The position numbers and the translations under genes are program-made. From positions 5,467-69,466 of IMG/VR virus record IMGVR_UViG_3300024308_000021: a DNA stretch of 64,000 nucleotides; one strand, written 5' to 3'. The notes beneath the pieces were generated by a model. It made no database searches and had not been told where the DNA came from. It worked only from the letters and a program-made list of their open reading frames with translations. Source of the stretch: a virus. Below, piece by piece: positions 1-64,000 of the stretch; position 1 is the stretch's first letter; every line of letters starts with the position of its first letter.

Positions 1-1
1 G

Positions 2-142
2 GTGCTCTCTCGAGGTAATCGGAGTGTGTATGTACACACTACAGTCAAAGATGCCGACGATTACTTCCAGGAGCTTCGTCCTGTAATCTTCCGTTCCATT
101 CCGGTAAAGGGATTGGAACTCACTGCGATATTTGGAGAATAA
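2..142 (+). CDS. 3' end of a hypothetical protein (partial, runs off the window)
   Basis: Frame open from 2 to TAA 140-142 (VLSRGNRSVYVH...AIFGE*); its end carries the GGAG RBS of the next gene. Confidence 0.55.
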   Translation: MLSRGNRSVYVHTTVKDADDYFQELRPVIFRSIPVKGLELTAIFGE

Positions 143-146
143 AGTC

Positions 147-764
147 ATGAACTGCTTTCGCACTGATAACGGAACACACATCTGGAAATGTGGGATCTGG
201 TTGATAGGTAGTAATGGTAAGGATATCTTGCTGTATTCTACTCTTCCGCATGATGCTATTCCGGTAGATCAAAACCACCCCGTAGGGATACGTAATGCGG
301 TGGACTATCTTCAGTCCAACTACCCCAATGGGTTTGCACACAACCTGCTTACTGAGCTTTACTACGTGAAGCTCAGGGAGTTTCTGAAAATAGCAGAACA
401 GCCTTTGCGTTACTGCTACAGTAGCTACTGGCAGACCTGGTCTAGACTGGTAGCTGAGTGCGATGGGAAGTACGTGGAGGTGAATCTGTCGCCTCTTAAC
501 GGCTGGAGTTCTAAGGCGGGACTGGATCACGTACTTGGTGTTCGGGTACGCTGTCACTGTACTCCTAAGACCCCTAAAGACATCGTGACTGACCAACTAC
601 CACCTTACCTGCTCGAAGAGATGCGCGAGCACCTGGGGGCTGAACTCACTCAGTTTATGCTCACAGCTGATTTCGTAAACCTTGTTGACTGGCAGTCTTA
701 CCGTAAAGCAAACAACGGTGGGGCTAGTTTTTACCGTATTGCAAAAGGAGTTCCTTGTGTCTAA
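147..764 (+). CDS. hypothetical protein, accessory (~205 aa)
   Basis: ORF-track 132..764; ATG 147 has GGAG 9 nt upstream; overlaps the next gene. Confidence 0.75.
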   Translation: MNCFRTDNGTHIWKCGIWLIGSNGKDILLYSTLPHDAIPVDQNHPVGIRNAVDYLQSNYPNGFAHNLLTELYYVKLREFLKIAEQPLRYCYSSYWQTWSRLVAECDGKYVEVNLSPLNGWSSKAGLDHVLGVRVRCHCTPKTPKDIVTDQLPPYLLEEMREHLGAELTQFMLTADFVNLVDWQSYRKANNGGASFYRIAKGVPCV

Positions 765-1098
765 TACAAACACTATCGACTTTACAAGCATAAAGTCTTA
801 TATTCGTTACAACGTTATAGATTCCATGGTAGTCACCTACTGTTGTCCCATTCGACTCCGAGAGTATCCTCAGTTACTGATGATGGCCCGCAAGTTGGGT
901 GTGGTCGTTACCTCACACAGACCAGAAGGTAAAATGTTCACCGCTCTGTGTAAGTTAAAACTATCTGGAGAGGTGTTGGTTTGTTATCCCCGTAAACCCC
1001 TGAATCTGTATCAATTCAAACAGAACGTCCGGATGCTGTTTAATCTCATGCAATCACTTCGCCCCGATATTGGGGCGTTGTCCGACATGGAGTTGTGA
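757..1098 (+). CDS. small hypothetical protein, RKLG paralog 1
   Basis: GTG 757 after AAGGAG; contains ARKLGVVVT...YPRKPL. Confidence 0.7.
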   Translation: MSNTNTIDFTSIKSYIRYNVIDSMVVTYCCPIRLREYPQLLMMARKLGVVVTSHRPEGKMFTALCKLKLSGEVLVCYPRKPLNLYQFKQNVRMLFNLMQSLRPDIGALSDMEL

Positions 1099-1406
1099 TG
1101 AAATTACCTTTGAATAAAATTCGTAAGTTGGGACTGCGTGTAACCACTCAAACCCCAACGACTGGAGAGATGATAACTCTTGCATTGGATAGTGATAAAA
1201 ATTCATTCTACCTTATCGCTAACCGTGCTCTGAGCATCGACAGTTTCAGTAAACGGGTAAGTGTAGTTCTAGGATTGGTTGGTGGTATGATCGACCCGTT
1301 GTGGTTTGGTTACACTCCTTACCATCCGGAGTTAATCCTGAGACGTCAAAGATTCATGAAGGGAGGGTTGGGAATTGAACAATCGTGTAAATCTGTATCT
1401 GGTTGA
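1095..1406 (+). CDS. small hypothetical protein, RKLG paralog 2
   Basis: GGAG upstream, coupled to the previous stop; contains IRKLGLRVT. Confidence 0.7.
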   Translation: MMKLPLNKIRKLGLRVTTQTPTTGEMITLALDSDKNSFYLIANRALSIDSFSKRVSVVLGLVGGMIDPLWFGYTPYHPELILRRQRFMKGGLGIEQSCKSVSG

Positions 1407-1638
1407 GGATATTCAGGCTATACAGCTGGCTATGTACTACCGAGCTGCTCGTAAACTGGGTTTGGTAGTTAGTACTGTCGACACTCTACCAGGTCGTAGT
1501 TTGGTGCATCGCACTCCTACAGGGGTGGAAGTAAACGTCTATGCTAAACGACCGATGTGTTACCGACGGTATCTGCGACGGTTTAATAAGCTGGTTGCTC
1601 TATTTCCCAATCCAGTAGATCTGTCGAAAATGTTCTAA
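1375..1638 (+). CDS. small hypothetical protein, RKLG paralog 3
   Basis: TTG start after GGGAGG-rich sequence; contains ARKLGLVVS...YAKRPM; ends at a terminator. Confidence 0.65.
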   Translation: MNNRVNLYLVEDIQAIQLAMYYRAARKLGLVVSTVDTLPGRSLVHRTPTGVEVNVYAKRPMCYRRYLRRFNKLVALFPNPVDLSKMF

Positions 1639-1641
1639 GGA

Positions 1642-1690
1642 CATAAAAGGAGGAGGGCGCGAGCCCTCCTCCTCTGTTCTTTTTTTTTTT
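1642..1690. terminator. bidirectional intrinsic terminator
   Basis: GGAGGAGGGC-gcga-GCCCTCCTCC with a long T run on + and TTTTATG on -; lies between convergent genes. Confidence 0.85.
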
Positions 1691-1693
1691 GGA

Positions 1694-2557
1694 TTACTGA
1701 CGGATGAACACCTGAGCAGCTTCTTCCATTTGACCCATGTATCCGTTGTTGTGGCGAGCCACTTCCGGATCGATCTCTTGGATAAAGCTCGGAGCCATGT
1801 TCGGGTTGACACCGGTCCGTACCATCTGATCCAGCAGTTTCTGGCAGTACAGACGTACGCCGTAACCATACTGAGTCAGAGCAGTAAACGGAATGCTCAG
1901 CTCGTTGAGCTCACCACCAGCAGTCAGGTCGCGAGAACCTTCGATAGCACCGGTAGTGGTCGGACGCATGTTGGTGCAGACCCAACCTTCGATTACACGA
2001 GTACCTGACGGGTCAGTCTCGATGAAGGCACAGCTTGCGCCAGTGTACTCCGGCAGCAAGTCGATGTTCCGAGCCAGACCACGAGATACAACCATCGGGG
2101 TCTTGGTGCTGGGGTCGCCTACCAGATACAGGATCCAACCTTCCAGCAGATGCTTGAAGGGTTTCCCGTATTTCTCAGGCCAGGTAAAGGTCGGCTCAGA
2201 ACGCTCACGAGTAACGTTCGAGGGATCTTGTTGCATTTCACCGGCACCGCCGACTGCAACTTCCTGGTGCTCTACAGTCAGCGTAGCACGCAGACCTTCG
2301 ATGCGAGTGGCGTGACGCTCGAACATCGCCTTCAGTGCAGAGATCCAAGCGTCCGGATCCGGAAGATCCAGGAAACCGCGAGGAGCCTGCAACATGATGC
2401 AGATGAGATTACGGCGGACGTAGTTAGCGTCCGCGTTGTGTACGGTCAGGTCGGGCATGAAGCCTTGTTGGCCAGACTCGATGATGTTAACCATCGGAGA
2501 AGTAGCCTGGGAGGCAAACCCGCGCTGAGCCGCTAGGATGGACTCTTTAGTACTCAT
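1694..2557 (-). CDS. tail tube protein (phiKZ gp30-like)
   Basis: 287 aa directly downstream of the sheath; beta-rich, WPEKYG motif; matches recalled phiKZ gp29-gp30 synteny. Confidence 0.8.
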   Translation of the reverse strand: MSTKESILAAQRGFASQATSPMVNIIESGQQGFMPDLTVHNADANYVRRNLICIMLQAPRGFLDLPDPDAWISALKAMFERHATRIEGLRATLTVEHQEVAVGGAGEMQQDPSNVTRERSEPTFTWPEKYGKPFKHLLEGWILYLVGDPSTKTPMVVSRGLARNIDLLPEYTGASCAFIETDPSGTRVIEGWVCTNMRPTTTGAIEGSRDLTAGGELNELSIPFTALTQYGYGVRLYCQKLLDQMVRTGVNPNMAPSFIQEIDPEVARHNNGYMGQMEEAAQVFIRQ

Positions 2558-4632
2558 TGATCAAGCTCCGATCTGCGGTGGGCCACAACAGTGAACGAGG
2601 TCACTGTCTTCATGTTGTTACCGTACACGTGGATCTTACAGGTTTCGCTGTAACCACGTTGTTCGTCGTACTTGGTTTCGTAGGTATCGGGAACGATCAC
2701 TACACGCTCGTCGAAACGATCTTTAACCAGTTCACGAACACGACGGTTGATCCGGTCAGCGCGCTGAGCCGGGGTCAGATCAGAACGACCGGTGAAGTCA
2801 CGCCACACACGGAAGTTGACCTTCTGAACTTCCACGCAGATGATCATGTTGATCAGAGCATTCAGGATACTGGTATCGTCACGATACACAGTCTGCATGC
2901 CAGCGTAGAAATCAGAACGAGTGTCGTAGGACTGAGCCCAGATCATCCCGTTATCCCAGTCTTTGATACGGTTCGGATCAGACTTCCAAGTGGTCTGGAG
3001 ACCCTTGAGCAGTTTGACTTTGTTGTTCGGAGTAATGTCAGCAGCAAAGCGGCCTTTCATCACACCGTCACCGGAACCACAGTACTGAGACAGAGCGTAC
3101 GCGATTTCGAAGGTGCCCGGAACCAGCTTCTTCCAAGCGGAGTTGATCAGGTAACCCGACTGACCTACGATAGCAGCACGTACCACGGAAGTACCGTAGA
3201 GTTCAGCTTCAGGGAACTGCTCTGCGGCAGTGCGCAGCGCGATCGCCATACTGGACTCGGTAGCCTGGTCGTTCTGCTTGAGCGACACGTCCTGAGTGGA
3301 CAGACAGACCCAAACGTCTTTACGAGCGCCGAGTACTTTGAGCATCGACTTCTTGGTATCGATGTTAAAGCCGGTATCGACGTAGACAGACTGCGGGAAC
3401 CGCGCGATGTCCAGGTACTGGTTGGCCAGACCGCCGAAGTTATCGAACTGCTCTTTAACAGAGACGTTGAACGCTTCGTCAGACATTTCGCCATCAGCAC
3501 CGCCTTGCAGATACTGCACGGAGGTCTCGCTGAACACCACACCGCCGTCCAGGGTACCCTGTACTACCAGTGAGTGGAGTGGGTTGTTGTAAACATCCCG
3601 ACCAGTCAGTACGTTAACCAGGTACTTGGATTCCGGAACATCCGGCCAGGTAGGTTGCAGCGCGTGCTCTTTGGAGTAGATCTTGGCCAGTACGGCGTCG
3701 ACGTTAGCCTGGTACACGTGGAACTCACGCAGAGGACCGTAGATCGGCGCGAAGCCAGAGGTCGGGTCTACTGAACGGTAGCTCGGGATCACTACGTCAT
3801 CCGCGTGGTATTCGCGGTTGGTACGATCGTCGTAGGAGTTCGGACGCAGGGTGAAGTCCACGAAAGGAGCGGAGTTCAGATCCTGAGTGATCACCGGGGT
3901 GCTGCGAGCATTCGGACGCTTGAGCATCTGGAGACGATACATAAACGCACCCAGGCGAGTCATCAGAGACTCATCGGCCGGGGAGGAACTACGCAGGGTA
4001 GGAGCCATCAGGCGCACACCTACGTTGTCGCCGTCTTTACCGAAGTGGGCGTGATCCAGATCGAAGAACGGATAGAAGGTAGACTTCTCACCAGCACTGC
4101 CGGTCAGAGTCCCTTCTTTGGTAACGCCCAGACCGATACCATCGGGGTTGTCTTCAGTACCAGGACCGATGGGTTGCACGGACCACTTGACGATCACACC
4201 GGGACGGGTTTCACCAGTATCGACCGGTTGACCGTCTTGACCCAGTTTCAGAGAACCGTCGGGATTGCGTTCGTAGATCTTGACCACAGACTCCACGACC
4301 TCAGCGCCGAAACGCAGATTCGGACGCTTAGCACCAGTCGGGATAATACGCTGATAAACAGCGGACTGACCGGACTTGAGGAGAACCTCGTTGATGAAAG
4401 CTGTGGAGTGGTTGGCGTATGGACTGCGATAGTTCAGTGCATCGTCGCCGAAGATGCGCTTAGCATCCGCCGCGTTCAAGTGCAATGCATTCTCGTCGCC
4501 ACTGGGAGCGTAAAGGAATACGTGAGGGAGGAAGATAGGGAGCTGTTCCGGCTCCGGATCTACACGTCTCCCGGAAACGTCCTGGATGCCTTCGAGGATG
4601 GCAGCCGGAGACGCGTTTGCGTAATTGGACAT
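2554..4632 (-). CDS. contractile tail sheath protein (phiKZ gp29-like, ~692 aa)
   Basis: ATG 4632 after AAGGAG; sheath-like N-terminus (LPIFLPHVFLYAPSG...RIFG) and C-terminal domain (VYRDDTSILN...KIHVYGNNMKTV). Confidence 0.88.
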   Translation of the reverse strand: MSNYANASPAAILEGIQDVSGRRVDPEPEQLPIFLPHVFLYAPSGDENALHLNAADAKRIFGDDALNYRSPYANHSTAFINEVLLKSGQSAVYQRIIPTGAKRPNLRFGAEVVESVVKIYERNPDGSLKLGQDGQPVDTGETRPGVIVKWSVQPIGPGTEDNPDGIGLGVTKEGTLTGSAGEKSTFYPFFDLDHAHFGKDGDNVGVRLMAPTLRSSSPADESLMTRLGAFMYRLQMLKRPNARSTPVITQDLNSAPFVDFTLRPNSYDDRTNREYHADDVVIPSYRSVDPTSGFAPIYGPLREFHVYQANVDAVLAKIYSKEHALQPTWPDVPESKYLVNVLTGRDVYNNPLHSLVVQGTLDGGVVFSETSVQYLQGGADGEMSDEAFNVSVKEQFDNFGGLANQYLDIARFPQSVYVDTGFNIDTKKSMLKVLGARKDVWVCLSTQDVSLKQNDQATESSMAIALRTAAEQFPEAELYGTSVVRAAIVGQSGYLINSAWKKLVPGTFEIAYALSQYCGSGDGVMKGRFAADITPNNKVKLLKGLQTTWKSDPNRIKDWDNGMIWAQSYDTRSDFYAGMQTVYRDDTSILNALINMIICVEVQKVNFRVWRDFTGRSDLTPAQRADRINRRVRELVKDRFDERVVIVPDTYETKYDEQRGYSETCKIHVYGNNMKTVTSFTVVAHRRSELDQ

Positions 4633-4709
4633 CGTTGACTCCTTGATCAAGGGTTCAGTAGTTCGTACTGAAAACACTTAAAGTGGCACGAAACCGCCTT
4701 AAGGGTATT

Positions 4710-4765
4710 TATAAGAACACATAGCACACCTTTACCAAAATGGTATGGTTGTGCGTATGTATCCG
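4710..4765. promoter_or_regulatory. divergent late-promoter region (TATG motifs)
   Basis: TATG on + (ggTATGg, cgTATGt) and on - (gcTATGtg) between divergent structural operons; TATG is the phiKZ late motif. Confidence 0.45.
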
Positions 4766-4834
4766 GGACGCACGTCATAGAGATTAACGTTTATTAATAC
4801 TACTCTCTTCATTTATTTCCCAGGAAGGTAAACC

Positions 4835-5821
4835 ATGTTGCTGAAAACACCATACGACGCACCGGTCATGAAAGCCTATGACCTCAAAAAAATCCAATCC
4901 CAAGTAGCTGAAGCCATCGTAGCTGGTGAGTATGCTAGTCGTGAAAAACTCGACGAGTCTGCTGCTATCTACAGAACTCCTAATCCGATGTGGGATTTTG
5001 AGCTGGCTAATGACGTCGTGGCTATCGTGAAAAATACTGACTGGAAAACCACAGTCGATCCTTTCCCTATTCCTTTTAAGATGCGCACTGCTGCTGGTAA
5101 AGAGCTGTACGTCCTGGATGCTCGGATGTACACAGCTCCGGCCAACCACTACCGTCAGTACGGCATTATGCACAACCCGTCTGAGATTGGTGTGTATTCC
5201 GACATTATCTCTTGGATGCGTTGCTGGGATGCCCGTGAGGGTGGTGACATTCGTCGTGTGCATGACTACGTGACTGGTACTTTCGCTAACTGGATTGCCA
5301 GTGCTGTTTCCAGGATCACTGGTGTGAACGGTGGTGAGGATTACGATATCATTCGTTTCCTGGCAGCTTACTGGTTCCAGGCTCAGTTCTCTGAAGTACC
5401 TTACGAGGTTACTGTAGAAGAGCGTCTGCGGATGCGTCGCGTAATGACCAACTGCTGGCCTCGCCCGGATTCCGTGGTAGATCTGCAAACCAAGGACTTC
5501 GGTTACATCGGAAACCTGGAAGACTTCCTGGAAGCGGTTAAGAAACAGCTTCCTAACAATCGTCGGGTACACATGCTCAACCGGGCTTACTTCACACAGC
5601 AGATCGCCAACAGCTGGCGCGGCTTCCATGCTGGTGTGATGAGCAACGTGGCTATGGAGTATCCTCCTTTCTTTATCGCCATGTACTACTACTCGCTGAC
5701 CAACGGTTGGGCTAAAGATGTTGGTTTGGGTAAAGTAGCACAGAACCTGCGCGATACTCAAAAGCGTGCAGACTTCCTGGCCTCCTATCGGAGAACTATC
5801 AATGTCTGGAAACAGCCGTAA
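4835..5821 (+). CDS. virion structural protein (phiKZ gp28-like)
   Basis: 328 aa, GGAAGG RBS, divergent from the sheath as in the phiKZ-like core block. Confidence 0.6.
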   Translation: MLLKTPYDAPVMKAYDLKKIQSQVAEAIVAGEYASREKLDESAAIYRTPNPMWDFELANDVVAIVKNTDWKTTVDPFPIPFKMRTAAGKELYVLDARMYTAPANHYRQYGIMHNPSEIGVYSDIISWMRCWDAREGGDIRRVHDYVTGTFANWIASAVSRITGVNGGEDYDIIRFLAAYWFQAQFSEVPYEVTVEERLRMRRVMTNCWPRPDSVVDLQTKDFGYIGNLEDFLEAVKKQLPNNRRVHMLNRAYFTQQIANSWRGFHAGVMSNVAMEYPPFFIAMYYYSLTNGWAKDVGLGKVAQNLRDTQKRADFLASYRRTINVWKQP

Positions 5822-8348
5822 ATTTCTATCTGATTTGGTAGCGCATGCTCGAGCGAACGTGTGGTGTACTCCACGCCAAGACGAGCAGGCTATACTCAAA
5901 CTCACTAGACTGACCCCGGATTTCGGGGTCTTACGACGGTTTGCTCTAGACTGGAATTCATTGGACCTGCCTGAGTCAGGTCCTTATTTCCATGTCTATC
6001 AAATCGGTTCTAACCTTCCTACTGATCTGGGGTTAGGTAACGTAGGACGTGAATGGAAGCGAATGGATCAGATTTGTAAAGATGAGTTGCTGTATGCTGA
6101 TCTCTACGAGTCTGACGGATACCACTTGCCTTTAACAGGTGCTTGGTTCTGTCGTACCGACAACCAGAATTTGCTGTTGGCTGTACGCATCCATCCTAAA
6201 CTTCCAGATCTAAACCAGAACTCAGTTTATCTGCGCTTGTATTCCAGTGCTTGGTTCCGAGTGGAGTCTAATCCCACTGCACCTCACGAGATCCGAGTGC
6301 GTGGTGGGGTAATGACTAGTGTTCCTGAGATTACCACCATTATCACCGAATACAACTCCCTGGTGGGTTTAGGTCGTGTGGGTGTGTTCCTGTACTGGAA
6401 CGGTGTGTGGGTTCGTAACCTAAGAGCTGCTTCGGTAGCTATCGGTGATGTACTGGAGTATGTTTACGATTCTAGTGTTTATCGTTCCGTAGGTGTGGAG
6501 CTGAAGAACCTGGATCTGTTCACCAGTATTATCGACACCACCAACAAATACCTACTGCATGTTCCGAAGTCTGAAAACAATCAGATAGCGTATCGTGACG
6601 ACGTGGAGGTGGTGGTACATCGCCTAGCTGCTGATGGAGATACTGAAGCTGGACTGTATTACCATCGTAACAATGAAAACGGCATGCGGATGGTTACTCA
6701 TAACGACTATTCGTTCCCGGTGCATCATGTTACTGCTGTAGCTAACCGACTCACCCCAGCAGCTCCTATCGACGCTGTAGGGGTGCGTGTGTACTTCCGT
6801 CACAGTGGGTACGACCGTCCGTTAGTGTTTGAATCCAACCGCATACACGAGCTCTACAAGCTCAGCGACACGCAGATCCGTCAGGCGATGACTGGGATGC
6901 ATGCTACTTTACCAGAGTGGCAAGCAGCTCATCTCGAGAACTCCTGGTACACGTATCTGATGCGTAATACCTTCGGTAACTTTACATCCGATGATGTTAT
7001 CCGTGCGTACGGGTATAACGCGATGTCTGTTCTAAGTGGGATGTCTCCCATGCCTCCTCGTAAAGACGAATCTAACTTCCCCGTTCCAGTGGGGTGTGAG
7101 GCTCGGGTTTGTGGTGTGTACGAGTATAAGGATGGGGTACTGTCTGGTGTGGTGTCTGGGTATATGGGTGTTTCCTATACTCCCAACTACACCGGGACTA
7201 ACTTGGTGGAGTATGTGCAGGCCGAACCTACTAACATAGGGATCGAACAACCAGGTACGATGTGGGTACTGGAAGATGACCTAGACTATCGCGTGTATCG
7301 CACGCCGTCTGGGTATCTGCCGGGTAAACGCAAGTGGGTGGATGTTACTGAGTTAGATGTAGTCCAAGAAGACTGGCCTGTGGTGGAGGTTAAGGATACT
7401 ACTGGTATCTACGACTACTGCTTGAAAACCGATGAGCGCTTCGTTACTTATGCTTTTGATTTCAATCCAGTGGATCGACTGTTTAAGTTCGATGTCTTCC
7501 ATTACACTGAAGATGGTGGTGTGGCTACTATGGAGATTCCTCCGGGTAGTTTGGAGCTGTGGTTGAACAACCGTCGTTGCATTCGGGATCTGGATTATCA
7601 CGTAGAGTGGCCTACTGTCGTGATTACCAACAAAGAGTTCCTGATAGAAGGCGTAAACCGTGTTCGGGTACGCGCTGTAGGGTTCTGTACTGCCGACGGG
7701 GAGTTGGAACCATTAGGCGACTTCGGTTACGTAGAGAATGGACTAGTGAGTGTTAATAACCGGTTTAACATTCGGGATGATAAATCCCAAGTCCACATAG
7801 TCTACGGTAAGGTATACGATCGAAGTGTACTGAAGTTCTCTGAAAAAGACTCTGGGGTGTATCTCGACAACGTACGAGAGGGTGCTCCTTATCTGTGCAC
7901 TAACAACTGGGTGCCGGTGCGTGGGGTAGGGGCGGAGCGCTCTGTGAAACTCTACCACGCTGCGCTGGAGCTAGATACCAGGGTCGAAGCTTATATGTCT
8001 CGATACCTACCACAGCCCTCGCGACCGAACTCTCCAGGTATCCCTGAGTTTTACCAGCTTTACAGTCCGTGGTTCAGTAAGCTGACCTGGGATCTGAAAC
8101 TGGGATTACTGCGGCCTGAAGAAGTCACGACCGACAAACAGCTCCTAGATGCCGTAAAACGCTACGAGGAGTTGCTGGGGTACGATCCCCTCAAGACTGG
8201 TGTAGACACTCACTACGTGGCAGTACACCCGCACTCATCCCACAACGTGGTAGAGGTTACTGGTGAGCAGTACGACGTACTGCGTCGAGCTAATCGCCTG
8301 GTGTTCAACAACCAGCTTCTGCTGTCTCAGTTCTATCACTTGGTTTAA
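5802..8348 (+). CDS. large virion/baseplate protein (phiKZ gp27-like, ~848 aa)
   Basis: ATG 5802 after GGAG; NVWCTPRQD N-terminus; synteny. Confidence 0.65.
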   Translation: MSGNSRKFLSDLVAHARANVWCTPRQDEQAILKLTRLTPDFGVLRRFALDWNSLDLPESGPYFHVYQIGSNLPTDLGLGNVGREWKRMDQICKDELLYADLYESDGYHLPLTGAWFCRTDNQNLLLAVRIHPKLPDLNQNSVYLRLYSSAWFRVESNPTAPHEIRVRGGVMTSVPEITTIITEYNSLVGLGRVGVFLYWNGVWVRNLRAASVAIGDVLEYVYDSSVYRSVGVELKNLDLFTSIIDTTNKYLLHVPKSENNQIAYRDDVEVVVHRLAADGDTEAGLYYHRNNENGMRMVTHNDYSFPVHHVTAVANRLTPAAPIDAVGVRVYFRHSGYDRPLVFESNRIHELYKLSDTQIRQAMTGMHATLPEWQAAHLENSWYTYLMRNTFGNFTSDDVIRAYGYNAMSVLSGMSPMPPRKDESNFPVPVGCEARVCGVYEYKDGVLSGVVSGYMGVSYTPNYTGTNLVEYVQAEPTNIGIEQPGTMWVLEDDLDYRVYRTPSGYLPGKRKWVDVTELDVVQEDWPVVEVKDTTGIYDYCLKTDERFVTYAFDFNPVDRLFKFDVFHYTEDGGVATMEIPPGSLELWLNNRRCIRDLDYHVEWPTVVITNKEFLIEGVNRVRVRAVGFCTADGELEPLGDFGYVENGLVSVNNRFNIRDDKSQVHIVYGKVYDRSVLKFSEKDSGVYLDNVREGAPYLCTNNWVPVRGVGAERSVKLYHAALELDTRVEAYMSRYLPQPSRPNSPGIPEFYQLYSPWFSKLTWDLKLGLLRPEEVTTDKQLLDAVKRYEELLGYDPLKTGVDTHYVAVHPHSSHNVVEVTGEQYDVLRRANRLVFNNQLLLSQFYHLV

Positions 8349-8358
8349 GGAATAGGAA

Positions 8359-10014
8359 ATGTCTGAAAAACAACCTGTATACAATCCCCATCGTGGATGG
8401 CGGGAATGGTTCCTTCCGGAAACCTGGACGGGACCTGGTGGTAGTGGCGTTTACGTGCCTAACGTAAATGACCGCTTGTTCTCTTACGAGAAAGGTTTTG
8501 AGCGTGTTACATGGGTTGAGGATACCTATCCTCACCGCTACACCTCAGAGCCGTGGAACCCTCCACGTAAAGCGGAGGACATTGAAGGCCTGGATCTGCT
8601 GCGTGGTAGTGGTCCTGGGTATCGTAGTGAGTCTTATCGTTTGCTGGTAGACGATTCTCAGATGCCTGCTCGGGCTGCTGTGAAGGGCAGTGCGTTTGTA
8701 AACGCACGAGACGCCTCTTACGCTAAACTGTTCCGTGGTAACGACTTCGAGAACGGTGAGGTAATCTCTAAGTTCTTCGATGACTCGATGACACTACTGG
8801 GTGAGAACATTCCGCTGGAACTGGTAGCGATGCCTGATCACCAGAACTACGGAGTGAAAACTGTCAAGCCCTTCCACATCACTCACTCGCTCACCGAACG
8901 GGAAGAAGTTACTCTGGTATTCTACGGAGCTAACAACCGTAAGTTGAGTGAAGCCAACCTGTTGGTAACTAAGACAGGTTTCGTGCGTGGTATCGAGGCT
9001 GGTCAGCGTTACATCACTGACCTGGAACTGATTACTCCGTGGCGGGACGTGAACGATCCGAACCTCTTGGTGTTCCCTGTGAATATCACGATGTCCAGTA
9101 TCAGTTTCTTCGCTAAGGCTGTCTACTCCGATGGTACTAAGTCTAAGAACCTTCCGATCGACGGAACTAAGGTGCGATTGGATGGTTTGGATTCTTATCT
9201 GCCGACCAACACTGGTGATCCGGTGAATCTGGTACTCTCGTATCAACTCGGGCCCAACGAGAACGCTTACGGGATGATTGGTATTTCCAACAACTTCCCG
9301 AAGGTGTATCGTGCTGTGACTGGTCCTGTACAAGGAGCTTACTCCGTACGTCTGTTCGGTTTCCCTTGCTGGAACCGAGACATCAGTTCTTACGAGCTGC
9401 ATTGGTTCTTGTACAACCTCGATCGAGATCAGTGGTACTCTTGCGATGACAATGTCGAGCTGGCTCAGAACTCTCCTGCTTTCGATGGTCGGAAGTTCGG
9501 TGAAATCCAGGATATGACATTCGTCGTAGACCTCAGTAAGATCGATCGTCGGTTTGCTTCGTATCGTCACGAGCAGAAGCTCAGACTGACGCTCAAACGA
9601 GCTTACGACGCCAACGAGGAGCTCTGGGAGCTGTATCAGGAAGTTGGTCAGAACCCAGGGTACGGTAAAGGACTGGCTGCGCTGTTTACTCACGTCAGTG
9701 GTGCTAACTACACCGTGCGGTTAGACAGTGGGTTTACTCTGCTGGATGACTGGTTGCAACACGTCTACTACGACGTGAAGCCTATCATCAATCCGCTGGT
9801 AGAAACCAAGCCACCTCGTCCTACTCACTTCGTACTGAACACCGGTTCTGTTACGCAGGAGTACACTCTGGAAGCATGGAACACCGAACTGGTGTCTGTG
9901 CAGGAAGTACGTCCTGGCGAGAACGTGTATCTGCACTGGATTCGTCGTGATGGTAACACTGACCTGCAATTGGGTGTGTCGGCTATCCCGGTAAACCACG
10001 CCACAACCGTTTAA
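8359..10014 (+). CDS. virion/baseplate protein (phiKZ gp26-like)
   Basis: 551 aa, AAGGA RBS, immediately upstream of the terminase. Confidence 0.65.
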   Translation: MSEKQPVYNPHRGWREWFLPETWTGPGGSGVYVPNVNDRLFSYEKGFERVTWVEDTYPHRYTSEPWNPPRKAEDIEGLDLLRGSGPGYRSESYRLLVDDSQMPARAAVKGSAFVNARDASYAKLFRGNDFENGEVISKFFDDSMTLLGENIPLELVAMPDHQNYGVKTVKPFHITHSLTEREEVTLVFYGANNRKLSEANLLVTKTGFVRGIEAGQRYITDLELITPWRDVNDPNLLVFPVNITMSSISFFAKAVYSDGTKSKNLPIDGTKVRLDGLDSYLPTNTGDPVNLVLSYQLGPNENAYGMIGISNNFPKVYRAVTGPVQGAYSVRLFGFPCWNRDISSYELHWFLYNLDRDQWYSCDDNVELAQNSPAFDGRKFGEIQDMTFVVDLSKIDRRFASYRHEQKLRLTLKRAYDANEELWELYQEVGQNPGYGKGLAALFTHVSGANYTVRLDSGFTLLDDWLQHVYYDVKPIINPLVETKPPRPTHFVLNTGSVTQEYTLEAWNTELVSVQEVRPGENVYLHWIRRDGNTDLQLGVSAIPVNHATTV

Positions 10015-10023
10015 CGTAATACG

Positions 10024-10046
10024 GAGGAGGGGGACTACCCCTCCTC
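10024..10046 (+). terminator. hairpin upstream of the terminase RBS (attenuator/terminator)
   Basis: GAGGAGGGG-gacta-CCCCTCCTC followed directly by AAGGA and the start codon. Confidence 0.55.
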
Positions 10047-10058
10047 TAAGGAACGTTT

Positions 10059-12248
10059 ATGATTCGATTTCACAGTGACTGGGCTAAGTACCCTGACGCG
10101 ATACCACATTTATCCACCAAGAATAAGTCGTTCCTTAACATGGCGAAGCTTTATCGCGACATGGGTAAAAAGAATGCTTACTTCTTGTTGGCTTTACATC
10201 AGCCAGAACTACAACACCTAGATCCTCACGCCGATGATCTAACAGAAGATGAAAAATTCAAGATAGGTATTGAGTGTAAATACAACATCTGGTATTTCTT
10301 GCGGGAAGTTGTACGCATACCAGGTGGTGACCACGGCGTGCCTTTCAACGCCAACCGGGGGAACATAGCTCTGGTGTGGCTGCACATCTGTAACGTTGAC
10401 GTGGCGCTGATACAACCACGTCAGACTGGTAAGTCGGTTTCGACCGACGGCATTATGCTCTGGTTGTTGTATTTCGGTAACTACAACAAAACGATAGGAC
10501 TGATCACTAAAGACCACTCCCTGCGGGTAGGTAACGTTGAACGTCTGAAGAAGTTCAGGCAGTTACTACCGACGTATCTGTACTCAGTAGCTCGTGAAGA
10601 CACTGACAACCAGATCGAGCTTACCAACATCAAGATGAAGAACAAATACGAGACAGCTGTTGCTCAGAACTCTGAGATGATGGCTAACAACGTATTTCGT
10701 GGTAAGACGCTCCCGACTATCCAGTGTGACGAAGGCCCGTTTATTCCTTGGATCAGTATCACGCTGCCTGCGGCGCTGGCGGCTACTACTGAAGCTTCTC
10801 AGCAAGCAGCTCGTGAAGGGAAACCTCACGGTAACATCTTCACTACAACCGCAGGTAAGAAGGACGACCGGGACGGTAAGTACATGTACTCGCTGATCCA
10901 CAACGGTCTCCCATGGACTGAAGACTTGCTGGATCTGGAAGATCGTGAGCAGCTCCATCAATTCATCAAAGCAAACGTACACGCCGATGAGAACGGGGTG
11001 CGTCGGATGTTGGTAAACTGTACGTTCAACCATCGTCAGCTAGGCTTTACTGACGAGTGGCTCTACGAGCGGATCGGTAAGGCTGGTGGTACTGAAGATC
11101 AGATCAACCGTGACTGGTTTAACGTTTGGACTAGTGGTACTCAGAACTCTCCGCTTAGTATCAAACTCAACGGCATCATTAAAGACTCTGAGCGCGATCC
11201 TCTGCGCACTGAGTTCACCAAGGAGGGTTACGCTATCCGTTGGTACGTGGAGCCGTCAGAACTCGCTACAGGCCATTATTTCATGGGTCTCGATACTTCC
11301 GAAGCATTGGGAGGTCAGAACGATGACATTGCGATGGTTCTAGTAGACATTCGTGATATGTCTGTAGTGGCTCAGATGTCTGTGAACGAGACTAACCTGT
11401 TTAACTTTGCTAACTGGTTGGCGTTGTTCCTGATCGATCATCGTAACGTAACGCTGATACCTGAGCGTAAGTCTTCTGCTACTAGCATCATCGGTTTCGT
11501 ATGTCTGATCCTGCAACGCTACGGCGTAGATCCTTTCGAGCGGATCTTCAACCACATCGTACAAGATCAGCATCAGCATCCTGAGAAGTTCAAAGAGATC
11601 CAACTGTCCTTGAGTCGTCGTACTGAACTGTTCTACGATGATTTCATCAAGTACTTTGGTTTCGTAACTGGTTCCAACAACCGGGACGAGCTCTACGGGA
11701 ATACGCTTCAGAACGCCGCTAAGCAAGCCGGGCATTTGGTAAGGGATAAGATCCTAGGTGGTCAGATCCGTGGTCTGGTGGTGCGTAAGGGCCGTATAGA
11801 CCACGCTGCTAGCGGACACGATGACTGTGTAATCGCTTGGCTGCTGACTCACTGGTTGGCTACTCAAGGTCGCTACCTCGAATACTACGGTGTAGATACT
11901 CGTCAGTTGATGAAGTTCGTGACTGAAGAGAACCGTACGCTAAACGAAGTAGAAGTACGTGTGAAAGAAAACCAGGCTAAGATGAAGCAAGAGATCGAAG
12001 AGTTGGTACAACGCTTGGGTAAAGGTGGTAGTCCGATCGAGCAGATGCGTATCGAGCATCGGTTGAGATTCCTCTACCCACAGGTATCTTGGACTGAAGG
12101 TAGTTACTCTTCTGTGGATGAGTTGCTGCGCAGTATCAAAGACCAGCGTAAAGTCAACACTCGGATGAACTCACTGAATCGAGGGACTGGGTATCGTCCT
12201 GCAAATCGTGCTTGGGATTCCAATACTCAAGTGTTTGGTATGCGTTGA
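10059..12248 (+). CDS. terL: terminase large subunit
   Basis: Walker A PRQTGKS, Walker B IQCDEG, nuclease MGLDTSE and HDDCVIAW. Confidence 0.95.
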   Translation: MIRFHSDWAKYPDAIPHLSTKNKSFLNMAKLYRDMGKKNAYFLLALHQPELQHLDPHADDLTEDEKFKIGIECKYNIWYFLREVVRIPGGDHGVPFNANRGNIALVWLHICNVDVALIQPRQTGKSVSTDGIMLWLLYFGNYNKTIGLITKDHSLRVGNVERLKKFRQLLPTYLYSVAREDTDNQIELTNIKMKNKYETAVAQNSEMMANNVFRGKTLPTIQCDEGPFIPWISITLPAALAATTEASQQAAREGKPHGNIFTTTAGKKDDRDGKYMYSLIHNGLPWTEDLLDLEDREQLHQFIKANVHADENGVRRMLVNCTFNHRQLGFTDEWLYERIGKAGGTEDQINRDWFNVWTSGTQNSPLSIKLNGIIKDSERDPLRTEFTKEGYAIRWYVEPSELATGHYFMGLDTSEALGGQNDDIAMVLVDIRDMSVVAQMSVNETNLFNFANWLALFLIDHRNVTLIPERKSSATSIIGFVCLILQRYGVDPFERIFNHIVQDQHQHPEKFKEIQLSLSRRTELFYDDFIKYFGFVTGSNNRDELYGNTLQNAAKQAGHLVRDKILGGQIRGLVVRKGRIDHAASGHDDCVIAWLLTHWLATQGRYLEYYGVDTRQLMKFVTEENRTLNEVEVRVKENQAKMKQEIEELVQRLGKGGSPIEQMRIEHRLRFLYPQVSWTEGSYSSVDELLRSIKDQRKVNTRMNSLNRGTGYRPANRAWDSNTQVFGMR

Positions 12249-12249
12249 G

Positions 12250-12286
12250 CATAAAAGAGGAGGGGCTTGAGCCCCTCCTGCTATGT
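12250..12286. terminator. bidirectional terminator
   Basis: AGGAGGGGC-ttga-GCCCCTCCT, CATA before and TATG after; convergent genes. Confidence 0.8.
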
Positions 12287-12296
12287 CGTTAGTCAA

Positions 12297-13664
12297 TCAT
12301 CGCTTGTAATACTCTCTGGTGAGCGTACGAAGCACTACATACAAAAAGATGGCCGTACGTACCGCTGCAAGTACATCGCGGTTAGAACTCGATACAGCCT
12401 CTTTTACGATGAGGTCACCTTCGTTACGGATTTTGAGCACCACTTCGTTTACAGAACGAGAAGCTGTGTACATAAACCGAAGTTTAGAGATGATCACATC
12501 GAGTTGAGTAGCTCGATAACCTTTGGACTGGATGTAATCGAAGGCATGGATCAGTACATCGTCCACTAGCTCTACGATAAACGGGTACTTCTGGTTACCG
12601 TAGTTGGCTTGTAGGAACTCCAGTCCTTCGACGATGTGTTTGGTATCCACACCAGTCATGGCTTCTGACACGACTTCTACTAACTCTGATTTGATAAACG
12701 AGTTACGATCTTGCAGAACCGATTGTAGGTACCTACGATAGATTGTAAACGCGTTTGCCTTGTCCCGCAGTACTACCTCACCCTCAATCTCTACTGTGTT
12801 GCCACGCGCGCTTATACGAGCGTTACGGTCACGTACGTTGTAGAACTCAGCAGTGAGTGCTTTTACTACTTCACGTATACGAGACTGGATGTCGTTCACC
12901 ATGTACACGATAGCTTTGTCTGAGTCGTAACGTGTGTAGGTTTGGAAGTGTAAGCCTTTAGGGGAAGTGATCAGTTCAGCACGTGCTTGGATCAAGGCTT
13001 CCCAGCTACCGAAGACTTTGATGTCGAACTTCTTAGACAGCGAAGCATAGGTAGCCAGAGCTACTTCACGATCAGCCGGAAATGGGAAGTAGTGCGCCAT
13101 CAGACTCGATACGAATTTGTAGTGCATGATCTTGATCAGATCGATCTTGGCTTGCTGCTGCTCTTTAGGAGAGATCTGTTTGGAGTTGTGGATCTGGTAG
13201 AGTAGCCAGATGATCGACTGGTTCATTGCATCCGAAGACACTACGAAGTTAGGGTCGATACCTTCAGCTGATTTTACAGCTCTTCCTAACTGGATGTCGT
13301 CACAATCCAATACGTCGTCAAACCAAGCTAGACGGTCGTCTTCTGTAAAGCGTACAGGATACACTCCTATAAGCGGATTACCGAAGAACTGGATGTGATC
13401 CGCATCCTTAGTCACAAAACCTAAAGCAAAGCGTCTAATCGCTTTACAGAGCTTTAGATCGTACTTCAGGTGACCTAGGTGTTGTTCGAATACTGGACGT
13501 AGGCTACACAGTCTAGAGTCGTACTCTTCTAAACTGAGTTCCCATTCCCGTTCGAAGCGGTGTTCGAATGATTCATTACTCCAGACCAAGTCTGCGAGTA
13601 AAGTGTTGTCGAGGAGTTCCTCGAGACTAGGCGTTAAGTAATCTATCATCTTAAGGGATCCCAT
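12297..13664 (-). CDS. conserved virion structural protein (phiKZ gp32-like)
   Basis: 455-aa helical ORF convergent on terL; synteny. Confidence 0.6.
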   Translation of the reverse strand: MGSLKMIDYLTPSLEELLDNTLLADLVWSNESFEHRFEREWELSLEEYDSRLCSLRPVFEQHLGHLKYDLKLCKAIRRFALGFVTKDADHIQFFGNPLIGVYPVRFTEDDRLAWFDDVLDCDDIQLGRAVKSAEGIDPNFVVSSDAMNQSIIWLLYQIHNSKQISPKEQQQAKIDLIKIMHYKFVSSLMAHYFPFPADREVALATYASLSKKFDIKVFGSWEALIQARAELITSPKGLHFQTYTRYDSDKAIVYMVNDIQSRIREVVKALTAEFYNVRDRNARISARGNTVEIEGEVVLRDKANAFTIYRRYLQSVLQDRNSFIKSELVEVVSEAMTGVDTKHIVEGLEFLQANYGNQKYPFIVELVDDVLIHAFDYIQSKGYRATQLDVIISKLRFMYTASRSVNEVVLKIRNEGDLIVKEAVSSSNRDVLAAVRTAIFLYVVLRTLTREYYKR

Positions 13665-13672
13665 TGGTTTTC

Positions 13673-13692
13673 AAACCCATATTATCTCAGTG
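13673..13692 (+). promoter_or_regulatory. putative early (virion RNAP) promoter
   Basis: AAACCCA-TATTAT-N5-TG, same spacing as the other copies of this motif. Confidence 0.55.
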
Positions 13693-13718
13693 TAATCCAA
13701 CTAATAAGGGCTTTTAAA

Positions 13719-14507
13719 ATGTTCTACGCTAACACTCCGATCACTAAGTGGTCTCGCATTCAAGACATCAAATTCCCGATGGTAGTACAACACCATCTTC
13801 CTGGTAACTGTTTTACTGCAAACTACCACGAGGGTCACTACAACCTGATCACTCGTCAGTTCGCTTACGAAGACAGCGGTATGGCACGTGCTGTGCTGAA
13901 CTGGCTGGGTACTGTGGGTATCTCCAACGCCACTACAGTAACGTTCGATATCCAGCATCGTCTGCTGACTACTTCTCAGTCCAGAGAGATGGTTATGGAT
14001 GAGATGTTGTTTGCAGTTCCTACATTCGAACTCAACGGATGGTTGGTGCGTATCTACGACCACAACGGTGTGGTGACTTCTCCTGAAACAGTAGAAGAGT
14101 ATCTGATTCCGAAAGTAGAGGTACACGACGACCTCGAGCTGGAACATCAGTATCGCTGTATTGCAGAACTGCGTGGCGTGCTGGGCTTCTACGTACACGC
14201 TCAAGACGGTGAGGTATACAACCTGCCGGTACGTCGCTGGTTGGCTGTGAAAGGCGACTACGATCGTCGTAGCGGTACTCTGATGGTACGTGGTATCGAA
14301 GATCCTAATTACATTGGTCGCTTCAATACCAAAATGAACCGGGTACTGGAGAAAGCATTACAGGACAGTCCTGCAAACCTTGAGTTTCAGGTTTCCTATT
14401 CCAGCCTGGCTCGTCAGATAGATGGTCGTGTGAATATGTTCGGACTGCGCTACGACGGTCATAATCCTGACACTTCTAAAGATCATCAGCTGTGTGGGGT
14501 GTTCTGA
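13719..14507 (+). CDS. hypothetical protein, accessory
   Basis: 262 aa, AATAAGGG RBS. Confidence 0.85.
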   Translation: MFYANTPITKWSRIQDIKFPMVVQHHLPGNCFTANYHEGHYNLITRQFAYEDSGMARAVLNWLGTVGISNATTVTFDIQHRLLTTSQSREMVMDEMLFAVPTFELNGWLVRIYDHNGVVTSPETVEEYLIPKVEVHDDLELEHQYRCIAELRGVLGFYVHAQDGEVYNLPVRRWLAVKGDYDRRSGTLMVRGIEDPNYIGRFNTKMNRVLEKALQDSPANLEFQVSYSSLARQIDGRVNMFGLRYDGHNPDTSKDHQLCGVF

Positions 14508-14752
14508 TGCACTTACGAGCTACACTGAACTTACAACTCAACACGGTACTTCAAGATCCGGAGCTCTCTACTGTAGAGCAACTGAAAGAGGAGTATCCGT
14601 TACTGATCCAGAACCTGAAGGACTACTGTTTCGATTCAGGGTGTCCTGAACCAGACTCTAGACTGGAGTTGCTGGAGTCTAAAGGTATTATGTGTTGGAA
14701 GGAAGAGGATGGCATGGTATTCAAATTCCCTTTTGGGAATCTGGTACTGTGA
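14507..14752 (+). CDS. small hypothetical protein (81 aa)
   Basis: TGATG coupling to the previous gene. Confidence 0.7.
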   Translation: MHLRATLNLQLNTVLQDPELSTVEQLKEEYPLLIQNLKDYCFDSGCPEPDSRLELLESKGIMCWKEEDGMVFKFPFGNLVL

Positions 14753-14787
14753 AACTACAACCCGTGTTTGCTTCGTGTTGAAGCAAG

Positions 14788-14813
14788 GCCCACTTAGGTG
14801 GGCTTCTTTTTTT
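14788..14813 (+). terminator. intrinsic terminator
   Basis: GCCCAC-ttag-GTGGGC plus TTCTTTTTTT. Confidence 0.8.
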
Positions 14814-14906
14814 GTAACTATCTGTATAGACTCGGTTTTATATCGAGGCGTATTGTAACAATCCAGGAGGCTTCTGTGTTTCCTATCGATTCTACTTAAG
14901 AGGTAA

Positions 14907-15263
14907 ATGAAAATGTCTAGACTAGCTCGAGCTTTCCGTTCTCTGGAATGCAACCAAGGCGTTACTGTGGTATTGGATCTCAATCCTGACTACGCTACTA
15001 ACGAAGTATTCTTCAACTCTATCAACCAAGGCAGCGGGAGTGCCCAGGGACGCATTCGACATCATCTGGCTAAGTTCGGTATTAGCTACTTTGCTCTCAC
15101 TGGTATCAACTCTCTGGAGCAGTGTCACGAAGTCTTGGCCGACTATGGAATGAACAACTGTGGGTCAGGTCGTATCCTACTGATGTGGGATCGCAGACCC
15201 GTGGGGATCGAACAGATCGTAGGGAGCTTTAACAACAAGATTGCTGATGTGGTCTTCTGCTAA
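14907..15263 (+). CDS. hypothetical protein
   Basis: 118 aa, GAGGT RBS, followed by a terminator. Confidence 0.75.
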   Translation: MKMSRLARAFRSLECNQGVTVVLDLNPDYATNEVFFNSINQGSGSAQGRIRHHLAKFGISYFALTGINSLEQCHEVLADYGMNNCGSGRILLMWDRRPVGIEQIVGSFNNKIADVVFC

Positions 15264-15265
15264 GC

Positions 15266-15299
15266 GAGGGGGCTTCGACCCCCTCTAGTTCTTTTTTTT
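15266..15299 (+). terminator. intrinsic terminator
   Basis: GAGGGGG-cttcga-CCCCCTC plus T run. Confidence 0.8.
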
Positions 15300-15726
15300 G
15301 CCCTCGTGCGCCGAGCCGCCCGATCGCGCCTGGCTGCGCCGCGCCCAGAGTTTAGTTGCTAATTCGTATTTTTTCTTTTAGAGTATACAAGATACTCTAA
15401 AAGCCTCTGATGAGGTTTACTATTTGATTTTTTATTTTATCACGTTAGTGATTCTTCTTTTCAATTTAAAACATTAGAGTAGTGTGATACGTAGTAATCT
15501 AAACTACTCTAATTTAAACATTCAACTAGTTAGCTAATTGGTTTTTTTAAGTATGTAAAAAATTACATAGTCTTATTATATGTGAAGTGCTATTAAAAGA
15601 CGACTGAGTGAAGAGACTGAGGGTATCGAAGATACACGAGGGAACGGAACGAAGGAGATCAGAATGGAACGACGACTCTGACCCACTCTAGCGAGGAGCT
15701 AGAGGGGGGAGGTGGCGGAGAGGCAA

Positions 15727-15816
15727 GGGGTAGGAAGAGATAGAGAAAGGAAAAGGGGGAGGAGGGGCGCAGCCCCTCCGTCTGGGGGAAAAGGAAAGAG
15801 AAAGAGAAGGAAGGGG
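15727..15816 (+). repeat. polypurine mirror repeat, 33-nt arms (31/33), around a central hairpin
   Basis: 15727-15759 read backwards equals 15784-15816 except for two T/A positions; spacer holds GGAGGGGC-gca-GCCCCTCC. Confidence 0.92.
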
Positions 15817-15980
15817 GATTTCAGCAAAAGCTGAATAAATCCCCAGTAAAATACTTTTTTATTCGCTTACTTAGAAACGACTAGCTAGTGGTGGCTTTAG
15901 CTAAACCACGAGAGCTAGGAGTCGGATTGCAGTTAGTTTCAGCAGGTTCCTGGAAGACAGCGGAACCCACTGGATTTCAG

Positions 15981-15998
15981 ATACATATTACTACAATG
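15981..15998 (+). promoter_or_regulatory. putative early promoter
   Basis: TATTAC-N5-TG followed by hairpin CTAGGAGCT-tgg-AGCTCCTAG and an AATAAAGGGG RBS. Confidence 0.6.
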
Positions 15999-16057
15999 CA
16001 TCTAGGAGCTTGGAGCTCCTAGCTTTATTTCCCAAAATAGAATAAAGGGGTTTTAGA

Positions 16058-17836
16058 ATGCAAGAAAAGATTCAAGAGCAACTCGATGCATTACAAGGAA
16101 GCTGGATCCTACAGTGCGTAAGAGACCACGGAAGTCCAGAGGCGTTGGATGACGATACGGTACCTGGGTACGATGTAGTCGTGGGGGAGTACAGACTGTC
16201 ACTACGCAAACAGGAACTGCCCAGGAGGTATCTGAGTAGCTACAATCCAGTGAACATTACAACTAATCTCGAAGTAGACGATAAAGCTCCTAAGCTCCTG
16301 AAGCTTTACGCAGAGCATCTGAATCGCAAAACAGACGAGACTTGGTTAGCTGTACTCGAAGAACTCGTACAAGTAGAAAACAAACTCAATAAGAAGGAAA
16401 AGAAAATGTTGAAACTGCATTGGGATCTGAGAATTGAAAAACTGAACGACAGTAATCCTCACAAAGGAGTAGTACTGGGGGATTACGTTCTGTCGATAAC
16501 CAACGCACCTAGCTTTTATCCAGGATATAAGCTTCACTGTCCTCCAGTGCCGCCGAAGCTGGATGATGGTGAGATTTTTGAGTTGGTAAGAGCTGGTAAA
16601 ATCACAGAGCTGGAAGCTGCGGTTTTGGAGTACAGTAAACACTGCGGTAATCCAACTTCGGCTACAGTAGGTGAGCTGGAAGCTGCTCTCGAGAAAGCTG
16701 GGGCTGAGTGGTTTGCTATGGAGCAAGAGATCAAGCACATAGTAGGTCAGATGCAACTCCACTGGCACGCCGGGGTAACTGATAATAAATACAAAGACCC
16801 AGTCAAAAGAGAAGTAATACGCCAACCAATAAACGATACTCAGTGGTTCGTTTTGAGTTGTATGGATCCAATTGCTTTTCATCCGAAGGGTTTTTGTTTC
16901 GAACCGCCTGTTTGCTTGGGAGAAGTCCTTAATGAGCACCTGGGTGTGGTTGCGGGACACTATCTAGATATCGTAAATGTCGACCCGGCAAACCCTCGTA
17001 GTATGAAACGTTATCATGCCCTCGTAAAACAAATTTGGGCGTTGGAGAAAGCAATGGATCAGTCTAAACCAGCAGACACCCAGCTAGGGTTCACTCAGGT
17101 CGATGATGTTACTGTAAAAATCGAATCGCTGCGTAGCAAACTTAAGTACGATTGGTTATTCCAGATAGTTGATGCTGGAACTCCGGATCATGCAATCTGG
17201 CCCGAAGCTAATATGTGGTGTCGCGACTCTTTAAGCAATGGTAGTGACTTAGCCATCCTTTATCGTCCTAAAGGAGAAGAGTTACTTGGCTTTTTGAAAA
17301 TAGGCGGGCATCCATTCCAACAGTTCCACAACGCTACGATAACAAACCGACTTACTGAAGAGTTTTTGAATATGATTGGTAGACATACCACCAATGTACC
17401 GGTGTTTGAGAAAACCCCCGGTTATGTGGATCTGCTCGAAGCAGTCTTGGAACAGGAAACCAAAATGGGACAGGGGTGGTCGACTGAGGGAGCAAGCCAC
17501 CAACACTCACTCAAACTCAACCCAACACCTACCGCGTACAGCTACCTGGTGGTGTTCCAGGATCTGATGGCTCCGCAGAGTACTGTACTCGGTGCTGACT
17601 GGGTTGGTAGTTTTGAGATCAAGCCTCTTTACAACGTCGCTGTGTATCGTGCTCCTTCTGAAAGCTTTGCGCTGATGTTTACACTGGATGGTAACGTCCG
17701 GGTTGATGCTCTAGAAGCAGGTGCTAAAGGTACCGGTCTGGCAGCGCAGCTCAGTAAGCTGGCTGTAGCGCACCTGGGACACACTACATTAGAATGGAGA
17801 GAGACCACTAAGCTCCTGCGTGCTTGTTTCGAATAA
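16058..17836 (+). CDS. hypothetical protein, apparently made of ~115-aa degenerate modules
   Basis: 592 aa; in-frame internal Met at residues 117 (MLKLHW) and 232 (MQLHW). Confidence 0.85.
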   Translation: MQEKIQEQLDALQGSWILQCVRDHGSPEALDDDTVPGYDVVVGEYRLSLRKQELPRRYLSSYNPVNITTNLEVDDKAPKLLKLYAEHLNRKTDETWLAVLEELVQVENKLNKKEKKMLKLHWDLRIEKLNDSNPHKGVVLGDYVLSITNAPSFYPGYKLHCPPVPPKLDDGEIFELVRAGKITELEAAVLEYSKHCGNPTSATVGELEAALEKAGAEWFAMEQEIKHIVGQMQLHWHAGVTDNKYKDPVKREVIRQPINDTQWFVLSCMDPIAFHPKGFCFEPPVCLGEVLNEHLGVVAGHYLDIVNVDPANPRSMKRYHALVKQIWALEKAMDQSKPADTQLGFTQVDDVTVKIESLRSKLKYDWLFQIVDAGTPDHAIWPEANMWCRDSLSNGSDLAILYRPKGEELLGFLKIGGHPFQQFHNATITNRLTEEFLNMIGRHTTNVPVFEKTPGYVDLLEAVLEQETKMGQGWSTEGASHQHSLKLNPTPTAYSYLVVFQDLMAPQSTVLGADWVGSFEIKPLYNVAVYRAPSESFALMFTLDGNVRVDALEAGAKGTGLAAQLSKLAVAHLGHTTLEWRETTKLLRACFE

Positions 17837-17843
17837 ACCACTC

Positions 17844-17892
17844 GGAGAGGAGCCTAGACTCCTCTCCTTTTATACCTTCAGAATAAGGGAAA
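17844..17892 (+). repeat. hairpin plus RBS intergenic cassette, copy 1
   Basis: GGAGAGGAG-cctaga-CTCCTCTCC TTTT ... AATAAGGGGA. Confidence 0.75.
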
Positions 17893-17899
17893 TGAAAAC

Positions 17900-18361
17900 A
17901 TGATTTTAGTAACCACTAACGAACACTCCAAGAACGTGTACTGTTCCGATGAGCTCGTAAACACTCTCAGCAGCTCTGTAGTAGCCATCGGCACTTCAGG
18001 ACGGTGTTTGGTAGATCCTGCTATCGGAATCTCTCTGGAAGGTGTTAGAGAGGCATTGGAGGACATTGGACTGCGGCCTGATGAACTCGAGTACGACTCC
18101 GAGCGCTTCCAACGTAAGTACGTCGTGGCTACTCTTACTGAAAACATGTGGTATTTCGAAACAACCACAGAAGCTCCTGTACGGACTCCTAACGAGTTCG
18201 AGTTCATTAGAGTCGAACTCCACGACTGTAACGACGTAATCACTCGTATGGTGTTTGCATCGCACGTACGTGGCGATTCGAGTTTGCTCGATGATCCGAT
18301 GATCGCAGACTACCTCGCACTGCAACAGTACAGTCAGTATCGCTGTCTGGTATTAAAATAA
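17900..18361 (+). CDS. hypothetical protein
   Basis: 153 aa, AATAAGGGG RBS. Confidence 0.8.
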   Translation: MILVTTNEHSKNVYCSDELVNTLSSSVVAIGTSGRCLVDPAIGISLEGVREALEDIGLRPDELEYDSERFQRKYVVATLTENMWYFETTTEAPVRTPNEFEFIRVELHDCNDVITRMVFASHVRGDSSLLDDPMIADYLALQQYSQYRCLVLK

Positions 18362-18378
18362 AAACATTACATCATGGT
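18362..18378 (+). promoter_or_regulatory. possible early promoter
   Basis: AAACATTAC in an intergenic gap; N5-TG spacing imperfect. Confidence 0.4.
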
Positions 18379-18414
18379 AATGACAGTCGTCCAACTAGAT
18401 AAGGAATGTAGAAA

Positions 18415-18978
18415 ATGATGATCGCAATTGTAACCCCCGAACATGTCTTCGACCGCCTGAGCGATAAATCCCGCGTCCATTACGTCGATGATGTCGCCGT
18501 CGTACTCAATCCTTCTATCCGTCCTGGTTTTGTTATCGATGAGGAGATAGATCGCTCACGTATCGTGAGTATTTTATCTCAGGTCGAAATCCGGGGAGTT
18601 ACTGTCGACACCTGGGTGATTCCAGAAGCATTTAAGACAGTAAAAAAGGTCGAGAAGATTCCTCTCGAACATTACCATCTTAAAGTGTTCCTTGGCAAAC
18701 CCAATAAAGACAAAGAACACATGATGCGCCAAGCCCATTGGTTCATCAATAAAAACGCGTGCCTCATTGCCGAGATTAGTCGCGATCCAATTGATGTTTA
18801 TGAAAACCACCGCATCCTTCGCGAGTTGAGAAACTTCGACTTGTCAGAACTTCCACCGCATATGAAGTTCGCTGTTGGCAGTATTCTTTCTGGTAATGAT
18901 GATATCATCTACGATCCGACACTGATCTCTTTCACTTCGCAGGAGATCACAGATCGCGGCTACGCTTCTACCAACTAA
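18415..18978 (+). CDS. hypothetical protein
   Basis: 187 aa, TAAGGA RBS. Confidence 0.8.
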   Translation: MMIAIVTPEHVFDRLSDKSRVHYVDDVAVVLNPSIRPGFVIDEEIDRSRIVSILSQVEIRGVTVDTWVIPEAFKTVKKVEKIPLEHYHLKVFLGKPNKDKEHMMRQAHWFINKNACLIAEISRDPIDVYENHRILRELRNFDLSELPPHMKFAVGSILSGNDDIIYDPTLISFTSQEITDRGYASTN

Positions 18979-18985
18979 AACATTC

Positions 18986-19032
18986 GGAGAGGAGCTTGAG
19001 CTCCTCTCCTTTGCACCTACTAATAAGGGATT
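18986..19032 (+). repeat. hairpin plus RBS intergenic cassette, copy 2
   Basis: GGAGAGGAGC-ttga-GCTCCTCTCC TTT ... AATAAGGGGA, near-identical to 17844. Confidence 0.75.
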
Positions 19033-19038
19033 TACAAA

Positions 19039-19626
19039 ATGAAAATCTACGAAACCATTCGTCCCCTGGGTATCTGCCATCCCACCATGCGTCTGTTGTC
19101 TGCTATCTCAGAATCCACTCTCTGGGTTTGCGAGGAAGAAAATCTATCCGAACTGGAGATCTGGCGTGATCCTAAAATCGATGTCCCACGCCTCACGGGT
19201 ACTGAACTTCTATCCAAAGACCAACAACAAGCTTTGAAAGACGTGGAACCCACCTACCACGCAATACAAGATCTTCCTGAAAAGAAAGGATATGTCGTAA
19301 CGCTTGCATGTGTGGAGCATCGGTATGCTGCCGAAATGCAGCTGTACGCGCACTCTAATGATCGCCGCTACGTTCTCGGAGAACATACCCTGATCGTAGG
19401 ATGTCGCGTAAGTGATGATCCGATGATAGTGCTGGACTTCCAAGCAATACCACAAGCCACACTACCTCTGTTCGTATCGGTGCTGATAGATCACTGTGTG
19501 CGTTCCAACCCTTACTTGGTCCCAGAAGAAACCTACAATCAGCAGGTTCGTACCTACAACAACCCGCTCCTGAACGCTCTGATCGAAGCCTGGTTGGCTT
19601 CTGGCGAACTCGTACTCTCAGAATAA
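19039..19626 (+). CDS. hypothetical protein
   Basis: 195 aa, AATAAGGGGA RBS. Confidence 0.8.
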   Translation: MKIYETIRPLGICHPTMRLLSAISESTLWVCEEENLSELEIWRDPKIDVPRLTGTELLSKDQQQALKDVEPTYHAIQDLPEKKGYVVTLACVEHRYAAEMQLYAHSNDRRYVLGEHTLIVGCRVSDDPMIVLDFQAIPQATLPLFVSVLIDHCVRSNPYLVPEETYNQQVRTYNNPLLNALIEAWLASGELVLSE

Positions 19627-19637
19627 GGAAATACAGA

Positions 19638-20516
19638 ATGCGCTTTGAAATCCACGTATCGGAAAACATCCACCATCTTCGTTTGACAGAAGACACACTC
19701 GTATTCAATATAGCGCCACTTTACTTGAGCGTAACTTCTATCGAAGATGAGGATCGTATTGATGTGGATCTTCATCACACCAATTCGGCGGTTTGGATGG
19801 AGGTCCTGAACAAATACATAAAAGAAGATGAACCCAAGCCGGAAGTGCATGATAAACCTCTGTTGATTTTGTCTGGACCCGATACACTGGACAACTATCT
19901 AACCGACTGGTTGAAAATAGCCAACAGCGTAGTTATCAACCAACCTATCAATCTAAGAGACATTCCACACCACCCACATCCGCGTGGGAACTCCACCAGA
20001 AGGAAAGAAGTTTATTTTATCGATAATGATAAAGTAGAACTCGGTCTCGGAGAACGGAACTTACGTTACCTGAACAAACAGCACAGCAATGCTACAGTAA
20101 TCCGTAAGTTGCTGGAGCACATGCCTTACTTGTACGTCTACACACCACCTAAACCAGTCTATGTGGAATATGAGTTTGTTTTGGTAAAAGCTGGGGAAGA
20201 GTTGTATGATCGTCGCGGTCTGATGGCTGTAGAACACAACGTTCTGATCGGTATCGATGTCTGGGTCTATTCTAAACAAGTAGAACAGTTAACAAATAAG
20301 GGAGTGATTGCGAACCGTTTTCCAAACATCTCTATTACGAAGATAACCCGTAAGACCGACGTACCCTGTGTGGGATATGCTGATGTGGACATCTGTGGTG
20401 TGGCTGCGTCGGATCTTTACGAATTTTATTGTATTAACCAAATGGAACTGAAGTACGAGGAGATCCCGAAAGAGCAACAGGGTGATCCTTTGTACTTTTC
20501 ACCTGATTTTAAATAG
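19638..20516 (+). CDS. hypothetical protein
   Basis: 292 aa, AATAAGGA RBS. Confidence 0.8.
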   Translation: MRFEIHVSENIHHLRLTEDTLVFNIAPLYLSVTSIEDEDRIDVDLHHTNSAVWMEVLNKYIKEDEPKPEVHDKPLLILSGPDTLDNYLTDWLKIANSVVINQPINLRDIPHHPHPRGNSTRRKEVYFIDNDKVELGLGERNLRYLNKQHSNATVIRKLLEHMPYLYVYTPPKPVYVEYEFVLVKAGEELYDRRGLMAVEHNVLIGIDVWVYSKQVEQLTNKGVIANRFPNISITKITRKTDVPCVGYADVDICGVAASDLYEFYCINQMELKYEEIPKEQQGDPLYFSPDFK

Positions 20517-20523
20517 ACGACAC

Positions 20524-20552
20524 GGAGGAGGGGTAGTCCCTCCTCCTTTTAT
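20524..20552 (+). terminator. intrinsic terminator
   Basis: GGAGGAGGG-gtagt-CCCTCCTCC TTTTAT. Confidence 0.75.
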
Positions 20553-20570
20553 ACGCCGAGGTAACTCTGT

Positions 20571-21091
20571 ATGAATTATTCTCACTTTACACCTGAAGAA
20601 CTTGATCTTAGCATACCGCTGGAGGAGCCATGTTGGTCAGAACAGGATTTGGAGCTCAGTCGCTTGCACACAGGGAGTTACTTGCCCTCTCGTTTAGTCC
20701 GGAACGTTTCCCGACACCAATCTCGATCACAGACTCCCCTCTTAGAAGAATTACACTAACCAACCACAACGTTCGCTTCTATTCAGACCTGAAACTAATG
20801 AAGGCATCCAACGCATACGTGTTGACTGGTCTAAGAAGCGGATACACGGAAGAGATCCTCGCAATCGGGTACAGTAACCCAGAACCCCCTAGAGGGTCAG
20901 CGCCTGTACCCACTGAGAACGACTACTTTAATTTCGTAGACACCACCACTGAGTTTATACTGGCGATCGAGTTTCCTTTTCGGTCTTCAGTAGCTGGACT
21001 TCTGCTGATGGACTGCATCCTAGGAGCCGATGAAAACTACGTGGATGTAGTACGCTACGAAGAACTTAGCTTTTGGGCAAACGGCGAATAG
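20571..21091 (+). CDS. hypothetical protein, possibly one gene split by a -1 shift near 20670 (ORFs 20571..20759 and 20630..21091)
   Basis: ORF1 has a GAGGT RBS; ORF2 overlaps it in the -1 frame and ends at the terminator. Confidence 0.5.
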
Positions 21092-21130
21092 GAGGAGGGC
21101 TCGAGCCCTCCTCTGTTTCTTTTTTCTTTT
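21092..21130. terminator. bidirectional terminator
   Basis: GAGGAGGGC-tcga-GCCCTCCTC plus T-rich run; convergent genes. Confidence 0.8.
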
Positions 21131-21965
21131 AGTTCAAACCACCCACACGACTGCGTAGGTCACGAGCATGACGTTTACGGTCGTTCATGAACATCAGCTT
21201 ACCACCCTTCTCTTTGAGGAGTTCTCGGTAGGTTTGGTTAGCGTCAGCATACTCGGAGATTACCTCACGGATCACCCCGAGTTCTTGACCAGCCATTAAC
21301 TGACCCTGGTCAATTCCCACACGCAGTTTAGTGTAGATAAAAGCTTTGCAAGCCAGTACCGACAGTTCAGCAATAAACCCGTAGTAAGCCGGCTGGATGT
21401 TTTCCATCTCACCTGAGTTAGCTACCAAACAGATCAACCACGAATGAGGTGTCTTAGCCACTACGTCACGCACTAGGATAGTGTTAGGAGCTATCAGTGT
21501 AACGTTGTCCGTAGAAACCAGAGGAATAGGAGAGTGTGAAGCCATTACACCTATTACCTGGTTAGACACAGCACTACGACCGGGCTCAGACCCTAAGAAC
21601 CCAGAGTACTGTGACATCCCGTAGTTGTAACCAAAGCCACCATTCTGACCGTAGGAGACGTTCAGAGGCTGAATGATCTCACGACCACCCGTCAACTCCA
21701 TTGGGATCGTATACACCTCAGCGTAGGATTCTACTAGCTTAGGCTCCAGGCCGCTGAGAGGCACTCGGATCTCAGCACCACCGATCAGATTCAGATCTCG
21801 ACGTACACGACGTTGGATGATCTGCTCACGCAACATCGTTTCAATACTGACGTGTTGTTGTAACCAAGGCGAGTTACGCACGTCATGATCAACGAAAGCT
21901 AGTTCGAGGATCTCCCGTGGGATCTCGTACATGATCTCGTCTATAGCCTTACCTGTGGGTCCCAT
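21129..21965 (-). CDS. conserved virion structural protein of phiKZ-like phages
   Basis: 278 aa, GGGAGG RBS; KAIDEIMYEIPREIL N-terminus typical of a Chimalliviridae core virion protein (recalled). Confidence 0.55.
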   Translation of the reverse strand: MGPTGKAIDEIMYEIPREILELAFVDHDVRNSPWLQQHVSIETMLREQIIQRRVRRDLNLIGGAEIRVPLSGLEPKLVESYAEVYTIPMELTGGREIIQPLNVSYGQNGGFGYNYGMSQYSGFLGSEPGRSAVSNQVIGVMASHSPIPLVSTDNVTLIAPNTILVRDVVAKTPHSWLICLVANSGEMENIQPAYYGFIAELSVLACKAFIYTKLRVGIDQGQLMAGQELGVIREVISEYADANQTYRELLKEKGGKLMFMNDRKRHARDLRSRVGGLN

Positions 21966-21983
21966 CGCAACCCCTCCCCATCG

Positions 21984-22033
21984 TATGTGTAAATAAAAAC
22001 CATCCAGGAGATGGTATAGAACTCAGTCATACC
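21984..22033. promoter_or_regulatory. divergent TATG late-type promoters
   Basis: TATG at 21984 (+) and TATG on - at 22031-22028 in the divergent gap. Confidence 0.4.
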
Positions 22034-22053
22034 ATCTCTTAAGGATATCGAAA

Positions 22054-22302
22054 ATGGAAAAGACCCCTGTCGACCAACACACTGTAGTTGGCTATGCAAC
22101 TACCATCGCCCAGAACGTCAACGAAATGGCGAAAGCGCTGGTTCCTGAAGTTTCTGGACTGCTCTGGCAAGCCGGCAATCTCCCGCTGGAAAAGCAAGTA
22201 GCTCTGAACGAAGCTCTCCTGGGTATCCAGTCCCTGACTCTGGAGCTTCAACAAAGAGTTAAAGATCTGCTGGAATCCGACCTGATCCAAAACAAACAGT
22301 AA
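22054..22302 (+). CDS. small helical/coiled-coil protein
   Basis: 82 aa, TAAGGA RBS; first gene of the phuZ operon. Confidence 0.75.
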   Translation: MEKTPVDQHTVVGYATTIAQNVNEMAKALVPEVSGLLWQAGNLPLEKQVALNEALLGIQSLTLELQQRVKDLLESDLIQNKQ

Positions 22303-22320
22303 GATAAAGGAACCATTGTC

Positions 22321-22764
22321 GTGGAAACTACAGCACTCGATATTTTGCGGACATTGATTCTCAACAACCAATCTACAGCTAACGAAGACCAGGCATTGCT
22401 GACCTCACTGTACACCAAGTACGGTCAGCTCGATTCTTCTGATCAGATCTGCCTACATCAGCAGATTGTTAATCTGATGGAAACTCGCCGCACCTACGCT
22501 ATGCAGCTTAACGACCTCCAGGAATCTTCCAAGAATCTTTTGGAACCGACCCAGGAAAAGGTAGATGCCGGCATGCCTTCAGGTTTGTTTGTTTCTCTGC
22601 GCCAGATCGCTCTCCCGGAGACCCAGAAAGCCGTTTACAACGACCTCGTAGACCAACTCGAGCTGCTCCTGAAAACCAACGGTAAGATCTACACCTGGGA
22701 AGACGTTGCGGCACAGCGTCTCCAAGATCCTCAACCGGTTAAAGTTGATCTTAACACTCTGTAA
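22321..22764 (+). CDS. helical hypothetical protein upstream of phuZ
   Basis: GTG start after AAAGGA; 147 aa. Confidence 0.75.
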   Translation: METTALDILRTLILNNQSTANEDQALLTSLYTKYGQLDSSDQICLHQQIVNLMETRRTYAMQLNDLQESSKNLLEPTQEKVDAGMPSGLFVSLRQIALPETQKAVYNDLVDQLELLLKTNGKIYTWEDVAAQRLQDPQPVKVDLNTL

Positions 22765-22773
22765 GGACTTCAG

Positions 22774-23733
22774 ATGAAGAACACTGTTCGTATCTACGCC
22801 TGTGGCGGTGGTGGTATCGCCCAAGCTCAGAATCTTCCTGCGTTGGAAAACGCGGTAGGACTGGCCACTCCGAGTATCGTATATTGTGATACCTCAGAAG
22901 CCAACCTCCTGGCTCACGACACTACTCAGACCTTCCTGATCAAAGGAGCTAAAGGTAGTGGTGGTTTGCGTTCTCAGAACGCTGAACCCATCGTGGAGTC
23001 CGTAGGTGACCTGTTAAGGGAACATCCGCCATGCGACTTCAACATCGTTCTGTTCACTGGCGGCGGCGGTTCTGGTAGTGTGTTCGGACCGATCGTGCAA
23101 GGTGAGTTACTGCAACGTGGTGTAGCCACGGTTGGGTTGATGATCGGTTCTACCGAGTCAGCTCGTGTCACCGAGAACGTTCTGAACACTTTCCGGTCTC
23201 TGGAATCTGTACGTGGTGAGCTCCCTCTGGTGATCATGTACTTCCAGAACCAGGACAACGCCTCCCAGGCTGTAGTAGACCAGCAAGTAATGGCAGCGCT
23301 CCCTCTGCTGTTGATGCTGGCTTCCGGTGAAAACTACAGTATGGATCCGAACGATCTACTGCACTTCTTGCGGTACGACCGTGTGACGGATGTTCCCGCC
23401 CAACTCACGCTGTTGGACATCTTTACTGATGCGGAAGCGGTTGCTCGCGCAATCACTCATCCGATTACCAACGCCAGCGTGTACTCCGATCGCGATGCTA
23501 CTGTATTGCAACTCGGTTCCCAGTACGACGCATTCGGCTTCCGTCCGAAGATCGATGCGATGGATGCTCCTGAATCAGTGCACTTCGTTACGCACACTCA
23601 AGAGCTTCGTGAAATCCTGGGTGGACTCCAGTCCGCTCGTGAAAAGTTCCAGGAGACTGCCAAGTCGATCCGCCCTGCTATGGATCTGCTGTCCGGCGTC
23701 TCCCAGAAAGGCCCTGGTAAACTAGTCCTGTAA
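22774..23733 (+). CDS. phuZ: phage tubulin PhuZ
   Basis: IYACGGGG, GSGGLRSQN, tubulin signature GGGGSGSVFGP, T7-loop DPND; 319 aa. Confidence 0.95.
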   Translation: MKNTVRIYACGGGGIAQAQNLPALENAVGLATPSIVYCDTSEANLLAHDTTQTFLIKGAKGSGGLRSQNAEPIVESVGDLLREHPPCDFNIVLFTGGGGSGSVFGPIVQGELLQRGVATVGLMIGSTESARVTENVLNTFRSLESVRGELPLVIMYFQNQDNASQAVVDQQVMAALPLLLMLASGENYSMDPNDLLHFLRYDRVTDVPAQLTLLDIFTDAEAVARAITHPITNASVYSDRDATVLQLGSQYDAFGFRPKIDAMDAPESVHFVTHTQELREILGGLQSAREKFQETAKSIRPAMDLLSGVSQKGPGKLVL

Positions 23734-23750
23734 AAGGAGAAGGAGTGTCG

Positions 23751-23966
23751 ATGTTTGTATGTGCGTCTTGTAGCTGCCCAGAGGAGCTCGAACTCATCTC
23801 GGTTGCAGTGACTCCACGAACCGATACTCCGCTGCTCTGTTCCGTCTGCATTTCCGTGGGGGAAGATGTAGGGGGATTACGATCAGTGTCTAGTGGGCGA
23901 CTCGGGGTTACCCCGAAGCAGTCGCCAGTACCAAAGCCAGACAATAGGAGGTCTGATTGCTGCTAA
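23751..23966 (+). CDS. possible small Zn-ribbon-like protein (71 aa)
   Basis: AAGGAG 5 nt before ATG; CASCSC...CSVC; overlaps structured RNA. Confidence 0.35.
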   Translation: MFVCASCSCPEELELISVAVTPRTDTPLLCSVCISVGEDVGGLRSVSSGRLGVTPKQSPVPKPDNRRSDCC

Positions 23967-24145
23967 CCGGATTCGGTGTGGTATTAGGATACCCACTGGC
24001 TCTTGCTGAACCGCAAGAAGTTTACGTCCAGGTGCAACCAGACTACGTAGCAACCTCAGTCGGGATAGTGAACGACTCTCACTCTCCTTACTTCTCCGGA
24101 CGACCCACCGTCATGGGTAGAGCACAGGCTCGCAGGTGCCTGTAA
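23957..24145 (+). CDS. possible small peptide with hydrophobic N-terminus (62 aa)
   Basis: AGGAGG 5 nt before TTG, but the RBS is in a hairpin and the ORF is heavily base-paired. Confidence 0.25.
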   Translation: MLLTGFGVVLGYPLALAEPQEVYVQVQPDYVATSVGIVNDSHSPYFSGRPTVMGRAQARRCL

Positions 24146-24400
24146 GCTCACCCACCGGAGGAGGGGTTGCATACATAGCCTGATACGCACACTTGGCATA
24201 CAGCCCTATGGTATGGAGTCACAGACTCTTCTCTAACAACTAGGTTAAGTTCTCAGCCGAGAACGCAAAGCGCAGCAGTGATGCTCACGGGTAATAAAGC
24301 TAATCTGTCTAAAAAGGTACAAGGATTGCTCTGGTGTCCGTTGCGACGGTTCGACCTGATCTCGAGTCCGACGAGCAGTCAGCAAATAATGCCTAAATCA

Positions 24401-24438
24401 GGGAGGGCGTTCAGCCCTCCCTTATGCCGCTTTTTATT
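24401..24438 (+). terminator. terminator of the phuZ operon
   Basis: GGGAGGGC-gttca-GCCCTCCC TTATGCCGC TTTTT. Confidence 0.8.
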
Positions 24439-24483
24439 TACGTCACCAAACCATCTATGAACGTCATAGAGCCATTTTAAAAC

Positions 24484-24503
24484 AAACCTATATTACCCTA
24501 CTG
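24484..24503 (+). promoter_or_regulatory. putative early promoter
   Basis: AAACCTA-TATTAC-N5-TG. Confidence 0.65.
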
Positions 24504-24549
24504 GACTACCTTAGGAATGCGTTTAAAAAGGTTTTAGGAGCCTCTGCGA

Positions 24550-24903
24550 ATGAAAAGAGTATTGGTTATCGCATGTGGATTTTTTAAGCTAAAGCATACT
24601 CCCAGTTTAGGGATGTCGTTCGACGACAACCGTGTGTTAAAAGTACAAGTACTCACCCAAGCTGAATTCGCCACAAACGTAGTAGCTTGTGTGGCTAAAA
24701 TACTAAACGACGAAGGATACGACGTTAGAGGCTCTTATGGGTTTCTGTCTCGTGAAGCTCTACAACAGTCCTTACGGATTTGTTCGGAACACAGAGACCG
24801 TGTGCTGAGGCTTGTACAAGAGCTCAACTGGTATCGTTCCAAGGATATACAGCTACACAGTAACGACGGGATCAACATTTATATAACCTACGAGGAAGTG
24901 TAA
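24550..24903 (+). CDS. hypothetical protein
   Basis: 117 aa, AGGAG RBS. Confidence 0.75.
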   Translation: MKRVLVIACGFFKLKHTPSLGMSFDDNRVLKVQVLTQAEFATNVVACVAKILNDEGYDVRGSYGFLSREALQQSLRICSEHRDRVLRLVQELNWYRSKDIQLHSNDGINIYITYEEV

Positions 24904-26048
24904 TGTCCAACAAAGCTTTTGCCATCAACACAGCCAACGCTATAACGTACCTAATCGGGGAGATGCGACAGGTATGTGAATCATCCTCGTGTTTGGTAGA
25001 CCGAGGGTTTCTGGCACGCAGTCTTACTCAAGCTGTGTGTGATTACATTCAAGAATGCGAAGCGTGGCGCAGTACCTACAACCCAGGACGAGCTCGCAAC
25101 TGCACTAGCATCCGTGGGTTGACACACATCCGCAAACAGTTCGACAGCCACATCCGCGCGCTACAGACACGCGGCCCCCTTCCTTTCTCTCGTGTGCAGT
25201 ACGAGCGAGCAGTGCTTGCTTTTAATAAAGTAAGAGAATGGATTGTGGAAGCTGTGGCCGAATATATCACCGTAGAGGAATGGCAGGTCTGCTACACCCG
25301 AGCCCACACCACCACTGTTACAGTGGAGTTGTTGGGAGACTATCGGATCCTGGATTGGGAGTACCGTCGTAAGTGTGGTGAGTTGGTGCATGACGGCGAA
25401 CTTACCACAGCCCACATCGATCATCTGGTTCGAGCTAAAGGTTTAAAAGTAGCGCGTAGCGTAGACTCTGTAGTGTTACCTACCGACGACACCGACTTAG
25501 TAAACGGAGCTGGTGACGTGGTAGACTCCACGGCATTCACAGCTGTCCAGCCGTTAGGCGGTATAGTTCAAGAAGGTCGCGATGACGACTACGATGAATA
25601 CGCACGGAACAACAACTCAGATCTATTACTGACCCGAGTTGAATCTAACCCGTACAACGCCACCAAGTCAGTTCTGTTCGATGACCTACAGTCCGCTAGA
25701 GTAGTGGGTTACCATGCTCGTACTCCATTAGGCAGTGCTCGACGTATCATGACGACAGCTTTTGGTAACTACCCGGAACTGGTACGTCGTATTCAGAGCA
25801 GTTCGGCTGTAAGAGAGCGCCTGCGTACTATGGGTTGGAATGGAGATACTGCTAAGTTCACTGAAGAGATGGCAGCCGCAGTGCTTTACGGAATGTCTCC
25901 AGAAGTTTACAGAAACCTTCGTCCGGTTAATAAACCAATAGGTTTGCAGAATGTACAAGACGATATATCCACTAACAAGACCGCTACAGAAGCTCCACGG
26001 CAAGATACTGGCTTTCGCTTTACCGCAACACCGAGGAAGAGTTACTAA
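24903..26048 (+). CDS. hypothetical protein (conserved-block N-terminus, less ordered C-terminus)
   Basis: 381 aa, TAATG coupling, GAGG RBS. Confidence 0.85.
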   Translation: MSNKAFAINTANAITYLIGEMRQVCESSSCLVDRGFLARSLTQAVCDYIQECEAWRSTYNPGRARNCTSIRGLTHIRKQFDSHIRALQTRGPLPFSRVQYERAVLAFNKVREWIVEAVAEYITVEEWQVCYTRAHTTTVTVELLGDYRILDWEYRRKCGELVHDGELTTAHIDHLVRAKGLKVARSVDSVVLPTDDTDLVNGAGDVVDSTAFTAVQPLGGIVQEGRDDDYDEYARNNNSDLLLTRVESNPYNATKSVLFDDLQSARVVGYHARTPLGSARRIMTTAFGNYPELVRRIQSSSAVRERLRTMGWNGDTAKFTEEMAAAVLYGMSPEVYRNLRPVNKPIGLQNVQDDISTNKTATEAPRQDTGFRFTATPRKSY

Positions 26049-26358
26049 CGATTTCTTGTTGATGTTGGCTGAGTGTGTCTGTAATCGAGTGTTGTATGGG
26101 GCGTCGGAGTTGGATTACGAGATACCAACTCCTGGAGAGGTATTGGATGAGTTCTCAGGAACAAACGGTTCTGGTGAGTTACTCTTACAGGAACTGAAGT
26201 CAGACATCCACTACCAGATGTGCATGCTCAATCCCAACTACAAGGAAAACATAAATGACTTGGAACTCGTTTGGTGCGATGACCCAACGCTCACATTCGA
26301 AGCCTGGGTCACTTACTCAGAGTCCGTACCTGGAGCACCTTCGAAAAGCTGGCGGTGA
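25951..26358 (+). CDS. hypothetical protein (start uncertain, 25951 or 26062)
   Basis: Fills the gap between flanking genes in the operon. Confidence 0.6.
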   Translation: MYKTIYPLTRPLQKLHGKILAFALPQHRGRVTNDFLLMLAECVCNRVLYGASELDYEIPTPGEVLDEFSGTNGSGELLLQELKSDIHYQMCMLNPNYKENINDLELVWCDDPTLTFEAWVTYSESVPGAPSKSWR

Positions 26359-26362
26359 GTTG

Positions 26363-26845
26363 ATGAACAGAATAGTTATCATTCCAGATACGCAACTACA
26401 ACGTACTCTGGTGAAAGGGTTACGGGAAATACAAGTAGACGAACTAGGAATCTCTGTAAAGCAAGCTATGGAGTTTGTGTACGACGCGCAGCTCCGCAGT
26501 TTACAAAACACAGGGGATCCTGGCTCAGCTTTTCAAGAAGCAGTAGCTGATGTGGTGTGGGGGTTTTTCGCTGGGTATGAGGAGAGTTACGACGCAGATA
26601 GCGGAATGATCCACCTGGCGATAAACCACGCCCGTGGTAACGGCGGGTTGAGTATTATCGAACTCGACCATCGAGCTAATCAACTGATCTACCTGCTGCA
26701 AGAACAGACCGACCTCTACTGCAAACACTATCGTGATTACATTGCTCGCTGGATACACGAGTATCCTGAGTACGTGATCACAGCTGAGTTCATTCGCTTC
26801 TTACACGGAGGCTACGCGGTATATGTCGGAGAACCCAAGTGGTGA
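26363..26845 (+). CDS. hypothetical protein (160 aa)
   Basis: ATG 26363 after GGTGAG, right after the previous stop. Confidence 0.75.
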   Translation: MNRIVIIPDTQLQRTLVKGLREIQVDELGISVKQAMEFVYDAQLRSLQNTGDPGSAFQEAVADVVWGFFAGYEESYDADSGMIHLAINHARGNGGLSIIELDHRANQLIYLLQEQTDLYCKHYRDYIARWIHEYPEYVITAEFIRFLHGGYAVYVGEPKW

Positions 26846-27188
26846 GGGAATACTCGTACTGAACCTGGAAACCCTAGTAATAGCTACAGAGCGTAAACTA
26901 CTAGGGTTAGGTTTAACGGGATTGGGATTAGATTGCATTACTGGAGTAAGTCTCAACAACCTACTCCAGTTTACAGACGATCCTCAGTCTACCTACGAAC
27001 TCCCAGCCGTATTGGAGTTCGGTATTACCAACCCAGATCACTACGAGTATTTATACTCGATACTAGACGAATACACCACCACCCTGAGAGGCCAGATCCA
27101 ACGTACCGGAATAGGGTTAAACCACGTTACTGGCTTACATGGATGGATGGGGAACTCGATCTTACTAACTGTAACACAAAATTTCTAG
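26823..27188 (+). CDS. hypothetical protein
   Basis: 121 aa, GGAGG upstream. Confidence 0.7.
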   Translation: MSENPSGEGILVLNLETLVIATERKLLGLGLTGLGLDCITGVSLNNLLQFTDDPQSTYELPAVLEFGITNPDHYEYLYSILDEYTTTLRGQIQRTGIGLNHVTGLHGWMGNSILLTVTQNF

Positions 27189-27217
27189 GACGCTCGTAGG
27201 GGCGTCGGGAGTAATCG

Positions 27218-27694
27218 ATGCTTAGTCAGCAAGTAATCACTATCGCACTTCAGTCCAGCATGGACTCTGTGACAGGACTAGCCCTGACGCCGTATGAGCG
27301 TACCAAAACTGCTGTAATGATGTTGTTGGAGCTAAGCGGTATGCCAGTACCGCAGTGCTATCCGAAGCCTCAGAACGCGATACATCAGTATTCTCTGGAG
27401 CTAGTGTTTTCCAACGTAAGACGCAGTATCCAGACCAACCTCGGGTATTGGTTGCAGGATCGCAGTGCACACGTAATCCCGATCAGTTACGTGAACGACA
27501 TACTGACCGTACATGTGTATGACTCGTTGGAGCTCAACCCCATCCGACAGCAACTTAGACGAGAGTCTTCTCAGGATCTCGAGTTAGTAATAGCTTACCT
27601 CGAGAAAGCAGCCACCACTTCAGTGTTCGATAGCATCGCAGTAATGCGCCCTAACGGATTACTGGACTATCGGACTTTGCTTTATGGTGCATAA
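27218..27694 (+). CDS. hypothetical protein
   Basis: 158 aa, GGGAG RBS. Confidence 0.75.
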   Translation: MLSQQVITIALQSSMDSVTGLALTPYERTKTAVMMLLELSGMPVPQCYPKPQNAIHQYSLELVFSNVRRSIQTNLGYWLQDRSAHVIPISYVNDILTVHVYDSLELNPIRQQLRRESSQDLELVIAYLEKAATTSVFDSIAVMRPNGLLDYRTLLYGA

Positions 27695-28103
27695 ACTCGA
27701 AGCCGTAGATACCCAGTCGATTTACGTAATAAGACCACGCTGGTACACTCCGCTTAAATCCCCGGTAACGGGGATGATTATTTACCGTTCAGAACAAACC
27801 ATCGTGGAGCTCGACGAATCCGGACGTTCTTACGAGGTTCCTCAGGAACTACATCTGAGTTTCTTGGAAGCGATGGAGTATCTATTCAACCTCTGGATAC
27901 AGTCCCCGACAGAAGACACTCCCTTGGACGTTACAGAAAGTATTGATGTCCTGATGAGTTACACGATCTTCAAAAACAATCTGGTAGAGTCTCTGGAGCG
28001 GTACGGGATTAAATTCTTTGATGTGGAGTCCATAGCTTGCGGTGCTACTTACATCGCCCTTAAACTGAATTCAAGGAGTTACCGATGTCAGTCCCAGTGT
28101 TAA
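27684..28103 (+). CDS. hypothetical protein
   Basis: 139 aa, overlaps both neighbours. Confidence 0.7.
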   Translation: MVHKLEAVDTQSIYVIRPRWYTPLKSPVTGMIIYRSEQTIVELDESGRSYEVPQELHLSFLEAMEYLFNLWIQSPTEDTPLDVTESIDVLMSYTIFKNNLVESLERYGIKFFDVESIACGATYIALKLNSRSYRCQSQC

Positions 28104-28507
28104 CAGATCTTCCTATTGGAAGCATTGTATCGTTCGAGGTAACAGCCCCCGTAGTCCTGGCTACCACTTACCAGGATTGTAAGGTGTGTGGTTACACAGA
28201 CGTAGAAGGAGCTCGACTGGCAGGCGACAGTCCCTACGAGACCGCTGCTGCTGTACAGCCCACCCTACCAGAAGGAACTTCCCCAGATCCAAGAGACTAC
28301 CTCTTCGTGACCGTGGAACTCCCTAATGGTAAAAGAGCCAACCTCGGCCTACCCTGGATCCGTAAGGAAACCATTGTAGTGAAAACCAATACGCAGCACA
28401 TCATCCGAACCCTACACACAGGTCCGAATGACACAGCTCGTATTCAGGAACTGTTTGCTCGAGCAGGTATCCAGGTCGAATCCATCGTGTTGCAGTCACA
28501 CACCTAA
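28085..28507 (+). CDS. conserved hypothetical protein upstream of the DNA polymerase (phiKZ gp49-like)
   Basis: 140 aa, AAGGAG RBS; beta-rich; synteny. Confidence 0.65.
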   Translation: MSVPVLTDLPIGSIVSFEVTAPVVLATTYQDCKVCGYTDVEGARLAGDSPYETAAAVQPTLPEGTSPDPRDYLFVTVELPNGKRANLGLPWIRKETIVVKTNTQHIIRTLHTGPNDTARIQELFARAGIQVESIVLQSHT

Positions 28508-28541
28508 TGTTATAGATCATTCCATCTAGGACGACTTTTTC

Positions 28542-28575
28542 AGAGGGCTTCGGCCCTCTTTTTTTTTTATTTTTA
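28542..28575 (+). terminator. intrinsic terminator
   Basis: AGAGGGC-ttcg-GCCCTCT plus long T run. Confidence 0.85.
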
Positions 28576-28617
28576 GGTAAGGGGTAGCTTTATGAAAACC
28601 AGACGGAGTTTCTGAAG

Positions 28618-30744
28618 ATGGCTGAGATAAACCAGTTTCTGTGGGACAAATCCCAATACACACGTGATTTCGATTTCATCAAACATCACATCAACAACCA
28701 AGCTTGGTATCTGAGTAAGATGACCGGCGACCAGCTCGACGAATGTTTGGAGTTCTGCCACCAAGCTTACCGTCCTGGTGGAGTATTCGAATTCAAAGAT
28801 CCTCGTGTGCTAGGTATCTACCAACGTGAGGAAGGTACGCGTAAACTCGAAGAGACTACTGTAACAGCTATGTTAGCTGAGGTAGTAGCTACACGCAGGA
28901 TTATGTCTCCGAGCATGGCTTTCTACATCCACCCTAAAGAGAAGCGTAGTATTCTCGGTAAGTTCATCAAGAAGAACGTGGGGCGTCGTGGTGTAGCTAA
29001 GAAAGAGATGATGCGTGCTAAGATGGCTCTGGACAAAGTCCTCGAGCAGATCAAGAACGACGAACAGTCTTCGTACAAAATCTCAAACAACTCGCTCTCA
29101 GGTGCGCACGTATCCGAGTTCACGATACTGTACCTCAAGTCAGCTCACTCTAGCCTGACTTCACTGTGTCGTACTAGCGCAGCTTATGCTAACGCTAACA
29201 ACGAGAAGTTTCTAACAGGTAACCGACACTACTACGACCGTAATGTAATCCTAGAGAACATCATTAGCATATCCACCCACACCGACTACGTGGCACTGGA
29301 AGCTGTGATGTCCAAATACGGAATCCATTACCCGACCGCTCAAGAAGCTATCGACGTAGTACAACACAGTACTGCTTTCTATTTCCCGAAGCACATTCGT
29401 CTCCACGACGTGGAAGACCTCCTGCATGCAATGACTCCTCTGGAGCGTGCTGCATTCGTTTACACAGGCGATGGTTACCATCTGTGTAAGTACAACGAGC
29501 CTCTCTTCCGCAAGTTTGTGGAAGACATGATTCGTTTGCCAGAAATCCAACACCCAGACCCCGAGTCTGTGTATAAAGAGATGTCGGGTGACACCGTAGC
29601 ATTCGTTTCCAGTAAGATGGCTCACCTCACCCAAGGTAAGAACATCTTCGATAAGGAGCTCGATCCTTCAGTAAAAGCTCTGGTAGCTCAGTCCGTCGTA
29701 GAGATGCACCAGACGCTTGCTGACTACTCGGACTTGATCCGCACCCTGTGGGTTACCTCCAACGTACCAGCTTCCGTAGCGCGCTTTACAGAGTCCACCA
29801 GACGCTGTGGTGTGGTATCCGATACAGACTCTACGATCTTTACAGTACAGTGGTGGTGTAAGTGGTTTACAGGTTACGACCGTGTGGATCAAACCACTAA
29901 CGCAGTACGTAATGCGATGGTGTACCTGGTCTCCCAGCAGATCATCCACATCCTGGCGATTATGTCAGGTAACCTTGGTGTAGATGAATCTCAACTCCAC
30001 CAAGTAGCCATGAAGAACGAATACGCTTTCCCTGTGTTCGTACTGACTTCCAGAGGTAAGCACTACTTTGGTTGGATGGCTGAGCAAGAAGGTAACGTGT
30101 TCAAAGAACCTAAGCTGGAACTCAAAGGCGTAGGTCTGAAGAACTCACTAGCTCCTGCTGAAATCAACAAAGAGTCAGTGGACTTCATCAAAGACTGCAT
30201 GAACACTGTAATGGCTGGTGAACCGATTGAGATGATACCTCGTCTAACCAAGATAGCTGACCGTGAACGTACACTCATGCGTTCTATCACGGAAGGTGGT
30301 TACGAGTTTTACACCTCAGCTCAGATCAAGGACGCTTACGGCGGACCGCTTGAGAAATCGCCTCACCGCTACCACGTTATGTGGGAAGAAGTCTTCGCAC
30401 CCAAATACGGCCCAGCACCTCAACCTCCTTATGCAGCTATCAAAGTCAACATCGAAGCTGACAAACCCTCCAAACTCAAGGAGTGGTTGGCCAGTATCGA
30501 GGATGATGGTGTACGCAGTAGACTGACCGAGTACTGCCGTAGGGAAGGTAAGACCAGCTTCGGAATGTTACTTCTGCCGAAGGAACGTATCGAAGTATGT
30601 GGTGTACCTAAAGAAATCGTTCAGTGTGTAAACGTACGTAGTATGGTTCACGAGATAATGTCTCCTTTCTATATCGAACTAGAGTCATTTGGCTTTTACA
30701 TGAACAACTCGGGTCTCACCAGACTAGTGTCTGACGAATACTAA
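28618..30744 (+). CDS. family B DNA polymerase, motif B/C subunit (phiKZ gp50-like)
   Basis: Motif B YKISNNSLSG, motif C VVSDTDSTIF; I see no motif A or exonuclease motifs in this ORF. Confidence 0.88.
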   Translation: MAEINQFLWDKSQYTRDFDFIKHHINNQAWYLSKMTGDQLDECLEFCHQAYRPGGVFEFKDPRVLGIYQREEGTRKLEETTVTAMLAEVVATRRIMSPSMAFYIHPKEKRSILGKFIKKNVGRRGVAKKEMMRAKMALDKVLEQIKNDEQSSYKISNNSLSGAHVSEFTILYLKSAHSSLTSLCRTSAAYANANNEKFLTGNRHYYDRNVILENIISISTHTDYVALEAVMSKYGIHYPTAQEAIDVVQHSTAFYFPKHIRLHDVEDLLHAMTPLERAAFVYTGDGYHLCKYNEPLFRKFVEDMIRLPEIQHPDPESVYKEMSGDTVAFVSSKMAHLTQGKNIFDKELDPSVKALVAQSVVEMHQTLADYSDLIRTLWVTSNVPASVARFTESTRRCGVVSDTDSTIFTVQWWCKWFTGYDRVDQTTNAVRNAMVYLVSQQIIHILAIMSGNLGVDESQLHQVAMKNEYAFPVFVLTSRGKHYFGWMAEQEGNVFKEPKLELKGVGLKNSLAPAEINKESVDFIKDCMNTVMAGEPIEMIPRLTKIADRERTLMRSITEGGYEFYTSAQIKDAYGGPLEKSPHRYHVMWEEVFAPKYGPAPQPPYAAIKVNIEADKPSKLKEWLASIEDDGVRSRLTEYCRREGKTSFGMLLLPKERIEVCGVPKEIVQCVNVRSMVHEIMSPFYIELESFGFYMNNSGLTRLVSDEY

Positions 30745-30748
30745 GGAG

Positions 30749-30778
30749 CAGAGGAGGAGGCTCACGCCTCCTCCTCTG
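30749..30778. terminator. bidirectional terminator hairpin
   Basis: 13-bp stem CAGAGGAGGAGGC-tcac-GCCTCCTCCTCTG between convergent genes. Confidence 0.75.
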
Positions 30779-30780
30779 GA

Positions 30781-31860
30781 TTAGTAAGCAAGAACCTGTA
30801 GAAACTCAGCCTCAACGCTATAGCGCGTTTCAGCGTCTAATAGACGCACTAAAGCACTACCGCTGTATCCTAATCGGATTTCGCGTAGCGTACGATTGTT
30901 CTGTGTTCCGTTGTTGCCGTTGTCATTACGCACCAACCACCAGACCCAGCCTATCTGACCAGCCCCTAGAGCCCAGCGTACAGACTCGGTGAGGTAGTAG
31001 TTCGGTAGACGTAGTAACTCTTCGGCCGTGTCTGCAAACGGAACCCGGCACATACGCAAGAGGTCAGCGTAAGACTTCCCGCCCATACGCAAGCGATAAG
31101 CGATTTCATCACATCCATTCTCCATGTAACGGTGATTTAAAGGAAGGTGTATTGGTAGATTCGGAACCGGAGGTTTCTCGGAGTAAGGCTCGTGCTCGGC
31201 TTTTGCAATACAGCGATTCAACCAAGCTACATCCAACCAAGACTCTACAGCATTAGGTAAAGGATACATAGCCAGGAAGTGCATTAGCCCCAAACGCTCC
31301 TCAGGAGGTTTAGCACGCTCCTCTAGACTCCAGCAGTAGTACTGTAGTGCTAGTAGAGGAATGTCCACCAGATACACTGACAACCCTTCCTGTGCGGTGT
31401 ATCCACTGAAGCGCTCTAACCGTAGATCACTACAAGAGTGCCTTAGGAAACGAATAGGAGCTAGGTCACACCACTTACGATTGAGCACCAGCTCAGTGTA
31501 GTTACACTGATACTTCCCATCACTTAGAGCGATAGGTAGTTCCAAGCTGTTAGAGAACAGTACATCCCGATGAGCTCGTCCTTTAGTAGCCAGGTTACTG
31601 ATCCGTAGAGCACTAGCTAACTCATTACTCAAGCCGTAGATTTGGTCATAGTAAAATTGTACGTCATCGTACAAAGCTATAGGAAGACTGTGCAGCAACC
31701 TTACCAACACATTACGACCGTTAACTTTGGCTGGATATCTGCGACAGTATTGTTTTAATTTTGCAACGTTACCTCTAAGCGCCAGGAACCCGTTGTTTAA
31801 CTCAGGTAGTTCGTACCTGGTCTGTCTGGGTGTTCCTGGGTTCTGGAACAATGAGAACAT
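30781..31860 (-). CDS. virion structural protein (phiKZ gp52-like)
   Basis: 359 aa, AAGGT RBS, between Pol and chimallin on the opposite strand; synteny. Confidence 0.6.
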   Translation of the reverse strand: MFSLFQNPGTPRQTRYELPELNNGFLALRGNVAKLKQYCRRYPAKVNGRNVLVRLLHSLPIALYDDVQFYYDQIYGLSNELASALRISNLATKGRAHRDVLFSNSLELPIALSDGKYQCNYTELVLNRKWCDLAPIRFLRHSCSDLRLERFSGYTAQEGLSVYLVDIPLLALQYYCWSLEERAKPPEERLGLMHFLAMYPLPNAVESWLDVAWLNRCIAKAEHEPYSEKPPVPNLPIHLPLNHRYMENGCDEIAYRLRMGGKSYADLLRMCRVPFADTAEELLRLPNYYLTESVRWALGAGQIGWVWWLVRNDNGNNGTQNNRTLREIRLGYSGSALVRLLDAETRYSVEAEFLQVLAY

Positions 31861-31937
31861 CGTTGGCCACCTTTGAGTTTGGAATCATAGAGTGAACGTG
31901 TAATAAAAAACAATAGGTATCTATTGTATAGAGGAAA

Positions 31938-32060
31938 CTCACCCGCTGGTGTTCACGCACCAGCTATCGTTTTGGGGGGTTCCAAAAAAACACACACCTA
32001 AATTACCCAGGTGAGCAAACGAAAGTATGCTCTTGTTTTACGTAAAACAAAGGAATAAGT
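31938..32060 (+). promoter_or_regulatory. structured 5' leader of chimallin
   Basis: CTCACC/GGTGAG closes two hairpins; a further hairpin abuts the RBS. Confidence 0.5.
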
Positions 32061-32061
32061 C

Positions 32062-34023
32062 ATGGGAGTCGTCTTAGATGATCTGGAGTCCTCTCCAGAC
32101 TCCGAAGAAAACACCAACACTACTACTCAGGCTCCGGTCGCTCCGGCAACTGAGCCAGTGGTGCAGAAAGCTCAACCCCAACCGGAACCCGCATACCGCG
32201 CTACCGAAAATCATAATACCCAACAACAAGGAAAAATGGACATGTCCCAAGAACAAAACCAATTCGACCAGCAAGCTGCTACCGACATCTTTGCTCAGCT
32301 GGCCAACACTGCATCCCCGCTGGGTTCCCGTTCTGCCGAATACGGCCACCGTTTCAAGATGGCCTGGACTGACGCTGTAAAAGAATCCACTGGTAAATCC
32401 GAAATCGACGGCTACGTCACCAGCATCATCTCTGGCGTCTCCGTAGGTTCTCCGGCCGACATCGCTGCTCTGAGCCACATCGGCAAAGACAAGCGTATCG
32501 TGACCTACTGCCTGCTGCTGGGCGGCGCTGCTGTAGAGCTGGCTCCGAAAACTGAGCAACGTGATGGCGAGACTATCTCCGTTACCCAGACCATCGGTAC
32601 CGTGTTCGACGGCGATACCAACATGGCTATCGCCACTGTACTGGGTCAGCAATTCGGTGTCCCGGCTCAAGCCGTGATGATCGTTGGTAAGTCCCTGGTG
32701 CCTAAGAACTTCGAGTGCACCCCGCTGACCATGCGTGACGTCATCCAGAACGCCTACATGGCGGTATCCGTTGTCTCCAAGATGACTGAGTTCCGTCCGT
32801 TCACTGTTTCCCAGCTGTCCACCGCGATCAACCAGAACATCCGTGTTGGTGCCAAGGCCGACTTCTCCGCACAACCGACTAAAGACATCTACGGTCGTCC
32901 GCTGCGTACCGAAGTTACCCTGGAAACCTACGCTGCTGTGAAAGGTAAGTCCAAGTCCTGGGAACAGCAGATCAACCTGACCCGTGTACAAGGTTTCATC
33001 AACGTTCTGTACCTGCCGCAGCTGCAAGTACAAGGCATGATGCCTTCCACTCAGGTGCTGATGCCGGAACTGGTAATCACCAACGTCTCTGCTGACTTCG
33101 GTGACCCGACTCTGGAGCGTATCCTGTTCGCGCTGGTAGGTGCTCTGTCCATCGAGCGTGATGGTCTGTGGGCTAAAGCGTTCATCCCCCGCAACAACGT
33201 CAAAGGCCGTATCGACACCCGTGACATCGGTGCCGTAGGTTGCGACATCAAGCTGGGTGCTGACGTTCCGCTGGCCAAGATCGATACCAAGTCTGCAAGC
33301 TTCACTCAGGACAAGCTCAAAGAGCTGCTGTCCATGGTGTTCCGCCGCGAGGCCGGTATCGCTATCTCCATGGATCTGGATCCGACCGCTTACAACTCCT
33401 GGCTGACCGACATCTTCGCACGTGCCGCTTCTGGCGACTCGCATGCGCAGACCACCATCCTGCGTGCTACCGACCGCATGTGCAACGGTAAGTTCCAGGC
33501 TCGTTGGGATGCTCTGCAAGTCCAGGGTGAGAAGCGTGTGCTGATCAACCGTGGTCTGGTTCAGAAAGGTACCTACGTCCATGACGACGGTACCCTGCAC
33601 TCTCTGGATGAGATGAACGATTACCTGGCCGTGTGCAACCTGTACGGTTCCGGTGATCCGCAGGTTCTGCGTGAGTATGTCGAAACCATCGAGTCTCCGG
33701 ACATGCCGATGCCGATCCGTCTGTCTCGTCGTGAGCGTCTGTTCCGCAGCATGAACGACACTGTGAACATCGAGTCCTACGCTCTGCGTGCCATGTTCAC
33801 TCCGTACTACATGCAGTGCTTCGTTGCCGCTCTGGCTGAGTGCAAGGTTGTCATCAACCCGGATACCTCCGGCTTCACTCTGACCGGTGGTCTGCGTGGC
33901 GATGCTTCCCTGCAAGGCATGGGTATGACTGGGTTCTCCAACACCCTGTTCCAATCCCAGACCTTCGGTGGTGGTAACTGGGGCAACAGCATGGGTGGTT
34001 CCTGGAACAACAACTGGGGTTAA
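32062..34023 (+). CDS. chmA: chimallin, phage nucleus shell protein
   Basis: 653 aa, very strong codon bias, disordered termini, immediately upstream of the nvRNAP beta-prime gene as in phiKZ gp54-gp55. Confidence 0.88.
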   Translation: MGVVLDDLESSPDSEENTNTTTQAPVAPATEPVVQKAQPQPEPAYRATENHNTQQQGKMDMSQEQNQFDQQAATDIFAQLANTASPLGSRSAEYGHRFKMAWTDAVKESTGKSEIDGYVTSIISGVSVGSPADIAALSHIGKDKRIVTYCLLLGGAAVELAPKTEQRDGETISVTQTIGTVFDGDTNMAIATVLGQQFGVPAQAVMIVGKSLVPKNFECTPLTMRDVIQNAYMAVSVVSKMTEFRPFTVSQLSTAINQNIRVGAKADFSAQPTKDIYGRPLRTEVTLETYAAVKGKSKSWEQQINLTRVQGFINVLYLPQLQVQGMMPSTQVLMPELVITNVSADFGDPTLERILFALVGALSIERDGLWAKAFIPRNNVKGRIDTRDIGAVGCDIKLGADVPLAKIDTKSASFTQDKLKELLSMVFRREAGIAISMDLDPTAYNSWLTDIFARAASGDSHAQTTILRATDRMCNGKFQARWDALQVQGEKRVLINRGLVQKGTYVHDDGTLHSLDEMNDYLAVCNLYGSGDPQVLREYVETIESPDMPMPIRLSRRERLFRSMNDTVNIESYALRAMFTPYYMQCFVAALAECKVVINPDTSGFTLTGGLRGDASLQGMGMTGFSNTLFQSQTFGGGNWGNSMGGSWNNNWG

Positions 34024-34043
34024 TTCGCTGATCCAGTAATACA

Positions 34044-34075
34044 GAAAAGGGGAGCTTCGGCTCCTCTTTTTTCTT
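34044..34075 (+). terminator. intrinsic terminator
   Basis: AAAAGGGGAGC-ttcg-GCTCCTCTTTT plus T run. Confidence 0.85.
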
Positions 34076-34094
34076 TGTTGACTAGGAGAGTTGA

Positions 34095-35555
34095 ATGTCA
34101 GTTGCTAAACAACTACCAGGCGTGTCAGCCTACTTGTTAGACTATCGTGAACTGATAGCCAGACAGTCCACACCCCCCACGTTCGTAAACGACATCGACG
34201 TAAACGAACTGACTGACCGTAAGAAGCTCGATGAGATGCTGATCACTCGGTTCGACTCAGACCTCCTGAGTTCTGAGCCTAGCTGCGAGTGTGGAGCTAG
34301 TGGTGCTGAAGCCAAAGGCAGTATCTGTCCTGAGTGTTTCACTCCAGTAGTAGTGCCTGCTGAGCGTAAGATCGAGTCTAGTCTGTGGATTCGCACACCA
34401 GACGGAGTACACTCGCTACTGCATCCGCAGATAGTCGATCACCTCAGTCGTTATTTCAAAGTAGGTGGAGTAGATCTGATCAGTTGGATCTGCGATCCTT
34501 ACTACAAACCACCATACAACTCCTCAGCTATCGAGCGCCTAAAAGCGTTTGGTGTAAAGCGAGGGTTGAACTGGTTCCATGACAACCATGAAGCTCTGTT
34601 CGAGTTCCTGTTCGATGGACGCTTCGTAAATAAGTCCAAGAGAGATCGCACGATCTTCCGTGGATTCTGGGAAAAACACAAACACCTACTGTTCCAACCA
34701 GCCCTCCCTATTCCGAGTAAGCTTGCTTTTATTATCGAGTCGTCCGATACTGGACGTTACTCAGATCCTAACATAGCGAGCGCTATCGATGCTGTGCGTA
34801 CGATTACTTCACTGCGTACCAGTATCACGGAGCCGGGATTGCCTTCGAAGGAATCCAAAGCGTATCGTGCGTGCCGTCAGTTGGATCAGTTCTACGACCG
34901 ACAGTTCCGCGTAAACTTTGGCCCTAAGAAAGGACAGTATCGTAAGCACGTATTCGGATCTCGTCCAGCTCACAGCTTCCGAGCTGTAATCGTATCGGTA
35001 TCTGGAGTACACGACTACAGGCACGTAGAACTACCTTACGGCTTAACAGTCTGTATTCTGGAAGAACACATTATCTCGTGTTTGATTAACCGACTGAACT
35101 ACACTCCAGTACAAGCTTACAAGCTGTTCACGGAATCGGTGCTCACGTTTAACCAGACGATCTACGACCTCATCCAAACACTGCTGGAAGAAGGCACTGT
35201 TCGTGATGAGATGCAGAAGATCACACAAGCCCTGAGCATTATCCTCCAGCGTAACCCTAGTCTGAAACGACTGAGTGCGCAGAAGTTTATCATTGGTAAG
35301 ATCAAGAAAGACCCTGCCGATAATACCATCGGTATGTCCGTGTTAACCCTCGCGGGACCAAACGCTGATTTTGACGGCGACCAGTTGAACGGACTCTTAC
35401 TGATAGACTTCGTCTCTTACGAGATGCTGGAACCTCTGGAACCGCACCTCGGTATAGTAGACATGCACACTCCGTTCAAGTTCTCCTCGGATATGGCTCT
35501 CGAAGCTCCTATCCTGGCGACCCTGAACGAGTGGTTGCGACACGCTCCTAAGTAA
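34095..35555 (+). CDS. non-virion RNA polymerase beta-prime N-terminal subunit (phiKZ gp55-like)
   Basis: Zn motif CECG...CPEC, QRNPSL, catalytic NADFDGD. Confidence 0.93.
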   Translation: MSVAKQLPGVSAYLLDYRELIARQSTPPTFVNDIDVNELTDRKKLDEMLITRFDSDLLSSEPSCECGASGAEAKGSICPECFTPVVVPAERKIESSLWIRTPDGVHSLLHPQIVDHLSRYFKVGGVDLISWICDPYYKPPYNSSAIERLKAFGVKRGLNWFHDNHEALFEFLFDGRFVNKSKRDRTIFRGFWEKHKHLLFQPALPIPSKLAFIIESSDTGRYSDPNIASAIDAVRTITSLRTSITEPGLPSKESKAYRACRQLDQFYDRQFRVNFGPKKGQYRKHVFGSRPAHSFRAVIVSVSGVHDYRHVELPYGLTVCILEEHIISCLINRLNYTPVQAYKLFTESVLTFNQTIYDLIQTLLEEGTVRDEMQKITQALSIILQRNPSLKRLSAQKFIIGKIKKDPADNTIGMSVLTLAGPNADFDGDQLNGLLLIDFVSYEMLEPLEPHLGIVDMHTPFKFSSDMALEAPILATLNEWLRHAPK

Positions 35556-35560
35556 TCAGG

Positions 35561-35579
35561 CGGAGGGCTAGTCCCTCCG
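35561..35579 (+). terminator. intergenic hairpin
   Basis: CGGAGGG-ctagt-CCCTCCG, weak T tract. Confidence 0.5.
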
Positions 35580-35630
35580 TATTTATTCACGCAAGAGAGG
35601 AATATTGTAGTGGAACATGGAGTATAGATT

Positions 35631-36239
35631 ATGCAAGTAATGATGGGAAGTAACGATACGTTTAATGGCATGCTGTTCGGGGCACCCCATCCAGAAACCA
35701 TCAATTTTCTGAAAAGTCAACCTGCGTTTAATACATCCAGTTTGTTGCCAGCGGCTAGTGGATTCGCTCAAGCAGTACGTACCTTCAGCGAAAACTTTAA
35801 CCTCGACAGACTGACCCGAGTCATGGAAGCTGCGTCGCGCACCGTAGCACACATGTGGGACTCGAACACCATTCGTAGACTGGATACACTGTCGGACTTC
35901 CAACAAGCTCCGACTATGATGATCCCGTTCCTGATGGCGTGTCCAGATGTTCGCAAGTTGTATAACTCTCAGCAGATAGATGGTTGGAGTCACTGGTATC
36001 AGGATACTAATCCTGGAGCTAGTGGCGTGGACCTCCCCGAGTATCGTGCGGTGATGCAAGGTATGGGGGTGGATGTCGGTGACGAGATCCATTACACTAC
36101 GTACTGTGAGGACGATGACTTCGCGTATGATCTGTCTATCGGACAGAAACAAGAGATCCTACTCAGCTGGGATTCCATACGTCATCATCTCTACAACGGT
36201 ACTAGTGACCCGACTAGCAAATCAAACAACTCGTTGTAA
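35631..36239 (+). CDS. conserved hypothetical protein (Chimalliviridae core block)
   Basis: 202 aa, GGAG RBS; position after gp55-like gene. Confidence 0.75.
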   Translation: MQVMMGSNDTFNGMLFGAPHPETINFLKSQPAFNTSSLLPAASGFAQAVRTFSENFNLDRLTRVMEAASRTVAHMWDSNTIRRLDTLSDFQQAPTMMIPFLMACPDVRKLYNSQQIDGWSHWYQDTNPGASGVDLPEYRAVMQGMGVDVGDEIHYTTYCEDDDFAYDLSIGQKQEILLSWDSIRHHLYNGTSDPTSKSNNSL

Positions 36240-36243
36240 TACG

Positions 36244-36270
36244 AAAAGCCCTCCAGTAGGGCTTTTTTCT
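36244..36270 (+). terminator. intrinsic terminator
   Basis: AAAAGCCCT-ccagt-AGGGCTTTT TTCTTT. Confidence 0.75.
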
Positions 36271-36289
36271 TTGCTGAGGTAAATCGAAA

Positions 36290-36703
36290 ATGAGCGAGAA
36301 AGTAAGCCCTTCTCTGTCTAGTAAAGGATGGATCCGTACTCCTAGTGAGATACTCGACAATGAATTCGCCAACTTCATGTTGAACGAATACTCCAAAACA
36401 CATTTCTACGTAGGACACATCGCAAGCTTTACCTACCTGGTACAGCGTTACGGAAACGATAGATTCGAACTAGCTGTTCGAACTCAGGACACTCTGCGAC
36501 GACTGTTCGAATGTTTCTTCGATACAGTCAGTGTGGAAGTTTCCCCAGAGCAGATCTCTGAGGAAGACGACACCAAGTTCTACCTGCGTATTGCCCTCAC
36601 GGTAATCCATGAAGGACTGTCTTATGTACTCAGTAAAGAAACCTCTGCTGTGGACTCACGTACACGCAGTATCATCGACATTCAGAAAGGAATTAAGTCA
36701 TGA
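36290..36703 (+). CDS. conserved small protein, possibly baseplate gp25/gpW-like
   Basis: 137 aa, GAGGT RBS; helix-then-three-strand pattern; fold assignment is inference. Confidence 0.45.
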   Translation: MSEKVSPSLSSKGWIRTPSEILDNEFANFMLNEYSKTHFYVGHIASFTYLVQRYGNDRFELAVRTQDTLRRLFECFFDTVSVEVSPEQISEEDDTKFYLRIALTVIHEGLSYVLSKETSAVDSRTRSIIDIQKGIKS

Positions 36704-37236
36704 AGATCGCTAATTTCCCAGAACACGCACAAGCGCTGTCTATCCTGAACCAAGTACCGCTTCCCACAGTAACCGACCACGAGCTGCGCGAGCGCTACCT
36801 CGGTCTGCTTTGTGGTGAAGAACTCACCAACGAACTCGCAGTACTGTGGACTGACGAGATCTGTGGTGGTAAAGACTCTGCTGTAAACGTGGTAAACTCC
36901 GAAGGGGCTGTCATCGACCAGGTTCCTCCTTTGCTGATGCCTTACCCCACTGAACTCAAGTTCGGTCGTAGTCGCAGCATCTCAGCTATTGTAGCTGAAA
37001 CCCAGATCACCAATCGCATCAACCCAATCATGGGTGAGCGGTTTATGGAAGAAACCCTGGGCAAGCAGGTTGAGACTTTGTTCGAGTCTGAAGCTGTTCG
37101 TAATGCAGTGGAAGCCCATCGTCAGAAGTGGGTGGAATTCCTGGCCCGTTGGGGTAAGAAGTTGCAGGTAGCAAAAGGATCAGTACAAGATGCCACTCCA
37201 GCTGAAGAAGAACCCACCGGCTTCGAAGAATTCTAA
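36700..37236 (+). CDS. conserved hypothetical protein
   Basis: 178 aa, ATGA coupling, AAAGGA RBS. Confidence 0.75.
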   Translation: MKIANFPEHAQALSILNQVPLPTVTDHELRERYLGLLCGEELTNELAVLWTDEICGGKDSAVNVVNSEGAVIDQVPPLLMPYPTELKFGRSRSISAIVAETQITNRINPIMGERFMEETLGKQVETLFESEAVRNAVEAHRQKWVEFLARWGKKLQVAKGSVQDATPAEEEPTGFEEF

Positions 37237-38371
37237 CGAACTTCGTTCCCTGTGGATTTCCGATATACACCTAGGGAACAACCTCACACCTACCGAGCAT
37301 ACTCTAGCTAGCCTAGACCAGATGGTTTTCGCTAACCACGAAAACCGTTTCCTGGACTTCATCGCATTCCCTGGAGATTTCTTCGACCAGAGCTTAGCAG
37401 CTGGAGATCCGAGATACTTTCTGATTGTGAAGTGGGTTACGAAGTTCATGAAGTGGGCTCGTAAGCACGATGTAGTGGTGTTCGTACTAGCTGGTACTAA
37501 GTCTCATGACGCAGAGCAATCGGAGATCTTCGTAAAGATCAACGAAGCCGGTATCCACGCCGAGCTTTACTATGCCGACGATGTTTGCATCCGACACATC
37601 GCCAGATGGGGACTAGATTTCCTATTTGTACCAGATAACAAAGGCACAGGAGATCACGTCTGGAAACGTGTGAACGAAGAGTTGCAAGCTAATGGGTTGC
37701 AACAAGTGCATTACGCTGTAATGCACGGCTTCTTTGATTTCGAATTACCAGAAGCTGCTCGAAACAAACATCCAGAACACCACATCCGAGAGCGCTACGA
37801 GTCTGTAGTACGTTACGCCATCGTGATAGGACATCACCACACCCCGCAGCATCGCGGGTTAGTGTGGGTTCCTGGTAGTTTGGAGCGTAACAAGCATGGT
37901 GAAGAAGAAGCTAAAGGAGCTTTACTGCTTACGGAATCTGGTGGTAAGGTCACAGGCACTTTCGTAGAGAACACCAGAGCTAAGATCTATCGTGATCTAA
38001 AGTGTCACGGTTATTCCACTCAACGTGTACTGGAACTACTAGAGTCGCTAGGAGACCTTCCTGTAGACTCCAGTTTGCGTTTGCATGGTTATCGTGACGA
38101 TGAGTACGTGGCTGGGTTTAAAGAGCTTCAGAAGCGATTCTATCGCTATTCCTTGAAGCTCCAGACTGAACTGAGAGAAGATGCTTTCGAGAAACGTCTC
38201 GAAGAAGTAGCTTTGAACTTCGTCCCGCTGGTTTTAACTTCCAGCAATATCGTAGAACACCTCGGTAATCGTTTGCATTCCCAGAAACACTCACCAGAAC
38301 TGGTCTCACGAGCTCTGAAACGATTGGAGCAGAAAGTAAATGGATCATCAAGCGCTAATGGCGTCTCGTGA
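37190..38371 (+). CDS. sbcD: SbcD/Mre11-family metallophosphoesterase nuclease
   Basis: Motifs SDIHLG, GDFFD, GTKSHD, MHG, GHHH. Confidence 0.88.
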   Translation: MPLQLKKNPPASKNSNELRSLWISDIHLGNNLTPTEHTLASLDQMVFANHENRFLDFIAFPGDFFDQSLAAGDPRYFLIVKWVTKFMKWARKHDVVVFVLAGTKSHDAEQSEIFVKINEAGIHAELYYADDVCIRHIARWGLDFLFVPDNKGTGDHVWKRVNEELQANGLQQVHYAVMHGFFDFELPEAARNKHPEHHIRERYESVVRYAIVIGHHHTPQHRGLVWVPGSLERNKHGEEEAKGALLLTESGGKVTGTFVENTRAKIYRDLKCHGYSTQRVLELLESLGDLPVDSSLRLHGYRDDEYVAGFKELQKRFYRYSLKLQTELREDAFEKRLEEVALNFVPLVLTSSNIVEHLGNRLHSQKHSPELVSRALKRLEQKVNGSSSANGVS

Positions 38372-39137
38372 GTTAGGAGCCCTACCGCTATCGGTAGGGA
38401 CTTCCCTAGCATTCGAGTCGTTTGAACTCAATGGGTTCGGAAAACTCCGCAAGATCTACGTAAATCTTCACACCCTGATGCGTAACCTACATGGAGCATG
38501 TAACTCCGCATGGAGAGACACTGTACCGTACGAAGTATATGCACGTACGCTTTTAGAAGAGCTTACGCACATCCAGAATTACATCCAGGGAATAGATGGT
38601 TCAGTAGAGCTCGTGGTATACATCCCGACCTATGCTGTGTTGGCTCGTGAGTTCCCCAGAGCTAACATCAAGGAAATCAAAACACCATTACAGAAACTGT
38701 ACGCCGATCTTTCAGGTCGCGTTCTAGGTGCGTTTATCAAAAACAAACCTTTCCCTGTAGTGGAAACCAAACATCACATCCCTAAGTGCGAGCTAAGCTG
38801 TGGGGTGATTACACACCACGCTGTAGACTTACTCTCCGCCCGTAGCGATACGATACTAATCGAGTCGCATACAGGCAAGCACAAACGGATTATCGAGTGG
38901 AACTCCAAACTCAACGGAGTAGGTAACTCCCCTCGACTTCCGTTCAACCGACTGACCCTACAGGTCTTCGGCGATGGGATTGATTTTGGTAGTAATAGTT
39001 ATGCGATGAAGAAAGCACTACTAGAGCTGGCTGAAGAACGTAAATGGACTTCAGCTACTACAGACGAACGAGTGGGTTGGAGCATCCGTCAGATGCGTGA
39101 TCCAGTGGCTCGTACACTGTTTCTAGAGATGCTGTAG
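38340..39137 (+). CDS. conserved protein, possible PIN/FEN-like 5'-3' nuclease (phiKZ gp66-like)
   Basis: IYVNLHTL, ITHHAVDLL and QVFGD resemble degenerate FEN/T4 RNase H motifs. Confidence 0.45.
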   Translation: MDHQALMASRELGALPLSVGTSLAFESFELNGFGKLRKIYVNLHTLMRNLHGACNSAWRDTVPYEVYARTLLEELTHIQNYIQGIDGSVELVVYIPTYAVLAREFPRANIKEIKTPLQKLYADLSGRVLGAFIKNKPFPVVETKHHIPKCELSCGVITHHAVDLLSARSDTILIESHTGKHKRIIEWNSKLNGVGNSPRLPFNRLTLQVFGDGIDFGSNSYAMKKALLELAEERKWTSATTDERVGWSIRQMRDPVARTLFLEML

Positions 39138-39191
39138 TAAAATAGAGACACTAGTAATTATCTGAAACCCATCTTGCAAGAAGGTTTAACC

Positions 39192-40100
39192 ATGGAAAAC
39201 GAACAACCCGCACAGGCACCTCAGACAGGTCGTCGACCCCGCAATGCTCTTGATGAGCAGAAGCTGAAACTGATGAGCGATGCGCCGCTGCATACTGCAA
39301 CCAAACCGGCTACACTGCAACCTGCAATGATTGCCAACCAGCTTCGCTTGCGTTGCTGGACTAATGTCCCGTCCGATAAAAACGACGGACTGATCGAAGC
39401 TCGTATGGACTCCGCTACTTTCCGTAGCTTCTTCGAGCGAATGCTGCTGCTGGTAGAAGGTAAAATCACCGAGACCGTACGTCTGGCGTGTGACGCCCAA
39501 GACGAGCAAGGCAACCAGGCTCCATCCGTGGTGGTGGTAGGTGGTCGTAACGACAAAGGCGAGATCTTCATCGGACTGATTCCTGCCGACGAGTCTCGTC
39601 CTCGTCCTCAGTTCATCCTCCACACCTCCAGCTGGCATCGTTGGTTGGATCAGAACAACCAACCTATCTCCGCAGCACTGGCTTCTGAGATCTTTGCTCG
39701 TGGTTGGATCCGTCAAGTACTGGAACTCAGTACCTGCGTACTGGCTGTGAATTTCACAGAACGCCAAATCGGTCCGGATGGCAAAACCATTCCTCAAGGC
39801 CAGGGTGGTCAGCGTCCTGCTTACCAAGGTGGTGGCCAGCAAGGCGGTTACAAGAAGCAGTGGCAGAGCGGTAACGGCGGCGGCCAAAACTTCCAGAAGA
39901 AACCGTATCAAGGCGGTGGTAACGGTAACTACCAGAAGAAACCCTGGCAGGGTGGTGGCAACCAAAACGGAGGCGGTGGTTATAAGAAGCCGTGGCAGCA
40001 GAACCAAGGCGGTGGTCAAAACAACTACCAGGCAGCAGCCCCTCAAGCCACTGCTGCTCCGAGCCCTAACGGTGGATTCGATACCAACATCCCGTTCTAA
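39192..40100 (+). CDS. chmC: ChmC-like nucleic-acid-binding protein with G/Q-rich tail
   Basis: Directly upstream of the gp68- and PicA-like genes; ~200-aa folded domain plus GQ-rich disordered tail ending FDTNIPF. Confidence 0.7.
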   Translation: MENEQPAQAPQTGRRPRNALDEQKLKLMSDAPLHTATKPATLQPAMIANQLRLRCWTNVPSDKNDGLIEARMDSATFRSFFERMLLLVEGKITETVRLACDAQDEQGNQAPSVVVVGGRNDKGEIFIGLIPADESRPRPQFILHTSSWHRWLDQNNQPISAALASEIFARGWIRQVLELSTCVLAVNFTERQIGPDGKTIPQGQGGQRPAYQGGGQQGGYKKQWQSGNGGGQNFQKKPYQGGGNGNYQKKPWQGGGNQNGGGGYKKPWQQNQGGGQNNYQAAAPQATAAPSPNGGFDTNIPF

Positions 40101-40106
40101 GAGTAA

Positions 40107-40134
40107 TAGAGGAGTGGCGTTAGCCACTCCTCTA
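40107..40134 (+). terminator. intergenic hairpin/terminator
   Basis: 12-bp stem TAGAGGAGTGGC-gtta-GCCACTCCTCTA. Confidence 0.65.
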
Positions 40135-40151
40135 GGTTGAAAATAATAATA

Positions 40152-40170
40152 AGCCTACATTACTTAGGTG
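40152..40170 (+). promoter_or_regulatory. putative early promoter
   Basis: AGCCTA-CATTAC-N5-TG. Confidence 0.55.
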
Positions 40171-40200
40171 AGTGTCCCCTAGATAAAGGAATACCGACAT

Positions 40201-41817
40201 ATGCGTTTTATAAAAGACGAGTCTCGTAAACTGGGCGTCGTCACTGTGGAACATCGCGGACAAACGATTGTGTTTGATACCTCGCGATATATCCAGCCAG
40301 ACGAGTACTCGGATCCAACGAATTTGTTTCAGGCATTGAATGCATGGTGGGCTAGTTTAAACGACCAGATGCAGGATGCGATCTTCCAAGTATACGTTGA
40401 GTCTCGTGAGATCCTCGATACCGTATACGAGACAGGTCGTCGTCAAGCCGGTCTGCGCCGTCAGTTCCGTAGACTCTACGAACTGAATGAACTCCCTACA
40501 GTCAAGGCTTTCCTGGTACGCAATGGCCTGATCAGTTTCCCAGGGAATATCAAAGACCAGTACTCTCCTACTGACAACGTAGACCTTACGTATCTGCGCG
40601 CACACTACGCAGGATTGGCTACACTAGCCATCCTCCTGCGGATGGTAGTGCCGATGTGGGGTGTGTTTCTGACCAGTCTGGGTCGTAACGAGATCAACAC
40701 CAAAGACCGACTAGCAGTTCGGTTGTTAGGTGAAGTGAACTTCACTCAACCTGAGTCTGGTTTCTCTGAAGACTACGATCGTCTGCGTAACTACGTACTG
40801 ACTCTCGTATCAGACAAAGGAGGCGTGCCGCTCTCAGCTCTGGTAGACTCCATCGGTAGTGAGGAATTCCCTGAGTGGATCTTCTCTACAGTACTGCTTC
40901 GCCGAGTAGCACTGGGAGAGGTCTCTCGCACCGAGCGTGAAGTAAACATCGTCTCTACCGTGTACGCTCTGGTGAAGTCGTACATCGATTCTGCTGATCG
41001 TAAGTTCGACGGACGGATCTCCGATAAACACGGGGACTCCGACGATGAAGACAACGCTAGTTTGATGGAAGCGTTCAAAGCCAAGCAAGACATCTCTCCT
41101 GGGCAGATTACCGCTTACGAGGTGTATATGGAAAACCTTCCACGCCTGGCTAATCACGTCGATCCGTTACTGGAACCAGCTCGCGTAGAGCTTTGTTTCC
41201 AGAACATCCGTCAAGCTTTACTGAGTGACGATATTCGGATTACCAAACACGTATCAACTCTGATCAAGATGATTGCGTCTAAAGTAATCCCACATCGAGC
41301 TGTAGCTCACATCGCAGGTTTCGTTCCAGCGGATATGCCGGATGAAGCTTCAGATGGTTCCAACCGAGAGGAACTCCTGGCTGCTCGTCAGCGGGCTTTC
41401 GTAACCGGGAATGGTAACTATCCGCTGTGGAACTTGGTAGCAGTGACACAAGCACTGCTGTGGCAACAAGGCTTCACAGCACTGGCAGCACTGGTTACAG
41501 TCAAACCACTTCCTCGTGAACAATCCTTCGGTCAGTCTGTAGTAATGCGACAGATCCCGAAAGACCAACTCGCGGAGTTAGAAGCGCTGTACCCACACTA
41601 CCGCCTACCAGGCAATAAAACCAACCTGGTAGAATTCGAAGCAGCTAAGTTCTTAGAACAGTTAGCTGTATCGGATTGGAAGTGCGTGGCTCCACTGGAA
41701 CTTCGTAAAACCCTGGAGAACTACCAAGAAGGACAAGATAACTTCGTACCTCCGGGAAATCTGCGTATTGAGTTCGCGGCTTTTGTTAAATGGTTCAATC
41801 AAACCTACCTAGACTAA
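40201..41817 (+). CDS. non-virion RNAP sigma-like subunit (phiKZ gp68-like)
   Basis: 538 aa, helical, AAGGA RBS; position in the nvRNAP block. Confidence 0.75.
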   Translation: MRFIKDESRKLGVVTVEHRGQTIVFDTSRYIQPDEYSDPTNLFQALNAWWASLNDQMQDAIFQVYVESREILDTVYETGRRQAGLRRQFRRLYELNELPTVKAFLVRNGLISFPGNIKDQYSPTDNVDLTYLRAHYAGLATLAILLRMVVPMWGVFLTSLGRNEINTKDRLAVRLLGEVNFTQPESGFSEDYDRLRNYVLTLVSDKGGVPLSALVDSIGSEEFPEWIFSTVLLRRVALGEVSRTEREVNIVSTVYALVKSYIDSADRKFDGRISDKHGDSDDEDNASLMEAFKAKQDISPGQITAYEVYMENLPRLANHVDPLLEPARVELCFQNIRQALLSDDIRITKHVSTLIKMIASKVIPHRAVAHIAGFVPADMPDEASDGSNREELLAARQRAFVTGNGNYPLWNLVAVTQALLWQQGFTALAALVTVKPLPREQSFGQSVVMRQIPKDQLAELEALYPHYRLPGNKTNLVEFEAAKFLEQLAVSDWKCVAPLELRKTLENYQEGQDNFVPPGNLRIEFAAFVKWFNQTYLD

Positions 41818-41827
41818 TAAAGGAGTA

Positions 41828-43330
41828 ATGGACATGTCTTATATGAATTTCGGTGTCGGCGCTGGTAATGACGTAGTGCGCGTAGTCAAGCTGGCAATCG
41901 TGGAAACTGGTAGTTATCAAACCCAGTTCATTCGTCCCCTGGCCATGTCCCAGATCGATGCTTCTGTGAACCAGGCTTTGGATTCCGCTACTCGCGAGGG
42001 TACTAACGTAACCCCGCAGGCTTTTGCTAACGTAGCAGGTCAGCTGCTGGCTCCGAGTTCTCAAGTAGATGCTCCTGCGGTAATCCCTGGTGGTTGGGGT
42101 GAGAAACGCGGTCGCTTCTACATGGAAGTTGCCATCAAGCGTCCGAACTCAGCTATCACAGTGCACCAAGTACTGACTGGCTTTACTGACCACCTGGGCT
42201 TTGGTCTGAACGGTTATGATGAGAACATGCGTTTCTACATCAACAACGTGATTACCATTCGTGAGACTGTGAACGCCATCGGTGGACACAACCACTCACA
42301 ACTCCAGGTAGCTGGCTGTGATCAGTTGTTGCTGCCATCCTACCAACCCCAGCAGTCTGGTATGAACGAGTTCACCATGCGTCCTATGGACATCATGGGG
42401 GCTGGTACTGCCGGTAGTCTGATGTTGGATACTCCGGTTCCTGTGAATGATGGTCGTGCTACTTTCGCAGATGGTGTTAAACTGTCTCGTCGTAGCAACC
42501 TGGTTGCATCGAATTACCTGTCTCGTGCAGTACAGGCTTATATCGATGCTCAGTCCTGCACTACCGATGCAGACAACCTGGTTAGTATCGGGGATGCTGC
42601 TACCAGCAACCTGAACGAAGCTTCAGTAGATTCCAATGACCTGTTCTGTCTGTTCTCCCGTGTAACCGGGTTCAACGATCAGACCAACCTGGGTAGTATC
42701 ACCTACCGTGAGTTGTTGGAAATCGATCCGAATGCTCGGAACGTAACCAAGGCTACTCTGCTGGATCAGGCTGCTCGTGCTAAAGCACCGACTCCCGATC
42801 AGTCCAATACCTTCAACGGCAGTAACTGGGAAGATGTAATCCAGCAGTCGCTGTTGCAAGGCATCGTGGCTATCGTATCGGAGTGTAACCTGCGTAGCTT
42901 TAATATGATCGCTTCCAACCAGACCATGGAACCCACTCACGACTCCTGGCAGATCAACCTCCAGTACGTAGGTGGTTTTGTACCGAACCGTCCAGTACAC
43001 TACGAAGCGCAGGTAGCTTTGCAGCGCATCGTGTTCCAGGTTCTGAAGCCGACCTCCCGCAACAACCTGATCGGTATTGCGTTCACCATCTCAGTAGATC
43101 TGATGGGTGATACCAGTATCCAGTTGTCTGTAAACGGCGGTCCTGTGGTTCCGTATATCATTCCGACCGTAGCGGATGGTCTGAGCAGCATGCTGCTGAC
43201 CACCAACTACCAGAACATCACCAGTATGGGGCATGACCTCGTAATGATGGCTTCTAAAATCGCACCGACTGAAACCAGCATGGGACAGCCTGGTGACTCT
43301 CTTTCCGGTAACAACGCTTGGGGATTCTAA
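41828..43330 (+). CDS. picA: PicA/Imp1-like nuclear import protein (phiKZ gp69-like)
   Basis: 500 aa immediately after the gp68-like gene; size and synteny match. Confidence 0.65.
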   Translation: MDMSYMNFGVGAGNDVVRVVKLAIVETGSYQTQFIRPLAMSQIDASVNQALDSATREGTNVTPQAFANVAGQLLAPSSQVDAPAVIPGGWGEKRGRFYMEVAIKRPNSAITVHQVLTGFTDHLGFGLNGYDENMRFYINNVITIRETVNAIGGHNHSQLQVAGCDQLLLPSYQPQQSGMNEFTMRPMDIMGAGTAGSLMLDTPVPVNDGRATFADGVKLSRRSNLVASNYLSRAVQAYIDAQSCTTDADNLVSIGDAATSNLNEASVDSNDLFCLFSRVTGFNDQTNLGSITYRELLEIDPNARNVTKATLLDQAARAKAPTPDQSNTFNGSNWEDVIQQSLLQGIVAIVSECNLRSFNMIASNQTMEPTHDSWQINLQYVGGFVPNRPVHYEAQVALQRIVFQVLKPTSRNNLIGIAFTISVDLMGDTSIQLSVNGGPVVPYIIPTVADGLSSMLLTTNYQNITSMGHDLVMMASKIAPTETSMGQPGDSLSGNNAWGF

Positions 43331-43333
43331 GAA

Positions 43334-44593
43334 ATGGCCTTACTTGATTATTATAAACTGATTGTCGAGGAGTGTGCGGGTATGGTGCTGTCGGAAGATG
43401 GCACTATCCACTCTTCCGTAGACGGGGTACTGGCACCGGTACTGGTTAACAAAAAGAAACTGATCATGCCGACTCGGGAGTTTCTCTCCCGCCCGGACTG
43501 GGAACAGTTCACCGCATTCCATCCTCTGTCTGAGAAATCCAGCATGGGTGAGTCTGAGGTACTGCGTACCATCCGGATGTATATGTACACTACCCTCAAC
43601 GGCGACGGTAGCATGATTCTCGAATCTGCAATCCGTCTGGCGGCTTCTCCTGCTCTGCACAAGAAACTCCCAGCCAAAGTGAAACGAATGCTCGCAATCG
43701 TTCCTGACGCTGACGATCGTTCTGTGAAAGACATGGGTAAGATCCTGGATCGTCTGGGTTCCCACAACCGAGCTAAGCTCGTAAGTATCTTCCTCAAACG
43801 CAAAGGTAAGCTGGATGGTCGTGAGTACTCTCGTGTGTGCTCTGTAGACTTCCCCATCCTTACTGACGCGAACGACGATACTCGTGAGATCCTGGGTGTA
43901 CAGGTACGCGTCAAGGATTACGAGCCGTTCAAAGCTCTTATCCGCTGGATGTACGGTGTGGAGAAAGGTTACTCTCGTGGTACCAACACTCCGATCGCTC
44001 CTTACCTGACCTGCCTGCTCCAGTCCTGGTTTGCGATTGCAGAACACATCAATGAAATCGTGACTCTGCTCAAAGACTCACTGCCGGAACTGGCTGTGTT
44101 GGGTTACAACACCTCCTGGGCTGATTTCCTGGACGAGTTTCCGAAACTCCAACTCGAGATCCCTGCCTTGGAAGGTAATACCGGAGTAGTGGATGAAGAA
44201 GTAGCCGCACAGTCCGGCGTAGCTCCTACCACCACTGTAACCGGTCAGCGTAACCTGGCTAGCAAGATGATCACTGAAGCTCCACAGCAACCCAATGCTG
44301 TAGTGATGCCTCAGCCGACCATTCAGCAGCCTACGCCCAACACACCTACCCCCACTGTAACAGCAGCACCAGGTGGTACTGTGTCTTGGGACGACATTCG
44401 TCCTAAAGCCATTCCGCAGACGCAGTATGGTGGGTGGGGTCAGCCACAACAGATCCCTGTAGGCGGTCGGATGTCTGGACCTAACACTCACCTGCAACCC
44501 CAGCAGGCCCAGGGCGGTTGGTTTGGTGAGACCACCGCACCACAGCAAGGTGGATGGGGTCAGCCCACTTCACCTCAAGGTTGGAATTTCTAA
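43334..44593 (+). CDS. conserved nucleus-block protein (phiKZ gp70-like) with P/Q/G/W-rich tail
   Basis: 419 aa; C-terminal ~120 aa low complexity with GGWGQ motifs. Confidence 0.7.
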   Translation: MALLDYYKLIVEECAGMVLSEDGTIHSSVDGVLAPVLVNKKKLIMPTREFLSRPDWEQFTAFHPLSEKSSMGESEVLRTIRMYMYTTLNGDGSMILESAIRLAASPALHKKLPAKVKRMLAIVPDADDRSVKDMGKILDRLGSHNRAKLVSIFLKRKGKLDGREYSRVCSVDFPILTDANDDTREILGVQVRVKDYEPFKALIRWMYGVEKGYSRGTNTPIAPYLTCLLQSWFAIAEHINEIVTLLKDSLPELAVLGYNTSWADFLDEFPKLQLEIPALEGNTGVVDEEVAAQSGVAPTTTVTGQRNLASKMITEAPQQPNAVVMPQPTIQQPTPNTPTPTVTAAPGGTVSWDDIRPKAIPQTQYGGWGQPQQIPVGGRMSGPNTHLQPQQAQGGWFGETTAPQQGGWGQPTSPQGWNF

Positions 44594-44598
44594 TAAGA

Positions 44599-44657
44599 GC
44601 ATAACGGCTAGCTAGGGGGAGTACCCCTAGCTAGCCTTAATATAATGTATTTTTTTA
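44599..44657. terminator. bidirectional terminator
   Basis: 13-bp stem GGCTAGCTAGGGG-gagta-CCCCTAGCTAGCC; CATA upstream; convergent genes. Confidence 0.8.
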
Positions 44658-44665
44658 TCTGAAGG

Positions 44666-45001
44666 TCAGATATTGTAGTTAGTCTGAAAGCGTTGTTGTA
44701 AATACTCCATACTCGTATCTCCAGGAATGTAGAGATTAGTATGTTGGTAGTCGAACTCATGGTCGTGTTTGAGACTATTGAGTCGCATGGTTAAGTAATG
44801 TTTGTGTTGAGGCACGTTGTAGTGTGCTAAAAACCCAAACAGGTTAAACCTGAATTTATGCAGTTCACTAGGAGGCACTGAGACTAGTTGTGTATCCTGG
44901 CGTTTACGGAACCACTCTAAGTGATCTACTAAAACCTGCATGAATTTAGGATCGTAATAAATTTGGGAACCCGAGGGTACCAGTAGAGCTTCTAGCGACA
45001 T
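44666..45001 (-). CDS. small conserved protein, possibly LysM/T4 gp53-like baseplate component
   Basis: 111 aa, AAGGGA RBS; pattern ...LTMRLN...LYIP; fold assignment is inference. Confidence 0.45.
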   Translation of the reverse strand: MSLEALLVPSGSQIYYDPKFMQVLVDHLEWFRKRQDTQLVSVPPSELHKFRFNLFGFLAHYNVPQHKHYLTMRLNSLKHDHEFDYQHTNLYIPGDTSMEYLQQRFQTNYNI

Positions 45002-45021
45002 GGTAGATCCCTTAATTTTTG

Positions 45022-45040
45022 CAACCTATATCATTACTAT
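45022..45040 (+). promoter_or_regulatory. possible early promoter of the nvRNAP beta operon
   Basis: CAACCTATATCATTAC in the divergent gap. Confidence 0.4.
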
Positions 45041-45069
45041 GCCTAAGAATAACTAGGAGTGTAACCTAG

Positions 45070-47181
45070 ATGGAATTAAGTAAAATATTTGCACCCAAAT
45101 TCCCGATACCCACGAGAGTAAACCAACTCAATCCGGTTTACTTGGGCGTAGGGACAGGTCTGAACTCATTCGTCGCAAACGATTCCTCGTCTCGTATGCA
45201 GATGTTTGGTTCTCACCTGACACAGTTACTACTAATGAAAGGAGCAGGAGTACGTAACATACTCTCAGGTTCTGAGAAAGAGTACGGGAAATACGTTTTC
45301 AATAAGAAGCTGAACTATCCGTGTCGTATCGTGAAGATACTGCCGAAGTATCCGGTGGGTATGGGTTCTGGTAGTGTGTCGAATTCCACCACTACTACAG
45401 TCCTGATCGAACACGAGTCCACTCGTGAACTCGACTACATCCAACTCCACGACTACCACTCGCTGCACCAGTCTTACGGTTATCGCTTCCGTAAGATGCC
45501 TGCGTGTCGGAACCTCGTAGAGAACCAGATGTTCCCGCAGGATGAAACAATCCTCTACCAAACTCCAGGCGTCACCGACTCGGGTATCTATACCTACGGT
45601 CGTGAGACCAACGTGGCTTTTATGTCGCTTCCAGGTATTATCCAGGACGGTGTGATAGCTTCGGACGAGTGGTGTGAGCAAGCTACGTTCACCGCTGTGA
45701 AAACTGCGGTAGCTAGCGGTGGTTCCAAGTTTGTGTTCTTGAATCTCTACGGGGATGATACGAATTACAAATGCTTCCCAGATCACGGAGAGCGGGTGGC
45801 GGATCATGGGGTGTTGGTAGCGATGCGTCGTATAGACGATGACACTGCACTGATTGATCTCTCACCTAAAGCACTGCGTAAGATCGACTACGCTTTTGAC
45901 AAACTCACCTACGCTGAACCAAGCGCTGTAGTGACGGATGTTACTGTGTGGCACGATCCTGCTAGCAGATCGCCTAAGTCCCCTTCCGGTACAGCTACTC
46001 AGATGCAGAAGTATCACGCTAAGACAATGGAGTATTACGCCAACGTCGATCGTGAGTATTATCGGTACTTCAAAGAACGTGGGGATGCGCTGCGCATTAC
46101 ACCACGACTGCATGGTCTGGTACGAGAAGCCAAAGCACGACTGCTGAACACGAAGTCTGGGTCTAGCAAGAACAAGCTGACCTACACTTATCGTAAAGCT
46201 CCTCTGGATGACTACCGAGTAGAGATTCAGTATGCGTACGAGGTTACTCCGACCATCGGGTTTAAAGTAACAGGGTGTCACGGGGATAAAGGGGTTATCT
46301 GCGGTAAGTGGCCTAAAGCCAACATGCCGCGAGATGAATACGGTAACGTAGCGGATATGGTGATGGATGGGGACTCCACTAGTAAGCGGATGAACCTAGG
46401 TCGTGTGTACGAGCAGTACATCAACATCTCAGGTCGTGAGACTCGTGATCGTTTGCATGAACTGCTGCCACTGGGGAAGGAAGTTGCTTTCGAACACCTG
46501 ATCGGTTTCTACGAAGCAGTAGCTCCTGAGTTCCATGCCAAGTGCAAGGAATACTTCGAGCTGCAAGCTAGTAAGGGTCGTCTGGAGGAAGCAGTAGAAC
46601 ATCACTTACGCTGCGTGATGACTCCTAACCCCAACAACCCAGCTGAAGGTATCAACGTCTGGATCCCCACGAACTGTAGCGTGATTGGAGCTGAACAAAT
46701 CCGCAGACTGATGGCCTCAGTGTATCGTCCGCGTAAGTCTCATGTCACCTATACTGATCCTTACGGTAAAACCATTGTTACTCGCACTAAGATGATGATC
46801 GGTAGTATGTACATCATGCTGCTCGAGAAAACAGGCGATGACTGGTCTTCCGTAAGTTCTCCCAGACTGCAACACATCGGCCTGGCAGCTAAGCTCAGTA
46901 AGTCAGACAAACTCAGTACTCCAGCTAAACGTACAGCCACCCGGATCTTCGGTGAAGACGAAATCCGTCTGATCTGTGCTAACGCTGGTGGGGATGTCGC
47001 TGCTGAGTTACTGGATCGTACCAACAACCCTGCGAAGCACCGGATGATCTGCCGTAACATCCAGCGCTCTCACACACCGAGTCGTATACACGACGCTACA
47101 CGCGGTGTAGTGGGTCGCAACAACAACGCAGTGAACTTCACTTTCCACATTCAGGAATCCGGCGGGATAGGTATCGAGTAA
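45070..47181 (+). CDS. non-virion RNAP beta C-terminal subunit (phiKZ gp71-73-like), uninterrupted
   Basis: SSSRMQMFGSH, IQDG, GCHGDKGV, STSKRMNLG, RIFGEDE. Confidence 0.92.
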   Translation: MELSKIFAPKFPIPTRVNQLNPVYLGVGTGLNSFVANDSSSRMQMFGSHLTQLLLMKGAGVRNILSGSEKEYGKYVFNKKLNYPCRIVKILPKYPVGMGSGSVSNSTTTTVLIEHESTRELDYIQLHDYHSLHQSYGYRFRKMPACRNLVENQMFPQDETILYQTPGVTDSGIYTYGRETNVAFMSLPGIIQDGVIASDEWCEQATFTAVKTAVASGGSKFVFLNLYGDDTNYKCFPDHGERVADHGVLVAMRRIDDDTALIDLSPKALRKIDYAFDKLTYAEPSAVVTDVTVWHDPASRSPKSPSGTATQMQKYHAKTMEYYANVDREYYRYFKERGDALRITPRLHGLVREAKARLLNTKSGSSKNKLTYTYRKAPLDDYRVEIQYAYEVTPTIGFKVTGCHGDKGVICGKWPKANMPRDEYGNVADMVMDGDSTSKRMNLGRVYEQYINISGRETRDRLHELLPLGKEVAFEHLIGFYEAVAPEFHAKCKEYFELQASKGRLEEAVEHHLRCVMTPNPNNPAEGINVWIPTNCSVIGAEQIRRLMASVYRPRKSHVTYTDPYGKTIVTRTKMMIGSMYIMLLEKTGDDWSSVSSPRLQHIGLAAKLSKSDKLSTPAKRTATRIFGEDEIRLICANAGGDVAAELLDRTNNPAKHRMICRNIQRSHTPSRIHDATRGVVGRNNNAVNFTFHIQESGGIGIE

Positions 47182-49133
47182 TGTCCAATTTAGTATACAA
47201 TGCTAAGGAGTTGATGTTTCGTTCGTTAAATGAGATACTTACTCTTCCGGACTGTGACATCACTGTGGTGTTTGACGATGGTGAGGTGCGTGCTAGCACG
47301 CGCTCCACTATTCTCAGTTGGTTTAACTGGCGGTTCTGGGCTGAGTTCGCACCAGACTGTCCTCTGGACATGGAGCAGCACCTAGGTAATGCTCCAGCCT
47401 CCAAAGGTAAGGAGTTAGATCTACTCAGTACAGCTTACAAGAAGACGTTTCGTTATGCGTACGCTCGGGATCGTTCCGTGGACATCACCAAGTGGTGGTT
47501 GTTCGGCTACGCACTGCAAAACGAGATACACAACTTCGTATCTAAGGATCTGGGGGAGTGGGTGGTTAGTTTGTCAGCAGAAGACTACGTCGAATGCTTA
47601 GACCACCCAGAGATCTCTAAGATCAACGCTGAGATGCAGCCTAACAAGCACAGCATCAAACAAGGGTACTCGAAGATTATCTCGATACTCAAAGATCCTA
47701 CTGAGCTTAAAGGAAACCGCATAGCAGATCAGACTCGTGACGGTCTGACCTCCGATGGCCAAACGCTTCAGATTCTGTCTAAGCGGGGTTTCTTGACCGA
47801 CGTAGGTTCTAAGCTGTTCGAACATCCGGTAATGGAAAACTACGCGGAAGGTATTACTACTCTGTCCGGTAGTTACCGTGAGAGTTTCTCAGCAGCTAAA
47901 GCGTTGTTCTCGACCAAAGCTCCTCTGGCAGCTACTCAGTACTTCAACCGGCAAATGCAGTTACAAACCGGTGTACTGATGAACCTGCATCATGGATGTG
48001 ACTGTGGTACCAAACACACAGTTCCATTCCACGTAGGGCCAGGGGATCTCAAAGTACTCAATGGCAAACATTACCTGCTAGATGATGGTGCATTAGGTAC
48101 TATCACTCCGAACGCACGACACCTGATTGGGACTGTGGTACAACTGCGGTCTCCGTTTGGGTGTTTGCACGAAGACCCTTCAGGGATCTGTGCAACGTGT
48201 ATGGGAGAGATGGCGTTCGCTATTCCGGGGCGCAAGTACCGTACTGTAATCGGCCACGTCTCCGTAGTAGAGATCTGCGAAAAGATCTCTCAGATTGTGC
48301 TGTCCACCAAACACTTGGATGCGTCAGCTACTGTCGATGACTTCTACATCGAACCAATCGATCGTAAGTACCTCGAACTCGGAGACACAGGTAACTCTCT
48401 AAGACTCAAGTCGTGGGTTCAGTCCCACCGACCGAAGTTGTTGTTCAGCGTGGAAACTGCTAAGCACATAGCGCTAGTAGAGAAAACAGAGAACGTTCGT
48501 ACTCTGGATATCGAAACCGTAGGTAGTTTCCAAGATCTAACGCTAGTGTATGAGCGTAATGGCGAATCCTGCATGCAGGGACTGAATACGTCTATGGGTT
48601 CCAGGTGGGGTAGTTTCACCCACGAGTTCCTGGATTACCTGAAGCGTCACCAGTACACACGTCAGGACGAACATTACTACGTGGTAGATCTCACGGAGTG
48701 GGATTTCAGCCAAACGTTGCTCGAACTGCCACTCAAGCATACCAACATGCTGGAGTACAAGAACGAGATCGAATGGTTTATCAAAGGTGAGAAAACAAAC
48801 GCTAAGCGTCTGTATCGTCCCGTTACTTACGAGGACATCGGAGCTGCTCTGCGTGAGTTCCACAACTTGATCTCCTCCAAGCTGAGTATCAACATCTGTC
48901 ACCTGGAAAACGTACTGTTCTCTACGATGATCCGTTCGTCGGCTGAGGATAACTGGTGGCTACCTAAAGGCAACACTGAACGAGAGTTCGCTGGTTTCAA
49001 AGACCTCATCGCTCGTCGCAGTCTAGCTCCAGCCCTGGCGTTCCAAGAGCAGCGTAAGCTCCTCAAAGACCACAGGACGTATATGGTGCCTTCTCGTCCT
49101 CCGTCACCTATGGATCCGATTCTTCGGAGGTAG
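47181..49133 (+). CDS. non-virion RNAP beta-prime C-terminal subunit (phiKZ gp74-like)
   Basis: YFNRQMQL...DCGT, RSPFGC...ICATCMG Zn site, SQIVLSTKH. Confidence 0.9.
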   Translation: MSNLVYNAKELMFRSLNEILTLPDCDITVVFDDGEVRASTRSTILSWFNWRFWAEFAPDCPLDMEQHLGNAPASKGKELDLLSTAYKKTFRYAYARDRSVDITKWWLFGYALQNEIHNFVSKDLGEWVVSLSAEDYVECLDHPEISKINAEMQPNKHSIKQGYSKIISILKDPTELKGNRIADQTRDGLTSDGQTLQILSKRGFLTDVGSKLFEHPVMENYAEGITTLSGSYRESFSAAKALFSTKAPLAATQYFNRQMQLQTGVLMNLHHGCDCGTKHTVPFHVGPGDLKVLNGKHYLLDDGALGTITPNARHLIGTVVQLRSPFGCLHEDPSGICATCMGEMAFAIPGRKYRTVIGHVSVVEICEKISQIVLSTKHLDASATVDDFYIEPIDRKYLELGDTGNSLRLKSWVQSHRPKLLFSVETAKHIALVEKTENVRTLDIETVGSFQDLTLVYERNGESCMQGLNTSMGSRWGSFTHEFLDYLKRHQYTRQDEHYYVVDLTEWDFSQTLLELPLKHTNMLEYKNEIEWFIKGEKTNAKRLYRPVTYEDIGAALREFHNLISSKLSINICHLENVLFSTMIRSSAEDNWWLPKGNTEREFAGFKDLIARRSLAPALAFQEQRKLLKDHRTYMVPSRPPSPMDPILRR

Positions 49134-49134
49134 T

Positions 49135-51816
49135 GTGTCGAAGTTGCAGATAGAGGTGCAGTCTCACCACTTTGTATTGAGCGGGTATGATTTCCCGCTC
49201 TTTCAAAAGCTGGTGAAGTTCTGTGAACCTCTGATACAGACGGAAGTCGACGTAGATCCGCGTAAAGGCACTGAGACCTCAGTAACGAAAGTATACGCTG
49301 CGTCTTCGCCCGATCGAAAGATCATGCGGTTCCACATCAACATTCTCAATAAGTTCATGGAGTTCGTGAAACAGATCGGGCTCACGCCCGATCAGTACGA
49401 AACGGTTGTGAAACCAATGTACACACCAGCTCGCATGAAGTGTAAGTTAAAGGAGCATATCAAACCTCGGGATTACCAAGTTCCCATTGTGGATTTTGTT
49501 GTAGAACCCGAACAGAAAACCAGAGTAATAGGCATACAAACGGGAAAGGGTAAGAGCACATCAAACGACACTTTCGTTCGAATTCCTGGTGGTTGGAAGA
49601 GAATGGGTGATCTTAAGGTGGGCGATTACGTTATTGGGCGTGATGGCAAACCAACCCGCGTGAAAGGAGTTTATCCGCAGGGTAAGCTCCAACTTTACGA
49701 AGTGGTTTTCTGGGATGGTCGGAAAGTTGAGGTGTGTAAAGAACACCTCTGGGAAAGTTATTTCTCCAACGCCTCCCCTAAAAAACGATGGTCTGTAAGA
49801 AACACAGATACCATTAAAACCATAATCGAAAAGAATCCAAAACCAGGAGTTTATATTCCACTCCCAGATCCTGAAGATTGTCCGGAAAAGGACTTTTTAA
49901 TGGATCCATGGTTATTGGGCGCGTTGCTGGGGGATGGGTGTATATCACACTCCTCGACAGCTATAAGTACTCCAGACGAACATATCGTCGATAAGTGTAA
50001 TGCGATACTCAACCCCATCGGTTATGAACTCCGCTATGATAGCAAGTACGACCACAGTATCGTTAGATCAACAACTGACGTCGATCCTTTTTACAAGTAT
50101 CTCCAGCGTGTCGGTATTTTTGGCAAGCGTGCTTGGGAAAAGGAGATACCGTGGGAGTATCTGGAGGGTTCGTTAGAACAACGCTGGAAGCTACTACAGG
50201 GACTGTTGGACACCGACGGGACTGTAGGTAAGGAAGGACATATAACTTTCGATACTACTAGCATGGTACTAGCCGATCAAGTTCAAACTCTCGTACGTAG
50301 TCTTGGGGGAATAGCTCGGATTAAATATCGAGCTAAGAACATGTATACTTACAAAGGAGAATATCTCGCAGGTCGTCCGAGTTATCGGGTAGGCATACGT
50401 TTGAAAACTCCAAGTAAGGCTTTTACTCTTCCGAAAAAGAAAGATCGCACTAACGATCAAAATCAGTACTCGGAAGGATTAAAGCTGCGTGTTCGCAGTA
50501 TCACCCCCACACGTGTTGACGAAGCCACCTGTATCGCTGTAGAAGCAGAAGATCACCTGTTTGTGGTACAGGACTACATCGTCACACACAACACGCTCAC
50601 AGCGCTGATGGCCGTGGCTCAGCTTGGCCTGCGTACCGCTGTGGTATTACCGGCGATGTATGCTGAGCAGTGGTATGGCGACATCCAGGATGCTTTCAAC
50701 TGTACTGTGAAAGACATCATGTTTGTTCGTGGTCTTAAGAATCTAAGATCAGTAATCCAAATGGCACGTAATGGTGAGTATACCCAAGACTTCATCATCA
50801 TGTCGTCCACGACGATGCAGTTGCTGATTAAAGAGTACGAGACCAACCCCGAACTGTGTTGTGAGATGTATTGTCACCCAGCTGAGCTGTTTGAGCTACT
50901 GCAAGTCGGTGCTCGTGTGATTGATGAATGCCACCGGAACATCCATCTGAACATCAAGATGGATTTGTACACTCACCTTCAGAAGTCTATCAACCTGTCA
51001 GCCACACTCAACACAAGAGATCCTTTCATTTCCAGAATGTACGGAATGATCTATCCCAAGAAAGACCGTTACGATGGTCTGGAGTACGACCGCTACGTGG
51101 ACGTGTTTGCATTGGAGTATACGATGCGGCGTGCACACAAAGCCAAGTACAAGGGATTCAAGGGTTACTACAGTCACACTCGCTTAGAGCAGTGGCTGCT
51201 GAAGAACCCTAAGGAGCTCGACAACTATTGCGAGATGATTTATCAGATCGTGAAAGATTGTTACGTAGTAGATCGGTTGGAAGGTCAGAGGTGTTTGATC
51301 TTTGCGGCATTCGTGGAGTTCTGTACTTACCTGACGAAGTATCTACAACGTAAGATACCAGAGTTGAAAGTTGGTCGTTACGTGTCGGAAGATGATTACG
51401 TGACGTTACTGGCTAACGACATCTCTGTGTCTACGATTCTGTCGGCGGGTACAGGCGTGGATATCCCAGGCTTACGTGAGGTTATAATGACCACCAGCAT
51501 TGATTCGATGCAGGCTAACGAGCAAGCCAAAGGACGTCTGCGTAGACTGAAGGACTTCCCTGACGTCAACCCAAGGTTCTGGTACATCTACTGTACACAG
51601 ATACCTAAGCAGGTCGATTACTCCCGACGCAAGGAACAGCAGTTCCGTGGTACGTGTCGTTACTTCAAGCAGATACAAACGGACTACACAGTTGCAACTG
51701 ACTTCGAAGACTATCTGGCAGAACCATTCCTCTTGGAAGGAGATTGTTTCCGCCAAGATGATGCTGGATTCTTCGATCAGCATGTGCAGTGGATCCCGTA
51801 CGATGAAGCAGCCTAA
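49135..51816 (+). CDS. superfamily 2 helicase (phiKZ gp75-like) containing an intein
   Basis: Walker A QTGKGK|T rejoined after intein removal, VIDECH, LSAT, GTGVDIP, QAKGRLRR; ~547 aa mature. Confidence 0.92.
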   Translation: MSKLQIEVQSHHFVLSGYDFPLFQKLVKFCEPLIQTEVDVDPRKGTETSVTKVYAASSPDRKIMRFHINILNKFMEFVKQIGLTPDQYETVVKPMYTPARMKCKLKEHIKPRDYQVPIVDFVVEPEQKTRVIGIQTGKGKSTSNDTFVRIPGGWKRMGDLKVGDYVIGRDGKPTRVKGVYPQGKLQLYEVVFWDGRKVEVCKEHLWESYFSNASPKKRWSVRNTDTIKTIIEKNPKPGVYIPLPDPEDCPEKDFLMDPWLLGALLGDGCISHSSTAISTPDEHIVDKCNAILNPIGYELRYDSKYDHSIVRSTTDVDPFYKYLQRVGIFGKRAWEKEIPWEYLEGSLEQRWKLLQGLLDTDGTVGKEGHITFDTTSMVLADQVQTLVRSLGGIARIKYRAKNMYTYKGEYLAGRPSYRVGIRLKTPSKAFTLPKKKDRTNDQNQYSEGLKLRVRSITPTRVDEATCIAVEAEDHLFVVQDYIVTHNTLTALMAVAQLGLRTAVVLPAMYAEQWYGDIQDAFNCTVKDIMFVRGLKNLRSVIQMARNGEYTQDFIIMSSTTMQLLIKEYETNPELCCEMYCHPAELFELLQVGARVIDECHRNIHLNIKMDLYTHLQKSINLSATLNTRDPFISRMYGMIYPKKDRYDGLEYDRYVDVFALEYTMRRAHKAKYKGFKGYYSHTRLEQWLLKNPKELDNYCEMIYQIVKDCYVVDRLEGQRCLIFAAFVEFCTYLTKYLQRKIPELKVGRYVSEDDYVTLLANDISVSTILSAGTGVDIPGLREVIMTTSIDSMQANEQAKGRLRRLKDFPDVNPRFWYIYCTQIPKQVDYSRRKEQQFRGTCRYFKQIQTDYTVATDFEDYLAEPFLLEGDCFRQDDAGFFDQHVQWIPYDEAA
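49555..50592 (+). mobile_element. intein with LAGLIDADG homing endonuclease (346 aa)
   Basis: Starts Ser (STSNDTFVRIPGGWKRMGDL), ends VTHN with +1 Thr; blocks LLGALLGDG and LQGLLDTDG; inserted in the P-loop. Confidence 0.95.
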
Positions 51817-51820
51817 AAGA

Positions 51821-51845
51821 GGAGGGCTTCGGCCCTCCATTTTTA
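51821..51845 (+). terminator. intrinsic terminator
   Basis: GGAGGGC-ttcg-GCCCTCC ATTTTT. Confidence 0.75.
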
Positions 51846-51871
51846 CCAACCCCAGAATAAAAGGTATTAAA

Positions 51872-52243
51872 ATGCGTAACAAACACCCTATCCAACCACT
51901 GGAACTCGTAGACGGTATTTTGCGTTTCAAAGCCAATAAACTGGTCAGAATTCTGTTCGAAACCCATCCAACCATGGATTTGAACCGCATAGCGTGCATG
52001 GACTTCAGCGACGAAGACCGTGAGCAGCTCTCCCAGCTTATGGGCGGTAGTTTTAGCTACTGTGGTGACCTACCGTATTTCAGTACAGCTACGCTACATA
52101 TCGCTAAAGCACAGTACGACCGTGGCGCAGATCCTCGCGACGCCCGCATAGAGCAACTCGAAGCGGAACTAGCCGCTATCAAAAAGCTACTAGCTCCTGC
52201 CGTTTCGGTTATCTACGACATCCACCCAGATGACCTGAAGTAA
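51872..52243 (+). CDS. widespread phage hypothetical protein (123 aa)
   Basis: ATG 51872 after AATAAAAGGT; PIQPLE...RFKAN..VR...DLN...EDREQ pattern. Confidence 0.8.
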   Translation: MRNKHPIQPLELVDGILRFKANKLVRILFETHPTMDLNRIACMDFSDEDREQLSQLMGGSFSYCGDLPYFSTATLHIAKAQYDRGADPRDARIEQLEAELAAIKKLLAPAVSVIYDIHPDDLK

Positions 52244-52248
52244 TCACT

Positions 52249-52276
52249 AGAGGAGCTTAGTCTCCTCTTTTTTTTT
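52249..52276 (+). terminator. intrinsic terminator
   Basis: AGAGGAG-cttagt-CTCCTCT plus T run. Confidence 0.8.
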
Positions 52277-52294
52277 GGGATTCCACGCAAACAC

Positions 52295-52314
52295 AAACCT
52301 ATATTCTTTCAGTG
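52295..52314 (+). promoter_or_regulatory. putative early promoter
   Basis: AAACCTA-TATTCT-N5-TG. Confidence 0.5.
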
Positions 52315-52359
52315 AATAGGAGCATTCCGCCCCTGTTCTTTTACTGAAGGAGTAGTGAA

Positions 52360-52587
52360 ATGACAGTAAGCGATCTAACCTTAGACATCATACGCGCTAA
52401 ACGCGAGTGTCGTGCCTACCTGTGGAGTCTCCACAAACACCGCCTGACCTGGCGTATGCGTGCAGTAGTGTGTCTGTTCCTAGCAGTACACTTCGCACGT
52501 GACCTCCGTATGACCTGGACTTACGTACACGTAGAGCGAATGATTCGCCTGCTGGGTCTGGATAAAGGAGGATCCAAATGTCGCTGA
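52360..52587 (+). CDS. small basic hypothetical protein
   Basis: 75 aa, AAGGAG RBS. Confidence 0.7.
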   Translation: MTVSDLTLDIIRAKRECRAYLWSLHKHRLTWRMRAVVCLFLAVHFARDLRMTWTYVHVERMIRLLGLDKGGSKCR

Positions 52588-53015
52588 CACCTGCAAAACT
52601 AAAGTCACATCGTGACGAAGCCCAACGTAACGCCGAACAAGGCTTTGCTAATGGGATACTAAAAGCATTATGTGGCGAAGGGTTTTCACCCATAGAAGCT
52701 ACTAACCGTTACTCACGACCAACCCCAGGAGGAACCTTAGTAAAAGCCCGCTCTGAGTTATACCCAGAGTCTGGGTATGAGTGTCTAGTAGTAGCCGAGG
52801 GAAACCGCTACATAGACAACCACAGCTTCGCAATTCGTGTGATGCACGATCTTCTGATCGGTCTGTACCGCAAGGATCTACCAAAGGAACAGAAACACCG
52901 ATACCTGAAACCAGGTGGCAGTGGAATGACTTACACAGTCTCTGATCCCTGGAGGAAGTGTAAGGTTACGATGATGTACGATCGCATTGTAATCGACTTC
53001 CGTAAACTACGTTAG
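52578..53015 (+). CDS. hypothetical protein
   Basis: 145 aa, GGAGG RBS. Confidence 0.75.
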   Translation: MSLTPAKLKSHRDEAQRNAEQGFANGILKALCGEGFSPIEATNRYSRPTPGGTLVKARSELYPESGYECLVVAEGNRYIDNHSFAIRVMHDLLIGLYRKDLPKEQKHRYLKPGGSGMTYTVSDPWRKCKVTMMYDRIVIDFRKLR

Positions 53016-53018
53016 AGA

Positions 53019-53066
53019 CATAAAAGAGGAGGGCGGTAGCCCTCCTCTTAAGTTTCTTTTTTTTTT
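53019..53066. terminator. bidirectional terminator
   Basis: AAGAGGAGGGC-ggta-GCCCTCCTCTT; CATA upstream, T run downstream. Confidence 0.85.
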
Positions 53067-53070
53067 CGAG

Positions 53071-53523
53071 TTAACGCCATTCGTTGTAGATGTAGACTTC
53101 GTTTGGGATGCGATCAAACCAGTACCTAAAGATATGTCTTACCTTACGATACTCCAGTGTGCCAGTCTGTTGCCCACATCCTAACGCTGGTGAGTAGATT
53201 TTTGCATTACCCAAACGATCCACAGACTCTACAAGTTTACGAAGGTTTTGCTCCAACAACTCAGTAGTAGAGACGTCATACCAATGGTGTTTAGTAGGTA
53301 TCAGTAATAGCTTTAAGTCTGGGTTGATATCAAACAACATCAGACTGTTTAAACCAAACCGTCCCTCCTTACACATCACACGGTATCTACGGTAAACTTC
53401 AGGATAGCGACTACGAATGTAAGCAGCTATTCCTTTACCCATGATACCATCGATATTCACAGGTACTAGCAATATCCCCTCGTCGTGTTTAAACACGTCA
53501 CCAGGGCCTTCGTAAACGACCAT
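53071..53523 (-). CDS. macrodomain ADP-ribosylglycohydrolase (DarG/TARG1-like)
   Basis: PVNIDGIMGKGIA, IPTK, PALGCG. Confidence 0.88.
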   Translation of the reverse strand: MVVYEGPGDVFKHDEGILLVPVNIDGIMGKGIAAYIRSRYPEVYRRYRVMCKEGRFGLNSLMLFDINPDLKLLLIPTKHHWYDVSTTELLEQNLRKLVESVDRLGNAKIYSPALGCGQQTGTLEYRKVRHIFRYWFDRIPNEVYIYNEWR

Positions 53524-53550
53524 ACGGCGTTCCTCGTGTTCAGTACTACC

Positions 53551-54075
53551 TTACCCACGAGCTCCACCCTGAGCTCGCAAAGCTTCCGCTTTAGCCTTCT
53601 CTTCAGCAAACTTACGATCACGAGTCTCTCGTACTTTGACTTCAGCAGCGATTTCAAACCACTGCTCCACCGCCTCTGGAGGTAACTCCAAAAACTGATC
53701 AATAGTCCATCCCGTCAGTTCATGTATTCCGAACTTCTTGAATCGATAGGCTCGATCGATAATCCACGCACCAGGATTTCTGGGTACAAACGCTGCTTTA
53801 ACAGAGTCGATACCCATTCCAGTACCCAAGTTGTTCCTGCGCACAGGATGCGGATCATCCACTGTAGGAGTGCCGTCCACGTCGTACGTGTAGTGCACAC
53901 CCATCAGTCTCCAGTAAGTCTCACGTATAAGCTTGCGAGCTTGAAGTAGTTCCAACCCACCTTCGATCTCCACGAGATCATCTAGAATATCGGAGGCAGT
54001 TACGTCAAAACGTATCCCAGTTAAGACACGCTTACGTTTCGGGTTGTCATTCTCAGCTTGTGAGTAAGAATTGTA
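53551..54075 (-). CDS. start-less ORF, probable -1 frameshift extension of the upstream gp77-like gene
   Basis: Frame open through the slippery site; no ATG/GTG/TTG until GTG 53973, which lacks an RBS. Confidence 0.65.
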   Translation of the reverse strand, partial: YNSYSQAENDNPKRKRVLTGIRFDVTASDILDDLVEIEGGLELLQARKLIRETYWRLMGVHYTYDVDGTPTVDDPHPVRRNNLGTGMGIDSVKAAFVPRNPGAWIIDRAYRFKKFGIHELTGWTIDQFLELPPEAVEQWFEIAAEVKVRETRDRKFAEEKAKAEALRAQGGARG

Positions 54076-55607
54076 AAAAAAAGTTTGATCGGTGAGATCG
54101 GAATCAGATACGGATCTCTGGCTACGTGATCGACCTGGGTCTCACCACACTTAGCGCAGACGTAGTTCCAGATAGCGATCATAGTAACAGCGCGAGCTGC
54201 AAAGAAACGATCGATGTGTTCCAGGAACTTGGAGTTGAACTCCGAGTTACCAGTCATACTGCCGACGTGTAATGCGATCTCGAGTTCGTCGTCGATATAA
54301 CCATCTTCTTCACCAGCATCGTTGTAAAAAGCGATGCGATGTACGAAGTGAGAATACTGACGCAGTGAACTCAGACCAGCTTGCTCAGTGATATAAGCAT
54401 CACGTTCCTTAGCAGACATCTTGCCAGTAAACGCAGCTTCCACTGAAAGCTCGAGTTCACGAACCCACTGGAACCCTTCGTCAACCCATTGACGAATACT
54501 CGGCTCTACCAGCTCCAGACTCATGTTACCAAACCGGAATACCGACAGACCATCAGTCCCTTCCTGAGTCAGGAACTCAGCACGATATGCTGCGATCTGT
54601 TCCAGGGTGTGGCGTTTGGTACGCTGTGCCATGTGGATCTTCTGTTTCTCAGTCAGACGATCTGTACGCACGCGCTGTAGATCAGAAAGATCGATGTAAG
54701 CGCGTTCCACAGCTTTACATTTACCAGTAGCGCCCGTACAAGCCCGAGACATCGGGAAGCCTTGTAAATACAAAGCCAGACCTACACCCCAGAGCAAGTC
54801 CTCGTGCTCGTCAAAAGGAATGAGCTCGTAGAGTTCCTGAGGATCTTGGTAAACTACCGTAGCATCGTAGATGCAGGAGATAGCCAGGTCGATCAGAGGC
54901 TTACGTGAGTAAACGTCGGTCAGTGAGTTGGTACGCCCGCCACTACGACGACCAAACTCGTCTTTCTGCTGCTCGCATTTCAGACGAGTCTCGTTCAGAG
55001 CAGTGTCGCCAGGAGCTTTAATGCTAACCCAGAAACCAGCTTTGTAGAGAGGGATCTGTACCACACCACCCACTGAGGTAACGGCCGCGATCTTAGCGGC
55101 AGCGCGAGCGCCAGTCAGAGGTTGGTTACCGCCTCCGAAAGAAGGCTTACCTGCACGCAGACGTTGAGTCAGGTGTTCTACGTAGTTACCCCACGCCCCC
55201 TGCTCCAGAGCTTTCTGCTTGATGTTAGAGTTCTCGTGCAGAATACCGCCCGCACTACCAGTCAGAACCCACTCAGCAGCATCCTGATCATCCAGGAACT
55301 CGTCGTCCATAGACAGGTCATTGAACTGCATCAGCAGATCGTTAGTGGTTTCCAGGGCATCCGACGGGAGGAAGAGATCGATCTCAGCCGCAGAAGGCTC
55401 TCCACGACCAGAACGAATCATGGAATGAGGAGACATCACACCTACGTGTGTCTGCTTCCCTTCGTAAGGAAGCTTGGTGAACTTAGGAGCTTGTGGCTCC
55501 TCAGCATCCGGCTTCTCTGCTACTGGGGGAGCGTGTTCCACTTCCGGGACTTCCGGCAAATCAGCCGCGACTTCAGTCGCGGGCTGGTCGTTATTAATTT
55601 CAGACAT
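54021..55607 (-). CDS. conserved protein (phiKZ gp77-like), possible tail/baseplate assembly chaperone (T4 gp26-like)
   Basis: 528 aa; acidic/Pro N-terminus, CxxC near C-terminus, ends ..PIKLFF like gp26-type proteins. Confidence 0.6.
   Translation of the reverse strand: MSEINNDQPATEVAADLPEVPEVEHAPPVAEKPDAEEPQAPKFTKLPYEGKQTHVGVMSPHSMIRSGRGEPSAAEIDLFLPSDALETTNDLLMQFNDLSMDDEFLDDQDAAEWVLTGSAGGILHENSNIKQKALEQGAWGNYVEHLTQRLRAGKPSFGGGNQPLTGARAAAKIAAVTSVGGVVQIPLYKAGFWVSIKAPGDTALNETRLKCEQQKDEFGRRSGGRTNSLTDVYSRKPLIDLAISCIYDATVVYQDPQELYELIPFDEHEDLLWGVGLALYLQGFPMSRACTGATGKCKAVERAYIDLSDLQRVRTDRLTEKQKIHMAQRTKRHTLEQIAAYRAEFLTQEGTDGLSVFRFGNMSLELVEPSIRQWVDEGFQWVRELELSVEAAFTGKMSAKERDAYITEQAGLSSLRQYSHFVHRIAFYNDAGEEDGYIDDELEIALHVGSMTGNSEFNSKFLEHIDRFFAARAVTMIAIWNYVCAKCGETQVDHVARDPYLIPISPIKLFFTILTHKLRMTTRNVSVS
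54075..54081 (-). other. -1 programmed ribosomal frameshift slippery heptamer T TTT TTT
   Basis: CTT TTT TTT ACA (L-F-F-T), 17 codons before the stop; T8 run 54082-54075. Confidence 0.65.
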
Positions 55608-56007
55608 TTACTGCTCCTTGAGAGTTACGCAGTTCACCAATGATGGTAGCTACGCTTTTAACACCACTGTCAGCCCAGTCTTCCATCCAGCGCTGGTATT
55701 GTTCACCAGCCTGCAAGACTGAACCGATATTCGATACACCTACGTTACGACCGACCAGGTGTTGGACAGACTGATCGATCTGATCGAGTCGTGAGCGGAA
55801 GACTTTAACCTGCTCTACCAGAGCAGATGCGTTCTGGTTTACCAGACCTACATTGAATACACGACCTTCAGCGTTAGCTTGACGAATCAGAGTTCCAACC
55901 TCACATGCTTTATTCAGTTGCTGACGGCATTGATCGGAGAGTTGCGGGATCTCGTTAGTCGGAGTCGGGCTGACGTAAGGGCGACGAGTTCTGCTGTTAC
56001 TTGGCAT
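55600..56007 (-). CDS. helical hypothetical protein
   Basis: 135 aa; carries AAGGAG for the next gene and overlaps its start. Confidence 0.7.
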   Translation of the reverse strand: MPSNSRTRRPYVSPTPTNEIPQLSDQCRQQLNKACEVGTLIRQANAEGRVFNVGLVNQNASALVEQVKVFRSRLDQIDQSVQHLVGRNVGVSNIGSVLQAGEQYQRWMEDWADSGVKSVATIIGELRNSQGAVNV

Positions 56008-56079
56008 GATATGATCTCACTGTAATAGGGTTGGTTTCATATACTACTAACCCTTGCTATTTTTTTACTGGAGCCGGGT

Positions 56080-56907
56080 ATGTTCGATTATATCAACGAG
56101 TATCTGATGGGTCGTACTAGTTTGGAGTTAAGAACCAAACTAATGGACGGCCTACGCACTGCCACTACTATTCTAGGGGAGCAGTGTTTGATGGCGGTGC
56201 AAAAAGAGATACAACGTGACGAAGCCGAGTTCTCCGCTAACGGAATCGATTTCATCACAGAAGCCCTTCTGGGGCTGATCTATCAATCTTTCTTGAAGTT
56301 CGGTATTACCTTAGATCAGGATGCGATGGAGCATCGCTGGATTACTCCGTACTGCGATACATTGGAGTTGCTGGCTAACTACGAGCAGACTCAGTATGCT
56401 GAACAGATAACTTCTATTCTGGAGCTTTCTGATACTTCAGAGGATGTGTTGTTTAACGTCCTACAGCTGCTGGATCCCGATTTGGATCTGTCCTGGGAGG
56501 ATACGCTGGACTCAGTGTCAATCGCTCTCATAGAGCGTTTCAGGACTGCTCTGCGCGAAGCTGCTACTCAAGTACCAGACACCACTGGTTTAGGATCTGT
56601 GGACGAGGAAACCGCATACCTGGAACGCATCCGGGCTTTCCGCGAACAAGGTAAATACCTGGACACAGTAACCTACCAGTACTACGACTCCGGGGCTAAC
56701 CTCAGAGTAGCGCCCGAGCTCACTCTGGATCTCCTCAAACATCGTTACTCAGTGCTGGAGTACCCACAACTCGCTCGAGAGTTGATAGTGCTGTGTACCT
56801 ACGCAGCTCTCCCTAACGCTGAAGTAGTCCCTACAGCTAAACGCATAGCGCAGTCCTTCGACCCAGAAGTAGAACTTGCGTTGGCAGACCTACTCGGAGG
56901 TAGATGA
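56080..56907 (+). CDS. virion structural protein (phiKZ gp79-like)
   Basis: 275 aa, GGAG RBS, precedes the gp80-like gene. Confidence 0.6.
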   Translation: MFDYINEYLMGRTSLELRTKLMDGLRTATTILGEQCLMAVQKEIQRDEAEFSANGIDFITEALLGLIYQSFLKFGITLDQDAMEHRWITPYCDTLELLANYEQTQYAEQITSILELSDTSEDVLFNVLQLLDPDLDLSWEDTLDSVSIALIERFRTALREAATQVPDTTGLGSVDEETAYLERIRAFREQGKYLDTVTYQYYDSGANLRVAPELTLDLLKHRYSVLEYPQLARELIVLCTYAALPNAEVVPTAKRIAQSFDPEVELALADLLGGR

Positions 56908-58205
56908 TGACTCGTCTAGATTTCTTCAGGCTGGCGCTCAAACACCACGCCTGGAGATGGCGTTACTGGATGGTGTGTGGATTTAGCGTAGCTAAGATCT
57001 CCGATACCCCCAAAGGAGAAGGGGTTTGTGAAATCGTTCAGGTAGGTGACCAATACGGCTACGTAGATCCTGAAAACAAAACCATCGTTACGATCGAAGA
57101 CTCCCAAGTAGGTCAAACCCTTTTCCCTGTAAAGGAAGAGATTGTTCTGCGTAAGGGAGACCTAGCTAACCTCACCAAGGACATCCGCACTACCTACGGA
57201 AACGCTATCTTCAACGCAGCTGCATTAGCTTACTGTTTTGGAGCTACGATTCCTTATCTGAATCGATCAGCCGACGCAGATCAGATCATGGATCTGTACG
57301 TGCCTAAGATCGTAGATGATCCTGCTGAAGGAGAGGAGTTAGAAGAAGGTAAGGTTAGCGTGGCGCAAGGCTACAAGCACGCTGAGGCGATGTTCAACGT
57401 AATCACTCCCATGAGTATCCAGATTACGCAGTCGTCTTCTGAAGCCATCCTAGGTGTGGATCCTTCAGTAATCGAATTACGTGATCGTTTGCTGGAAGAG
57501 CACAAAGACGAGCTAACCGACCTGACCGTAGTAGCCAGTATCATCAAGCAGTTGATAGCTGCTGATAAAGCTACCTTCGAGAACGATCCAGCCAAAGGCT
57601 TCCTGTTCAAATCCAAAGCTTTCGATATCGTCCGACTACGTACGCAGATTATGTACGGCGTGGAGTTCAGTTTCGAACAAGACGGTACGTTTACGCTTGT
57701 TACGAGATCCCTGGTAGAAGGTTGGGACATCTCTAAGTTCACCGAGTATAACAACTCGATGCGTGATGGTAGTTTCAACCGTGGTGCGATGACTGCTCTA
57801 GGTGGTGAAGCGGTTAAGAAAGCTTATCGTAGATACCAGAACTCGAAGATTATCGCTGAGGACTGTAAGACTCCTCTTACACTGCGTCGTAGAGTGCTCC
57901 CAGAGCTCGCCAAACGACTTGTGGGGCGTTTCTACGTAGAAGGTGGTAAACTACACGAGACTACTGGCGAATCGATTAAAGCGCTTATAGGACGCGAGGT
58001 AGACTTCCGTGATCCTTCGTGCTGTCGTGCTGGTGGATTCAACCTGTGTCGTTACTGCTACGGCACTAGTCTAGACCTCACCCCAATGGCTGTATCTAAT
58101 GCGATGTCAGAACCTTACTCGCAGCAGATGTACATCTTCATGAAGAAAATGCATGGTACTTCATTGAAAACCGTAGACTACGATTTCCATTTCTGGCTAT
58201 CTTAG
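56904..58205 (+). CDS. virion RNA polymerase beta-prime subunit fragment (phiKZ gp80-like)
   Basis: GSFNRGAMTALGG, AEDCKT, FRDPSCC...LCRYCYG Zn site, FMKKMHG. Confidence 0.88.
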   Translation: MMTRLDFFRLALKHHAWRWRYWMVCGFSVAKISDTPKGEGVCEIVQVGDQYGYVDPENKTIVTIEDSQVGQTLFPVKEEIVLRKGDLANLTKDIRTTYGNAIFNAAALAYCFGATIPYLNRSADADQIMDLYVPKIVDDPAEGEELEEGKVSVAQGYKHAEAMFNVITPMSIQITQSSSEAILGVDPSVIELRDRLLEEHKDELTDLTVVASIIKQLIAADKATFENDPAKGFLFKSKAFDIVRLRTQIMYGVEFSFEQDGTFTLVTRSLVEGWDISKFTEYNNSMRDGSFNRGAMTALGGEAVKKAYRRYQNSKIIAEDCKTPLTLRRRVLPELAKRLVGRFYVEGGKLHETTGESIKALIGREVDFRDPSCCRAGGFNLCRYCYGTSLDLTPMAVSNAMSEPYSQQMYIFMKKMHGTSLKTVDYDFHFWLS

Positions 58206-58246
58206 TCTAGTCAATGTATGACTCATTCAATCCAGGAGTAGAGAAA

Positions 58247-58822
58247 ATGGCTAAGCCTCCGTTCAACAATCAACAACCCCGTCAGCCGTCCCAGACAGCT
58301 CCCCAGCAACCTGAAAAGAAACCCGAGGACAACACTTACCTCGATCAGCCTCCGATCTCTCCTGTGATCGAAGATCTGGCTGCTGGCAACGTAGCTCCTC
58401 GTCCGAAGTCTGACACCGTAGCGATCTTCGAAGACCGCGTGCAGTCTTACCTGAAGGCTTGTGGTCCCACCGTAACCAAGACCCCGTCCTCGATCGGTCA
58501 AGCTCAGGGTGGTTTTATCTACACCATCCAGTCTCTGTGGCGCATGCCGGTACAAGACTTCAAGGAGTGCATGGACTACCTGATGGAAACCTTCCGTCAG
58601 AACCCCAAGATCTTCTGCGAAGCTTTCCTGTTCTCCCACATGGATCAGGTCACCAACGTTTCCTACGAACATCGTCAGCAGCATTACGCTCTGATGAACC
58701 TCATGCTCAACGGGGCTAACCCGGATGTAGTGCTGAAGGAAGTAGTGGACGTCAACCTGGCCTGTCGTGGTCTGCCGGAGAACGCAGCTGAGTTCCTGTC
58801 TGCTTACTACGGCTTGCAGTAA
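58247..58822 (+). CDS. hypothetical protein (191 aa), P/Q-rich N-terminus
   Basis: ATG 58247 after AGGAG; TATG at 58217 may be a late promoter. Confidence 0.75.
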   Translation: MAKPPFNNQQPRQPSQTAPQQPEKKPEDNTYLDQPPISPVIEDLAAGNVAPRPKSDTVAIFEDRVQSYLKACGPTVTKTPSSIGQAQGGFIYTIQSLWRMPVQDFKECMDYLMETFRQNPKIFCEAFLFSHMDQVTNVSYEHRQQHYALMNLMLNGANPDVVLKEVVDVNLACRGLPENAAEFLSAYYGLQ

Positions 58823-58835
58823 TCCCTACAAAGGG

Positions 58836-58876
58836 CATAACTCAGGAGGAGGCCAGTCGGCCTCCTCCTATGCCGC
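58836..58876. terminator. bidirectional terminator
   Basis: AGGAGGAGGCC-agtc-GGCCTCCTCCT with CATA before and TATGCCGC after. Confidence 0.8.
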
Positions 58877-59125
58877 TTAGGCAGCTAATGCATCACGGTT
58901 CTTACGATATTCGCGATATTCTTTCAGTACGTCAGTGTGTGTAGGCATCTTGAAGATTTCACGACAGATTTCAGAAGCATTTACATGACCCGCTGTAGCG
59001 TTGATACCGAAACGACGACGTTGCAGGTCGCTTACGTTTTCGATACGAGCCAGCTCCATCCAGGTAGTTACGCGAGAGATATTCAGTGTATCTTCACCAT
59101 TAGGATAACTGGCAGCTACGTCAAG
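58877..59125 (-). CDS. exon 2 of the PolB exonuclease/motif A subunit
   Basis: LDVAASYPN (motif A D-x-x-S-x-Y-P type) starts right after the intron terminal G. Confidence 0.9.
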   Translation of the reverse strand, partial: LDVAASYPNGEDTLNISRVTTWMELARIENVSDLQRRRFGINATAGHVNASEICREIFKMPTHTDVLKEYREYRKNRDALAA

Positions 59126-59555
59126 CAAGTTGTTCGGTAGAGGCGCGAATTCTACCCGCCCAGCGCTGTTTCACAACAGTACCGGACTGCTCTAGGCTTT
59201 CCCTAGATGTTCAGACTATATCATCATCTCCCGTATTACGAGAGAGACCTCCACTTGGAGCCGCCTGGCCTAAGCCGCTTGCGTGCCCTACTCCCCTGCC
59301 GGGGATAGTCGTTGAACGTTCTTCTGTACGAGACAGAAGCTTCGATGCGAGATTCCCCAATCCACAGTCTGTGTTACCATACCCAAGTGATTAGCTTGGC
59401 CACTATTACATCACTGCAATAGCTTGGTCTACTGGGCTCTAAGCGGGTTCCCGTCAGTTCAAAGGTTGTTTCAGTGAGGATCACTCCTCAAGGGGACCTT
59501 GTTTGTTTATCTCATGCGACGTGGTGGTATGCTACATGAGAGTAAACAGCCGTTG
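59126..59555 (-). mobile_element. group I intron (subgroup IA-like), 430 nt, no homing endonuclease ORF
   Basis: 5' exon ends in U, intron ends in G; P GAACTGACGGGAAC, R GTTCAACGACTAT, S GATATAGTCTGA; IGS CAAGGTCC pairs both exons. Confidence 0.95.
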
Positions 59556-61016
59556 ATCCGCAACGTGAAGGAAGACCAGGGTGCTAAGCTCCGGGAATTC
59601 CTTAATACAGCGTAGTCCATTATCCGCTACCATGTGCGATGGTAGCGTAACAATCCAGTTATCAACGCCTACTACTAGGTCGTCGAGTTCTGGAACTTTC
59701 ATCTTATCGGAAGTAGTACCGATTGCGTGTTCTTCTTGCAGAGCAAAGAAGTGCAACGCATCACAAGTCCGACGAGGTTGTGAGTGGAACTTGTCCAGGT
59801 TCGATACACCAGAGAACAAGTTGATTTTGTTACACAAGTCCATGTTCATCTCGTCGAGTAACTCAACAGAGATACAGTCGAAGATGTTGTAGATGAGATA
59901 TTCGACTTTAAACCTAGACTGCATGAACTCGTGCCACTTCAGTCCTTCCAAGTGGTCAGCTTGTTTGAACTTAAGTTTACGAATCCCCAAGTGACGATGA
60001 AGGATGTTATCCAGCGAGTAACCACCTGGAACTTTACCACCAGCTATCCGGATTTTCTGATAGACACACATCGCATCTAGGAACTTAAATCCAGCAGCAC
60101 ACTTAAAGAAGTGCCAACGCTCGGCAGGGGACAGAGGGAAGTTACGTCCACTGGCAGTTACTTTAACAGTGGAGCCTTCCTTCCAGTAACAATACTGATA
60201 CTTCGTAGGACACCGAGGATCCGAGAACACAGTAGCAGGATCAATCCCACCCTTCTGGAGCGCACTCAGCATCTTAGGAATATCGTACGCCATGTTCCAG
60301 ATAGCTACGATGTCAGGCTGCCACTCGTGAGCGTAACGCATCAGTACCATGGGGACTTCGTGTTCGTGGTCTACGAACTCGATGTACAGTTTAATGTTCC
60401 GTTTGGTTTCGTATTCACCTAGCAGTTCAGTAAACTTGTCACGGATGTCTTGCTCAGTACAGTAGAACCCTTCCAGGAAGAATCGGTTCACTACCAGTAG
60501 TACTCGATCTTTAAAAGTCAAACTGCCCGAAAGGATTTGTTCAGTCCCGTGGAGAACATCGGATTCTAAGTCGAGTACAGCCACACGGTTCAGTGAGTAC
60601 AGGTCAGGGTATTTCTCCTGGTATTTGTGTTTGATGATCTCAGACACACCTACGTCCGCTCCGTAGAGATACGGACTACGAGACATTATCCGAAGGTCGC
60701 CTGTGTTAGGTACTTTCAGTATCCGAGCTATGGTTGGAGCCAACATGCGCTGAGTACACTCGTAGCGCTGTAGGTTCTTTAAAGACTCGAAATCTTTCTT
60801 GTGTTCGTGTTTACGTAACCCTGGTTTAGTGACGTACAAATCCCGCTTGAAATTCTCCAGAAAGCGCAGGTTAGTGGTAGCGGAACCGTCGTTTAGATGT
60901 ATGATCTCCTTCACTAAAACACAGTCGTCCATTGAGTCGTCTTGCGCTTCTATGTAAGTCGCAAGTTTACACTCAAATCCTTTGATGTTGTCTGTATCCA
61001 ACTTAACTGTTTGCAT
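59556..61016 (-). CDS. exon 1 of the family B DNA polymerase exonuclease/motif A subunit (phiKZ gp82-like); 569 aa when spliced
   Basis: ExoI VLDLESD, ExoII WNMAYD, ExoIII YNIFD; ends FLHVAD at the splice site. Confidence 0.9.
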
Positions 61017-61067
61017 CGTTACCTCCTAGTGCTCACAGATCTATTAACTTCTTAAAAAGGAACTACC

Positions 61068-62504
61068 ATGTCTTCGATCACAGCCCACCTCCGTGCATTG
61101 GGAACAGAGACTCCCGAGTATCAGCAGAAACAGTCTCTGAGTCTGGAAGCTCATCTCTCCGAACTCGAACAGATGCAACTCCAGTTTTCAGAAGAGCAGT
61201 ACAACTACACCGAAGAAGGTATGTTGGATTCGATCTGGAACGGCATCAAAGCCTTCTTTAAAGCCATTGTCGACTTCTTCAAGCGCCTCTTCGGCAGCGG
61301 TCCTACCAAAGAGCAGAATGCTACTCTGGACAAAACCGAGAAAGAAATCGATGATTTAGCCGAAGCTATGAAAGACGTCGATTTCACCAAACCCGACCAG
61401 GATGCTGAAAAGATCCTTAAGGAAGCGGGATTGGTGGTAGATACACCCATTCGGCTTTCTGATATACCCACCGGTAGCCTGGCTGACTTTGACGCGTTCA
61501 TGATCTCAGACAACGGCAAGCCTCTCACTCCGGATCAGTTTGACAAATCACTCGATCAATCCGAGCGTAATAAACTCACTCGCGTTTGGTTGGACGATCT
61601 GGTAAGAGGTGGGCAGCAAAAACCAGCTCGCACCAAAGAAGAGAAGGCTGGTGAGCGTGTAGCTAAGCGCGCTGCTCAGGTATTGCCTAACGATGCTACT
61701 CCGGAACAAGTAGCCAAAGTCGCGTCTAAGGCCGTCGCCGTTACCGACGCTAAGATGCGTCTGCTGTTGGACGAGGTAGGTCGCTGCAATATCCCAGGTG
61801 TGGAGTACGAAGGCTCTAAGCTGCACATCGCTCTGGCTAACTACCGCATCTACTCTGAGAAGTTCATCACAGCCTCAGTTCTTCTGAGTGAGGCGGAGTC
61901 TGTTGCCAAAGAGTTTGATAGTAAGAAATTCGATCACCTCACCGAAGATTCTATTGCTAAAGACGGCTTCTTCGGACCGTCCAGCGTACCTTTGCTTAAA
62001 TGGAATCCTGAAGACAAGAAATACGTCTTCAAAGAGAAAGGTCACGACACCTCCCCCCAGGGTTTTGTAGAAGACATCTTCGCACGCGCTGTACTGGGCG
62101 CTAATGACTACGCTGGTGTAGTGGCTAACGTTTCCAAAAACACCGATACCAAAACCGTAGGTGCTCTGATCAAATCTGTGCAAGAGCAAATCGCTCAAGC
62201 CCGTAAGTCATCTGCTGTCTACGTTAAGGTTCTGGGCGTGGTGGAAGCAATTTACGCTGCAGTTAATAAAATCGATCCTAAGACAGCAAGCAAGGAAGAG
62301 GCCGCAGCAGCCAAAGTCGCGGCTTCGATCGTCCGTGAGATTGGTCGCCTTACCGCTGGTTCTGCAACAAACCAGCGCAATGCTCTGGCTAACGCACTGC
62401 AAGCTGTGCGCATCCTGCGCCGCAAGGCCGGTAAGCTCAAGGAGTACAACGGTCTGATGAAGAAACTCAACGACGAAGTTGCAGCTATCAAAGCTAAGAA
62501 ATAA
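61068..62504 (+). CDS. putative internal head protein with protease-processed propeptide
   Basis: SLSLE and TEE followed by amphipathic GMLDSIWNGIKAFFKAIVDFFKRLF, typical of phiKZ-like head paralog families. Confidence 0.7.
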   Translation: MSSITAHLRALGTETPEYQQKQSLSLEAHLSELEQMQLQFSEEQYNYTEEGMLDSIWNGIKAFFKAIVDFFKRLFGSGPTKEQNATLDKTEKEIDDLAEAMKDVDFTKPDQDAEKILKEAGLVVDTPIRLSDIPTGSLADFDAFMISDNGKPLTPDQFDKSLDQSERNKLTRVWLDDLVRGGQQKPARTKEEKAGERVAKRAAQVLPNDATPEQVAKVASKAVAVTDAKMRLLLDEVGRCNIPGVEYEGSKLHIALANYRIYSEKFITASVLLSEAESVAKEFDSKKFDHLTEDSIAKDGFFGPSSVPLLKWNPEDKKYVFKEKGHDTSPQGFVEDIFARAVLGANDYAGVVANVSKNTDTKTVGALIKSVQEQIAQARKSSAVYVKVLGVVEAIYAAVNKIDPKTASKEEAAAAKVAASIVREIGRLTAGSATNQRNALANALQAVRILRRKAGKLKEYNGLMKKLNDEVAAIKAKK

Positions 62505-62510
62505 AAAGAG

Positions 62511-62547
62511 CATATCTGGCGAGGGGTACACCCCTCGCCATTTTATG
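62511..62547 (+). terminator. terminator / late-promoter junction
   Basis: TGGCGAGGGG-taca-CCCCTCGCCA TTTTATG. Confidence 0.75.
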
Positions 62548-62570
62548 ACCTCATCTCCTAGGAGTACCCC

Positions 62571-63860
62571 ATGCGTAAGTCTAACCTAACTCTCCAGATG
62601 GAGGCTATTGCCTACCAGTCTGGAGTTTCTAAAAACAAAGTATTCCCCCGCCTAGCGGAAGCGTACGATGCTATCATTCACGAAGTACGTAAATCCAAGC
62701 GTCTGCGTGCGGGCGATCTCGAGCGTTTCGGTATCGCTAAGATCATCTTCGAAGAGTGTGGTGTCCGTACCACACAGCAAGTAGACCAAGGCATCTACAA
62801 TGCCTGTGTGTATCCCCCGCTGGTGGATCGTAACAATCCAATTGCTGCCGACTTCTGGGTTGAGATGCGTGAGAACGAAGACGCAATGCATTTCATCAAA
62901 AGAGCCAAAGGGGCTATCTCCGGTACAGTAGACCTACTCAACGCTCGAGTAGGCGGTGTCTACTCGGAGATTGAGTGTGAGATGCATGTAGGGGATCAGT
63001 TTTTCTTTGACTCGAAATATAACGGCTCTCACATCGCAGCGATCATGTGTCACGAGATCGGCCACGTGATGACTTATTTCGAAGCGCTCTCAGAAACAGC
63101 TACGATCAACCGCGTTCTACAAGCGGTGTGTGCTGACGTACTGCGTGGTGCCGACTACGAACGCCGTCTGGTAATGCTCACTGAAGCCGAAAAGGTTCTT
63201 GGTGTTAAGATCGATCTGAAAGAAGAACACGCCAAGATGGAGAAGATGGAGGGATATCAGATCCTGATCATCGAAACCACAGCGCGCAAACCCAGATCTG
63301 CACTAGGGTCTCCACTCTACGACTTCAAAGCCTGGGAACAAGCTTCAGACCAGTTCGCTACTCGTCTGGGTTATGGTATCTATCTGTCCGAAGCTTTGGA
63401 CATTATGTTCCGTAGTTTCGATTACCCGACTTACTGGAGCGCTCCTCGTTTTTACATGATGGAGGTGTTCAAGTGGATCTTCGGTACGGCGATGCTGATC
63501 ATCCCAGGATACAACGTCCTGTTCGTGTTACTTCTGTTTTTGATGGGCAATCCGCTGTGGGATGTCTACGACTCCCCCACTGACCGCATCGCTCGTATCC
63601 GTCGTGAGACTTTGGGTGAGCTTAAGAACGCTAAGATCGATCCTAAGCGTCGTAAGGTACTACTCGAAGACATCGCTGCAATGGATCGGATGTTGGAAGG
63701 TATGAAAGACCGTCGTACTTTCTACGAGCGCGTGTGGATCTTACTGTCCTCTACAGCACGTACCGGTACACGTCAACAACGCATCCAGCAGGAACTCGAG
63801 TCCCTCGCTAACAACGACCTCTTTTTGGCATCTGCTAAGCTTAAGGAGCTTGCATCATGA
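62571..63860 (+). CDS. virion protein with HEXXH zinc-metallopeptidase motif (phiKZ gp84-like)
   Basis: MCHEIGH at 63051-63065, downstream EQASDQF, hydrophobic segment WIFGTAMLIIPGYNVLFVLLLFLMG. Confidence 0.65.
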   Translation: MRKSNLTLQMEAIAYQSGVSKNKVFPRLAEAYDAIIHEVRKSKRLRAGDLERFGIAKIIFEECGVRTTQQVDQGIYNACVYPPLVDRNNPIAADFWVEMRENEDAMHFIKRAKGAISGTVDLLNARVGGVYSEIECEMHVGDQFFFDSKYNGSHIAAIMCHEIGHVMTYFEALSETATINRVLQAVCADVLRGADYERRLVMLTEAEKVLGVKIDLKEEHAKMEKMEGYQILIIETTARKPRSALGSPLYDFKAWEQASDQFATRLGYGIYLSEALDIMFRSFDYPTYWSAPRFYMMEVFKWIFGTAMLIIPGYNVLFVLLLFLMGNPLWDVYDSPTDRIARIRRETLGELKNAKIDPKRRKVLLEDIAAMDRMLEGMKDRRTFYERVWILLSSTARTGTRQQRIQQELESLANNDLFLASAKLKELAS

Positions 63861-64000
63861 AACTCACAGCATCCCAGTTCAAACAAAATTTCCAGTACCT
63901 GCTGGTAGACCAGCGCCTGTCTCCGGATGATCGTAAGTCCGCCATCGGATTTGCTTTGGCTCGTGGGATCTCCTACGCTCTGGACGTACCGGCTACCAAG
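63857..64000 (+). CDS. 5' part of the next virion protein gene (partial)
   Basis: ATGA coupling, TAAGGAG RBS, open to the window end (MKLTASQFKQ...). Confidence 0.7.
   Translation, partial: MKLTASQFKQNFQYLLVDQRLSPDDRKSAIGFALARGISYALDVPATK

Follow-up and report, generated by a model that had tools for sequence, protein, structure and literature searches.

A probable endonuclease-free group I intron beside motif A of a chimallivirus DNA polymerase subunit gene

We analyzed a 64,000-nt stretch of viral DNA (hereafter the window; positions 5,467 to 69,466 of IMG/VR record IMGVR_UViG_3300024308_000021), in which a 430-nt insertion at 59126-59555, on the minus strand, splits a DNA polymerase gene. 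From its sequence, this insertion is very probably a functional, IA-like group I intron that lacks an endonuclease gene, and whose P1 loop carries a hairpin that we read, with less assurance, as left behind by endonuclease loss. The interrupted gene encodes the N-terminal subunit (DNAP-N) of a split family-B polymerase, and the virus is an uncultured chimallivirus (nucleus-forming jumbo phage). A full-length though sub-threshold match to the Rfam model RF00028, an exact exon junction, covariation across a family of related introns, and compensatory changes relative to its closest counterpart, L085, support the identification. The intron is an ordinary member of a family that occupies the motif A region in roughly a quarter of related phages.

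The interrupted gene and its exon junction

Exon 1 of DNAP-N lies at 59556-61016 on the minus strand and comprises 487 codons that include Exo I-III and end in ...LHVAD, as established from the open reading frame, its translation, and a profile match to RB69 DNA polymerase. Its frame reads on for eight codons past HVAD to a TAG at 59534-59532. Exon 2 (58877-59125, minus strand) has 82 codons plus the stop, begins LDVAASYPNGEDTLNISRVTT..., and supplies motif A and the C-terminal end of the protein; it is recognized by translation and by alignment to RB69 motif A, and is collinear with residues 495-564 of the homologue from Xanthomonas phage RTH11. A search with exon 1 retrieves 290 phage records; all are of the phiKZ/chimallivirus type, and several are annotated as DNA polymerase. 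Pfam assigns no family to exon 1 alone, and a phmmer search of the PDB with a full-length homologue returned nothing. A profile of intron-free homologues matches RB69 DNA polymerase at E 1.1e-4 and keeps Exo I-III and motif A in collinear order. In this alignment the segment aDlDveaaYPn..nisKett, which scores weakly against RB69 when taken alone (-0.4 bits), falls on RB69 residues 405-430 with its second Asp on D411, which puts the insertion two codons 5' of the catalytic Asp of motif A. An earlier reading made from the DNA letters only (hereafter the sequence-only reading) had put the insertion at PolB motif A, and the profile alignment agrees.

The DNAP-N protein ends about 80 residues beyond motif A, as do all of its homologues. 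Its partner subunit, DNAP-C, is encoded about 30 kb away on the opposite strand (28618-30744, plus strand) by a gene that looks uninterrupted; the 708-aa product matches PF00136 at 29.8 bits, over the cut-off, and has KISNNSLSG as motif B and SDTDS as motif C. A two-subunit DNAP-N/DNAP-C polymerase has been described for phage Goslar (bioRxiv 10.64898/2026.10.01.755736). Two minor features of the locus are worth recording. In PhiPA3 (L001, 5053-5378), Phabio, Noxifer, and phiKZ-like phages, exon 1 has about 100-120 in-frame codons inserted compared with the window and RTH11, and a perfect GC-rich inverted repeat (GGAGGAGGCC GACU GGCCUCCUCC) at 58840-58872, probably a two-way terminator, separates DNAP-N exon 2 from a convergent gene for a 202-aa protein at 58214-58822.

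By direct reading, the 5' exon ends in GCGGAT at 59556, the first base of the intron is C59555, and the last is G59126. Deleting 59555-59126 joins the exons as HVAD-LDVAASYP, with no residue lost or gained relative to the uninterrupted RTH11 protein (...HVADLDVEGTYPNVEILMNISKETT... and ...AHVADLDVEGTYPNVEILMNISKETT...; 583 aa, annotated as DNA polymerase), and the joined sequence aligns collinearly to both RTH11 and 100 uninterrupted loci. The splice originally proposed, GAT|caacgg...aacttG|CTT, thus recreates the junction of the intron-free homologues. Two boundaries, GAT|c...g|CTT and GATc|...gc|TTG, would give an identical mRNA; we chose the former because group I introns follow a U at the 5' splice site and end in G, and a shift of one base breaks both rules. 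U59556 pairs with G59497 and G59126 is terminal, and the same rule holds in the 12 family introns whose junctions were read.

At its gathering threshold, Rfam reports no match in the whole window, intron included. Under an E-value threshold, RF00028 aligns over its full length (model positions 1-253) to 59518-59190, with a score of 45.3 bits (E 4.4e-10) against the curated 50 bits. The covariance-model check that had been suggested for this locus therefore returns a full-length alignment at a sub-threshold score. The alignment has large unmatched inserts in P5 and in P7.2 (between P7 and P3'), and these we take to be the cause of the low score. The L085 intron also falls below 50 bits, at 43.3, while homologous introns at the same site score 57-90 bits. 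RF00028 was run on the inserts of 19 loci; 17 scored 28-92 bits, and for L052 and L091 nothing was detected at E <= 0.01. Taken with the exact junction and the covariation described below, the full-length but sub-threshold match supports the claim that a group I intron is inserted in a PolB gene.

RNA architecture and selection on pairing

All of the intron's helices are encoded on the minus strand. The 5' strand of P1 (59555-59559) consists of exon GGAU and the intron's first C, with the 5' splice site after U59556; direct reading and the minimum free energy fold (GGAUC/GGUCC) concur. The exon part of P1 is only 4 bp long, and this GGAU/GUCC P1 recurs across the family. The internal guide sequence, CAAG|GUCC, spans 59494-59501, and CAAGGTCC is read directly at 59501-59494: GUCC (59497-59494) pairs with exon GGAU, with a G.U at the splice site, and CAAG (59501-59498) pairs with CUUG, the first four bases of exon 2, as P10. 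The P2 hairpin follows at 59475-59490 (UGAGGA-GUGA-UCCUCA; Rfam alignment and folds), and the 5' strand of P3 (59466-59460), P4, P5 with its long extension, and P6 occupy 59322-59466 (Rfam alignment and sub-domain folds). P7, the guanosine-binding helix of group I introns, is formed by GACUAU (59310-59305) and AUAGUC (59219-59214); it bounds the segment 59214-59310 and encloses P7.1, P7.2, the 3' strand of P3 (59253-59247), and P8. P7.1 (CCCC-GGCA-GGGG) and a branched P7.2 lie at 59304-59257, between P7 and P3'. The remainder, 59126-59206, holds P9 with a GAAA-type loop, P9.1, P9.2, and a 3' tail ending in G59126; the hairpin of this tail and its GAACAA/GAAGAU are conserved across the family.

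The guide, the GACTAT/ATAGTC P7, and the IA-type P7.1/P7.2 insertion had all been called from the letters, and direct reading, the Rfam alignment, and folding find each of them in place. The extra helices P7.1 and P7.2 fit the subgroup IA call. Within IA, the assignment is presumably to IA2, the subgroup of the T4 and Twort introns. A 22-nt stretch of the P5 extension (GGCCAAGCUAAUCACUUGGGUA) also occurs as exact copies in seven other viral contigs (L167-L173), two of which are labelled giant-virus MAGs; these contigs share the P5-extension module and not the whole intron, and one of the matches lies elsewhere in the genome that also gave L005. As a probe for close relatives this stretch was discarded, having matched only unrelated introns with the same module.

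Homologous loci were gathered from IMG/VR and metagenomes with an alignment query, and 12 introns were aligned with that of the window over the core. When the window's structure is mapped onto 12 family members, 68.3% of cells are paired against 39-43% in slid controls, a comparison in which the structure derives from the window, itself one of the aligned sequences. The covariation score is 0.286 against 0.09-0.13 for slid controls, and none of 500 shuffles reaches the observed value. RNAalifold, run on the 12-intron alignment, independently recovers P2, P3, and P6, with double changes in 18 of 22 pairs. Across the 12 introns, pairing in P3, P4, P6, P7, and P9 is 79-97%, and both strands of these helices show changes: P3, P4, and P6 stand at 79-80%, with compensatory changes, and P7 at 97%. 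P7.1 covaries in the same alignment, and all six pairs of P2 change on both sides somewhere in the family.

The closest comparison is with L085 (JACCEA012144119.1), whose exon 1 is 87% identical in amino acids and whose intron is about 90% identical to the window's over its last 300 nt. Per-helix folds retain every helix compared. In P2, GAGGA/UCCUC in the window corresponds to GGAAC/GUUCC in L085, with four pairs compensated; P8 exchanges one C-G for A-U, P9 one A-U for G-C, and in P9.2 three pairs change with pairing kept. These patterns are evidence, drawn from sequence comparison, that the RNA structure of the intron is under selection.

Following the rules of the family, splicing would begin in the primary transcript with guide GUCC pairing to exon GGAU, leaving a U.G at the splice site. 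Guanosine would then attack after U59556, CAAG would align the 3' exon through CUUG, and the intron would be released with its terminal G59126. The joined exons would read ...HVAD-LDVAASYP..., restoring motif A.

The P1-loop hairpin and a probable loss of the endonuclease

The P1 loop of the window intron is extended by a 48-nt hairpin at 59503-59550 on the minus strand (UGUUUA-CUCAUG...CAUGAG-AUAAACA). Folded alone it reaches -15.5 kcal/mol (z = -5.1), with none of 200 shuffles as stable; folded with P1 it gives z = -3.7, with GGAUC/GGUCC closing the long hairpin. The extension thus folds as first described, with the in-frame stop (UAG, 59534-59532) inside it. The sequence-only reading had further called this stem-loop unusual and suggested that it could tune splicing. 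The hairpin is very stable, but L085 lacks it, which speaks against a fixed feature, and we regard tuning as less likely than an origin in endonuclease loss.

The same position is occupied by much larger inserts in relatives. At the window's insertion site (site A), 8 of about 20 introns are 1.6-2.0 kb long and carry an ORF of 358-458 codons. The product is identified as an endonuclease in four of them, by HNH_3 matches in L049, L006, and L052, one of which also has an I-HmuI NUMOD-like match, and by the record annotation for Goslar gp069; in L089, L100, L098, and L132 we infer an endonuclease from the long ORF at the same position. In L049, L006, L052, and Goslar, the ORF sits between the 5' splice site and the guide, i.e. 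in the P1 loop, and its last codons overlap or abut the guide. A hairpin precedes the ORF in Goslar, L089, L100, and L098, and on our reading of these sequences its 3' arm holds the Shine-Dalgarno sequence of the ORF. The window hairpin therefore stands where relatives have an HNH gene and its leader hairpin. In the 5' arm of the window hairpin, 14 of 15 nt agree with the Goslar leader, a level reached by 1 of 500 shuffles in one of seven comparisons made. A search of the window intron for an endonuclease remnant found nothing credible and no similarity to the family's HNH genes.

Relatives without an endonuclease have P1 loops of four bases (L005, L085, PhiPA3), about 20 (L053), or about 50 (the window, L035, L041), and across the family P1-loop inserts measure anywhere between 4 nt and about 1,500 nt and have no sequence conserved. 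L096 stands between these and the endonuclease-bearing introns. Its 521-nt endonuclease-free intron (2343-2863) contains the leader hairpin of L089/L100 and the last 51-56 or so endonuclease codons (E 1e-13 to 1e-14) with nothing between, an arrangement that we read as a decay intermediate. We thus favor the view that the window hairpin is likely what remained when an endonuclease gene was lost from the P1 loop, because L085 has a minimal P1 tetraloop and no such hairpin, L096 offers an intermediate, and the position is that of the endonuclease gene. The polarity, loss of the hairpin in L085 as opposed to gain in the window, would rest mainly on the YAAC with which introns of this family begin, kept by the window (CAAC, for UAAC in most family members) and lost in L085.

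Two other accounts of the hairpin are both unlikely in our estimation, and to a similar degree. One is that the hairpin is a functional add-on that steadies or times the formation of P1, or whose stop codon, the first in frame, halts ribosomes before they reach the guide. Its high stability (z = -5.1) and its closing directly onto P1 are consistent with this, as is the fact that four endonuclease-free relatives with long P1 loops, L035, L041, and L053 among them, fold with P1 closing an internal hairpin; moreover, the window has lost the UAA at the intron start (CAAC for UAAC), so that the next stop is the UAG in the hairpin. However, the nearly identical ribozyme of L085 does without the hairpin, and the family's P1-loop inserts vary widely in length and share no sequence. 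A ribosome-based role is further weakened by the separation of transcription from ribosomes in nucleus-forming phages (PMC12908238).

The second account has the hairpin gained recently in the window lineage, by a small insertion or by recombination with another intron, and never associated with an endonuclease gene. The hairpin-free P1 of L085 would be expected if so, and the missing endonuclease remnant and the shortness of the Goslar leader match are also compatible with it. Against it, the window and not L085 keeps the family's YAAC start, and the hairpin's position is that of the endonuclease-plus-hairpin cassette of eight relatives and of the intermediate L096. The hairpin is also single-copy in the contig, so it is not a repeated mobile element, a candidate origin that we reject.

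A third possibility, that the intron no longer splices and that a truncated DNAP-N (HVAD plus QRLFTLM) is made while exon 2 is translated separately from a TTG at 59128, is very improbable: an 83-aa TTG-started ORF is called for exon 2, the polymerase is already a split enzyme, and the Rfam score is under threshold, but all core elements are intact, paired changes between the window and L085 keep the helices with none of those compared lost, no Shine-Dalgarno sequence precedes the TTG (CUCUACCGAACAAC), and the break would part the two Asp of ...AD-LD... within a strictly conserved stretch.

Distribution, mobility, and related introns

The presence or absence of the intron in relatives, a comparison that had been proposed from the sequence, could be scored at 143 distinct loci, 132 of which reach the end of the gene. 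In 100 of these the gene is uninterrupted, and the other 32 (24%) have one or two group I inserts near motif A. Introns of this family near motif A are not rare. Three insertion sites are verified in DNA: site D, after ..UGGAU in the DWI codons; site A, after HVAD, which is the window's site; and site B, after HVADLD, as in PhiPA3. A possible fourth, after DLDVxA[S/G], is seen only in the truncated tails of four proteins. At sites D, A, and B (about 30 loci), nearly every junction read has a 5' exon ending in GGAU and a guide ending in GUCC. A few 5' exons end in CGAU or UGAU instead; the guide of one of these, L049, has changed correspondingly, GUCAGC pairing with exon GCUGAU, with U-A in place of G-C. 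The window gene itself has an unoccupied UGGAU at site D (GAT AAC TGG ATT). Four loci (L055, L070, L117, L130) carry two introns of the family about 96 nt apart, at site D and at site A or B. The two in L055 (sites D and B) are close relatives of each other, which suggests spread within the gene. A rough FastTree tree of intron 3' halves (300 nt; no support values given), used only as a hint, does not sort the introns by site.

Mobility of the window copy would require help. The intron had been described as endonuclease-free, and this holds: its only internal ORF is 49 aa long with a TTG start, has no Pfam match, and shows no similarity to the family's HNH genes. The 125.6-kb contig, about 45% of the genome, has no HNH_3 gene and no relative of the family endonucleases. 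Homing would thus need an endonuclease supplied by a co-infecting relative, and such enzymes clearly exist in the family; in our reading, the window copy now passes by vertical descent or moves only when helped from outside. That GGAU recurs at the verified sites would also be in keeping with guide-directed reverse splicing. A broader proposal, which we offer tentatively and consider rather doubtful, is that the intron persists because it brings a benefit: with the GGAU/LD target disrupted, the gene would be immune to family HNH nickases of co-infecting chimalliviruses, and new sites in the gene (three verified, all after GGAU) would be reached by guide-directed reverse splicing rather than by endonuclease homing.

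Goslar offers the nearest described counterpart. Its DNAP-N gene, gp068, contains a self-splicing intron with the HNH/NUMOD1 endonuclease gp069, noted in a 2026 preprint (bioRxiv 10.64898/2026.10.01.755736), and the record (NC_048170.1) gives the junction FVAD|LDISSSYP, the same site as in the window. The two introns share the gene, the codon junction (FVAD|LD and HVAD|LD), the guide core GGUCC followed by P2, and a homologous ribozyme, but Goslar's is 1,762 nt long with a 396-codon endonuclease gene in the P1 loop, whereas the window's is 430 nt long with the 48-nt hairpin there. In PhiPA3 (L001, NC_028999.1) we find a 344-nt group I intron at 5825-6168 (RF00028, 71.7 bits) and a 78-codon exon 2 at 6169-6405, both unannotated, with the gp085 'DNA polymerase' annotated only as far as HVADLD*. 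This intron is of the same family (70.7% identity over 276 nt), is endonuclease-free, and has the GGAU/GUCC P1, but unlike the window's it lies 6 nt further 3' (HVADLD|IVSTYP), directly after the codon for the catalytic Asp, and its P1 loop is canonical and short.

Since SPO1, phage DNA polymerase genes have been known to harbor group I introns. Examples are those of SPO1/SP82 (I-HmuI), Bastille (I-BasI), and LUZ24 (cited in PMC11620839 and PMC10914365). The window intron resembles these in that it, too, is a group I intron placed where a phage replicative polymerase has a conserved catalytic region, and, as in the SPO1/SP82 type, the endonucleases of its family, where present, are HNH enzymes of the I-HmuI type (PF13392 and PF22083 matches). 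The polymerase families, phage lineages, and insertion sites differ, however, and the best-studied cases encode their own endonuclease. Introns are also documented in chimallivirus polymerase genes (PMC11620839), and endonucleases of these phages are known to serve as weapons against co-infecting viruses (PMC11620839). A virion RNA polymerase subunit gene of PhiPA3 holds the gp210 intron, whose active HNH endonuclease harms a co-infecting phage (Birkholz et al. 2024, PMC11620839). Like the window's, this is a group I intron beside the catalytic Asp codons of an essential chimallivirus polymerase gene, but the window intron encodes nothing.

Our results leave the understanding of group I introns unchanged; what they provide is a corrected annotation and one more member, lacking an endonuclease, of a known family. 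As the sequence-only reading anticipated, automated annotation yields a truncated gene: the PhiPA3 and Goslar records, like many proteins in databases, stop at HVAD or shortly after it. Automated calls that stop there drop motif A, and the default Rfam threshold misses the window copy. The true DNAP-N of the window phage would be about 569 aa long, and a similar correction would apply to about a quarter of its relatives, PhiPA3 and Goslar included. The locus also adds one stage to a series now visible in a single gene (endonuclease-plus, endonuclease remnant, hairpin only, minimal P1), and this series fits the invasion and decay cycle expected of homing introns. Finally, a metagenomic DNAP-N locus, L150, shows an odd 169-nt discontinuity near motif A, at which query residue 518 is followed by query residue 495.
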